Shown: piece after piece, positions 1-56,363 of the stretch
Layout of the letters: each line of letters starts with the position of its first letter
Numbering within the stretch: the first letter of the stretch is position 1
Assembly: GCA_030167865.1 (NCBI GenBank)
Contig: JALAGF010003430.1
Span: 1 to 56,363 of the forward strand
Direction: 5' to 3'
From: Craspedostauros australis
Lineage: Eukaryota
DNA length: 56,363 nt
Made by a program: the position numbers and the translations under genes
Notes under the pieces: model-generated
Seen by the model: the letters and a program-made list of their open reading frames with translations, nothing else
The model's database searches: none
What the model was told of the DNA's origin: nothing

Positions 1-963
1 GTCACCGTACAGATTGCCGATGCTGCTGATGCCGGTCTGGCTGACGTCAATTTCGACGCCCAAGACCTTTGCGGCCTTGTTGATCTGGCTGATGGCCCGC
101 GTGACGTGGGTGGGGACGCGGACGACGTCATCGCGTTCGGCGATGCATTGCAAGACGGCGGCCCTCACCCAGTACATAGCGTAGGTGGAGAACTTACCCC
201 CGATCTCTGGATTCCACCTATCAATGGCACGTGCCAGACCTATGGCACCTTCCTGGACCAGATCATCTCGCGAAAGCGAGTTGAGCTTGCCGACGCTACC
301 GCCGTAGCTATTGCCGGTGTTGCGTTTGCCAGGTTGCGACTGCGATTGGAACGATTGCTTTCCGGCGATCTGGTTGACGACGTAGTGCACTAGCCCCATG
401 TTTCTGGTGACCAAGGTGTCACGCGCGCACTGTCCATCGATCATGGCATCCTCGTACAGGTCAAGTTCATCGCCGTACCCGGATGCCTTGGCGCGGACCG
501 AAAGGAGCGGCATGGACTTTGATGGTGACTTGGATGCCAGGTCAGTCTCAATATTCTTGAGGCGTCTCATCTCAACCGCCTGTCGCAGGAGCTCCGATTC
601 CTCTTCGGCAGTCAGACGGGGCATCCTGGAGGGAGGAGAAGGCGCTGTTGCTGTCCTCCTGCCTCTGCGCGATTCCGTTCGAGTCAGAGTGGTAGCCGCA
701 GTCATTGCAAGTGCCGATGTTGGCCTTGGAAGTGCCTCATGCAAGGGGCGGCTGGTGAAGGCGTTTGCTGGTGCCATCGTAGATGCTGGCGTGAAGGCCG
801 ATGCCGATGTTGAGGCAGGTTGGGCCATTGAGAAGGCCTCGCATGGGGAGGTGGTCGTGCAGAGTGTGGTGCACATCATCGCCATTGCGACCCATGTCCT
901 CCTTCTGTGGCGTCCTGCCTGTTGCCGTCGTTGTTGCTGCTGTTGCTGCTGTTGCTGCTTCAT
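1..963 (-). CDS. Plastid-targeted RNA polymerase sigma-70 factor (5' part; ORF runs off the left edge of the window)
   Basis: Manual translation of the minus strand from ATG at 963 is open to position 1: MKQQQQ...WVAMAMMCTTLCTTTSPCEA-FSMAQP (signal peptide + F, ASAFAP-like), LTAEEESELL (region 1.2), ARDTLVTRNMGLVHYVV (2.1), DDLVQEGAIGLARAIDRWNPEIGGKFSTYAMYWVRAAV (2.2-2.4), DDVVRVPTHV (start of region 3). It is missing from the ORF track because there is no stop in the window. Confidence 0.93.
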   Translation of the reverse strand, partial: MKQQQQQQQQQRRQQAGRHRRRTWVAMAMMCTTLCTTTSPCEAFSMAQPASTSASAFTPASTMAPANAFTSRPLHEALPRPTSALAMTAATTLTRTESRRGRRTATAPSPPSRMPRLTAEEESELLRQAVEMRRLKNIETDLASKSPSKSMPLLSVRAKASGYGDELDLYEDAMIDGQCARDTLVTRNMGLVHYVVNQIAGKQSFQSQSQPGKRNTGNSYGGSVGKLNSLSRDDLVQEGAIGLARAIDRWNPEIGGKFSTYAMYWVRAAVLQCIAERDDVVRVPTHVTRAISQINKAAKVLGVEIDVSQTGISSIGNLYGD

Positions 964-2281
964 CGTGTCGTTGGACTCTGTCGTTGGGTGCTGTTTGTTG
1001 AGCGGTGAGTTTGTGAATTGTTCGGCAGGTTGTTGGAATGCAGATGTGCGATTTTATGAAACCGTCCAGGTGGAGGATGATGCGAACCGGCAAACAAGAA
1101 GGATCGAAGCGACCTCGGTTGTTGGGGTGATGTATCTGGTCTTTGTGACCTGATTGAGGAGAGCAAGTGCGAGTGATGTGTCAGCACTGACTCCTTGTTG
1201 TGCTGATCTCTTTCCTTTTCGCACAAGAGGTGGCCAACCGTAACCGAGAGAGTTGAGTTGGTGTTGGGTTGGGCTGAGTTGTAATACGGAGTTGGTCTGT
1301 GTCAGATCGTATGGTGTGATGCGAAGATACAAGTGGCGACAAGAGTGGAATGGTCAAACAACACAGTCACCAGCATCACCAGCACCAACAACATCAACAA
1401 CATCGTCATCGCGTGCGTGATGTTCGTCTGCGTTGTCCCTGTTTGTTGTTCGGGTGCCATCAGCGAGGTTGTGACTCTTCTGACGTCACAAAACTTCGTT
1501 TTTTGGAGCCGTTTCTGAGTCATTCTGATCGAGATGGCAGTCTATCCAGAAGAATATAGGCCAGGAAGTGAAAGAAGACAGAGATGTGATGAATGTGTGG
1601 ACATCATCAACCAAGACCGACCCACGGTAGTCAAACCATCCCAAACCAAACAATGAGGATTATGGACATCATCAATCAAGAGCCATACAAAAGTGGCCAC
1701 GGCATCGAAGGCGAAGCAATGAGGAGTCTGGACAGCATCAATCAAGACTGTTGATCTTGGGAGATTAGTGCGGAATTCGATTTGCATGAGGCTGTGGTCG
1801 TCACAACAGCATCCAATTTAGTGCGTCCCTTTATTCTGTGAACACTAGTTACATTTGAAACGTTGAACAATTAATACCAAAATAACAATTACAACTTACC
1901 TTACGAATACGGACATAGACGGACAACCAAATATGGTACAAAATTGACATCATATACAATTACCCCGCGACTCTTGTTTCAATTATATTAAATATTGCGT
2001 ATTTACCGCATGTATCAAAACCAACAGAATCCAATCCATGATGGCAAACACAACTCCACTTCCTCCGCGTTGCCAACCAACCATCACCCTGGTGCTGTCT
2101 GTTCACCAAGGATGTATCATAATACGTACCATACTTGCATCGCAATCATAACCACCACCATTGACGTCAGCACTCAACTTACTAAATATTGCGGCCTCCC
2201 CGAAACAAGGTTCAGCCGTACTCGCAGCCATCGAGCCAACACAAGACAAGGACGAGGACCATGTTGCACACAAGCACGAGT

Positions 2282-4735
2282 ATGAAAGCTGAGGTGGAGG
2301 CAGCTACGAACGGTCATGGTGGCGAGAGTGGTGTGGAGGAAGCACCATGCGTGAGATCGCTGATCGAAGGAAGATGGACGCCGCGGCCTTGTCATGAACA
2401 GACCCCGCAGCGGTTGGCAACGTGCATCTCCAAGATGTCGATGTCACCGCCATCGCCGTCATCATCGGTACCGTCAACATCATCGCCCACGATGCGGGAT
2501 GGCACGCAGGGATTCTTCGAACCGACGGTACCGCACGCTGCCACGTGCTCTTCAACGAGCTGCTCTCCCATCATCATCCAGGAGAGGTACATTCTGTCGG
2601 TCGTCACGGTGAGCGGGTCTGCAGGTGATTCCATTGCAGCTGCTGCCAACACCGGCAATGGGAACAGTGCCAACGCGGAGACGCGGAAGGTCTGCTTCCT
2701 TCTCCACGAGCTGTCGATCCCGAGAGATCCGACGAGTCGGACGAAGACGGAGCCGATCCATCGCCTCGTCGTAGATTACGATGTCTCCATCATCCAGTGC
2801 TTCTGCCACACGCTTCCCAGCCACTCGCAGGACTCTGATGAGACGCTCATGATTGCTGCGCTGTCGACGGAGGGATACGTCTTTTTGCTGGTGCTGCGTG
2901 ACAGTGCCAGCGTCAGCAGCCCAACTAACAGAAACAGCAGCAGCAACTACAACTACAACAACAGTATCGGCAGTACCGACCACCAAAGCACCCATGAGAG
3001 CGCGTCGGTGCCGAAGCTCGAGCTCAATTACGTTTGGCACACAGACCGAGTTGGGGCCAGCAACTTCGCCGTCCGATTGAACCTGCCAACATCCGAGAGA
3101 GATCACCCTTCCATCTCGATCCACATCGGTTATCAATCCAACCACATCGAGTGCTGGCTCATCGTTGCGAGAGAGGACGCGCTGGAGTCGCCTTACGTCA
3201 GGACGAGGAGACCGCTGAAGAAAGGGAGCATGGCAAAGACTAATCCGCCCACGACCAGAGACACGTTCCTCTTTGACAGACCCGATGTGGTTCAGATATG
3301 GAGCGGGTTGCTCGATGGGCCAATTCGTGCACTGTACTCCTTCACGTTCGGGCAGGATGCGACCAGCGCCAGCATCCGGACTAAGACGGGCAAAGCGGAT
3401 AGTTTCCACCCTCCTGCAAACAGCGCCGCCAGTACCACAGCCCAAGCCTATCCACGGTCCCTACGCTTCCCCCAATTCATCAATCGCAATGGATCCGCAC
3501 AACATGGGCACGGTCACGGTCGTGGAAATGGGCACCCGGGTCAAGGCCAAGGTCAAGGCAACGTTATCATCCACGCGGACATGGAGAAAGATGATGCAGC
3601 GTACCTAATCGTCATCATCCAATCAACGCAGAACGAGAATAGTGCACAAAAATCGGCAGCAGCAAGACGGGGATCTACGCCCGCTAAAGAGGAACCCATC
3701 TGCCGCGTTGAGATGATCAACCTCGAGAGTGTCCTATCGGCTTGGAATCAGCTCCAGAAAGAGATGAACGGGCCTCAGCATGTCACGTTGATGGATCATG
3801 CTGTCCCGCAGGAAGTGAGAATCAACGCCACATCGAAGACCTCGGACTCGAACATTTCAACAGGTCACGGTGGTGGTGGAAGCACCATCAGTACGAGTAC
3901 GGATGGAAGAGCAAGGAACCAGTCATCGTCAACGCGGCTGCCTCCGCTGGTCCCATGCGTTGGAAGCGATGTCATCCGCACTGTGCACGGCGATTCGTCC
4001 AGTCATCGGTGCGGCGTGACCATGTCTGATGGAAGCGTCCTCTTCCTCACCGCTACGAAGACCAAGAACAACGGCGCTTCATGGGGGACCTTCAATGAGG
4101 TAGATTGCAACATGCTGATGTATCCATCGATCGGATGTGGCATCGCAGCAATTCGCGGCAAAACCAAGCACATGATATGCTGCACACGAAGCGGCACTGT
4201 CTTCATTATCCCCGCGCACAAGGTTCATCAACCCATCAGTGAATCCACAATCCTGACCACGAGCTACCCGGAGGATACTGACTTCGATTCACCGGTGACC
4301 TACGTCCAATCCTTCCAAGCGGGGAACCTCCTTCTGAAACACGGCAGCGAGAGGGTGAAGCTCCCTGTGCTGATCTTTGGATGGACCAATGGCATCATGG
4401 ACGTGTACGCGTGCAGTTTGCTACCATCCAGTTTGATCGAGGATTCCACAACAGTTGCAGCGACGCAGATGAAACCAACCGTTCCGGTGGAGCAGCAGGT
4501 GCTGATTGAAGACTGCTGGGAGAATGGGTCGATCGAGCTCCTGTTCCAACTCCTCGAGCATCTGCAGGACGATCCGAATAATCCGTTGCTGCGAGATCCA
4601 ATGTGGAAGGCAGCGCTCGCGGAATTCGTGGAGCTTTCGGACTATCCCGACAGCATGGTCGATGTCATGATGGAATCCGAGATGTATCCTGCTATGCGAT
4701 CGACCCTCCTTTCCTTGTCCACAGTTTCGGATTGA
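2282..4735 (+). CDS. Uncharacterised protein with predicted beta-rich segments; C-terminal part resembles ITFG2 (KICSTOR subunit)
   Basis: 848-codon uninterrupted ORF (2189-4735); likely ATG at 2261 or 2282. Short hydrophobic beta-strand-like blocks are separated by S/T-rich linkers. Motifs MICCTRSGTVFII, VQSFQAGNL and PVLIFGWTNGIMDVY recall the ITFG2 C-terminus. Family call is tentative. Confidence 0.7.
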   Translation: MKAEVEAATNGHGGESGVEEAPCVRSLIEGRWTPRPCHEQTPQRLATCISKMSMSPPSPSSSVPSTSSPTMRDGTQGFFEPTVPHAATCSSTSCSPIIIQERYILSVVTVSGSAGDSIAAAANTGNGNSANAETRKVCFLLHELSIPRDPTSRTKTEPIHRLVVDYDVSIIQCFCHTLPSHSQDSDETLMIAALSTEGYVFLLVLRDSASVSSPTNRNSSSNYNYNNSIGSTDHQSTHESASVPKLELNYVWHTDRVGASNFAVRLNLPTSERDHPSISIHIGYQSNHIECWLIVAREDALESPYVRTRRPLKKGSMAKTNPPTTRDTFLFDRPDVVQIWSGLLDGPIRALYSFTFGQDATSASIRTKTGKADSFHPPANSAASTTAQAYPRSLRFPQFINRNGSAQHGHGHGRGNGHPGQGQGQGNVIIHADMEKDDAAYLIVIIQSTQNENSAQKSAAARRGSTPAKEEPICRVEMINLESVLSAWNQLQKEMNGPQHVTLMDHAVPQEVRINATSKTSDSNISTGHGGGGSTISTSTDGRARNQSSSTRLPPLVPCVGSDVIRTVHGDSSSHRCGVTMSDGSVLFLTATKTKNNGASWGTFNEVDCNMLMYPSIGCGIAAIRGKTKHMICCTRSGTVFIIPAHKVHQPISESTILTTSYPEDTDFDSPVTYVQSFQAGNLLLKHGSERVKLPVLIFGWTNGIMDVYACSLLPSSLIEDSTTVAATQMKPTVPVEQQVLIEDCWENGSIELLFQLLEHLQDDPNNPLLRDPMWKAALAEFVELSDYPDSMVDVMMESEMYPAMRSTLLSLSTVSD

Positions 4736-5204
4736 ATTGCAGAATCAAGGAGCACTCGTCACGTGTTGCATTATCGGGATGGCACGCATAAGTATCGCAT
4801 TACCCCCAAGATTATGAATCAGAGAATATAAGAGTACAGTAGAGTAGAATAGAGTAGAGTATAGTACAGTAACACGCTCGCGCCCTGTGCGAAGTTGCAA
4901 GGATGACGGTGGAAGCGAGCTGAGGTGGTGGTGGTGTGGGTAGTTGCAGACAGTGGCAGGTATTGTCTTGGTTCGATGGCCTTCCCTCTTGTCTCGTGTT
5001 GTAGCGTGCTCAACAACAACAGATCTGAACAACAAAGCAACACAAAAATACCACCAACACAAACGCACAAAAGGGAAGACGAACAGAGATAGCCACAGAA
5101 AGCAACTGAAGATCTGCAACAAGCACCAACACAAAGACAGAGTCAGAGTCAGAGGGACGCCGAAGCCACAATAGTATTATATACTAAAGGGGACGTTCGG
5201 AAAG

Positions 5205-5971
5205 ATGATGGACCCAATGGCAAACCTGGACGCCGGGGCAGCAGCACCCAGCGCCGACGACGATGAGAAGGACGTGATTGATTTCTCCACGCTGCGGCTG
5301 AATGTGCAACGGATTGACAAGACGAAGTCAGTGATGGGCATCGCATCGGGCTGCGTTGCTGGAATCCTGGGATTGACAGGATGGGAGGGACTGGGTACGT
5401 CGGACTAGTGGCATGGCGTTGTGCCAGTATTCTGCAGCGCAGTGTGCTGTGCTGTGCCGTGATGGTATGGCATGATTTGGCGTGACATGTCGGCTTCGCG
5501 AGGTTATTATTATTCTGCTGCTGCTGCGGTTGTTACAACTGCTGCGATCTTCTTGGAGATGGATCAGGATTGGCCTTGTGCTGCTTCACCATCCAACTTA
5601 TGATACGAGTGTGGCAATACGATGTGGTCAACTCACTCTTCGCATATCCTTCGGAACTGCTTGTCTTGCATACCCACGCTGGGCCGATCTCTCTCTCTCC
5701 CTTTCCGTGTTGACGATGCGCACACGAATACAACCACAACCTCAACTACCACTGCCACTACAAATATTTCCACGAACGGACGCACACAGTGTGTTTTGCC
5801 ATCCTGCAGTCCATCGTGCTGCTCAGCCTTTGGGCCTTCAAGATGAACTTCCGACTATACGCTTGCACAAGACAGTCATGGTTCTCGTACATCTCGGCCA
5901 ACCTGCAACAAAATGCGCTGTCATTCACGTTGTTTTGGACGTTGTTCTATGGACTGGTGTATCTGTATTGA
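5205..5971 (+). CDS. EMC6: ER membrane protein complex subunit 6 (Rab5-interacting family); join(5205..5394,5790..5971)
   Basis: Exon 1 ...SVMGIASGCVAGILGLTGWEGL and exon 2 VCFAILQ...ALSFTLFWTLFYGLVYLY match EMC6 hallmarks. The GTACGT...CACAG intron at 5395-5789 joins the exons in frame. Confidence 0.92.
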
Positions 5972-6476
5972 AGCTTCATGGAATGGAGAAAGACAGAGCG
6001 CATTGAAAATGGAGACAGCTTTGATGAAGACCCTTTATGGCTTTGCTCGCAGAAGGACAAAGAAAGACAGACAGACGAAGTTTTGAGTATTCGCCGAGGA
6101 TCCAGACCAGAAGGAAACGAAATGGGTCGCCGCACTCCACAACGCAAGTAACTAAAATGCAAGTAAAGGAATGGAGTTCCATGCTTGTGTAAAACCAATC
6201 CCTGAGGATCTTACATCGATAGAGTGCAAATTCCGACGTTGTGGAACCAGCCATTGTGGATTCCAGGAAGTCCAAGTGCCGGGGTGTGTTTTCGACATCA
6301 GCTTTGCGAAATATTCTTTCCGCAGCGATGTATCGGACTGTGCAGCGTGCTGTTTTCAATCTGATGCATTGATAGCACTCCAAAGCCATTCATGAGATCT
6401 GCCGGCCAAGGCATCTGAATCATATAATATTATATCATACATCAAGCTCAAGATTTGCTCCACCCCAACAAGGTTA

Positions 6477-7491
6477 TCATCTCGGTGCACCGAAGGCCTC
6501 TGGCATACGCTCGATGGTGTACTTGTATCCAGATATGTACATGCATGGGACACCGGGAATCTTTCGAATTCTGCCTCGCAGCTCCTTGTCGCATGTCGCC
6601 ACGATGAAGCACTTCCATTGCTTCACCAAATTCGTAATGCAGTCATCCGCGTAGCACCCCTTGCAGTTGCACGGCACACGTTCGAACCGCGGATCCTTCG
6701 CCAATCGCAATGCGATCTTGTACTTGCCACCCAGCTTCTCTAATTCGCCCATGACGCAGTCTGTGATGCATGGGATGCATTTGGCCAGCAGGCAATCCAT
6801 CATCGCTCGGACCATGTCCAGCTTTTTTCTGCGAGAGAGTCGACGAGAGTTCGTTTGAATATTTGTTCATGCCGCAGCCATGCAGGTTCATAATTGTATG
6901 GTACCCCGTCGCCATGAAAACACATTGTCCCCGTACGAGTGGCATGATGATGGTGCATTTTCCCATGGGAAAACAATCGCAGAGGCGGCCGGCATTTGGA
7001 AGGATAGTATGACAGAAGATGGAGCAGAATCCAAACATGGATGAGTGTCAGCGTGCGAGTACTGGTATTCGTCGCACTTGAATGATGGATTCGCACGGAT
7101 TCACACTGGACTTCTTAGCTAAGAACCAACGAGATTGTTGCTGCAACTGCACCCTCGTCCGTGCCACCTCTCCAGAGACTCATGCCCATGGCCCCGCGGT
7201 CGACTTTGACACAGCCATACTCGCATTCTGTCGAGACCAAAACCGTACGTACCGAATGGAGAAGTTGATGAAATTCGTGTCCACGAGAACATGGTACGGC
7301 GGACCTAACTGCGTGTTGTACTGGAAGAAGAGGGCAGAGTTGGCCTGCTCCACATGCCTGGGCTCCTCCTTCTTCTTCTTTTGGATCTCCTTTTGCTTTG
7401 CCTTCTCCAAGTTCTCCTTGACGCGAGTGTCCTTCGGACTCATCAGCTTCTTCGTCACCGCGAACTTGCGTGTGATCTTTGCCTTGCCCAT
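6477..7491 (-). CDS. FCF1: rRNA-processing PIN-domain endonuclease FCF1/UTP24; complement(join(6477..6828,7253..7491))
   Basis: MGKAKITRKFA...FFQYNTQLGPPYHVLVDTNFINFSIR|KKLDMVRAMMDCLLAKCIPCITDCVMGELEKLG...YADDC...IVATCDKELRGRIRKIPGVP. The GTACGT...GCAG intron at 7252-6829 restores the frame. Confidence 0.97.
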
Positions 7492-9072
7492 GGTTGCTGT
7501 TCTGTTTGGAGATGCTCGTACTGGTGCAACGTTGATGTTGGCAATGTGTTGGCGTCGTCCTTGTGTTGGATATGCTGCATCGATACGAGTGGAGTACGAC
7601 CTGCGAACTATGGTCGACCAACGTCGCCCCTTTCCCAGTTGGAACAAATGATGCCAAGAGAGAGAGACGGTGCCGGTTTGGGGGTGAAGTCCTGTTGTCA
7701 TCATCGTTGCCAACAAAACGATCAAAAGCCCAGAAAAAAGGCGCGGGTGGAGGTGGACAGGAATGGAATCTGGAATCTGGAATTTGCAAGTGGTTCTTGA
7801 AATAACACGACTTGATCCAGCGTGTTGTTGAAATGCGAGGCTGACGAGAACCGTCGTTCTTTGCAAACGGAACAAAAAGGAATGGCTGGGTCGCGCAGAA
7901 CAGGTTCTTTGTTGATGTGCGCCACAATGTATGCATTTGAGGTATACGGACATGAATAAAGTGATCCATGCTGACTCTCACATGGTCACATTTTGCTTTC
8001 TGCAAAATGGCAAAACGAGCGCAGGCAATCCCAAACACAACCCACCCCACCAAGACCCGAAAAAAAAAACACGACAACCGATCCAAGACAACAACACGGA
8101 ATGGCGAAGTCTTGGGTTCCGGAGCGAGAGACCTGCCTCCGAGCAGAGACAGCTTGTTCGTCTGCCTCCGGAAGAGGAACAGAACAGAGGTGCGAACATC
8201 GTTGGTGTCATCATCCTGTTCGCGCACGAAGCCAGATTGTGGCTGTTCTTCTTCTCCTTTCCTTGCCGCCGAATCTTCGCAACCAATTCGAAGGGAGGCA
8301 GGTCAAATACCTCTTGCTGCCTCTCTCTGTCTGCTCATGTGCCTCTTGTTCGCCCGCAAGTCGTGCAAAGTCGATGCCGTGTTTGTTCTTGTCGTGCAAA
8401 GTTGATGCCATGGTTGTTCTTGTCGTGTTTGTTGTTGTCGCGAAGTGCAACGCAATGGGGTTCGCTTGGTTGTTCGGCGTTTCACGCGTATGGACGCCAT
8501 GCTGATGCTTCTGCCAATACAACAGCGAGAACAACATGTACTCTGCGAAATAAGGCTGCGCAAGCGATGGCTGCCAGCCGCTGCAAACGACAACATTGGG
8601 CTGTCTGCTCCGCCACGTCCGCCAGCAAGAAAACAGTGAGAAAGGTAGACCATACGGACACGAATGGGACTCAAATTACACTACTCTACGAGAACTCGGA
8701 ACGATTGGATTCCCATCTGGAGCTGTGGGCGGCAAGGGAACGGCCATCAAAATCTTCTATCGACCGTTCTGCCTGCGTCCAGAGCGTTCATTTGACCTTT
8801 TCAGTGACTGGGATGGCTGAGGAAGTCGCAATTGAGAGAAGGAACATATAAGGACGCTTTGTGGCTGCGTCTCGCTTGCGCCGTTCGAGGAACGGCAGGT
8901 CCAGATTTGCGGCACAGCAAGGCGCCGCAAATGAATTGGACAGCACAGCACGACATGGCGTGGCACAGCGAGCACATGACCGGTCGGGCGACCGGGCCAC
9001 CAGCATCTTGATTTCGTACATGAAAGAATATGTGGGAGTTGCGAGTATGCGACCACGATGTCGACTGCTTCT

Positions 9073-9752
9073 CTACGCCTCCTGTTCTGGAGACTGAGGT
9101 TCCGCCGTTTCGACCTCCTCCTTCTCGGCCTCCTTGTCTGCCTCGCCAGCCTTGTCTGCCTCGCCTGTCTCAACTGCCTTGGTCTCAACTGCCTTGGTCT
9201 CAACTGGCTTGTCCTTTGCGTCCTTGTCGGCTGGTGGAGAAGATCCTCCGAGGCATCCGCACATGGAGGCGAAGAAGCTCTTCTTCTCGGGAGCGGGGGC
9301 ATCGGCGTTCACATCCTTGGTGGCCGCATCAGTGGTCACCTCTCCAGGGATATCTGCGGTCGGCTTCTCGCCCTCCGCGTTTGTCTCGGCAGGCACCTCC
9401 TCGGTGGCTGGGGCTGGTGTGTTGGTTTCGACTGCATCGCATCGTTGCGAGGATGAGCATCGTCATATTGGTCGCGGTCGTAGGTGTGTTGATTTGGCGT
9501 GGGAGGTGGAAGCACAACAAGAACAAAGCATCATGGAACAACAAACAGAATCAAAAGGAGTGTGAGCATCGCGAGCAGTCTGGGCAATACAATGGGCGCG
9601 CGATTGGCCGCAGGCGACATGTGGCATGTTTGGAATCAAGTTTGCGCGCGCTGTCGAAACCGCTGTCATCAACACCATTGCCACCAGCACCATTGCCGTC
9701 AGCACCACTATCATCACGAGCGTCATCGCTGTGCGGACCCACCTTCGGCCAT
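9073..9752 (-). CDS. Small acidic disordered protein (~122 aa) with a central FFASMCGCLG motif; complement(join(9073..9431,9743..9752))
   Basis: A 10-nt first exon ATGGCCGAAG is followed by donor GTGGGT (9742). The acceptor GCAG at 9432 gives MAEVETNTPAPATEEVPAETNAEGEKP...KKSFFASMCGCLGG...VETKAVETKAVET...EQEA*. Codon usage looks coding. Confidence 0.72.
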
Positions 9753-10792
9753 CTTGCTTGCTTGTTTTTTGATGTCTTGGTGGTGCGTGTTTGCTTTGTT
9801 TGCTTTGTTTGCTTTGTGTTTGGCGCAATTCTGTTTTTGTGAGGGGTTGGGGCAGAAGCACGAGATGTGGTGACGCGACCTACAAATGTGTTGTCTGTCT
9901 CGATGGAAAGAGCGGAACTGAAAGACAGGAACCCTGTCAAAGCGGTTCTGTTTGGCCTCCCTTGACAACCTCCTTCCACAAGAGAAGTCATCGCAATCCG
10001 AAACAGAGAGGAATCGGAGCTCGCGCAGCGTGTATCGTTTCGAACAACGCGGAGAAGAGGAGGTGCCTCCACTTCGCCTCCAGACATACGACTACTCCCA
10101 CAGCCATCCGCTGAATTCGGAACTAACGAAGCGAACCGTATAAAAACTAATCTAGGGCCAAATCGTGACAAACAATACAACTCGAGTCACTAGTCCCAGA
10201 TATGTCTCCACAATGTCCTAGACGTGTCGCAGACGGACCACACCTTTCTCCTCACAATTTTTCAAGCGTTGGGGCGAAGAATTTTCGATTTTCCACAAAC
10301 ACGCTTCGTGCATACACTCACATCACTGGCAACATGGGTTGTGCTTTGCAGCAGGCCGAGATGACATCGAGCACCCAGCACCGACCATCGGACATCACGT
10401 TTCATTGCGTTCCATCACACCACATCTCGTGACAAGTCCTCGACAGGACACACCTGAGCGAGCAGTACAAATAGAGTACATGGTTTTGCTGATCACGCCA
10501 TCATCAGTCCAACACCATCGAGGCAAACCACATTGATGCTGAATCCCTCCTCGTGACAGAGACAGCATTCCCACTCCAACCAAGCAAGAACCTGGACGCA
10601 GCTCCTGTGCAAAGCAACCGACGAAAAGTTGTCCATTGAAAGGCGAATGAAGATAGAGTGGAATGGTATCGCACTTATAGTACATACTCTACAAGCTCCT
10701 ACTACTCTGCTATACTTTGCCCAATTCTTTGGATTTCAAACGCTTGAGACAAGTTCGAGAAGGCATCGATTACATCATCACAACTCTTGACA

Positions 10793-10795
<3 letters not shown>

Positions 10796-10867
<72 letters not shown>
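10796..10867. repeat. (CT)n microsatellite, ~36 units
   Basis: Perfect CT dinucleotide run ~180 nt upstream of the 11049 ATG. Confidence 0.98.
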
Positions 10868-10869
<2 letters not shown>

Positions 10870-11048
10870 ACAAAGAGGCATACTCCAACTCCGGCAACCT
10901 GAACAATACTCGCATTCACACTCGCACTTGCACCCTTCCTCGCAGCCGAGCGTTCCATCCATCGACAACAATCAGGACCGACACTGCAAGCACCGAGCAT
11001 CATTGTCTTCAGTACCTTTCGAGCTACGACGGAGCGCACGCTTGCATC

Positions 11049-11317
11049 ATGTCCAGCATGCCCAACAGAGACAGTGGCACCGATTTCGCATTCATGAGTT
11101 CGTACAATGATACCGCAGACTTCGAGACCACAAATTCCTTGGGGCAGCAGCAAAGTCCGTCCATACCACCATCGAAGGCATCAAGCGCCGCCGCGCCTGT
11201 CCTGTCAACCACGAGCGATGATTCGTCCGCGACTATGGCATCTCAGAGCCGTCATTCCGGTGGTATCACGTACTACGACGAGGATGAATCGACCTACTAC
11301 CATGGCGACTACAACGA

Positions 11318-11351
<34 letters not shown>

Positions 11352-14300
11352 GATTGCGAGGATGTAAATGGCGCTGACAATGGTGCTGGCCGTGGCCTTT
11401 TCTTCCTTGCCGACGACGAATCGGATCGACGCAAAACCAACACCATCCCTATCGATCATCTGATCGACAACGCTATCGACGGCCCAATCGAATATCCTAT
11501 CGACAACATGAGGGACTGCGCCAGTACGAGCAGCCCCAGCGACGGGCCTATCCATATCGATCGCGATAGGTTCGACGATGAGGACATCCAAATGGACGGT
11601 GATGACACCACCGAAAGTGCGGACGATGACTTCGTCGAACAGGATGCAGGGAGCTTCGCCTCGTCGTTGGGAGCTCCTGCCTGCAGCAAGGACGGCGATG
11701 ACAACTCCTTCACGGGACGGACCACAGACTCATCATCAGCTCTGACACTCTCGCTCAGCCCTCAAGGCCAGCAGCGGCCCGAACCAACAAGATTGACAAG
11801 CGCCATGACGCCATCACGATCAACATCGATCTCTGCCAGCCATGATGACGGATCCTTGACACGCAGCTCCAACCACAGCCCATCGGAGTCAAGCACATTG
11901 AACAGCTCAGACACGTGCGGCAGTCCAAATTCTGTCGCACAACGATCCAACTCAAGAAGCGTGCACCGATCTTTGACACCCAGAGAGGTCCTGGCTTCCG
12001 AATCTCGCAGTGGCCCCGACAAGTCACCGTCGTTCCAAATACCAATGCAGCACGCAGTGATTGATCAGCAGCCAGCAGAGGTGATGGCAGACCAGAGTCC
12101 ACGGAATTCATCGTATTCCAACAGTACAGGCCAATCCACCACGTTCCACAATGACAGGTACTTCCAACCAGGATCACCAAACCCACACAACAGCGAACCA
12201 CGAGTTCTCGATGCTGCCTCGTCTCACCAGTCGAACAGCAGCATGCTGGAGTACTCGCCATCATCCTCAAGGCGATATTCGCCGACCATGCAAGTGGATC
12301 AGGCCGATCATCGTGAAGTCATCAACCGGGCCTACTTCACCCCGACTCGGAAGCAACGAAGCATGAAAACCCGCAGCATTGAGGATGAGCGCGAGGGCGA
12401 TGGACTATTCCTGGACAACGTGGACTACTACTCCAACCTGGACGAAGCATCGGCGACATCCATGTCCATCGTCGAATTCGTATCAAAGAAGATAGCAAAG
12501 AGCGCTTTCTGTCGACGCTTCGTTCCTGTCACTCTGGACCTTCCGACGACGTTTGATGATGAGATCTCCAATCTCGACGACAGATCTGCACGCTACGGAC
12601 ACCGTCGCAAGAGGAAACCGCTAATGTCAATGAAATCTTCGTCGTCAGAAGAATCAGAGGGTACAAGGAAGAAGAACGGATCCTATCTTGCAGTTCAGAC
12701 CAGCATGTTTGGTAGAATCATCGAGACGGAACAATTGGACCATAGCCGTCACAATGAGTTCAGCTTGACGAATCAGACCGAATCAGAGCGAGGACGACGA
12801 CGGCGCGATGGCTCGTCAAACTACATGTGCTTGGAGAACGTGGACTACCTCTCACAGGTTGATGTGGCATCTGGAAGCCATGGTCTCTCCACAGTCAATG
12901 GTAGCTGGCGACAGGATGACGCTGCCATGGCTTTCGTTGAGCAGGACGGGTCGAATGGAAGCAATTCAAGCGAACGCCGTTCCACGACATCGAGCGTGTC
13001 GTGCGCCAACAATGGTGCAGAAGAAACCGATGATCAGCATTCCCGGCATTCACAGTATTCATGGCATCCGCAGCGTTCGCGGCATTCGCAGCGTTCCCGC
13101 CAATCTCACCACCACCATCACCATCACGTTCCAGTCGTAACGACCGTATGCAGCAGTCAACACAACAGCACCACGAACCATGACGAGAGTGACGGAACTG
13201 AGTACTTGCCCGCATCAATGATGAATGATCTGCGAGTCGAAGTGCCGCAACAGCCACATGTGGATTCGTTCTCCACCATGGAATCCGTTTCCGAAGTGTC
13301 GGCGGAAGCGATGGAAAACGCAACTACCACGCGATCGAGCAGCACCAGAGACAGCAACAGAGCGACCAAGCCACCGCAAAAGGACGAGCATCAACGAACC
13401 AAGAAATTGAGCGAACTTTCCCCTGACGAGTTGAAGGTCAGCATCGACATCATGCAACAGCTGCTGCAGGAGTCGGATCAGGAAGAACGTCGCCGCCGTG
13501 TTGGTGCATTCGGGCTGCCCTCTGCAAGATCGAAGTCAAGGGAGAAGCACCGGAACCAGAACACGCGGAGACGTGCAGAACTAGCAACTTCTCGGCTCAA
13601 ACAGAAGATGGAAGAAGCCTCCACTAGAGGCAAGACTAGAAGCTCAAATCCACAAAAGGCTGCATCAAGCCAAAACAGACCTTCGCGCGCCAGGTCAATG
13701 GAAGGTGACGACCGCCGGCGGAGAGCGTCAAAGGAAAGCAAGAGGAGGCGCAGCCGATCCCGCGCAAGAACCGAACGGAACGGTCACACTGAGACCATTA
13801 ACTCTGCTGCGAACCCAAACAGGAACCGCAGGTCCAATAATCAACCGAAATCGTCGCCACACTCATCGCGCGACGATGCCGACGTCAACACAAACACAGA
13901 GGCACATGCTAACAACACCAAGAATGACATTGACTCTGAGAGAAACAACCGGCATCGATCGAAGCGCGTCGAACTGGACCCAGATCAAGGGCTACCTGAT
14001 CAAGTGGAAGTTGACATTGAAAACCCAACGTTGACGCTTCAGGAGGTCAACTACATGTCATCACTCTCTTTGGCACGCAATAACAACAACATATCGCCCG
14101 TGCAGTCTCAGATGTCGAAGGCTGTCGCCCGGGATGCCTTTGCTTTGCCCAAGCTCGGCAGGAGCGATGGCGCGAGACATGCTGGTGGCGGCAGGAACAA
14201 TGCGGCGAGCAGCAACCGTCCACACAACAACAAGGGTGGACACGTTGCAGGGGATGGCTTCGAGAGTGATAATTGCCTAGAAGGAATCGACCTGGAGGAT

Positions 14301-14690
14301 TATGATCCCAACGGACGCGATCAACACCCAAAGGGCAAGCTGGAGGCGATGAAGGTGCAGCTGGAAGAGCTGCGAAAGAAGCGATGCTGCCCGAAGTTCT
14401 CATGGGCGAGCTCTGAGAGTCGACGCATCTGGGAGACGATCCAAAAAGGGTGCGTATCGTGCACGAACAGCATGAAGCTCCAGTGGGCGAGGATGGGGCA
14501 GCAGCCGTGCATGGCAAAGGCCAGCGAGCGTGTCCAACCTTGCGTCCAAAGCACTCGCCAATGGTGTCACGCATCCTGGGAAAAGCACATGTCGGGACGC
14601 TCCAACTTGGAGATTGGCATTTTGATGCTGATCGCGGCATCGCTCTTCGTTCTCTTCATTCTGTTCATCATGTTCGTGAAGGAGGGGTAA
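11049..14690 (+). CDS. Large low-complexity (S/D/R-rich) protein with a single C-terminal transmembrane helix (tail-anchored type)
   Basis: 1213-codon ORF containing poly-D, poly-H and R/S-rich tracts. It ends LEIGILMLIAASLFVLFILFIMFVKEG*. The stop overlaps a GTAAGT, so a further 3' exon cannot be excluded. Confidence 0.8.
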
Positions 14691-15044
14691 GTACCATAGC
14701 TCGTAGTCGTAAGCCACCCATACGAGTACGTGCCACATTCGCGCCATGAAATAATCAACTCGACTCGACTACAAATATATTCGTATTTGTAATTGGATCA
14801 TCGAGGTCCGGGGCATTCATAATCCAATCGATAGAGTACGAGTAGACCACTGCTGCTAAACGATTATATGTCTGTATGTGTGTATTGGCGCGTCATGATA
14901 CGAGTACACGTATGTACATGTATGGAAGAAGGATTCAATGCATTGCTTGCGTTCCTGCCCATCGACTAGAACGCACGAATACTCTGCCAGTACTCTACTC
15001 AGTACGTACTCCACCAGAACCATGCTCCACCAAAAGGTGCTGCT

Positions 15045-18000
15045 CTACTCCATCAGTTCCCTGCAAGGAATTGTCCCGTTTCCACCATTGAGGGAGCACA
15101 CCATCCCCGTTGGGTCTTCAATTCCCGTAGCTTCGGCCTGGGCTGCCATCATCCTCTTGTTCGCCCTGCTCGCACCTGACAGACGGAACTTGTCAGCCCT
15201 TCGTCTTGCCAGTTCACGCACGAGCTCTTCTTCCGATGCCTCTGCCAGGACTTTGCTCTTCGAAGGAGCGCTGGTGTCATTCTCATCATGCGACCCATGA
15301 GTGATCTCACCATTGGTCGTTGCTGCTGGTACTGTTGTTGTTGTTGTTGCCGCTGTTGAAGGTGATGCTTTCACTTCACCGTCACCAACAACTTGTTGCT
15401 GGCCGTTCACCTTCTCCTTTCTCTTCACCTTCGACGACTGTTGCTTCGGACGTCTTTTCTCGCATTTGACCTTGCGGCTTTTGGCCAGAGCTTCCTCAGC
15501 GTACGAACGCAAGATGGCCGTGGTGTCATCGTGCATGAGAGGCAAAAGCGAACGCTTGATGTTGTCGTAAAAGTTGGGGTACATGCTCTCCTCACGCTGC
15601 AGCAGCTTCTTGATCCGTGCGCGTTCCTTAGGTTCCTCGAAGCATGCGGGGCAATTTTCGTTGATGATGGGGAGGTTGGCGGACTTGGCAAACTCCGTCG
15701 TGAGGCTTTCGCGGCAGTACACAAGCGGCCGGATGACGGAGAGATCACCAGCATTGATCTGATAGTGTGCCTTCATGGTCCTGAGGAAGCCGTTGTGCAT
15801 GACGCTCATCATGAATGATTCGGCGAGGTCGTCCAGGTGCTGCGCCAGCACCAACTTGTTGCAGTTGTTCTTTCTGGCCGTGCTGTACAGCACCCCTCGC
15901 TTCATCCTGGCACAGAAGGCGCAGAGTGACGACACGATCTGACCATTCTCCCCTGCCGAATTGGCACGTTCCACGATGTCATCCCGCACGTAATGGTACT
16001 TCAATCCCAACGACTCTACGTAGGAGATCAGCGGGGACGGATCGAATGACGGAGTCATGGGGTCGACCGTGCACACTTCGATGTCGAACTTGATGGGTGA
16101 CTTGCGTTTGCATTCCATTAGGATGTGGAGCAAACTCAACGAATCCTTGCCGCCGGAGAGCCCCAGCAGCAATCTGTCGCCATCCTCGAGCATATCCCAT
16201 TGCACGATTGCCTGAGTCACGAGCCTCATCATCTTGGGTGGCGGTATGACATGCAGCACTCCCTTTTTCTTCTTCTTCTTCGTCTTGCCTGCTGCGGGCT
16301 GCATTTGCAGTTGCGTGTGCAATGGCGATTGCTCTTGTTCCGCATGTGATCCAACTGTTCCATTTTCCACGTCTGAAGTTTGTGTTGATGGAACGGACAA
16401 GGACACGGATCCCGTCATCTCCGGTGCCTTGATTGAGACGAACGTTCCCTGCCCCCACGTCGTGCTGTCCCGAGACGGTTTCTTCTTTTGGTTCTTTTCA
16501 TCCACAGGAAGGACGAGCTTGGCAGGGACAGGGGAAGGCGCAGGGATAGCGACAGGAGCGGGCACTGGAGTTGCCGAGACTCTGCCCTTTTCGACACTCG
16601 CGCTTGATTTAATGTTGTTGACCCCATCGGGCTTGCCGCTCGGAATGTCAGTTGTTGATGCGACTTCGGGATCGATACCCAAGTATTCTCGGATTGGGAT
16701 CCATTCATCCATGGACGGAATATAGATCACGCAGTCATCCGACAATTCGCCATCATCGTAACCGGCTTCGATCTCTTCTCTTGGCGCTTCGCCGCTGTGA
16801 TGTTCTCCATCCTTGAATGTGACAACGTCGGGCATATCCAGGAGCGCGGCTGAGCTTTCATATTCAACGCCGTTGCTATGCCCATTACTGACTGCATTCG
16901 GCGTTGGCTGCATCGGCGTCGATGGCGTCGGTGCGACTGTCTGCTTCTGGGACACGTGTCGTGGAGCACCTGAGATCTTTGTTGGCACTGCTCGCTTTGG
17001 GTACCATGCTGTTGGCCTCAGCGCTCCGAGGAGATTGCCACGTTCGTATGTTCCTGGGACTTGCTCCATCCCCTGCGAAACAAATGTTGCAACTTCCTTG
17101 GGGTAAATGTACCAACGCAGCTGCTCCAACGCACTGTCAGAATCGCCCATACCGCCTCCGGCCTCGTTGGTCATCTTGAGGGCCTGCTGGATTCCAACCA
17201 AGTCTGTGCGCGCCAATTGGAGCAGAGCATCTGCATTTTTCATCGTCTGCTGCAGTACGACGTCCCACGACAACACCACCTGCTGTTGGCCTGTTTCTAC
17301 ACGGCTCGCAGCTACGCTGCTTCTACCGCTGATGGAGGTCGAAGGCGCGAATGAATAGTGCGACAGCCAAAGTCGTTCGCGCTTGCCGAGCGGTGCGCCT
17401 TGGCGTTGCTTGTGCCGCCATTCACCGGTCCTGTGGTTGCATCTGTACGACGGCAGCAACGACCACCCGTTTCGTGCGACCCACTCGATGGCCTTGATCA
17501 CGTAGTCCACCTGGAGGGACGATACGCCCTTGAATGGGAGCGACAGCCGCGTGAAACCCGGACGCAACAGCTCCGAACGTTCCTTGGCGTGCACCAGCGC
17601 TGTTTCGATTTGGTCATTGAGCTGAGACGGAAATTCGTTGCCAGATGCATCCGTCTCAGTCAATCCCAGCAATCGCTGCGAGTACGGACCTGCGCATTGG
17701 CATCCTCCGCGTGATTGGATGCCAAATACGTCATTCAGAAGCGCGCAGACGTAGTTGTAGTGCAGAAAGCGCGGGCCGCATTTAACGAGGAACGAGAAGA
17801 TCGGCAAGCGCTTCACAGAGTCGTTGGTGTCGGTGTCGCTGCCAAGCAGGATAAGGTTTGGAATGTTCTGCATCGCTGATGCCACCTTGTTGTAGGTTTG
17901 GAATTCGTAGTCCAATGCCGTCGCGGGAATGGCGCTGCCATTGGTTGTATCGCCTGCTGCTTCGTTTTGGGACTGCGCGAGTTGCGCGTACTTGTTCTGG

Positions 18001-19525
18001 ACCTGACGTTTGAAGAGCATGGTGAGGCCGACCCTCCAGATGCCGACAACGTTCGGGGTGCCGCCTTCGTATCGCTCGATGCGATTGGAAAGGAATCTGT
18101 GATGATCTTGGGTGACATAGAACACGGTTCCACCGCCCGATCGTCGTGGAGCGTTGACCTGCTGCACGAGGCGCTTCTTGATGACGAGAACACCAGGCGT
18201 GTTGATGCCTCCGATCATCTTGTGCGGCGAGAAGAAGATGGCGTCCTTGGCCACGATGGCGGGGTTGGAGGCATAGCGCTTGTCGTCCATCGGGTTCATG
18301 TTCATATTGAGGTAGGGCGCGCCCGTTGCGTAGTCCCAGATGGCCAAGGCGCCGTAGTGGTGCAGCATTGCCGTGATGGCGTTGGTGTCCACGACCGTCC
18401 CGGTGACGTTCGATGCTGCCGTGAATGTTCCAATCTTGACAACGTCGGTGGATTGGTATTTCTTCAGCAGGTTCTCCATCGCGAACATGTCCACCTGTCC
18501 GTGTTTCTCCGGAACCATTACGATTTCTGCGCCCGACTCTCGCCATGGCAGGAGGTTGGAGTGGTGTTCGTACGGCCCAATGAAAATGACGGTGTTGTTG
18601 CGTGCCGAAGTTGCGTCGCCCATGTGATGGAATCCCAAGCAATCCAGGAGCAGCTCGACAGCAGAAGTTGTTCCATTCCCACTGTGTGTGTGCAGTGTGC
18701 ATTGTGCATCCGGGGGTGTTGTGGAGATTGTGGGTAGCGTTTGTGTGTGTTTGTGTGTGCAGGTACGCAAATATGTGAAGACGAGTGTCAGACTCTCTGC
18801 CTCTCTCTTGCTTTGGATAGAAGCATGAATCCATGGATGCATGGATGCAGATACAAGCGCATACGCATACGCAAATGCATACAGGTAGATACATACATGT
18901 GGATACATAGGAGTCGACCACCATCCATGACAAGACCAACTTACGCGAAGAGAACAACGTCTTGACTGGCCTTGCCTGTCGTTTTAGCGTTGACGGCTTC
19001 TGCCACCAACTGACGACCCTCGGCGCAGAACGCGGTGGATTGCGACCCCGTGATGGAGGTGTTGGTGTGGGTGTTGCCATAGAACGGCAGGCAGGCATGT
19101 TGGAGGTAATTCTCCATGGATCTGAGCGGACGGTTGGACGCTGTCTGGTCGCAGTACACCATCGGCAACGGAACCTTGCGGCCCTGCGAGATCTCCAAAG
19201 GCGACCAGAACATCGTTGGCCCCGCAGCGTGGAGGCCACCCCGATGGTGGGGATGATCGTTCGCCTCTGCGTCCATAGCGATCTGATCCCTCAACTCCTC
19301 AACGGTCGTGGCGCTCTGAATTGTTCCTGGAGCTGCGGTTCCTCCAATGTTGGCATCAGCACCATCCTTTCCAGAACCGGATTCAGCTGGCGAAGCATCC
19401 GAGGCCATCTGCGGTGCCACCTGACCAAGATGAGCTTGCTCGCTCAGCGAGGTGCCGCATTCCAAGCTTCGTTCTTGCTCAGCGTTGCTCAGCGACGGAG
19501 ACGCGGCATTCTTTTCTTCACTCAT
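15045..19525 (-). CDS. Fusion: class-V aminotransferase/cysteine desulfurase + GYF_2-like module + TtcA-type tRNA 2-thiocytidine synthase (~1405 aa); complement(join(15045..18681,18945..19525))
   Basis: Desulfurase motifs: YCDQTAS, YGNTHT, EHHSNLLPW, AASNVTG, WDYA, FFSPHK (PLP Lys), RGGCQCAGPY. TtcA motifs: LLGLSGGKDS (PP-loop), CAFCARMKRG, AQHLDDLAES, IRPL, CPAC. The GTAAGT (18944)...CACAG (18682) intron joins VVLFA|GNGTT in frame. Confidence 0.92.
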
Positions 19526-22381
19526 CTTCGTCGGTCAATGCTCGTGCAATACGATTACTCCTGTCCTCGCTTCTGATTCTGATTCTGATTCTGTTCCAAT
19601 CTTCTCTTTTGTCCCGGCCCTTGTCGATGGTGAAGATGACTGCGCGAAGATGACAACAACGGCAACATCACCATTGCCGATGCCAAACCAGGCGACCGCC
19701 ATGGTCGGTCCATTTTCGGTTAGTTTTCGTCAACACCAAACGTGGCTGTGAAGAACCCAGCCGAATCGTGTGGACGGTTAGACGAAGTATTAATTTGATA
19801 ATGATTAGTCCGACTCGATGTCGACGTATTGTAGATTCTGTCATTTTTTCGCCAAGAACTTCTCGTGTGTTGACGAACGCTTTGGCCCTTGGTTTGTGAT
19901 GGCATCCGGGAAGCAGAACACTGTCGATGGACGAGGACGATTCCTTCGTCGACGTGGACAGAGTCCGAGTTATGGTACTTGACTCGACTCGAGTCTACAC
20001 TTCTCTTCTCTTCTTTGTTCTTCTCTACGATTAATCTCTAGTTGTGCTCACGTCATACTTAGTCTGCTATTGCTGTACCATGCTCGTATAATACATGGAC
20101 AGATTCGAAGGAAAAGGAGGACAGGTGGAGGCTCTCATTTGCCGCAGCGAGAGTCTGATGAACATTCCTCGGGAGTGGCTTGTGGGCTTGTGATGCTCCG
20201 ATGCTGGCAAATTACGACTATGGACCATGTCTACAACCTGCAACTACTTGCACGAGTCGCGAGACGATTAGCTACTCGTTGCCGTGATCGTAAAGAAGTC
20301 TTCGCGTGGACGGCCGTGACGCGAGATGGCATAGCGCAAAGCTGTCACAAGAGTAAACGAACAAGTACGACTGCTGCGATGAGAACATCCAAAGCACGAC
20401 GTTGCACAGAATCCAACAGAATACGGCAGAATGCTGAAGGTACTTTCGGGGAGGGGCGAGGCTTGTGTTTGCGCAGAGCAAGAGTATCTCTCCTCGTACG
20501 CCCGCAGACCGCGTGAACTGCCAACACTTTCAAGATTGGAGAACCAGCTTGGTTCGTGTTGTCGCAGACGAAGCAAATCTCTCCCTCTCTCTCTTGGGAA
20601 TCTTTGGCCATGGTCCAGCATGGGACGCCTCGCTGTGATTGGACAATGCAAAAATGGAGCATGGATACGATTGCAAGGGGAGCATCAATTTGACCTTCAT
20701 GCAGCGCATGTTGGCAGAGAGTACTGCTCTTCCTCGTCATGTTTGGATACGAGTTCATCAGCATTGAAGGAATGAAAAACTTGTGAAGCGAGGTCGAGAG
20801 CAGAAAACAATTGTTCTTCCGCAACGTCGGCGATGTTTTGTGGCGCAAAAAGATCACCCTAGTATCGGCCAACCAGCGACAAAGGAATGGCGATGTCCGA
20901 GTACACGTTGCATGGATGGACTTGGATGAGCCCACGGTTAAGACATGGGGGATGAGGAGGCTGCGCACATACATAGAGCATCAACATGTTCTGCTGAATC
21001 GTACTCGTACTCGTGCTCGTGCTCGTCCTCGTATGGTACTCATGTACGCGCTCTTCTTGTCGATGGACATCTTGAAGATCGTGGATGCAACAATCTTTTG
21101 TCTGTCCCGTGTTGGCTTCCTTTGTGTTGATTGGAGTTCGAGTGCGTACTCGAACCATCCTCCCATCCAACCTCATCGGGAACAACGCTTGCATGCTTTC
21201 TCGCCGTACTGGCCAGTGCTGCAACTCGTATTCCGAACGTGGTATAGTTGCTGGCAAAGCGGAGTGGAGTCGAGTCCCATCTTCAACATACTGGTATGTT
21301 ACAACCACCTGACGAACTCTGACTGGTGCCACTCGCATTCGTCTCTCCCTCGCCATCGCCAAACAGGTACCGCACCAGTCGAAGCGAGGTGGAGCTGTTT
21401 GATTGTTGTACGAGCCATTGAGGAACAAATGAGGGCAGTTATGACGTCGCCTCGCAGACGGAGACCGTGGAGAGTATCGAAGAGCTGTGCAGGGCGCCCC
21501 ACATGCGCGTTTCACATGACGTCAAGGGCAGAAGCGTTTGATGGCGGGCGGGATGTGGTCTGAGGCGCCTTTGTGTTTGGACCATGAAACCGAAAGGGCA
21601 CATGAGGGTGGTAACTTTCTAGTTGCAGTTTCGGACAATCATCTTTGCCTCAAAATGCCATAAGCGAAGCGATATTTATGGCTGCATTGAATCGCAATGG
21701 CTTATGATGTGGGTTGATCGAATGCCGCGGCTATTCCGAAACGTCTTTGTCACAGAATCACATTGAAGAGCCATTCTACTCGCTTGCTTCCTGGGCCTCA
21801 AGGACGGAAATGCGCGAGATCGGGCAAAGCGAGTCTCGTCACATCCCACAGCCAGACTTCGAGCTTCTCCGTGGGACACACGTGGATGAGTGCGGTATTC
21901 AGTGCTTCGTGTGTGAAGCAGTAGGGTGTTGTGGTGTGGTTGAAATGAGCGCAACCAACACCCTATCGCCACCAACATTGCACCGCGCCCTACTCCACAA
22001 CTGTTCGCTTGAACTTTCGTCTCCACATCTCTCCGTTACTCGATCTCTTTTTGTTTTGGGTGTGGTTGAAGACATGTCAATTGTGTCCAGGTCTTTGGCA
22101 AAACCCGACAAACCCGTGCATCCATCCAAATCCACCCACACAAGCAAACAGTAACTTCAACGGTCCCGCTCACAAATCGAACAGTCACAGTGAAAGCGTT
22201 CTTTCTTTCACCAACAGGACTCTTGCGTCGAAGCAAACAAAGCAAACGAGACCAAAACGGAAGGTCTCACAAGCATCACACCTCATCTCAATTCCAAGCC
22301 ACACGAAACACACAAAACGCAAAACCAACCAAACACAAGCACAAAACACAAACGCAAAACACAACCACATCAAGCTGAACC

Positions 22382-23188
22382 ATGTTGAGACCACCCGTGA
22401 CAGAGATCTCCTTCCGACGCACCTCCATCTCGATGAGGTTGAATGTCGCCGACAATGAAAATGATGACGCCAGCCACGGAGGCGACAGCAATGATGCTCT
22501 CTTCATCACCAACGATCCATTCGCCGAGAACAGCATGGAGTACTTCCCATCGTCATCGGCATCACCAGCTTCTTCAGAATCCTCATCCTCATCATCGCTG
22601 TCGTCGTCGCTATCATCCGACCACAGCTTCTGGGACAGCGAGTTCCATCAGGCGATGGATGGCGACATGCCACCATCACTGCCTTCACGCCATCACAGCA
22701 GGATCTTCCGCTTCGACTGCCAGTGCCCCGACACCTCGTCGCCCACCCAGCCAAGACGGAAGACCATCCTCGTCCAGAGGTTCGGCGACAGCAACAGCAA
22801 TGACCTCGAAACCAAACAGCCGCAACAAGAGCAAGAGCAAGCGCAGCAGCCAACCCAGTCTCTCGCCGCCACATGCCTGCCCCGACGAAAGAGCCAAGGT
22901 GACAGCTGCGACATGCCACCATCTATTCCACAGAGGGATAGTCAGCAGCCGCTGCACCACAGCATGCTGAGCACGAACTTCCAGCCGCTGCTCGCAAGGT
23001 CATTCCCACCCAGCAACGACCAAGGTCCAATCATGCCGCAGAAATGCGCATCGCAGGTATTCCTGCCGAGCATGGACTCCTCCGAAGCGTCGCCATGCGC
23101 ACTGGAAACGAGCGGCCTGGTGCTGGACGACGACACCTCTTCCACTTCATCATCGTGCATGAACGTAGGCTTGGATCTGATGCTGTGA
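22382..23188 (+). CDS. Ser/Pro-rich unknown protein with repeated P-x-x-P-x-R/K-x-x-S motifs
   Basis: 268-aa ATG-initiated ORF preceded by an A/C-rich 5'UTR-like tract. Motifs: DMPPSLPSRHHS, SPTQPRRKT, CLPRRKS, DMPPSIPQRDS, GPIMPQKCAS. Confidence 0.75.
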   Translation: MLRPPVTEISFRRTSISMRLNVADNENDDASHGGDSNDALFITNDPFAENSMEYFPSSSASPASSESSSSSSLSSSLSSDHSFWDSEFHQAMDGDMPPSLPSRHHSRIFRFDCQCPDTSSPTQPRRKTILVQRFGDSNSNDLETKQPQQEQEQAQQPTQSLAATCLPRRKSQGDSCDMPPSIPQRDSQQPLHHSMLSTNFQPLLARSFPPSNDQGPIMPQKCASQVFLPSMDSSEASPCALETSGLVLDDDTSSTSSSCMNVGLDLML

Positions 23189-26074
23189 AGTTGCCACGGA
23201 CCTCACGTCTCTTGGAGCTTCGTGGTGTGCAATGACATGGCAAATCAATAGCAATAACAATAGCAACAGCTAACATCAACAACGGCCATCACAACAACAA
23301 TGTACGATGAGAGACTAATGCTCTAATATAATGCAATAAAGACGAAAACATGAACATGAACACTTCTTCCACTTCAGAGTATACTACGCACGAGCATGGC
23401 GAGCGTCTTTACAAACAGGAAGAGGAAGAATCCATTCTCGAACCCAGGAATTGCATGGAACATGTCAAACGCGAAGCCATGGGGGGCGATACGGCACGCT
23501 GCCGTCCGAGGGAACACGACCACCCACCGAGCTGCTTCTTCTTCTGGTTTCATTCGGTCATTCATTCATTCGTTCATTCCATTCCTTTGCCCACATGCGC
23601 ATCCACCTTGCTGACCACACGTTTGCCACGCCCTTTTGCTTTGGTGGTGACGACTTCGTGCAAAGCGAAAAGAGCATGTGGGTGACGCATGGCGAATACC
23701 TCAACCTCGCCGTTGCCCAAATACGAACAGAGCGCAGAGACGCAACCATCCGCATGTATAGAGAGTATCGTGCTGCATGACAAGTGAGACAGAGACAGAG
23801 GGAGCATTAAAGGCACGAGTGGTCTCTCGACAAAGAGGAAGTGGAAGAGAGAGAGAGCGAGAGAGGAAACTCCCCCATTGCATTCTGAGTGTCTGCCGAA
23901 CAGAAACTTCAATCTGGAGGACGGATGAGTGTGGATGCAGAAAGAGATCATCACAAAGATCCTCTCCATCTTTGTTCTTGCACCAAGCAACGAAGGGTTC
24001 TGTGCTCTACCTATTGGCACTATACACAGGCGTACTGAGAAGCGTACAAGCGCCCGAACGGTGGCAAAAGAGGCGGCGGCCAAGAGAGGAAGGAGCGACA
24101 TCAGACATGCACCTCTCCATAGGGCCTGCTACACTATTGCGTTTGTGCCGTACTTCAACCATTGTACTAATGGCTCGTAACAGTGCTCCTACAAGTACTC
24201 GTACATGACCTGCCAGCGATCACACCAAACTTCAAAAAGAAAACAGCGACGTATACGACCTGCACAGCCGCAGCCAGCCGCCCTTTGCAGTGAACGACGG
24301 GCTTCCAGCAAGGAGGGCATCGATCGCTGGGGCGTCTGTATGTGCGTGGTGGGCGGAGGCGACAGAATCAACACACAAGAACACGGTTGGGCACGAGAAT
24401 GGTCATCCGCTGCACCAGCCACACCAACGAGGATCGTGCGATAGTGCACGATTGCACAATCAGAATCGTTTTCCTGTTTCCTTTTCGTTCTCCTCCCGCA
24501 ACTCACAACACAGCTCACAACAAGTGACGCAGCTCACGTGGCTTGTCCGTGCAACTCGGCGCCCTATGTATCGGTGATCGCCGCCAGTTGGCAGGTGTCA
24601 AGGGCCGCCCAAGTACCGGCTTCTGCGAGAACATCTCGAGGCCTGGGATTCCGCAGGGAACAGTTCCTTGGTTGTTCCTCACTTTTCTTTGTCACGCTCA
24701 CGAGTCACAGGTTGGTGACAACGCATGACACGAACGCCTGTGGTTGCGCTTGGTGTTGAAGAGTGTAAAAAGTTGGATTGGCAGAGACCCGGACTAGGGA
24801 ATGAAGGCGAAAATCGTGACTCGATGATGACGTTGACTTTGGACTGATCGGACCGTGACGAAACGACACACGATCCAGAACGACTCACTTGATCAGATCG
24901 CAGCCTTCGACCACTGTGACCAAATCGCGATGTCAAGAATTGACGCTTGATTCGAAGATTTTAGCTTCGATGACGTCAGGACATCCTCTTTGTTGTCGAC
25001 GTCATCATGTGTTGTCAACAGTTTTGGAGGTGTTTGGTTGGAGGGATGGCATCATCAGGCCTGTGTCAGACACACGTCTCCACGTCTTTGACAGGAGGAC
25101 AGTTCTTCGTTGTCCTCATTCGTGACAAACCTCCGGCTTCGTCGCGAGGAGGTCATCCCAGTCGAAACACAAACTGACACATCAGAACATCAACAAGAGG
25201 GCATTGGCATCGTGGCAAGCTGAGACACGAAGCAAATTCTGGTGTCAGCCATCGGCAGCCAACGTGTGAGCACCAAACAACGAAGAAGATTCGAAGACTC
25301 AAAATGCCGATGACACCATCGGCCACAGCAGTAGCAACACTGCAACATCACAGCAACATAACATCGACGGCCATCTGCGGCTCCGCAACACTGTGCCACC
25401 AAAGCTCCAACACATCAACAAGGATCCAGTCACTTTCGTTGACACCTGCGGTGGAACGACTTTGCTGATGCAGTTGTCCATGTCGGCATTCCACCACCAC
25501 GAGCATCCTATTCTGCACATTCGTTTCGTTTCCCTTTGATTCATCGAGCTTCCAATCTGCTCTGCCTCTGGATACGCGCACGAGTCGTGAAGTGCCACTG
25601 GACTGTCACTGGACTGTCACTGGGCATCAATCAAGCGCCAGTCAAACTACAATCGGGCATCAGCCACGTACCTGACGGTCTCTCAGCATCTTGACACCCA
25701 CCGTGAAGTTCCACATCACATCTTTGGCGTGAGCACAAGCCACAGGAGAGGGCTGCCAACGACAAACAAGCAGCATCACAATCGAGTGCATCACTTTGCC
25801 TTGCATTGGACTGGACTGGACTGGTTGAGAGTAGAGTCGAGTCGAGCCGAGCAGGCTGGATTGGATGGGATTGGGTTTGAGCCGCAAGAACGAGACAGCA
25901 ACAAGCAGAAAGGCTTGACTTGCTTCCACAAAACGGATCGGCTCCAAGTTGAGAGGATCGTCGCTCTGCTCATTTACAGGAGTGCAAGAGTATAGAACAC
26001 ACCACGCCACGCCATTCCATACCACACCTCATACTCAACGAGAGTAATTTGTGCCACTCGCACTTGCAACCAGC

Positions 26075-29000
26075 ATGGAACATCAAGATGACACAAGGCA
26101 GAGGTGGCCGCACAGGCGTCCAAGACGGAATTCACACAGCAATGCGCCATCAAGGCGGACAAGAACGAGAATGCATCGGCATCTTGTGACGTTGTCCATC
26201 ATCGCGCTTCAACTTCAATGCCATGCGCACGCCTTCGTGGGTTCCACCAACAGTGGTGGAAGAGCGACGTCTGCATCCGCTGCATCTGCATCTGCATCAT
26301 TGGCCTTCCTCCATACGAGTGATCGGCAGACGCATTCATCAATGCCATCATCGACATCAAATCAAAATTCATTCTCAAGGGCAGGTTTTAGCTCGCACGA
26401 AAGACGACGGACACAGCAAGGTTTCAATGATGATGGCGCCAGCAGACGGCGTTCAACCTCATTATCGGCATTTCCCAATTCCCACTCGGCTGCCATGTTC
26501 TCGAATTTACCAATGACATCAACGGCATCAATGGCATCAAGATCGCATTCCAATCGCAATCGCAACCAGCATTCCTTTTCATACTCGCAGTCGCATCAAC
26601 GTCAGCACCCACGCAATGCCAGAGCAGCCGCCGCAACAACGCGGTTGCACGCTCTGCCCGAACTAGCGCACCTCGACTCGCTGCAACACGCATTCCACTC
26701 CTTCCATTCCCTCAACACCTTTTCCATCGCTGCCGCCGACGCGATCGCGGAACGGACGACGGCCTTGACATCGCAGATTGCCGATGCCGCGACAGCCGCC
26801 ATGGCCACGAACGACGCGACGGCCGTGCACGAGGCGCCGGATGCGGCCCTCATTGAAGCCGCCGCGGGTTCGTTGGGTCATGACATCTTCGTCTTCCTCG
26901 TGGCGTCGGTCGTCGTCGTTCCGCTCTGCAAGCTTTTGGATGTTTCGCCCGTACTGGGATTTCTCGCCGTCGGCTGCCTGCTCGGGCCCTACGGATTGTC
27001 CGTCTTCACCAACAACGAAGCCGACCTGCAATTGGGAGATTTCGGTATTCTCTTTTTGCTCTTCAACGAGGGTCTGTCGCTGAGTCCGGAGCGCATCAAG
27101 GATCTGTCTCGCTTCACCGGATTGGGGATCTTCCAGCTGCTGCTCTCCATCGCGCTCATTTTCGGCGGAACCCTCTGGGGCGGACCCTACATCCTGAATC
27201 TCATCCAGGTCCTCCACATCCCCATCGACAGCAAAATGATCGAGCTCTTGCTCAGCAACCGCGTCACCGCATTTTGCATCGCGTCGGCCGGCGCCCTGTC
27301 CAGCTCGGCCTTCGTCCTCCCCGTGCTCAAGCAGAAGAAATGGACGGACAGGCCGGAGGGTATCGCGGGCCTCTCCATCCTCCTCCTGCAGGATCTGGCC
27401 GTCGCGCCCCTCCTCGTCCTCCTGCCGCTGCTGGCAGGATCCGGCCCGCAGACATCGGCAGCGCTTGGCATCCTCATCGCGAAGGCGACCCTAGGATTCG
27501 GCACGGTGCTGGTGGCGGGATCCTACATCCTGCGCTACGTCTTTGACATCGTGGCCGCGGCACGATCCACGGAGACCTTCGTCGCAGCGGCCTTGCTCGT
27601 CTGCGTCGGCATGGGAGAATTGGCGGATCTCCTCGGTCTCAGCGCCAGCACCGGCGCCTTCGCCGCGGGTGTGCTGCTCGCCGGTAATCGATACCGTGCA
27701 CAGATTCAGGCCGACATCCAGCCCTTCGAGGGCATCCTCCTCGGTATCTTCTTTCTCACGGCCGGTGCCAACCTCGATCCCATGGTGGTCCTGAACGAGT
27801 GGCCCACCCTGTTCGTTGGCATCTTGGCGTTCATTGCCGCAAAGACGGGCATCATCTTCGCCGCGGGTCCCTCCCTCGGCCTGACGCCGGGCCAGGCCAT
27901 CCGCGTCGCGCTCACTTTGTCGGGCGGTGGCGAGTTCGCGCTGGTTCTGTTCCAGCTCGCGCAGCAGCTGGACGTGCTGCCGGTGGAGCTCGCGAAGCTG
28001 CTCATTGCCAGCGTCATCATCTCCATGAGCCTCACGCCCTTGCTGGGCGAGTTCGCCACCACGGCGGGCAACTGGGTCGACCGCAAATTGGGAATGTCGG
28101 GGGACTTCATCGGGGACTCGAAACCGTTGACAGCCGAGGAGGCCACCGAGCTGTTCGATCAGATCGACACGGACGACTCCGGCACCATCGATCTCGAGGA
28201 GCTGCGCGAGGCTCTCCTCAAGCTCAACTTCTCCTACGCAGGCATCGCGGAGGTGTTCGAGACCTTCGACAAAGACCGGGATGGCGTCATCGGACGCGAG
28301 GAATGGCGATCTGGTTTGAACGCCGGTCTGCTGTCGGACACGATCGATGTCAATTCCAAATTTTCGTTGCGCAAGACCGACGCGACCTTCAAGGATGACG
28401 CCATCGTCATTTGCGGTTACGGCGAGGTCGGCAAGTCCATCTACGACATCATCCGCACGGCCGGTCCGGCAAGGGGCATGACGAACAGCGACGTCGTGGC
28501 ATTCGATCTCAACCCATCCCGTGTCACAGCCGGCGTGCTGCAAGGTGCTCCGGTCGTCTTTGGCGACGCCGCCAAGATGCAGTTGCTGAAGGCCGCCGGC
28601 GTGACCAGGCCCAGGGCCGTCATCATCACGTACGCATCCGACAGCCGCCGTCTGGACACCACGATGCGACTGCGCCAGTCCCTGCCACCGGATACCCCCA
28701 TCTACGTGTTCGAGGGCAACTCGCGCATCGCGGGGCAGCTGCTCGAGGCCGGCGCCACCGAGGTCATCAGCGAGATCACGGAGAGCGTGCTGCGGTTCGG
28801 AAGCCTTGTGGGCATCGCCAGGTCGCAGGGAGAGATCAATCTCCTGCGCAGCCTCGCGCTGGAAGATGAGCAATGCATGATCGTCGGTGAAATGTTCGGC
28901 GTGACGGAGTGGGAGGATGTCAAGGGTCTCACAGAAGACACGTTCACGGATCTCGCTGAGGAGCTGGATTGCACGAGACGGGATCTCGTCGAGTTGAACA

Positions 29001-29212
29001 CCTTCTACCAGTCCGTTGCTGCCAACCGCGAGGTCGTCCCAATTTCAGAGTTGAAGGAGCTGCTGATGCGGCAAACCGAGACCGGTCCCAGCGACGGGAT
29101 GGCATTGGGCCAGTGCATGGAAGTTGCCGACGAGGACGGGGGCGGGACCTTGACGTTCATCGAATTCGCTCGAGCGACTTTGGGCAGCTGCAACTACAAG
29201 ATCGACTCATAA
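26075..29212 (+). CDS. Plastid-targeted CPA2/KefC-family K+/H+ antiporter (KEA3-like) with EF-hands and an RCK/TrkA-N domain
   Basis: Presequence ...LVTLSIIALQLQCHAHA-FV (ATG at 26075 or 26171). Multi-TM Na_H_Exchanger domain with SPVLGFL, ALSSSAFV, LLLQDLAV, GAFAAGVLL and GGEFA. EF-hands DTDDSGTIDLEE and DKDRDGVIGREE. RCK domain ICGYGEVG...FGDA. C-terminal EF-hand DEDGGGTLTFIE. Confidence 0.93.
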   Translation: MEHQDDTRQRWPHRRPRRNSHSNAPSRRTRTRMHRHLVTLSIIALQLQCHAHAFVGSTNSGGRATSASAASASASLAFLHTSDRQTHSSMPSSTSNQNSFSRAGFSSHERRRTQQGFNDDGASRRRSTSLSAFPNSHSAAMFSNLPMTSTASMASRSHSNRNRNQHSFSYSQSHQRQHPRNARAAAATTRLHALPELAHLDSLQHAFHSFHSLNTFSIAAADAIAERTTALTSQIADAATAAMATNDATAVHEAPDAALIEAAAGSLGHDIFVFLVASVVVVPLCKLLDVSPVLGFLAVGCLLGPYGLSVFTNNEADLQLGDFGILFLLFNEGLSLSPERIKDLSRFTGLGIFQLLLSIALIFGGTLWGGPYILNLIQVLHIPIDSKMIELLLSNRVTAFCIASAGALSSSAFVLPVLKQKKWTDRPEGIAGLSILLLQDLAVAPLLVLLPLLAGSGPQTSAALGILIAKATLGFGTVLVAGSYILRYVFDIVAAARSTETFVAAALLVCVGMGELADLLGLSASTGAFAAGVLLAGNRYRAQIQADIQPFEGILLGIFFLTAGANLDPMVVLNEWPTLFVGILAFIAAKTGIIFAAGPSLGLTPGQAIRVALTLSGGGEFALVLFQLAQQLDVLPVELAKLLIASVIISMSLTPLLGEFATTAGNWVDRKLGMSGDFIGDSKPLTAEEATELFDQIDTDDSGTIDLEELREALLKLNFSYAGIAEVFETFDKDRDGVIGREEWRSGLNAGLLSDTIDVNSKFSLRKTDATFKDDAIVICGYGEVGKSIYDIIRTAGPARGMTNSDVVAFDLNPSRVTAGVLQGAPVVFGDAAKMQLLKAAGVTRPRAVIITYASDSRRLDTTMRLRQSLPPDTPIYVFEGNSRIAGQLLEAGATEVISEITESVLRFGSLVGIARSQGEINLLRSLALEDEQCMIVGEMFGVTEWEDVKGLTEDTFTDLAEELDCTRRDLVELNTFYQSVAANREVVPISELKELLMRQTETGPSDGMALGQCMEVADEDGGGTLTFIEFARATLGSCNYKIDS

Positions 29213-31052
29213 CGCGGGGACAACACGCGAGCTTGAAACGTGGAGTGTCAAGTACAATACGAGCCTGCAGTGGTGGAGTATATGTGTGTGGAGCACTCTG
29301 CTGCACAAGCGCCTGCTCTATTAATGCCGTATTAGTAATCCTTCGACATTCCTCTTCCACCGATATAATGTTGCCAACATTTTGCCGCGTTTGTACGTTT
29401 GTGCGTGTGGCGGTGGCAGGAGTAGCTGCTGTGGATGGTGGACTCATGCTTTCATCTTCAAAACATCACTTGCCATCTGGCTTTCTCTCCTTGTTCCATT
29501 CGAGCTGATCAGACTTTGAGAATACTGTTCCGTTGTCTCGATTCTCATAGTAGGAGTAAGCGGCCTGGTTGATCAAGAGATAGTTTGGCATCAAAGCATC
29601 CAAGAGTGTGGTAGTTTGAATTGTCGTTGTATGACAGGAACATGCAGATAGTGAGCAACATGATGTCGCATACGAGCACTCCACAAGCATTAAAGTGTTG
29701 TTCAGTTCCGTTCCATTCCATTCCATTCCACTTTGCATCCACATGTGCTCGCATTGCATTGCATTGCATTCCATTCAAATCAGGCAATGTAATAGTATTG
29801 GATGTTGCACCTGCCGTCTTCGTTTCGTCAAGCCGGCTACGCACGACGTACCACTGCACCGATAGCAACCGCCCATGATGCGATTCTGCCTCCCTGCATC
29901 AATTCATGATGCATGTTTTGATAGTGTGTGGATCATGATCGAGTGCAGAAGAGAGTAGTAGAGTAGTAGCAATATGACGAAAGAGCGCAAAATCAATTGC
30001 AATAGTTCGAGAGACGGAAAGGTGAGATGCGTTGCTCAACTGGGTACGACTACTCTGCCATGCCACTGTGAATCAAGAGGCTCCGCGACACTCATTTTGC
30101 ATCTGACTGCACCTTTGCATGATCCCACGTCTGTCCACCGAGATAAAGATCGCGTTTCGATCATCAATGGCGGTATCATTACCCACCATGACCATGAAAT
30201 GATGAACGGGTTCGGTGTCTCCTCCATGGCCCATGTACTCCGCTCCATGGTCTGCTCCTCTGATACTGCATTTCACTCACTTTTCCGAGGCCTGCCGAAA
30301 AGGCGTTGGTCAAGTTCTTCTTGATGTTCTCCATCCTCAAAGCACTGCTTCCCGTCTGTCCTCTGCCAATGCTGTTCCTGACTTCTTTGTCCTTGCTATT
30401 GCTATGTGTCACACGTGCGGACGATCCACTGGTACGAGTGCTGTTGTCGTTGCTTCCTGTTGATGTGAGTTGTTGCTCTCTGATGACTTGGACAACCAAC
30501 ATTGATGATGTGATGATGCATGATGTTGTGTGTGTTTTGCGGGGTCCGTGTTTCGGTTTTACGTTCGATCGTTGAGTCAGTCTGGTCAAGAGTGGCTGTT
30601 TGCTGATGTGGCGCTCTCATCATGTGTCTGTCTGCCTCTGTCATTGAACATATGTATGTCTGTTTGATGATTGTATTTCATACGTACAAACTGAATACAT
30701 GTCACTTTTCGGTCTGTACAACCATACGGTCTTCGAATTGACATCGATCGAGTCTTGTATAGTTTGTGAATCACGGACATCAAGAACCAACACAAACACA
30801 ACCAACCAAAAAAGGTATCAATTCGAACTTCTGCAAAGCAGGTCTGCGGCTCGCTGTTCCGATGGACGTAACAACAGCATCGACAGCATCGACAGGCACA
30901 TCATGGGGACGACGACAAGGGAGAGGACCTGCAATTAAATATACTATTCTATAATAGATCGTATGGTACACAACAGTGCGCAAAGGTTTGGAGACGTTGG
31001 TCCATTCGCTGTTGCTCTGTTGGGTGTTGCTACATTCTCAGACATCCCCATC

Positions 31053-33746
31053 ATGGCGCTCGTCAACGCCAAATCGTCAGGACCAAGCAGGAGGGATTCA
31101 TGGACGCTGGCAACCATGTTGGTGCTGGCACATCTATCACACACGCGCCATGTGGTGGATGCCTTTCATCCAAGCAGCCTGCTGCAGCAAACACGGCGCA
31201 AATCGTGCACACGTCTGCGTCGTCATCATCCATTCAACATTGGTAGCGCTGTCTGTCATGATCGGCACAGCGGTATGCGGCTTTTCGCAGAAGACGCATC
31301 GGGCAAGAGCGACCAGAGCAAGCAGCAGGATGCCAACAACAGGAAGAGCAAGAAACGATCGCGCCGCAAGCGACAGAAGCCGCGGAATGGGAAATCGGCA
31401 CGAGGTGGGTCACCATCGGCCTCGTCGTCAGCGTCGGTGCCGCGAGACCCAAACGCGCTGGAGACTTGGCGCTTGTACGATGTCACGCTGACGCCGGAGG
31501 AAATGAAGTACGAGCCCTACACGCGCAAGTCCAAGCGCAAAATCAATCTCGAACAGGGTGGAAGATCCGTGCCCGTGCAAGAACGGTATGCTGTTCCTGC
31601 GCTGCTGCAGCGGTTGAATGAGAAGTTGAAGAACACCAAAGACAGCAGCAAGGATGACAAGGGCGAGGTTGTGTTCCACAACGTCGAGGTGGTGCGACGG
31701 TCGCTGGATGCGCGCAAGAAGAGGCGAAATTCATCGGCCAAAGGCAACCAGGGCGCGGACGGCAATGCAAGGGAGGATCCCAAGTTCGTCCATGTTGTGG
31801 ACATCACCTTGCGAGCCCAGGACGCCAAGCGCTTGCACCTCAGGCCGCAATCCGGCAAGTGCGAACGTATCGATTCTGTTCACAGCACCGACACCCAGCC
31901 AGAAGAACAGGGCGGAAGCACAAGTACAGACGAAAGCGAAAGGACTACGGATGTCCTTGCAACCAACAACGAAGAGCAAAACCAGCATCAGACGAAGAAA
32001 AAAGTTGTGGTGGTCGGCGCAGGTCCTGCGGGCCTCTTCTGCGCACTCGTGCTTGCTCAAAGCGGCAAGGTGCAGCCGATCCTGGTGGAACGCGGGCAGC
32101 CCGTCGAGCGGCGCGGACGTGACATCGGCGCGCTCGTCCGGCGGCACAAGATGAACTCGGATTCCAATTTTGCCTTTGGCGAAGGTGGCGCGGGGACATG
32201 GAGCGACGGAAAGCTGACGACCAGGATAGGGCGCAACTCGGACCCGGTGCGGTACGTGCTGCGAACGTTGGTCAAGTACGGCGCACCTGAAAACATCCTG
32301 GTGGAAGGAGCACCTCACCTGGGCACTGACGCGCTGGTTCAATTGCTGCGAAAGATGAGAGTGGATCTGAAGGAGACGTGGGGCGCAGAGATCAAGTTCG
32401 GAACCAAGGTTGTGGGTTTGAACATGCACACGGATGATAGTGACGTGGCCCAGACTCGCACCATTTCAGGTGTCGAGATAGTGGACGTGGAAGAGAGTGC
32501 AACGCCAAGCGAACCAGACAACGACATAGGCAACGAACAGCTCGAAAAGGAACCGAAACAAACGCATCAACCGCATCAACACGATGCAATATCTTCAAGT
32601 ACCATTAACGCCGATGCCACAGTGCTCGCCACGGGGCACTCTGCACGCGATGTGTACGAAAGTTTACACGAGGCAGGCGTCACCTTGGAACCGAAAGGTT
32701 TTGCTGTGGGTTTCCGCATCGAGCACCCACAGTCGCGGATAACCGAAATCCAGTACGGCAAGGGTTGGGGCACGAATGTCATCACAGGCAAGACTCTCAC
32801 CGACAAGGCCAACGACGAATACTTCAAAGAGTTCGCAGCACGGAGCAACAGCAACGACGATGTTGATGGCAGCAGTGCCCCAAGCATGGACCCCACAGCA
32901 GCAGCAGCAGCAGCAGCAGCGGAGGAAGATAACTCCATCTCAAAGACTGGACGTTTGCCGGTGCCGTCCTACCGGCTGGCAACGGATCGGGCGTTCGACG
33001 GTAGCGGCACCCGTGGTGTATACTCCTTCTGCATGTGTCCTGGTGGGCAGATCGTCCCGGCGTCGACCGACCCTGCCGAGGTATGCGTGAATGGGATGAG
33101 CTTCAGCCGCCGTGATTCGGTTTGGGCCAATTCTGCCCTGGTGGTCACTGTCAATCCGGATGACGACATCCTTGGACAGTACAGGGAGGAGCACGGCGTG
33201 TTGGCGGGCATTGCGTTCCAACGAGACATGGAACGCAGGGCAGCGGAACTGGGAGGAGGCGGGCTGGTGGTGCCGGTCCAGCGGGTGACCGACTTTATTG
33301 AAGGCGCCGTGTCCGACACCGTGCCATCCTCAAGCTACAGACTGGGTGTCAAGTCGGCGCCTTGTCATGAGATCTACCCAGCGCCATTGACGGCGGCACT
33401 GAGGGATGCGTTGCAGACCAAGTTCGCATCGCAGATGCCAGGGTACGTCCACCCGGATGGCCTGCTCCATGCGGTTGAAACTCGAACATCCAGCCCGGTC
33501 CGGATGTCGCGAGACCGTAGCACGTACCTCGCCTCAAACACAACCAACTTGTTCCCCGCAGGCGAAGGTGCCGGATTCGCTGGTGGCATCGTGTCTGCGG
33601 CCGTTGATGGGATTGGGGTCGCAGAAGCCGTCCTACGGCGGCTCTTTCCAGACGAAGACGCCGCAAACACTTCAGCATCAGGTTCAGCCGATGGCAGCGA
33701 GGCTAAGCGCCCACCAAAGATCAAGCCGGTGGGTTTCTCGTACTAA
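31053..33746 (+). CDS. Plastid-targeted FAD-dependent oxidoreductase (uncharacterised FAD-dependent dehydrogenase family, COG2509-like)
   Basis: Presequence ...LATMLVLAHLSHTRHVVDA-FHP. Motifs: RRSLDARK, VVVVGAGPAGL (Rossmann), FGEGGAGTWSDGKL, ATGHSARD, GFRIEHP, YSFCMCPGG, VNGMS, ETRTSSP, GEGAGFAGGIVSAAVDG. The start is uncertain (30963 or 31053). Confidence 0.9.
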   Translation: MALVNAKSSGPSRRDSWTLATMLVLAHLSHTRHVVDAFHPSSLLQQTRRKSCTRLRRHHPFNIGSAVCHDRHSGMRLFAEDASGKSDQSKQQDANNRKSKKRSRRKRQKPRNGKSARGGSPSASSSASVPRDPNALETWRLYDVTLTPEEMKYEPYTRKSKRKINLEQGGRSVPVQERYAVPALLQRLNEKLKNTKDSSKDDKGEVVFHNVEVVRRSLDARKKRRNSSAKGNQGADGNAREDPKFVHVVDITLRAQDAKRLHLRPQSGKCERIDSVHSTDTQPEEQGGSTSTDESERTTDVLATNNEEQNQHQTKKKVVVVGAGPAGLFCALVLAQSGKVQPILVERGQPVERRGRDIGALVRRHKMNSDSNFAFGEGGAGTWSDGKLTTRIGRNSDPVRYVLRTLVKYGAPENILVEGAPHLGTDALVQLLRKMRVDLKETWGAEIKFGTKVVGLNMHTDDSDVAQTRTISGVEIVDVEESATPSEPDNDIGNEQLEKEPKQTHQPHQHDAISSSTINADATVLATGHSARDVYESLHEAGVTLEPKGFAVGFRIEHPQSRITEIQYGKGWGTNVITGKTLTDKANDEYFKEFAARSNSNDDVDGSSAPSMDPTAAAAAAAAEEDNSISKTGRLPVPSYRLATDRAFDGSGTRGVYSFCMCPGGQIVPASTDPAEVCVNGMSFSRRDSVWANSALVVTVNPDDDILGQYREEHGVLAGIAFQRDMERRAAELGGGGLVVPVQRVTDFIEGAVSDTVPSSSYRLGVKSAPCHEIYPAPLTAALRDALQTKFASQMPGYVHPDGLLHAVETRTSSPVRMSRDRSTYLASNTTNLFPAGEGAGFAGGIVSAAVDGIGVAEAVLRRLFPDEDAANTSASGSADGSEAKRPPKIKPVGFSY

Positions 33747-36280
33747 TAGTGAATCCTCTTGAGAGGCGTTGGGCATCATACGTAGCACACAACAGCAACA
33801 ATAGCCTGAGACCGAGAGCAGAAGTTGGAGAGAAAAGAAAATAACACAGGCTCTGGTATGCATGAAAGACTGGAGATTGGGCAGAAGACCTGGCCATGGC
33901 GACTATGTGCGAGTAGACAGCAACCATGACGATGGGGGAGCGGATTATACACGTGCATGACTCTTGGAGTCGGAAGGAGAAGTGGTACGCCCACAAACCC
34001 TCGAATGCCATGGCTGACGGCAAACCTAGAGAATGGAATGCTCGGGTGTCCACCGGTACCCGACTCTATGCTTGTAAAGAGTGCCTTCTGTCATGTGCTT
34101 GCACCGTCTGTCGCTGCATCTTTCGCTGATGATATTGCTGTTGCTGAAGTGGCGTCAGCAACAATCATGATGTCGACGCAGCTGATACAATCACCATCAC
34201 CATGATGCAGTTTGGCGCGTCGAATCCGGAGGATGTGGTGTTGTCAACAGGTGGCAGTGTAATTGCATTTGCATTGTCCTCGTACTTGCGCTCGAGCCGG
34301 TTAGGTCGCTCATCGGGCTTCCTCATGGGTGACGCATGGGCGGCAAGGGAGCAGCAGACTCGCCACGGAAGGTGGCTGGGGCTTCGTGTGTCAACATCAC
34401 CGATAGTGGCAGAAGGCCGAAAGAATCTAAGCGGCTGCCTGGAACAGCTTCTCGTGAGGAGACCGGTTTGGTGACGCAGGGAATGCTCTGCTCGTTGGTT
34501 TATTGGGCTCCGCTGGAACATGACGCATGTCATCATCTGTCCGGGCGTTCGTCTGGTACGACCTATGTAGATTGTACTCGTGTCAGGTATCCAGGGCGAT
34601 TTTCTGTTTTGAGTATCTGCCCTTGGACAACTGTGCGTGAACAGGACGCGCCTCTGGTTGCAGATGGACACGAACACGGTATCGGCTGATGATCAAGATG
34701 TTTCATCATCAACGTGAGCACCAAACAGACGGCACCAACTGTTCGAACCGGCAGCATGAATTTATCTGGTCGGGTGGAGTACGCGTGTGTACGAATGTGC
34801 ATGTTCTCTATTGGAACATAGTACTTTGGTACGAGCAGTCGTGTGTATGGTGTAGGTCGTACCCTCGTGCAAAGTGGAAGCGGAGGAACCCTTGATGCGT
34901 GTGATGATGGCGATGAAAGATACGCCGATTGGTTCAAATCACAAATTGTGAGAAGGAAGGAGTCCGAGATGCGAGGAGAGAAAAGCTCCCTTCTTCATCG
35001 ATGTCGAGGGGCAATTGGCGACGCAGGACAAAATATTCCCGAGTCCAAACATATCCTTTCCGATGCAAACAGGGGTTTCGTGATGGGGATGTCATGCGCG
35101 TGACAAAATGCCGATCGAACATCCGCGACGGTGAGACAGCCGGAAGAGCTCCACCCGTGGCGAGGCGAGGGCAATGCAAGTCAAACAGATTGACACCGAA
35201 AGGCGGTGTGAGGAAACAATTGGCTTTCGCTCATCATTTTGCCCCCAAACCATCACGAAAAGAGAGGGCTGGGCCTCACCAGATGAGCGCCAAATCGAAC
35301 CAATGCGGCCACATGTTTGCGCATTTGGCGTTGGTTGCTCAACCTCGTATAATACATACCAGTATTGGTAACTCGGATGAGTAGCTCATCTGTGCGAGTA
35401 TGTGCAGCACGACAGGAGAAAGGAGGACGTCCATCTCTCTGTCTCCATTTGATTCCTTCGGCATTTCGTTTCCAACGATGCGTGAGACAGGACGAACCTC
35501 GAGCAGCCGCAAAAAAGAGTGTCGGACTCGACATGCCAGGAGGTCGACAAGTCCACCGGCTCATTGATCTTGCGCAGCTTAATCCTTCAACGAATGTGAG
35601 TGGTGAGGCTCATGAGTTACGAAGGGCAAAACAAAGTCAAGACATCTCGTGGCGGATAAGTATAATGCGCAAGAGTGGTTCCTTTGCTTGTATTCGGGAC
35701 AAACTCGCCAGGCTGATGGATCTTTGGTGATGAAGCCTCTGCCTTTGTGGCCCGCATCAGTACCAGCAACGTGGGCGCGACGCGGCGCTCTTCGTGTTGC
35801 GAAGAAGAAAATAATTGCTCTCCGGTTCCGCCTCACCCCTTTCGCGGGGCGGACGCAGAAGCATACGCGCTTCTTTATCTTCGACCATTCGGGACTTCGT
35901 GCTTCGCTGCGCTCTCACTCCGACAACAACAGGAGCACAAAGGAACGCAACTCAGGTACCGCAGCTCGAAACAGGCGAAACAGAGCAAACACGCGAAGCA
36001 CGCACACACACAGGCGCGGAAGCAAACGATCACAACTGCGAACTCATAGGTACTTCTGCTCGTGTTGGCGCTGTTGGTGACGCACAACGCAATGCGACGC
36101 AACATCGGTGATCCAAACAAACCACAACCTTGGAGGCCACTCCCACACTTCCCATAATCCGCACCCGAGTCCAAAAACAAAACACTTTTTACCTCCACGC
36201 ACACAAGTAGAGCATCCCTCCCCCTTGACCTAGTCAACCAGTTCACCACAAATCATACATCATACAACAGCAGCATTACC

Positions 36281-37144
36281 ATGAATACCATGAACACATC
36301 AAACCATCACGGCACCACTTGTCAACCCGTCCACAAGGGAGCTTTCCTGACAGTCGACAGACTCCTGACCGCGGGATGCGATCTGCGAGATGTCCGATCG
36401 GCGAAGTCCCGCCGCAGGCTGCGTGAGGCGATTGAGACCCACAGACTGAGCAGCAGCAACACGGACCTGCCCCCGGCAACTGGACCAGCAACTCCATCGC
36501 AGCTGCTGCCACTTTCGCCACAACCCACATCAGCATCAACAACAGTGCCGGCATCGCCGTCGCCGTCTCTGCTGCCGCTCCCATTCACGTCAGCAGTCAC
36601 ACCATCGCCACAGCAAAAGCTCAAGGTCTCGGTCCGAGGCCTCAAAACTCGAATGCATCGCAGAGGATCAACGGTGCTGTCTCCACCGTACCACCGCACC
36701 TCAGACAGTCCAGCTGCCTATAACAAGAACGCAGTGCATGTCAGCCACAGCAAAGGCACGCCTTCCACGTCTCTGATCCAGATGATGTCCATGACTTGCG
36801 CACCACCAGTCCGCAACCCAGTCCATTCATCGCCATCGCCTCCATCCTGGCCACAGCACAAGTCCCTTCTCGGTCACGGCGCGTCCAAGTCTTCTCGAAG
36901 AAGGGGGAGCCTCGCACTGCCTCAGCAGCAAGCGTGCAAGAAACGAAAGCTGACCACGACAGCCCACGTCTCGCGATCCCCACCATCGGACATGGACGCC
37001 AGTAACGCCTTGCATGCCATCATCGGACAGCCACCTCTCGGCATGTACAACGCCAACGAAGACCTGCTCCAGGTCATATCAGACATCGTGGATGACACGG
37101 ACGACTTGCTCCAGACAGCACCCGTCATGGCCACGCAGCGTTAA
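36281..37144 (+). CDS. Unknown Ser/Pro-rich protein, possibly nuclear (KKRK)
   Basis: 287-aa ATG ORF after a C/A-rich leader. It has an ordered-looking N-terminal block (HKGAFLTVDRLLTAGCDLRDVRSAKSRRRLREAIE), a KKRK motif and an acidic C-terminal helix. Confidence 0.65.
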   Translation: MNTMNTSNHHGTTCQPVHKGAFLTVDRLLTAGCDLRDVRSAKSRRRLREAIETHRLSSSNTDLPPATGPATPSQLLPLSPQPTSASTTVPASPSPSLLPLPFTSAVTPSPQQKLKVSVRGLKTRMHRRGSTVLSPPYHRTSDSPAAYNKNAVHVSHSKGTPSTSLIQMMSMTCAPPVRNPVHSSPSPPSWPQHKSLLGHGASKSSRRRGSLALPQQQACKKRKLTTTAHVSRSPPSDMDASNALHAIIGQPPLGMYNANEDLLQVISDIVDDTDDLLQTAPVMATQR

Positions 37145-38264
37145 CAACCGAAGCCCAGCCTCCGCCAGGAGATGTGACATTGTACAATGCAAAGTTGTCG
37201 GTGCCACGCCACGAGATGCTCCCATCGCATCATACTATCCCACTCCACTATAATATATACCATACTATACATATCACCATCTAAAGCAATTATAAACTAT
37301 TATAAACGTCTCCATGCACCGAACACACTTGACGAGCATGCCATCCCATATCCCTTGCATGGCGCATGGTGCGGCCCTCAATGCCATAACTTTGCCTCGC
37401 TCTGTTGGAGAGCACGAGTGGAGAGAGAAGCTGTTATCTCCCTCGTGTGCGAGCCACGCAGACCATGCAGACCATGATGCCCCAAGGTGGCGCAAATCCA
37501 ATCCCTTCACAGCAGCAACGGCACAGCCACCAACAGGAGGGAGGTGGATACACCCCGGCACCTCTTTGCTGACAACCCAGATGTCAGCCTCTCCCAACCT
37601 TCGCCTCCTGCGATGCCATTTGGCCAGGAATAAGAGGCACAAAAAAGGTTGATTGCCGGCTGTCATTTTCCTTCCAACTCTGTTTTGTCTCTCTTGTCTC
37701 ATCGTTCTTCTGAATCGTGGATACGAATCAGTATCTTTTGGATGGCCGACGTTGGACAGACGAGGACCTCCCAAGCATGTGCCTCATTTTTTGAGCACAA
37801 AGCCGCGAAACACGTGCAAAGAGTAGATGCCGTTTTTTCACGCTGACACTCCACGCATCTCTCCCAGCCACAGAACTGTTTGAGCGGATGCGAAACGATC
37901 GGGACAAGGCTCTTTCGAGTTGTGGCACAGCGCAATCCAGTGGAACGCATCGCAACGAACCACGAAAATGGATCTGATGACGAAGAGTGTTGGAGTCGTT
38001 GCAATTGCAGGTAACGACGTGCGAGGAATGAGATAGAATGTGAAGCAAAGACGACGCCAACGCCAACGCCGACGATGCAGCAGTGTCGGCCACAGGATAC
38101 GAGCGTCACTCTCTTCCCATAATTCCAATCAAGTTGCAACTCGAAATCACTTTTTCGCCGTCGCATCTTCACTGCATCTTCATTGCACCCCCATTGCATT
38201 CAACGCAGCACACAGTTCAGGATCAAATCAAGTTCAACGAGTCGAATCCAACCAATCCACCAAT

Positions 38265-40043
38265 ATGAAGTTTGTTTCTTCCACCATCTCAGCAGTCTTC
38301 CTTGCTGTCGCCTCGTTGGATGCGACATCTGCCAACGTGCAGGAGTGCGTCACTACCGTGGACCCCAACAAGGACTACTTCCCAGACAAGGTCACACCAC
38401 TGGAGTCCGAGGGATGGGACATCGAGTACTTCAAGACATACAAGGTGCTCACAAACAAGGCCAACAACGAGACCTTCGCGCTGTACCAGTGCGGCACAAC
38501 CCCACCAACTGGCAACTTCAACTCCATCATTCCTGTCCCAATCAAGAAGCTCGTCATTGCGTCCACCACCCAAATCCCCTTCCTCGAGGTCTTCGGTGAA
38601 CGCGAGGCCATCAAGGGTGGCTTTGGCACCTTCTGGACTGCTGCATCTGGCTGCTTCAAGCAAGGAGTGGACGATGGCACCATCCCCATTGGCCTGTCCA
38701 GTGCCAACGAAACGCTGCTCGGGGAAGTTGATATCAATGTCAACGACACCGTGGCCCTCATGAGCTTCGGCGCCTCCCCCGGAGTCTTCCCACACTACAT
38801 CCACACCCAGGTGGCCAGCGAACCAACCTCAGAGGCCGCGTCCGAGTGGAGAAAGTACTTCGGAGCCTTCTTCAACAAGGAAAAGGAGGCCAACATGATG
38901 TTCCAGCAGACCATCGACCTCCACGAATGTGTCGAGAAGAACGCCGAGCTCCTCGCCGACGATGAAATCCCGACCATGGTCTGGGCTTCGTACAGTAATT
39001 ACAGCAAAGGGTGGGATGTTGCCAGGGACGGAAACTATTATTCCGAGCTGGCGCGCATTTGCTCTGCCGATCTGCTGTCGACCGCAGATGGCGGTGGCAG
39101 CATCCCCGGCTTCCTCCGCACCTTCATGACCCCCGACGAGTTCGGAAAGTTCGCCGAGAACGCAACTGTGTGGATCTACCCAAGTGGCAACATCGACGCG
39201 TTCAGAGACGACCCAGCCGTCTTCCCAGAATCCGTGAAGAACATCAAAGCTTTCAAGGATAAGCAGGTCTATGACTACCTGGGTACAAAGGACGGCTGGT
39301 TCAACGAGCGTCAGCTCGAGGCAGGTAAGTCTTCAGCGCGCGCATGGCATCGTTCATTCGTTCCACGATGGGAGCGTGCAACACCAGTTTTTCACGTTTG
39401 GTTGTGTGCCGCATCGCAGTGTTGGGGAAACCATCTGCGCAAGGCTGGCGCAGCTGCGCACAGCCCCTAGGTGATGTCGCCTGATGTCATCAACCGCAAA
39501 GTTTGGAGTGCCAACAAGAAGGCTTGATAGCATACCCTTCCCTCAGTCTTTGATTGTCTGTTGCTCACCCATCTACCACCTACCTACTTCTCCACCTAAC
39601 CTGCATACCCACATACCTTTTGCACAATACATGCACACGCGCATTATGCGTTATTGTATGACAAATCATCCATGAACCGAGCAGATGTGCTTCTCGAAGA
39701 CTTCTGTGCTCTCGCTGGTACTCTCGCACCAACCAACCCGCCGTACGTCAGAAAATGGTTCCGCAACGTCTTTACCGAGGCCACGGGCCTGCTGCCCGTC
39801 TGCATCGATTACAGTGCCCCGCTGGTCGTCCGCAGCTCTGCGTGCGTCCCTTTCGTCGCTTCCACCGCTCCATCCGGCGCTCCCACTGCTATTCCAACTG
39901 CCATGCCAACAGCACTCCCTACCGCGGAACCAAACACGACAGCTCCAACCTCCGCTCCAACAAGCGCAGCCACGGGGATCCAGACCGGAGCCTCTGCCGT
40001 CGTCGCCATGGTCGCCTCTCTCGTCATGGCCTTCAGTGTGTAA
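38265..40043 (+). CDS. CBA1: Cobalamin acquisition protein 1 (CBA1)-like periplasmic-binding-fold protein with a PT-rich stalk and hydrophobic C-terminus; join(38265..39324,39685..40043)
   Basis: Signal peptide MKFVSSTISAVFLAVASLDATSA. CBA1-family motifs: DYFPDKV, IEYFKTYKVL, LYQCG, EWRKYFGAFFNKE, VYDY, WFNERQLEA|DVLLEDFC, WFRNVF. The GTAAGT...GCAG intron at 39325-39684 is in frame. Product ~472 aa. Confidence 0.85.
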
Positions 40044-41873
40044 GAATATAAACTGCCGGTGGCCCCAATTTCCAACAAAGTCCGTCGTAACGTATTATGT
40101 TATATGTACTGGTATGTTGAGGACTCGTGCACGCGTACCGTAACACAGCGAGCAATCATCTTGGAATCGACCCTGCGCATAAATACGAGCACGGCACTCG
40201 TGCGGAGTCAACTCATCGTTAATTCCAGTATCTCCGTTTGGTACAGCCGCAGTGCGAGCTCATCGCGTTTTTACTGGTCGGCCGTCGCATGATCGGAGAC
40301 GCTGCTGGTTGCGACAGCACGTACGCGTATGCCTGTTGCGCTCCGCAATCTCGTTGCTGCAGGCACAGGCATCGAATGCAAGTTGGCACGCCAGCGCGCG
40401 TGCTCTACTCTCTTGCTCCACTGGAACCACTCATGCGCCAGGCACTCTGCAAGCTTTCAGCCCAGCTCGTATGGACAAGTACGAGTGCAATCCTCGTAGG
40501 TATGAGCACGACGCCACTGAATACTCCCAAGGACAAACCGCAGATCTGCTTCTCCTGTTCTGCGTCGTTTGTTTGCGAAATTGTGAGGGGCGGACTGAAC
40601 AGATAGCTCGAATCGTGTCATTTGCGGGATTCGTGATTGAAATCGAATCACATCTTTTGACCCATCGGACCTACATTCGGAACCACCCGAATTTGTGTCG
40701 TCGTTTCGGTGCAGAAACTCAGCACGTGACGTCATGTATATGTTCTTCGGGATGTTTTGATTGGTGGAGGAGACGAATGGAATCAAAGAAACTTGAGGCA
40801 CGAACGAGATTTATCCGCGAACAAAAGACGACTGTGCAATGGACAGTGTTGTTGCTGTTTGGTTCGGGCAACAGGAGAAAATGTACCTTGCCTTGTTCGT
40901 GTGTCGTTGCCTATTGGATGTGTTAGCTCGACGGGGCTGTTGTGGATCGTGACCGACTCGAGTTTCGTTAAGCCCACTGCTGTCGCTGATTTCAGATCGA
41001 TAAGTGCGAAGTTGCTTCAACGCACCTTGTTGCGTGGGGATCGAGCACAAAGGAGGATCAGTCGGAGCAAAAGGGGACGAAATGCCAGCAGTTGCGCTGA
41101 TGTGCGACCGACTGTGCACAAACAAGCGATAGCGGGAACACAACTTTGCTGCGCGACGCAGAGAGGAGGGAGGCGCAACACAAAAGTGGTGCTGGGTGAC
41201 AGCACGAGGACGTACTACTACACTTACGGAAGCGAACGCAGTGATCCACGACAGCATTGAGCACATCAAGCGATACAAATCATCACTCAGTACATGAGCA
41301 CGACACCATAACACGAGGCACCGCTCGAGGATCAGAAACCGCTGCGACAACAAAAGCACACACAGGAACAACCACAACGCATCATCACCATCACCAGCAA
41401 CAGCACCAGCGGCAACACAAGGAAGAGGACGGCAGCGAGGAGGATCCGCAGTTTCATCCCCATCTTCATTCGCGTGCATCCAAGCCTCCATTCAGCACAA
41501 GAGATCGATTGAGTTTGAGCAACACACTCGTGCACTCTACTATTCTATTATATAATATTATAATTCAGCCACATAATAGCAGACACAGACAAAAGGGGAG
41601 TCGAGAAAGAGAAAGAGAGACAGACAGAGAGGGATAGACAGAAAGGAAGAGACGAAGAGAGAGCAACCAAGAAACCAAACGAACAAATCAGGCAACTGCC
41701 CAGGCCAACAACTGACGAGATCAGAACCCAAACGCGTGTGTCGCAATCTTCACATCTCTTCCACAACACAACTCGACACATCACATCACAACACATCACA
41801 ACACAAAACAAAACAAGCAACAGAGCACAACAGAGCAACAATCACAAGCACTGACACAAACACCACTCGCAAC

Positions 41874-43412
41874 ATGACAACGTATTCGGATCAGGAGATC
41901 AATCGGTTGCTGTCCAACCTCACCATCGACAGGTGGCTGCAGCTCGGCTTCACCATCGATGAGTACGTGAAGGGACGCCAAACCGGTGCCCTGCACGACC
42001 TCTACCACGAGGCCCTGGTCATGGATGGACCAGGAGATGACGATGATGACGATGGTGAGGACGATGATAATGATGGGGACTACGAGAACTACCATGGCCA
42101 GAACCATAACCAGAGCGATGACCAGAGCGACACTGACAGCATCAGCGGCAACAACGAACACGAACAAACCAAAGAGTACAGATACCACGGATACCAACCC
42201 CAAACGGAGATGCAGGGCATGGTAACATCGCACGAGCGGCCACAGATACGTGCCAATGCGCGCGACTACACCACTGCACGCACCGGCATGCTTGCGACGC
42301 AACAGCGCCCACAAACGGAAGAGGAGCAGAAGGAGCAGCAGCATCTATCTCCGATGCCCTCGGCCACGGCTTCTTTCTTGGCGTCTGTCCTGCCGCCCTT
42401 GGCTTCGGGTGCTGCTCCTCAGGGCTCTTTTGGAGGCCTCCAACCTCCTCTGGGCATGTTCCAATCAGCCGCACCATCCACATCAAGCCTCTTGGGCATG
42501 CCAGAAGGCACCCATCAACTGCAACTGCAGCAACAACAACAGCAACAACAACAACAGCAGCACCTTGTCTCAAACAACATCTTGGACCCGAGCTACTACT
42601 CCTCCCAAAAGCAGCCGCGATATCAGATCCTCCCCGACTCGTGCCTCAAGAGTCCCACGCCCAAGCGCACGTGCTTCAATCGAGCTTTCCTCGATCACCA
42701 GGAAGGCGCGGATACGGCAACCAGCGCTGCCATTGGCACCGATGAACGAAAGAGGAAGAACGCAGTTGCGTCCGTCGTCGGCGGATTGGGGCCTGCTCCA
42801 TTTGGTGCACCCTTTGACGATGACGACCAGTCTAGTTGCGACGATGCTGATCACCATCCCAACAGCAGCCAGCACGATGCCACGGTACAAGGTGCCTGCG
42901 ACGACAATCACGAAGCACACGGCGAGGCGATCACGGACATTGACCAAGCCGGATCAGAATATACTCAGGCAACGGAGGTGGGGCTCGTTGATGCAGGCAA
43001 CCCAATCCATCCACACAACCACGAATCAAATGCACCGCAACCGAATCCAGAAACAACCTCTGCGAATCACGACAGCGAGTGCGAAGGTGGTGATGGTGAT
43101 GACGCACAAGAGGAAGACAACGGCAACGGGGGCAGCGCAGTCGAGCTCGGCACACGACCAGAGATTGCCATGGAAAAGCTCTCACTCAACTCCCCTCCCG
43201 TGAAGCTGATCCCAACACCCGAACACGAAACCACAACTCACAAAACGCTGACGCCCACACCATTCAACATGAGCAAGTCCTGCGACAAAGACGACAGCCA
43301 ACGCCGCGTGAGCCTGACCATCATGGAGATGCAGCAGACGGAGAAGCAAGGAAACCAGTACCGTCGCGAGATCCAACCACGCCCGATGATCGGGAAGGCG
43401 CGGTGTGCGTAA
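41874..43412 (+). CDS. Unknown low-complexity (D/Q-rich) protein; possible short extra exon 43805..43853
   Basis: ATG at 41874 follows an A/C-rich leader. Ordered N-terminus MTTYSDQEINRLLSNLTIDRWLQLGFTIDEYVKG, then poly-D and poly-Q tracts. The TAA lies within a GTAAGT at 43409. Splicing to CCACAG (43804) would add KKQTEISESKIARRA*. Confidence 0.7.
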   Translation: MTTYSDQEINRLLSNLTIDRWLQLGFTIDEYVKGRQTGALHDLYHEALVMDGPGDDDDDDGEDDDNDGDYENYHGQNHNQSDDQSDTDSISGNNEHEQTKEYRYHGYQPQTEMQGMVTSHERPQIRANARDYTTARTGMLATQQRPQTEEEQKEQQHLSPMPSATASFLASVLPPLASGAAPQGSFGGLQPPLGMFQSAAPSTSSLLGMPEGTHQLQLQQQQQQQQQQQHLVSNNILDPSYYSSQKQPRYQILPDSCLKSPTPKRTCFNRAFLDHQEGADTATSAAIGTDERKRKNAVASVVGGLGPAPFGAPFDDDDQSSCDDADHHPNSSQHDATVQGACDDNHEAHGEAITDIDQAGSEYTQATEVGLVDAGNPIHPHNHESNAPQPNPETTSANHDSECEGGDGDDAQEEDNGNGGSAVELGTRPEIAMEKLSLNSPPVKLIPTPEHETTTHKTLTPTPFNMSKSCDKDDSQRRVSLTIMEMQQTEKQGNQYRREIQPRPMIGKARCA

Positions 43413-44637
43413 GTTCCATGCATCGGCGTTTTATGCGCAGCCAGCGGCGACGCGAGAGAGAGAGAGTGACAGCGATAGTTACATACATCATAACGCATAC
43501 CAATCGAATGCAATACACGAAGGCCACCATACACTCGTATTCTGCGTTGCTCCCCCTCCTCCTTCCCTTCGTCTTTTGCGTTGCGCATCGCATCACCGGC
43601 ACACACACTCTGGACAACACCTTTGCCATGCAGCAAGAGGATGATGTATCCATGTATGGTATCGCATTGTATGGCGCGGTAGGTATGCTCTATCTGAAGC
43701 TCCATTACCCCTCCGCTCGACCATGATGCATCACCCGCCAACCCGCCACCGACGAACGTGGACCAACTCCGCAAACCAACAACGTTGATGTGTTCGCTCC
43801 ACAGAAAGAAACAGACAGAGATTTCGGAGTCCAAAATCGCGCGGCGCGCTTGAAGATCATGGCAATTGCGATGGTGCCGTGAAGCCTTGCTGTATCATTT
43901 GTGTACCACTTGTGTGTGACACAGTTAGGGCGATGCCGTTGTCTCCCGCTGGCGTTAAGTCCGCATCAGAATTTGTGGCCGAACCCTCCCGGCTTGTTGC
44001 GACTAGGAACCAATCAAACACGAGTTCTTCTTTCGGGGTTTGTGTGAATTCAACGAATGTGAAGGTTCGCGGGATTGTGATTGTGCTCAGATGAGACACG
44101 ATCTTGTTCATGACCAACTCGAGTACATTGTCACGCGATACCGAGCGTGAAGGGAAAATGTCAGTAAACTCCCGAGGGCTGTGAAACGGCACATGATGCT
44201 GTTCGTGCTTTTGTGATCAAAGGCCCAAAATGAAGTCCACATGACGGACCAAAAAACCAACACGGAGTGTGGTGCTCCGAGTTCCGATGGCGGCGAAACG
44301 ACGAAGAAATCCCAAACAACGGCAACGCTATAGCGGCTTTCGCGTGTTGCGAAATCGTGGCAAGAACAACATCATCATCGTCGCAAACATCCGTGTGAAG
44401 AGAGTCGACAGAGCGATTCAAGACGCACACACAGAGAGACGTGAGGAGAGTGGAGCGCCGTATGGCACCATAGGAAGACCAACTCCCAGGCAGTGCACGC
44501 TCTTGCCTTCAGTGCCAAACACGCACACGGACAGCTCCGTTGCGGTTGAGGAGAGTGGAGAGGGAGTCCAAGAGGCCAAAAAGAGCGGATCTGCTGAACG
44601 CAACGGAGTTGTTTGTCCACGAGAGCGTCTCAGCAAG

Positions 44638-47214
44638 ATGGAGATGGAATCCAGTGATGGTGGTGATCTTGCTCAGCAGGCCGTTTTACTGGAAATGCTG
44701 CACAGCAACGGCAACATTGCTGAGGCTCGTTGTGCATCCGACTGCGAGAAGCGGTCCCAAAACCAATTCCCCAGGAGACGGTCACAAGCAAGGCAACGGC
44801 CGTTGAAGCACAAGCACAAGCATCAACACAAGCATCAGCAAGAAACCAAACGACAGCCCAGCATGGAGGAAGCGCAATCAATAGACCAGAGCATCTCGGG
44901 CCGCACACCGGTGCCGCTGCATCGGGCAAGACAACGATGCTTCGATCCTGATACTGACTCAAGCTGCGACCGTGGTCGTCGCCGAGTCCGTCGCACCTGC
45001 TGCATCGATACAAGCATGGACGATGATGATGATCATGGCGATCACGATGCCGTTCTGCAGCTGGTCAGGGAGCAGCTCAACAGAGAAGAGCGTGGATCAT
45101 CTGCGAACAAATCCGCGAGCACCAGCAGCCTCATCTCTCAGACAGAGCCAACGGCTGCGGACTCTGCTCGGCTGTTATCCATGCAATCTGAGGCTGCGGC
45201 GTCAGCAGCATCCCTCAAGGCATCTACCAACACAAACACAAACATAGACACAGGCACAAACATAGGCACAGGCACTGGCAGCACATACAGCACGCTCCGG
45301 GACATCGGCGTGTCATCCAAGACGTCCAAGACCACGGTCACCAAGGAGGTCACCATCTCCACCCTGGCCGGCGACAACTCGATCAACAGCATCAACAGCA
45401 CCAACACCTCCTTCGTCAGCGACATTGGCAGCAGCGGCAGCCTCAACAGCAACATCGACTGCAGCGACGACGGCAGAGACGACCTCCTGCAGACAGCCAG
45501 CGGCGACACGCCCAACTCCATCATCTACGTGCCGCTGCGACAGGACAGCGTGGCCAGCAGCATCAGCGGCTGCGCCAGCAAGACGGAACGCCAGGACAAC
45601 TTGCAACGCACACGGCTCACAAGGTTTCGCAATCAGAGCTCCTCCACCATTGACAGTCAAGCGCACACGCGCCGCAGCCACAGCCGATCCAATACCGCCA
45701 AGTGGATTGCGAGGAATCGCTCCGTCCAGGTTGGCAGCGGCCACGATGGCCGGTCGCATCTCGTTCCGGCCGCAATCCACAATCCGTCCAACGACGTCGA
45801 TCCCATCATCGAGATCCAAGTGCCTTGCGCCTTGGACGACGTGCGGGAGCCCGCAATTGTGCTTTCCGCAAGTGATGATCCGTCACTGGACTGCGCCTCT
45901 TCCACGCGCACGATGGATCTGTGGTTGCAGAATGCGCTGCAATCGGCAAAACCGAAGCGGCGTCGCCGTGATGGTCGCAGGGCGTCGACGATGGACGATG
46001 GTTACAGGGACTTTCTCGATCTGCGTTCGTATCGCCACACGCAGCGCGTTGAGGTCATGGATCGTCCGGAGGTGAATGAAGACTACATGAAGTTTGTCAT
46101 CACGGCGACCAGAGATGTCATTGCGGCTTCTTTGCTGTTGGATGCGCCGCATACGATACATGAAGAAGAACCAACCGGCCGTCGTGTTGTTACTTTTGCG
46201 TGTCCAAGTGAAACAGAAACAAGTCATCGGCGAACGCTGCAGGAGTACGAGCGCAATGTATTTCATCAAGTTGCCGTGATCGAAAGCCACCGCGAAGAAG
46301 ACAGGAGCAGTGTCCAGGAAGACGATGTTGCAACATGTGCCGTTGGAAACGATCAACGCCGAAGCGACAAGACATTTCAGCAGCAATCAGTCCAGCCCGT
46401 GCAATCACTGCCTGCCATTGTTGCAGATACGCATGCCAAGCCTGAAGGAAAGTCAACAAGGCATATTCACAGCAAGACCAAACAACTCAAGCAGAAGAAG
46501 GACGACAAGAAATCCAAGAACGCTGGCGTTACAGAAGGCGATAACATCCACAGCAAGACCAAGAAGATATCGAGGAGTTCACACAGTACCGAGTCGATCA
46601 AGAAGGTCGAGAAGCATTCTCAATCGCGACCGCGCGCCCGATCCAACGGCAAGGCGGCCAGCGATCCACACTCTCCCACCACTGCAAGCAATCGTCGGCC
46701 CGTCGTCATATCCCCGGGCGCCAAGCATCGCTTGATCGCAAGCCCCAGAGAGAGCTACTACGATCCAGACGAATGCACCCAAACCACGACCTCCGAAACC
46801 TACATCAACGAAGACCCCTTTCATGAATCCTTCCAGTCCTACCTCTCCGGCACAGCCAACCAAGTCCATATGAGCCCCGGTGCCTACAGATTCTCACCGT
46901 TCATATCCCCCATGGGAAGAAAGCGCGTCGTGGGCAAAACGCAGTCTCGCAACCGCCATGGCCCAAGCCCGTCGCAGCTCTCTTCGGGATCCAAGACGAA
47001 GGACCGGTTGGGAAACAGAAAGTCGTTCAGCGGTTGGACAATGGACGTCCCTTTCGCACCCGGCACAAAGGATCACACTGCACGGCAACATTTGCCGGCG
47101 GTCTCTTCGCGATCGATTTCCACCGCGGGGACCAATCAGTCCAAAGCGCGCGGAAAGGTCAAGCGGACCAACCGCCATGCCTCCATCGTCATTGCGCCTG
47201 CGCATACTTCGTAA
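44638..47214 (+). CDS. Unknown low-complexity S/T/R-rich protein
   Basis: Long open frame (44269-47214). Probable ATG at 44638 (MEMESSDGG), but the start is uncertain. No domain recognised. Confidence 0.7.
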   Translation: MEMESSDGGDLAQQAVLLEMLHSNGNIAEARCASDCEKRSQNQFPRRRSQARQRPLKHKHKHQHKHQQETKRQPSMEEAQSIDQSISGRTPVPLHRARQRCFDPDTDSSCDRGRRRVRRTCCIDTSMDDDDDHGDHDAVLQLVREQLNREERGSSANKSASTSSLISQTEPTAADSARLLSMQSEAAASAASLKASTNTNTNIDTGTNIGTGTGSTYSTLRDIGVSSKTSKTTVTKEVTISTLAGDNSINSINSTNTSFVSDIGSSGSLNSNIDCSDDGRDDLLQTASGDTPNSIIYVPLRQDSVASSISGCASKTERQDNLQRTRLTRFRNQSSSTIDSQAHTRRSHSRSNTAKWIARNRSVQVGSGHDGRSHLVPAAIHNPSNDVDPIIEIQVPCALDDVREPAIVLSASDDPSLDCASSTRTMDLWLQNALQSAKPKRRRRDGRRASTMDDGYRDFLDLRSYRHTQRVEVMDRPEVNEDYMKFVITATRDVIAASLLLDAPHTIHEEEPTGRRVVTFACPSETETSHRRTLQEYERNVFHQVAVIESHREEDRSSVQEDDVATCAVGNDQRRSDKTFQQQSVQPVQSLPAIVADTHAKPEGKSTRHIHSKTKQLKQKKDDKKSKNAGVTEGDNIHSKTKKISRSSHSTESIKKVEKHSQSRPRARSNGKAASDPHSPTTASNRRPVVISPGAKHRLIASPRESYYDPDECTQTTTSETYINEDPFHESFQSYLSGTANQVHMSPGAYRFSPFISPMGRKRVVGKTQSRNRHGPSPSQLSSGSKTKDRLGNRKSFSGWTMDVPFAPGTKDHTARQHLPAVSSRSISTAGTNQSKARGKVKRTNRHASIVIAPAHTS

Positions 47215-48532
47215 CAATATCGTAGAATAGAATAGGACAGTAGTGCCGTGGTATTTGGACTGATGGCAGAGTAGAGCACGAGCAGTTGTGCTCCCGGAAC
47301 GTTGGGCGTTGGGGGGAGCCACCCGAATAACACCGTATCGGCAGCAACAGGCAATGTGCCGTGGATGCATTGGTACCATACTCTTATTGTCGTGCCATAC
47401 CATGCCATGCTTCTTGGATGACTGTTGGTGACTGTTGGTGCGAGGATTGTGTTTGTCTGCACGCCTCCGTGCCTCGTCTCTGTTCATGTTCATCCTTCGC
47501 AGAAACATTGGCAATTGCATGTGCCTCCGTGCGACTCCTCAATCGCTGAAAAGCGCGGCCCTTCATGAACCGTCTCCGTTGATTCGCTTGCAATGTCTCA
47601 CATGGTGTTCAATGTGGACACTCGCCAGAAGCGTGATGTGATGTGCATGCCATGCTTGCATACTTATGACATGGATGGATGGATGGATGATCAGTGGAAG
47701 CATGAGATGGACTACTCCACTCTGCCCTGCTCCAGTCTGCTGTGCATCAAGACGTTGCACACAACATGCATCGCGCCAAAAGCGAGGACACGGCGAAGCA
47801 AAGCGGACACAGTGAAGGAATTGTGAGGTTGGCGGCTCCTCCTGAAATCACGACTGGAAGGCACGATCAATATCCATGACTTGAAGAATTCAGCGACAGG
47901 AAGTTGCCACATGCAACACGCGAGCGTGTGCCCGCACGATTCGTTATAATTAACCGCTCGCACACAAAGATTCCTAAGTGCGACGTGTCACTGGTGTCCA
48001 ACATGGGCTAAACCTTTTCCGGGAATGCGCCATGCCAACACAAATCCTTTGCTTCCGAGTGTCGTGAATCACATGATGATGAAACAATCCGAACGGGAAA
48101 AATCCCACCAAGATCAGACCAACCCACAGAGAGGCATCGTGATGAAGAGCGCATTGAGCATCAACAGGAACAAGAGGAGCAAGAACAGGGGCATTGGAGG
48201 GGCGCGAACAGCAGCATTGAAACGTGGAGGGAGACAGAGAACAGCCCATGCCATACAAATACCAACACTCCACTATTGCTCCACCATTGCTCCACCATTA
48301 CTCCACAGCACACAAGCAGCAGCATTGACGACAACGAGGAAGACAAGGGAGGCAAGGAAGACGAAAAACAAGAGGCAGACAAAGCCTGCGAGAGCTTCTG
48401 GGGAACGATCATCATCATTCTCATTGACAAGCACTCACAAGCATTGACGAGCATTCACAAACCCAGCCTCCACCCAACTTCATAGACAAGGACGAGAAGA
48501 ACTTCCGCTTGCGACGCTTTCGACTCTTGTGA

Positions 48533-48576
48533 CGATTCATACCATCGATTCATACCATCGATTCATACCATCGATT
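48533..48576. repeat. 13-bp tandem repeat (CGATTCATACCAT) x3 plus a partial copy
   Basis: Three exact copies at 48533, 48546 and 48559, followed by CGATT; ~200 nt upstream of the 48766 ATG. Confidence 0.95.
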
Positions 48577-48765
48577 GGTTGATACCATCAACTGGGCAGG
48601 TCGCACTTCCAGAGGCACCTCTGCCATCAAGGATCGCAGCAACAGCAACAGCAACTCCTCCATCACGAGCCTACCAACAGAGAGAACGCATCCTCTACCT
48701 CACTCCGCCTGACTCCACCTGACTCTACCTTACCGCACTCTACCACAGAGTCAACAACGTCCACC

Positions 48766-51700
48766 ATGAATCACTACAGCAAGCTGATGCAACGATCACC
48801 GGCCAAGGGTCCAGCGGTTGCCACAAGGACGATCACAGTCGGGACATCGGCGACGGCAACCACGGCTGCGACTAGCACGGCCAACAGCACCTCGGGGGGC
48901 ACCAGTTACGACATGAGCAACATCAATAGCGACTTCAGCGGCGATGCAAACGGCGACACCAACGGCTTCAACTGCTATCAGACAGCAAGCGCAAACACCT
49001 CGGCTAAGAACAGCCCCATCGCAGTCAAAACCGACGCAGACGGGCTGCTCCATGACCTCGTCATGCCTGTCAATCCTGATGACCCTGCCAACCTCAAGAT
49101 GTCCGCGGAAGAAAAGGCGGAACGAGAGAGGAAGCAACGCAGGCAAGGGGCCATGGCCATTGGCGATCCGGTGCAAAATAGGGTCGCGGCCTACCTCACG
49201 GCCACGGCATCGTCAGGCTGCAACGGGTACGCAGCATACGATGGCCATGCCTCGGCATCGTCCTCGTCCGCAGGCTCGCCTCTGCACGCAAGTCGGTTCG
49301 CTGTCATATCGAGCGGCAGCTCCTCCTTTGACAATGACGATCCGGAGGAAACTATCGCAGCACTGGCTGCGTTTCAGCACAAGGGCAGCAACGGCAACCT
49401 ATCGCCGACCTTCGCAACGCCCGCTTCTTTGTTTCCAGCGGCAGCGTCATCGGGATTGGCGTCAGCTCCAGCATCCGCATCGAAACCATCACGCGCGAGC
49501 GCTCCTGGACACAGGAAGTGCAAGAGCACGTCGGAGGTTGGCGCATTTTACATGCCGGGCGCGTTCGATGGCGCCGCGAGGACGAAGGGCATGGAATCTT
49601 CAACGACCGACGATGGCGGTGATGCCTGCGCCGTTCCACCGCCGGTGCCATCGCGCGTCCATTCGGCAAAGACCGCCTTGGCAGCATCCAGCGGTGATTC
49701 CATCTCCACCTCGACGCCCAACCCCATCCAGCTGCAGAGAAATAGAGATTTCGCGATGGCCGTGCGTCCCGGTGCCGTCCATATGCCCGGCAGACCGAAT
49801 CCGCATCCGTCGGTAAGGCGCAGCGAGACGCACGGCCATCGCACACCCACGAGCACACCGGGACAGGTCCAGACACAGCAACCTCGGCATCGCCGATCGC
49901 GGTCTGCATCAAGCCACGGCATGCCCGAAGCATTTGATGGTGACGCCAGCGGGCTGTCCTTCGGAATGCCTGCCAGCGGCGCAAATAACAACAACAACAA
50001 CAACAACTCCTATTGCGAAACCTCGGAGGATAGCGATGATTGCGACGACGATAACAATGGTGATGACGGCAACAACAATGAAGAAGACGTCGACGACGAT
50101 GGCTCCTTCAGCTATGCTGAGGAAATGGACGATGATCATGACGACGACAACAATAACAACAACATCGGCATCAACAGCAGCAACCACAACAGCAACCACA
50201 GTCGAAACAACCCAGCTCGCGGGCACCGACGTGCTGCCAGCCTTGACGGGGCCACTTCGGGCGTCTTTGGCAGTGACAACACCAGCGCCATCTTCGCTGA
50301 CCATCTATCGCAAGGATTCACATCTAGTCACAGCCGCAGTCGGAACGATGTCGGCTCCGATCACTTCAGCGCGTCCTCACACCCATTGATGACGGCGGCA
50401 GCGACAGCGGCAGCACCATCCCTGACGGAGCATCTCGTCGTCGCGGCGGAACTTTCACCACCCGATCTCAACGCAAACACCTCGGCTGCCATCCTCACCG
50501 AATCGGAGGTCGAGGCCCGTGTGCGTAGGAAGATCTTCCTCGAGGCCGCGCAGGCCCAGGTCGTCTCCGTCGATCCGCAGCACTTGACGGAGAACAGCTC
50601 CACCAACTCGTCACAGAACAAACGACCCGGCACTCCCCACGCCGTTGCGATCCAAGAGCTGTCGCAGGAGGCCAAGAGAATCGCAGAGTTCAAGGCGCTG
50701 CACAGGCACAGGACGATCCGGGAGAAGGTGTTCGGCAACGCGAGGTCGCAGCAGGCCATCGACATCAGCGCGACGCCCGAGTGCATCCGAAAACGCACGA
50801 CGTTGAAATGGACGGTGCGACGCAACCCAGCCACCAATCTGTGGGTCACCGCGATCCACACCAACCAGAAAGCGTTGGAAAAGTACGATGTCGCAGAGCT
50901 AGAGCGGAGCGTGGTCAACTACTCGGCCGTCACCCAGAAGGAGGCATTGGAGATCGGTCAGGCCATGGCCAAACCGAAGATGCTACGCTACGCCGACAAC
51001 CCAATCTGCTTCGTCTGCCGCGACAAGTTCGCCCTCTTGCGACGTCCATCACATTGCAGGAACTGCGGAGTCTGCATCTGCAACGCCTGCATCGTCCACT
51101 GGCCCTCCAAGATGGTGCCGGAAACGTTCCACAAGAAGAGGAGCACCGAGAGCGGCCCGGCACCGGGAACGCGCTCTGTCAAAGTGTGCTTGGCATGCGA
51201 TTGGCTGGCCACGTGCTTCCGAGAAGCCCTGCAGGAAGGCAATTACGACACCGCGGTGGATCTGTACGCAACGGGCAACATCAATCTGCGACAACCGCTG
51301 GCGAATGTCAAGAAAAGCGAAGTACTGTAAGTGAGGCTGTGTGCGTGTGGGTGTGGGTGTGGGTGTGGGTGTGGGTGTGTGGATGCGAGCACAGGCGCGA
51401 TGTACATATCGCTGTGTCTTGGTTTGTCATTCCAATCCAGCAGTGTTGCTATTGACACGGCGACTTCTCACTCTCCCAAACTCTCCTCCATTCATAATGC
51501 CAAATCCTGCACTTCTCGACTCGACTCCACATCACTATTCACGTTGCAGGTATCCAATCCATGCGGCAATTCTTGGAGGCAATCTCAGATTAGTCCAGTG
51601 GCTGACAAACGCCCACTGCGTTCCACTCCGACACGCCGACAAGGGTGGCAACCAGCCCAATCTGCGCCTCAAGCGCAACAAGGAAGGACCCGTCCGAACG

Positions 51701-52081
51701 AGCAGGGGAAAGTCGGCGCTGCAACTGGCAATGGAGCACAACAAGATGGAGATCATTTGCCATCTCGTTGCGGAACGGCAGATGACGTTCTCTGACGAAC
51801 GGGAGTTCAAGGATGTCGGCACGCTGGTCACCTTCGCGGAGTCGTTGGTGAAGATGCTGCCCAACAACTTCTTCGAGAAGGAGCGACCAAACCGCATCGA
51901 AGGCACGACACTGCCTGCGTCACCGGAAGGTGCGTCTGCAGAAGACCTTGTGGCCCCGATCCACGCTATGCCCAACATGTCCCCGCCCTCACCAATCTTA
52001 TCGCAGGGCACCGCGTTCCCCTCGGACGTATCCTCCCTCGGCCCGTCCGCATCACAAGCTGGCAGAAGGGGCAGCTTCTGA
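48766..52081 (+). CDS. FYVE-type zinc-finger protein with a C-terminal ankyrin-like segment; join(48766..51326,51550..52081)
   Basis: CFVCRDKFALLRRPSHCRNCGVCICNAC...VKVCLAC (8 Cys). The GTAAGT (51327)...TGCAG (51549) intron joins SEVL|YPIHAAILGGNLRLVQWL and GKSALQLAMEHNKMEIICHLV (ankyrin-like). Confidence 0.88.
51349..51378 (+). repeat. (GGGTGT)5 hexamer repeat in the FYVE-gene intron
   Basis: Five GGG tracts at 51349, 51355, 51361, 51367 and 51373. Confidence 0.9.
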
Positions 52082-52846
52082 CAATTAGATGAGGCATGAA
52101 GCGATCCGCAATGACGACAACCACGACATCGCCTTGCTTCGTTTCGCATCGTTTCATGCTGATGATCCCGTTTTCATTTTCACCTCCATTTGGAAGTTCC
52201 GACAGGAACCGACGATGCTCATTCCCATGCACCACACCAACAAGCCAATCAGGCAAGCGATGAGATCGCCATGTGCGAATCGTGCGGATTGGATTGTCAT
52301 TAACAATCCGCGCACCGCACATGGCGCACGAGACAGCACGTTATCGAAGCTTGCTCGTGTCTCAACGTGACAAACAAGAAGCTGGACGACCTTCTTTGAA
52401 TCGATTGCATCGATGCAAAGAGACGTCGTCTGTTCTTTCTTTGATGTCATTCCAACCATCGCCACAGGTGTTGTCAATACAAGTGCTCGAACATTCGAGT
52501 ACACCACGTAGAGCATGTAAAGCCGAATGAGAGAATGTGTGCATACTAGTATGTATAATACATGCAATAATATCCGTAGCTGCGACCACTGCGTAGTATC
52601 ATATCATAATAATAATACAACACAATACCACAAAGTACATGAGACCAATAGGAATGTTACCATACTCTCGAGACATTACAGGCTGCACTACTTGTCGAGT
52701 CAGGGAGTATTGCATCATTGTTGGGGATGGTACCTATGTGTGGTGGAATATTTGTGCATGGTGCTTTGCTATGGTTCATCTTTACATGTGGTTTGTGCAG
52801 GTTCGAATGTCGCAAGTTTGCTTGGTTGGCAGCAATCCTCACGCGT

Positions 52847-54436
52847 TCACACCTCGATTCCCGGCCGCCGCAACGAACTCTCCTTGCAGGAGGCGTCTGG
52901 TGCCGCAACGTGCGAAGGTGGACAAGCGTGCTGCAACATATCCTCGATCTCATTCCAATCCTCCGTCGTCCACACCGTGTTGCACCGTTGCTCACAAGAT
53001 TGTGGTCGCTGTGAGAGAGGCAAAAGCTGGATATCCCACAGCTCCGCCATGCCCGATGCGCTCTGCGATCCGCCGATGAGGATGCCGATATCCGCCTCGA
53101 GCAAGGCCAGGAGGTCGGTGGAGGAATCGCCGATGTAGACCACGAAGCCCTCGTCGCGTCTCACTTTGGCGATGCACTCTCTTTTCGAAATCGCTCCGGG
53201 AACTGAAGCAACACGACATGGTTGTGGGTTGTGTGTTGCGGTTGGTTCGTTGGTTGAGTATGTAAGCAGTGGAAGGTGGTGGCAGTGTAAGTTGGTTGGT
53301 TGATCGAGAGATGGTAAGCAGCTTGTTTGAGTGCAGTACGGTCTATGACAGTTGGCGTGATTGGCAGTCATTCATCCACAAATTCACGGACCATCCCAAA
53401 AATGACCATCACGAAATAAAACGGCGAACTCGAGACGGCATCAAGTCCATGACATGAGTATGTACCCCACTCCATCCGATCCGCCCCATTTTATGAACAA
53501 AAGCGATAGCACCAATAGTAGCAAACAAAGCGCCAATGATGACAGCAACAGCGACATACCATCCAGCGTAATCTTGCCATCCGCATCCAACCCGTTGCAC
53601 CACACATCGAAATGAGGGGCACCGGCAGACACCGCCTGATCTTGAATCATAATTTCTATGGGATGAATGAGGACGGCATCAATGAGGGAACGGCACCAGT
53701 TGATGCTGAGGACTCCGAGGTTCCATCCAGAATGATGCGCGCCGGCGACGACTCTCGCGCAGTTGTCCCTGAGTTGGAGGGCGTCTCTGAATTGGACATC
53801 GGACGTATCGATGAGCTGGCGCATCTCGAGCTTCTCCTGCGGCAGTCCAGCGAGGCAACCGGACTGGCTGACGCGTTTGGTGACGTGCGTCGAGACGTCG
53901 TCCAGCGCATCGAGCGCGGCGTCGAGCGTGGTGAAGGAAGCGCTGTTGTCGGCAGGGTGCGGTTCTGCGTTGAGATCGCTCTGCGACCTCGTGAGGATGG
54001 TGTCCTTCAATTGGCCGTAGAGATCGAAGTACTCCTGCTGGTGAAGCAAGAAGTTGGACATGCGCTGTTCGCGCACAGAGACATCGTCGTTGGCATGTAT
54101 CGATGCCAGTTGCGGCAGCACGGAGACGGTGTCCTTCATTGTGCAGGTGCCGTCGAAGTCCAAGATGAGATGCATCTTGGTTGCTCTCCGTGGTGCGTTG
54201 TCTCGCGAGGCGCCTTGCGAAGTGCCTTGCTTTGATGGCTTGGATGCCGTGTTGCCAGAGCTTGCGTTGGAGCACGAGTTCTCGAGCGGGACCATGTTGG
54301 TGCTGGTGAGTGGAGCCTGCGTCGGAATGGTGGGCCTGGATGAAGCTGGGATCGCGAACGGCGCAACCGATGGAATGACACTTAGCAGTAGCAGAAGGAG
54401 CAGCACTTGAGGAGCCACGAGGCGTTCAGAGGGCAT
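52847..54436 (-). CDS. HAD-superfamily phosphatase resembling the thiamine-monophosphate phosphatase (TH2-type) HAD domain, with an N-terminal signal peptide; complement(join(52847..53202,53560..54436))
   Basis: HAD motif I LILDFDGTCT..DT, motif II VLSINW, motif IV VYIGDSSTDLLALLEADIGI, and C-terminal WNEI. The GTATGT (53559)...TTCAG (53203) intron is in frame. Presequence VLLLLLLLSVIPSVAP-FAIP. Product ~410 aa. Confidence 0.85.
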
Positions 54437-56363
54437 CTGATGAGCCGTTTGGATGAACTCTTGATGCGATGGGCTGGGATGGGCGTCGGTTGATGTTGCT
54501 TCACTTCGGAATGTCACGAGATCTCAGCTTTTGTCTCTGTTGTGCCACTGCTCTTGCTGTTGCTGTTGCTGTGCTCTCGATCTTCTTAAAGTACTTGTGT
54601 CATGCATCTACATCCACATCCACATCCACATCGATTGCTTCGTCTTCGTCTGGTGGGTGTTTGAATTGCGATGTGACAATGCAAACGAGAACAGTCGTCA
54701 CGATTGCTGCGTCGTCGCCATGTCATTTCTTGGCGAAACATCCGGTTGGAACCAACTGATGTGGCACGCGCCAAAACTGTGGTGATGTGGCGCTTCGCGT
54801 GACAGCGTCACCCACGTTGTGTCGTGTTGCTGTGCGTCCAATCGAGTCATGTGCAATCGTGGCTCAAGTGTGTGGTCTTGTCTTGTGGAGTCGTTCGAAT
54901 CGTTGACAATACGGTCGAAGTGATCGTTCATTGATTTGGTTTTGGCCGTGATTGTAGTAGCATGTGGGATCGGGGCTAGACAGAGAGAGGCATTGCGAAC
55001 ACGGAATCCTCCTCCTTTGCTGGCGCGAAACCGCATCTTTCCATCGCCACACTTCGTCACGAACATCGTGAATCGGGAAGTGCGAATCGAGAAGTGTGAA
55101 CCGCCACACAAGAACACGTACGTAGTCTGCGAGCGTATCCGAAGCAAACTTTGTGAACCATCCGTCGCAGTTCTTGTTCCAGGTTGGTCACAGAACGCAG
55201 ACGCGGATGATGTGCGTGTGTGTCGCGACCAACAATACGTGTGCTTGTGAAGAACAGTGCTCTGCTACCTCTTGTGGAGTCCTCGACCACACCTGATCTT
55301 GGCGTGATTGATGTGTCTGTCTGCCTTTTATCTACACTTCCTCCTCCCACTTTGTTCGTGAGTTTCGTCATCGTCGGACCATCTCGTGGCAGAGTGAAGG
55401 GGCGGAAGCTGGTTTAGTTTGGATGTGGTGGCGCTGTCCTTGATTCGAAACCGATCACGCATGTGCTGCCACAACGTATTCGGTCTCTGCCACGAGCGTC
55501 CTCGTGTTGTCTTCGGATTTGGTGTGTTGCCAAGTGCAGCAAACCACCGTTCTACCTCTACCTACCCTCACCGTATCAGGTTTCTACTTCAAGAATATCA
55601 CATCTATCCACACGTCTGGTTGGACCCGGTCCACATCTTCGACACGAGAAACCTCGTCGGACAGGAAAGAACGGTTGTCCAGATGTTCATGATGATTTGA
55701 GCTAATGGAGGACTAGACGGCATCGAATCATGAGATGCAAATGTTCCTGTGTCTTTGGCCTTCGGTGTCGACTCTCGCTTGCCGGGGGCTGCGTTCACTT
55801 CGGGCTCGGGTCTGCACCCTTGTCCCTCCCGTCGTCCCTGGCCTTCGTCGTCAATCGTCTGCCGATAGGTATTGCGATACACATTATGAGCCCCTCGAGC
55901 GAGTCGACCAACTGTTTGAAATGAACTTCCATACTTTTTTCCTCCGATTTAAAAACTAAGCATATAATCGCAATCCTCATAGATCTAAAACATATAATGA
56001 TCCATTTCGGTTCTGCTATTGCTCCTATTTTATGTTTTATGGACCGATGGATGTGCATATTTTCCGATCTCTTTCGGGTTTCAGCCCTTTGGCTACGACT
56101 ACATCGATCCAACTTAACCCTTTGCTGTTCTTCGTTTCAGCAAGTTTGTTCCGATTTTGAATTGTTTAGTCTCTTTTTGAGGTGTTCCGATGAGACCATC
56201 CCACACCTCCTCCACGATAGCGCTAGTTGTAGAGTTTGGGGAGAAGCGGCGATTTTGCATTTACATCCATTCTACCCTCTGTTTGCCTGATCCGTCATCT
56301 ACGTCACCAACCTGGCTACTGCGTCATGAAATACCAATCACAGCACGATGTGAATCATCCTTG

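Follow-up and report, generated by a model that had tools for sequence, protein, structure and literature searches.

A class V desulfurase-like module fused to a TtcA-type domain in a single polypeptide of the diatom Craspedostauros australis

The window analysed here is the whole of a 56,363-nucleotide stretch of DNA, contig JALAGF010003430.1 of Craspedostauros australis. On its minus strand lies a nuclear diatom gene for a two-module enzyme of 1405 amino acids, the features of which are as follows.

19525-18945 and 18681-15045, minus strand: the gene, in two exons
18945..19525, minus strand: exon 1, codons 1-193 and two bases of codon 194
19430..19465, minus strand: N-terminal motif LECGTSLSEQAH, common to diatom and bolidophyte orthologues
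19136-19156 and 19064-19081, minus strand: exon 1 motifs YCDQTAS and YGNTHT
18682..18944, minus strand: intron of 263 nt, GTAAGT...CAG, phase 2
15045..18681, minus strand: exon 2, a single open frame of 1211 codons, then TAG
17313..19225, minus strand, intron inside: desulfurase module, residues ~101-650 (Pfam Aminotran_5, 1.3e-23; conservation profile)
18219-18230, minus strand: SPHK with the PLP-binding lysine (protein K348), aligned with S-G-H-K of solved SufS-type desulfurases
17688-17711, minus strand: RGGCQCAG, active-site loop with two cysteines (C521, C523), aligned at motif level to SufS 'RaGhhCAqP'
17541-17564 and 17412-17429, minus strand: RPGFTRLS and TGEWRH in the conserved C-terminal extension of the desulfurase (~100 aa)
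16263..17312, minus strand: linker of ~350 aa, rich in S/P/V/A/G/T, low-complexity and poorly conserved
17100-17120, minus strand: conserved linker island LRWYIYP (L650/W652 near-invariant in A2)
16260-16286, minus strand: lysine run KTKKKKKKG at the linker end
15528..16238, minus strand: TtcA-like PP-loop domain, residues ~1009-1245 (NF007972, E. coli TtcA alignment, trees)
16140-16157, 15912-15923 and 15828-15842, minus strand: TtcA-like motifs SGGKDS, CAFC and QHLDD
15723-15734 and 15642-15653, minus strand: TtcA-like motifs IRPL and CPAC
15411-15458, minus strand: basic cluster KRRPKQQSSKVKRKEK, upstream of the C-terminal tail
15048..15245, minus strand: C-terminal tail, conserved in diatoms and chrysophytes
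15048-15098, minus strand: tail end CSLNGGNGTIPCRELME, with a cysteine pair C-x10-C adjoining the C-terminus

The start ATG is located at 19525-19523, and an in-frame stop is present three codons upstream of it in the same exon. Exon 1 encodes the acidic, poorly conserved N-terminus followed by ~95 residues from the start of the desulfurase fold, and exon 2 encodes everything thereafter, from the remaining desulfurase through the linker and the TtcA-like domain to the C-terminal tail. When read unspliced, the frame meets a TAA directly after exon 1; the spliced coding sequence of 4218 nt has no internal stops, and the exon junction (QDVVLFA followed by GNGTTSAVE) is colinear and free of indels in 11 of the 12 aligned homologues, the exception being a 732-aa Acropora model with a gap there. 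The fusion is independent of the intron call because both catalytic modules sit within the exon 2 frame. The Pfam matches to both modules (Aminotran_5, 1.3e-23; ATP_bind_3, 3.3e-14) are above their cut-offs, and a stop-free frame of 1312 codons combined with two significant domain matches is far beyond chance. The fusion of a desulfurase and a TtcA-type domain in one diatom polypeptide is confirmed as real: the earlier note had described one spliced ORF that carries a class V desulfurase together with a TtcA-like domain, modules that look intact and both lie in the one 1211-codon exon frame, and every motif that it listed (SPHK, RGGCQCAG, SGGKDS, CAFC, QHLDD, IRPL and CPAC) was found.

The diatom gene is a further member of a barely explored eukaryotic fusion family and not a one-off. 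Both parts are present in 194 of 260 homologues, and the fusion was found in diatoms, bolidophytes, chrysophytes, alveolates, Rhodelphis and most animal phyla. The fused homologues, which keep the same domain order, include chromosome-scale animal assemblies and transcriptomes, and two transcriptome ORFs marked 'type:complete' (P0019 and P0025) contain both domains according to Pfam. Fused proteins already bear automatically assigned names, 'cytidine(32) 2-sulfurtransferase' being one example. The Triparma paralogues have an added thioredoxin domain, and the Chromera orthologue has a weak dsRNA-type zinc finger (21.5 bits, under its cut-off).

In the homologue alignment, conservation of the desulfurase begins at about residue 101. 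As judged from sequence comparison, the N-terminal module is a relative of the type II (SufS/CsdA-like) PLP-dependent cysteine desulfurases: its top NCBIfam match is the SufS subfamily (88.5 bits, under the 475 cut-off) and its top PDB sequence matches are SufS/CsdA-type desulfurases, which belong to the same fold family and likewise have the S-x-H-K lysine, an E-H-H-x-N motif and an R-x-G-x-x-C-A-x-P loop with a cysteine at the same place. It differs from them in that identity is only ~30-35% and scores are far under the family cut-offs, in the second cysteine of its loop two residues before the catalytic one, in the ~100-aa C-terminal extension, and in that a SufE/CsdE-type acceptor is not evident for the diatom protein. 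Among 30 fused proteins, the Ser and His of SPHK are invariant and the Lys is kept in at least 90%, whereas the loop Arg and both loop cysteines are invariant in all 30; an Asp is conserved too. The second loop cysteine occupies the position of the persulfide cysteine of SufS/CsdA (R-x-G-H-H-C-A), the aligned stretch being weak and not significant alone. The C-x-C loop is also present in bacterial stand-alone relatives of the module; the nearest stand-alone relatives are unnamed bacterial proteins with 42-46% identity, and members with no attached TtcA partner occur in bacteria and oomycetes. The module belongs to an unnamed class V subfamily that scores far under the SufS, CsdA and SclA cut-offs.

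Profile and tree comparisons place the C-terminal module among the PP-loop ATP pyrophosphatases of the TtcA family. The TtcA profile NF007972 matches it over positions 22-254 of 295 with 198.6 bits, under the NCBI equivalog cut-off of 272, compared to 61.6 bits for TilS-N, 37.8 for NcsA and 34.0 for TtuA; the earlier assignment of the domain to the TtcA type, and not to Ctu1/Ncs6 or TilS, holds. E. coli TtcA aligns to the diatom domain with 32% identity over 222 aa (E 5e-43), CAFC falling on its C122/C125 and CPAC on its second CxxC. Three cysteines of E. coli TtcA were shown to be the essential ligands of its [4Fe-4S] cluster (Bouvier 2014). All three are kept in the diatom domain: the first CxxC contributes both of its cysteines and the second CxxC its latter one. 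The SGGKDS PP-loop and all four CxxC cysteines are unchanged throughout the 30 fused proteins compared. The diatom domain has the PP-loop and the cluster ligands in common with the TtcA of E. coli and Salmonella, the family that is also its best NCBIfam match. However, E. coli TtcA is a stand-alone protein of 311 aa that obtains sulfur from a separate IscS, while the diatom domain is fused to its own desulfurase, falls in a separate subfamily clade under the equivalog cut-off and carries the cysteine-pair tail. Ctu1/Ncs6, NcsA and TtuA belong to the same PP-loop superfamily and have a [4Fe-4S]-dependent mechanism, and U34/U54 2-thiolases appear among the PDB sequence matches (6scy, 1.5e-9; TtuA, 2.3e-5), but the NcsA and TtuA profiles match far more weakly than TtcA, and the flanking CxxC...CxxC zinc fingers of Ctu1 are absent from the diatom protein by motif scan and Pfam, as had been noticed earlier. 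Ctu1/Ncs6, NcsA and TtuA receive their sulfur via a ubiquitin-like thiocarboxylate, with no fused desulfurase as the donor.

The tree sets every TtcA-like row apart from TilS (100/100), and the diatom domain groups with the other eukaryotic fused domains and a bacterial subfamily (98/98); the animal and diatom TtcA parts form one eukaryotic clade (86/95). The branch between the subfamily and canonical TtcA is long (1.58). The closest prokaryotic relatives, with 49-57% identity to the diatom domain, are TtcA-like proteins of sulfur-oxidising Gammaproteobacteria (Thiothrix, Thiofilum, Acidithiobacillus, Thiomicrorhabdus, Beggiatoa-type and others), which are the sister or nearest group to the eukaryotic domains. 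They have the motifs LP[VI][IV]x[ED]NCP[AG] and DDxAESF[LM]M in common with the diatom domain and are likewise sub-threshold for the TtcA HMM (200-224 bits), but are stand-alone proteins of ~255-325 aa. A desulfurase resembling that of the window was found within 5 kb of the bacterial TtcA-like genes at none of 79 loci, and the neighbours of the bacterial subfamily genes are housekeeping genes. Another strong TtcA match was absent from five of five genomes with the subfamily form; of 121 Pseudomonadota genomes, 37 have canonical TtcA and three the subfamily form, with no overlap between the two sets. This distribution suggests that the subfamily form takes the place of canonical TtcA in these bacteria.

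An unreviewed preprint of 28 Sep 2026 (bioRxiv 10.64898/2026.09.27.754811) reports 2-thiocytidine at position 32 (s2C32) in sea slug (Aplysia) tRNA-Lys(UUU), which was chosen for mapping as a predicted cytoplasmic tRNA, and describes in Aplysia a fused 'IscS-TtcA', an 1177-aa CsdA and TtcA-like protein with an architecture also seen in other molluscs; the enzyme is linked to s2C by homology only. The preprint makes two statements of the earlier note out of date, namely that s2C is generally a prokaryotic modification and that such fusions have no functional characterisation. Our homologue P0405 matches the preprint protein in length and residue numbering, has the same module order as the diatom protein, and is 42% identical to its desulfurase part (E 1e-102) and 50% identical to its TtcA part (E 4e-72). 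The Aplysia and diatom proteins also share the long, poorly conserved linker, the desulfurase C-x-C loop and the thiolase CxFC...CPAC pattern. The diatom protein differs from those of molluscs in its lineage-specific acidic N-terminus with the ECGTSL motif and in its C-terminal C-x10-C tail, which the Octopus protein does not have. In its available text, the preprint compares the desulfurase with type I IscS and not with type II SufS/CsdA, identifies no catalytic cysteine by this comparison, and leaves protists unmentioned. The s2C carrier in Aplysia is tRNA-Lys(UUU), in contrast to the Arg and Ser tRNAs of E. coli. Among the papers listed in literature searches, none reports s2C in diatoms.

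By homology, we propose, with a probability of roughly 60%, that the fused protein is a cytosolic tRNA C32 2-thiolase with a built-in sulfur source, acting on some cytosolic tRNAs. The first module would draw sulfur from free L-cysteine, the second loop cysteine carrying it as a persulfide, and the sulfur would then be handed on, within one molecule or between the subunits of a dimer, to the free iron site of the second module's cluster. The second module would use ATP to adenylate C2 of C32, and the hydrosulfide on the cluster would displace AMP, yielding s2C32. It may be speculated that the persulfide is resolved, or the enzyme re-reduced, by the adjacent cysteine of the loop, by the cysteine pair in the C-terminal tail or, in the Triparma paralogue, by thioredoxin. 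The [4Fe-4S] cluster itself would still have to be supplied by the Fe-S assembly machinery of the cell. The earlier description of the enzyme as 'self-sufficient' is too strong, as an enzyme of the TtcA type still depends on a [4Fe-4S] cluster that is made elsewhere (Bouvier 2014). Through the fusion, the thiolase would have a sulfur supply of its own in the cytosol, independent of mitochondrial NFS1 and a Urm1-type relay. In ABA3/MOCOS, a class V desulfurase is likewise fused to a module that consumes its persulfide. Natural cysteine desulfurase-rhodanese chimeras, which are built on a similar plan, have also been reported (10.1101/2020.03.25.008375). The acceptors in those systems are, however, MOSC or rhodanese domains, the products are different, and none acts on RNA.

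It is possible, though unlikely, that the same chemistry is directed at another target, such as a different nucleotide (e.g., uridine), another tRNA position, rRNA or mRNA, in which case the protein would not be equivalent to E. coli TtcA. Given the sub-cut-off TtcA score and the deep, long branch from canonical TtcA, the substrate or position could differ; the Aplysia substrate tRNA of the preprint is unlike the E. coli ones, and the lysine run and basic cluster flanking the domain, as well as the sub-cut-off zinc finger of the Chromera orthologue, hint at extra RNA-binding features. Nevertheless, TtcA is by far the top family match, the subfamily and canonical forms occur together in none of 40 TtcA-positive bacterial genomes, which fits functional replacement, and the only fusion-bearing eukaryote with a mapped tRNA, the Aplysia of the preprint, has s2C at position 32.

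We regard as more doubtful the idea that the N-terminal module is not a sulfur-donating desulfurase but a selenocysteine lyase serving seleno-modification, another C-S lyase, or a cysteine-sensing PLP domain with a regulatory or stabilising role. The low SufS-subfamily score makes another PLP-dependent C-S or C-Se lyase activity possible; the C-x-C loop is unusual, the stand-alone members in bacteria and oomycetes have no TtcA partner, and the failure of the preprint's IscS comparison to locate a catalytic cysteine points the same way. Against this stand the conservation of the PLP lysine, His, Asp, Arg and both loop cysteines across the fused proteins, the fit of the second cysteine to the type II position, and the fact that animals, alveolates and stramenopiles alike have kept the module joined to a sulfur-inserting enzyme, for which sulfur supply is the simplest explanation.

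The linker has an identity to 12 homologues of 0.08-0.37 per 50-aa bin. Of the 161 fused proteins that extend 25 aa or more beyond the TtcA part, 82 have a C...C.E[LM]-type tail. The N-terminus (MSEEKNAAS...) carries a net charge of -4 in residues 1-30 and lacks a hydrophobic core (highest Kyte-Doolittle value for any 12 aa, 0.19), and no transmembrane-like segment was seen in the diatom fused protein. The N-termini of 14 orthologues, complete transcriptome ORFs included, have net charges of -7 to 0 over the first 30 residues with no classical signal-peptide core seen among them; motifs resembling LECGTSLSEQAH occur near the N-terminus of P0011, P0013, P0019, P0025, P0034, P0088 and P0109, and the diatom orthologues have an acidic ECGTSL motif near the start in common. 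The earlier claim of no signal or transit peptide agrees with this acidic, non-hydrophobic N-terminus with no visible targeting signal, and the absence of signals suggests that the fused protein is probably cytosolic.

An organellar protein acting on bacterial-type tRNAs in the plastid or mitochondrion, with an upstream targeting exon missed, is improbable. TtcA is bacterial-type with its nearest prokaryotic relatives in Gammaproteobacteria, and the 5' end of the gene model was set from sequence alone, but the in-frame stop that precedes the ATG within exon 1, the acidic or neutral orthologue N-termini, the shared ECGTSL motif and the predicted cytoplasmic nature of the tRNA mapped in the Aplysia preprint all argue against this. 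Finally, the misreading of two adjacent genes as one, or an assembly chimera, had no finding in its favour and is effectively refuted by the 1211 codons that run across both domains with no stop and by the same order and architecture in the 194 homologues, those from chromosome-scale animal assemblies and transcriptomes included.

The fusion gene of Craspedostauros australis lies on the minus strand (19525-15045) and consists of two exons, whose joined coding sequence of 4218 nt specifies 1405 amino acids without an internal stop. Its product is composed of an N-terminal desulfurase module, a linker and a C-terminal TtcA-like module.

Features of the fusion gene and of its product
19525-19523, minus strand: start ATG, with an in-frame stop three codons upstream
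19525-18945, minus strand: exon 1, with GTAAGT directly after it and, if unspliced, an in-frame TAA at once
19430-19465, minus strand: acidic N-terminal motif LECGTSLSEQAH with one cysteine, common to the diatom and Triparma orthologues
18684-18682, minus strand: intron acceptor CAG, leading into exon 2
18681-15045, minus strand: exon 2, a 1211-codon open frame with TAG at its end
15048-15098, minus strand: C-terminal cysteine-pair tail CSLNGGNGTIPCRELME, conserved in diatoms

The protein reads QDVVLFA/GNGTTSAVE across the splice junction (marked by the slash), and 11 of 12 aligned homologues are colinear with this stretch and show no indel there, the exception being a short Acropora gene model. 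Exon 2 alone holds most of the desulfurase, the linker and the entire TtcA-like domain; since it is a single open frame across both modules, the fusion is independent of the intron call. The fusion reported in the earlier note is therefore right, both modules being in one open exon, and all motifs quoted there were found at their coordinates in the gene. An artefact of gene modelling can be rejected because the 1211-codon frame is free of stops and because both modules were detected (phmmer test) in 194 of the 260 homologues stored from two protein searches. The other 66 stored proteins have the TtcA part only and are often fragment-like. Transcriptome ORFs marked complete (the stored homologues P0019 and P0025) are listed with both Pfam domains, and transcript-level support comes from such relatives only: a single sequencing run, of which the RNA origin is a guess, gave one 784-nt contig on 15000-15638, which reaches neither the junction nor the intron. 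The window contains no tRNA genes.

A published counterpart of this gene is found in a mollusc. A preprint of 28 September 2026 (bioRxiv 10.64898/2026.09.27.754811) describes 2-thiocytidine (s2C) in tRNA-Lys(UUU) of Aplysia, at position 32, and terms it the first eukaryotic s2C; it also points to a 1177-aa CsdA + TtcA-like protein conserved in 28 mollusc species. The mollusc protein is reported to have a conserved PLP lysine, K301, conserved cysteines C448, C450 and C588, a 'C-CSFC-CPAC' pattern and a variable linker of ~405 aa (10.64898/2026.09.27.754811). In the available passages of this unreviewed work the link between enzyme and s2C is correlative, without genetics or enzymology, and the desulfurase is compared with type I IscS without placing the catalytic cysteine. 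One stored homologue, P0405, has the features that these passages describe (1177 aa, K301, C448, C450, C588, CSFC and CPAC). Two colinear stretches of the exon-2 protein of the window match P0405, one with 42% identity across 452 aa (E 1e-102) and the other with 50% across 240 aa (E 4e-72), which places the diatom gene in the Aplysia-type fused family. As in the Aplysia protein, so far as the passages describe it, a desulfurase, a long variable linker and a TtcA-like domain follow one another in one polypeptide, with C-x-C in the desulfurase and CxFC...CPAC in the thiolase. The Aplysia preprint, judged by title and abstract, is the only report of eukaryotic s2C that we found. A literature search outside the subscription journals found nothing on the fused protein in diatoms or other protists, and no relevant literature on 2-thiocytidine in diatoms.

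The fused family extends well beyond molluscs and diatoms. A protein search restricted to lengths of 666-2120 aa gave 876 matches, of which the best 120 were used, and an exhaustive HMMER search with the TtcA-like domain as query matched 401 of 1.84 billion cluster representatives at E<=1e-30; the best 150 of these 401 are mostly 900-1400 aa long, with the domain near the C-terminus. Fusion carriers include the diatoms Nitzschia, Pseudo-nitzschia, Skeletonema, Thalassiosira, Seminavis, Epithemia and Mayamaea, the bolidophyte Triparma, a transcriptome entry labelled Paraphysomonas, and Rhodelphis, Gregarina, Chromera and Besnoitia. When an Octopus protein was used as query, all 120 matches listed had both Pfam domains, and these came from molluscs, a brachiopod, hemichordates, amphioxus, echinoderms, cnidarians, sponges, Trichoplax, chelicerates, crustaceans, hemimetabolous insects, tunicates and a tardigrade. 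Several matches are already named automatically, for example 'tRNA-cytidine(32) 2-sulfurtransferase'. The novelty assumed in the earlier note is accordingly reduced, the fused family being widespread in eukaryotes and having reached the literature only a few weeks ago; the window gene is a new member of this family, from a new lineage. A contig titled as an uncultured Verrucomicrobiota MAG (L002:2459-5777) also carries desulfurase-like pieces (2459-2800 and 3480-3767) upstream of a TtcA-like part. The latter is 71% identical to that of the window and groups with diatoms in the tree, and the gene copy appears to be interrupted by introns; the contig is evidently eukaryotic and seems to have been mis-binned into a bacterial MAG.

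The C-terminal module is matched by Pfam ATP_bind_3 (PP-loop family; 3.3e-14, over the cut-off) and has its PP-loop motif SGGKDS at 16140-16157 on the minus strand. Among NCBIfam models, TtcA (NF007972) gives this domain 198.6 bits, which does not reach the cut-off of 272, the TilS N-domain (TIGR02432) 61.6 bits, below its cut-off of 93.6, and NcsA and TtuA give 37.8 and 34.0 bits, also below their cut-offs. Aligned with E. coli K-12 TtcA (E 5e-43), the domain shows 32% identity, with CAFC on C122/C125 and CPAC on the sole other CxxC of the E. coli protein. Bouvier 2014 (PMC4081106) identified three cysteines as essential ligands of the [4Fe-4S] cluster on which synthesis of s2C at tRNA position 32 (s2C32) depends, namely C122, C125 and the second of the two in the other pair, and by alignment the window domain retains equivalents of all three. 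The paper numbers the second CxxC 219/222 vs 210/213 in the RefSeq translation; because it is the only such pair in E. coli TtcA, we take Bouvier's 219/222 to be C210/C213. It also names Cys46 and Cys200. Since the RefSeq translation of ttcA at the E. coli K-12 locus (L001:11014-11949) has cysteines at positions 45, 122, 125, 191, 210, 213, 255 and 290, the numbering in the paper is not uniform with RefSeq. No solved TtcA structure was found by sequence search, and the nearest solved relatives are NcsA (6scy, 1.5e-9), a [4Fe-4S] U34 thiolase, and TtuA. 

Two other identities of this domain were considered. TilS is rejected by the score of 61.6 bits, below 93.6, and by the position of the TilS rows as an outgroup in the tree; Ctu1/Ncs6 is rejected by the 37.8 and 34.0 bits of NcsA and TtuA vs 198.6 of TtcA. 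Zinc-finger CxxC pairs flanking the PP-loop were not seen, with no cysteine in the ~50 residues preceding the domain, and the window protein has no zinc-ribbon Pfam match at E<=0.01. The assignment to the TtcA type, already made in the earlier note, is thus borne out against Ctu1 and TilS by the ranking of HMM scores and, for TilS, also by the tree. Because 198.6 bits is below 272, and the related bacterial proteins likewise reach only 200-224 bits with the TtcA model, the window thiolase is, as judged from its sequence, TtcA-family or TtcA-like rather than a proven equivalog.

These bacterial proteins belong to a distinct TtcA subfamily that includes the window thiolase. When one genome per prokaryotic species was scanned, at least 582 loci with a close relative of the thiolase were found and the best 80 were retained. 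Apart from L002, the mis-binned contig, all of the latter (79 loci) belong to Pseudomonadota, largely sulfur oxidisers such as Thiothrix, Thiofilum, Acidithiobacillus, Thiomicrorhabdus, Beggiatoa-like bacteria, Thiomargarita and Sedimenticola, and are 49-57% identical to the window domain, vs 32% for E. coli TtcA. In all five carrier genomes checked, the subfamily form is the sole strong TtcA-family match, and an even sample of 121 Pseudomonadota genomes contains canonical TtcA in 37, the subfamily form in three and both in none. A desulfurase like that of the window was found beside the TtcA-like gene at one of the 80 loci, which is the eukaryotic L002. The conserved neighbours at the 79 bacterial loci (lipid A acyltransferase at 33, Band 7 at 14, D-Tyr-tRNA deacylase at 13) are housekeeping genes that are not related to sulfur.

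A careful maximum-likelihood tree was built from 71 rows, 68 TtcA-like and three TilS; Ncs6/TtuA were left out of it and compared by HMM score only. All TtcA-like rows are separated from TilS (UFboot/SH-aLRT 100/100), canonical TtcA is recovered (99/94), and the eukaryotic fused domains group with the bacterial subfamily (98/98), the main split being also present in an earlier quick tree. The 32 eukaryotic rows make one clade (86/95; 90% of bootstrap trees), inside which animals (100/100) and the stramenopile set (94/97) are found. The sister relation of the eukaryotic clade to the bacterial rows is supported at only 43/60 to 60/72, and we therefore assign no direction of transfer between bacteria and eukaryotes to the TtcA part.

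The N-terminal module is matched by Pfam Aminotran_5 (1.3e-23, over the cut-off). Its best NCBIfam match is the SufS subfamily, at 88.5 bits for the exon-2 part vs a cut-off of 475, and its best PDB sequence matches are desulfurases of the SufS/CsdA type (type II). FSPHKMIGG, with the PLP lysine, aligns on FSGHKMLG of a SufS chain, and EHHSNLLPW on EHHANIVPW. The loop SRGGCQCAGP is colinear with RAGHHCAQP of type II chains in a weak stretch that is not significant on its own; from this alignment, the second loop cysteine of the C-x-C would thus stand at the type II persulfide position. Stand-alone class V relatives occur in three of the 121 Pseudomonadota genomes (L120, L121 and L122) as ORFs of 472-574 aa at 42-46% identity, which have the same loop as the window (YGIQARGGC[AS]CAGPY) and no NCBIfam name, their best match being again the SufS subfamily (136-154 bits at full length vs 475). 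The remaining 22 matches in the 121 genomes are ordinary SufS-like proteins at 30-35%. Judged by these matches, the N-terminal module is a separate, unnamed subfamily that is type II-like.

A quick desulfurase tree places the entire C-x-C family apart from SufS (support 100, branch length 3.45) and recovers animals with Rhodelphis, alveolates and stramenopile groups, with bacterial rows among the eukaryotic ones and an unreliable root. When the tree is rooted on SufS, the root falls within diatoms, which looks like a long-branch artefact, and for this reason we derive no donor or direction from it. The thiolase and desulfurase trees are broadly congruent, which would fit one old fusion followed by vertical descent and does not prove it. 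Oomycetes have relatives of stand-alone length at 40-46% identity to the window desulfurase. Four of their proteins (P0355, P0368, P0375 and P0377; 569-665 aa), too short for the fused form, make a clade of their own with support 89; these short desulfurases could be products of fission or of loss of the thiolase part.

Thirty fused proteins, taken from stramenopiles, alveolates, Rhodelphis and animals, were aligned. In their desulfurase module, the serine and histidine of the PLP site, the aspartate, the loop arginine and both loop cysteines are invariant, and at least 90% of the sequences retain the PLP lysine. All 30 proteins likewise share, in the TtcA-like module, an unchanged SGGKDS, both aspartates of QHLDD and the four CxxC cysteines; CQC, CAFC and CPAC are all present in the window protein. 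A conserved extension of ~100 aa (RPGxxRLS ... TGEWRH) runs past the usual desulfurase fold, and the linker of ~350 aa is of low conservation and rich in S, P, V, A, G and T. An island in the linker, LRWYIYPKE (17100-17120, minus strand), resembles the C-terminal RWFWWPHE of the 574-aa bacterial stand-alone relative (L121:1141-2862) as well as VKWYSPPKH just ahead of the TtcA part in P0405, and this island may be where the desulfurase module really ends. Predicted docking of the two modules gave scores of 0.00 and 0.00, which is no verdict either way.

The ends of the protein differ between lineages. A short cysteine-pair tail closes the stramenopile and alveolate proteins and was found in 82 of the 161 proteins with enough sequence past the domain. 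It takes the form C..D..Y-C..CYELA in chrysophyte-like proteins and TACGxxGxC in alveolates, and is absent from the Octopus protein. The N-terminus is acidic and non-hydrophobic in the window protein and its orthologues, from which we infer that the protein is likely cytosolic. In the N-terminal part of the fused Chromera velia protein (P0212, residues 178-201), a C2H2 zinc finger of the dsRNA-binding type (zf-C2H2_jaz) is matched weakly, its 21.5 bits falling slightly short of the 22.6 cut-off. A second bolidophyte paralogue in Triparma strigata and T. verrucosa (P0176, P0268) combines Aminotran_5, PP-loop and thioredoxin Pfam domains, which suggests that the fused enzyme may need a disulfide reductant.

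The protein has, in conserved form, all residues needed for PLP chemistry, for ATP-dependent adenylation and for binding the cluster. By analogy with type II desulfurases and TtcA, cysteine would be desulfurated on the first module, the second module would receive the persulfide sulfur at the open iron of its [4Fe-4S] cluster, and C32 would be adenylated and then attacked by the sulfur with release of AMP, the linker possibly serving as a flexible tether. It can be speculated, from the Triparma thioredoxin paralogues and the cysteine-pair tails, that a disulfide or persulfide is resolved in each cycle. The interpretation of the protein as an s2C enzyme, put forward in the earlier note, appears reasonable. 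Its description as self-sufficient may hold for sulfur and does not hold overall, because the cluster would have to be supplied by the cell.

Taken together, these observations allow a tentative reading, to which we give a probability of about 0.3. s2C32 would be an old and widespread modification of eukaryotic cytosolic tRNA rather than a prokaryotic speciality, written by a desulfurase-TtcA fusion that arose once before the split of stramenopiles, alveolates, Rhodelphis and animals; the usual model organisms would have lost it later. Through its C-x-C desulfurase, the enzyme would have its own sulfur route from free cysteine to tRNA, avoiding NFS1 and the Urm1 relay, thiolation of the anticodon loop in diatoms would report cytosolic cysteine, sulfur (and iron) status, and the cysteine-pair tail or fused thioredoxin would act as a built-in redox reset. 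If the enzyme works as proposed, diatoms and many other eukaryotes would have a tRNA modification that was regarded as exclusive to bacteria and archaea until a few weeks ago, and a single protein would tie together free cysteine, Fe-S status and anticodon-loop chemistry. The window gene itself is an ordinary conserved orthologue already named automatically in databases, and the surprise is thus moderate. Beyond the available passages of the preprint, our analysis adds that the fusion spans several eukaryotic supergroups, that the thiolase lies in a distinct TtcA subfamily common to sulfur-oxidising Gammaproteobacteria without canonical TtcA, that the desulfurase appears to be type II, with a likely catalytic cysteine that can be named, and that there are lineage-specific putative redox add-ons (the cysteine-pair tail and the thioredoxin fusion).

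A 1299-codon open frame on the plus strand (10791-14690) converges on the fusion gene, with ~355 bp between their ends. It starts behind a (CT)n-type repeat, which translates as SLSLSL..., and its product is of low complexity, rich in serine and acidic residues.
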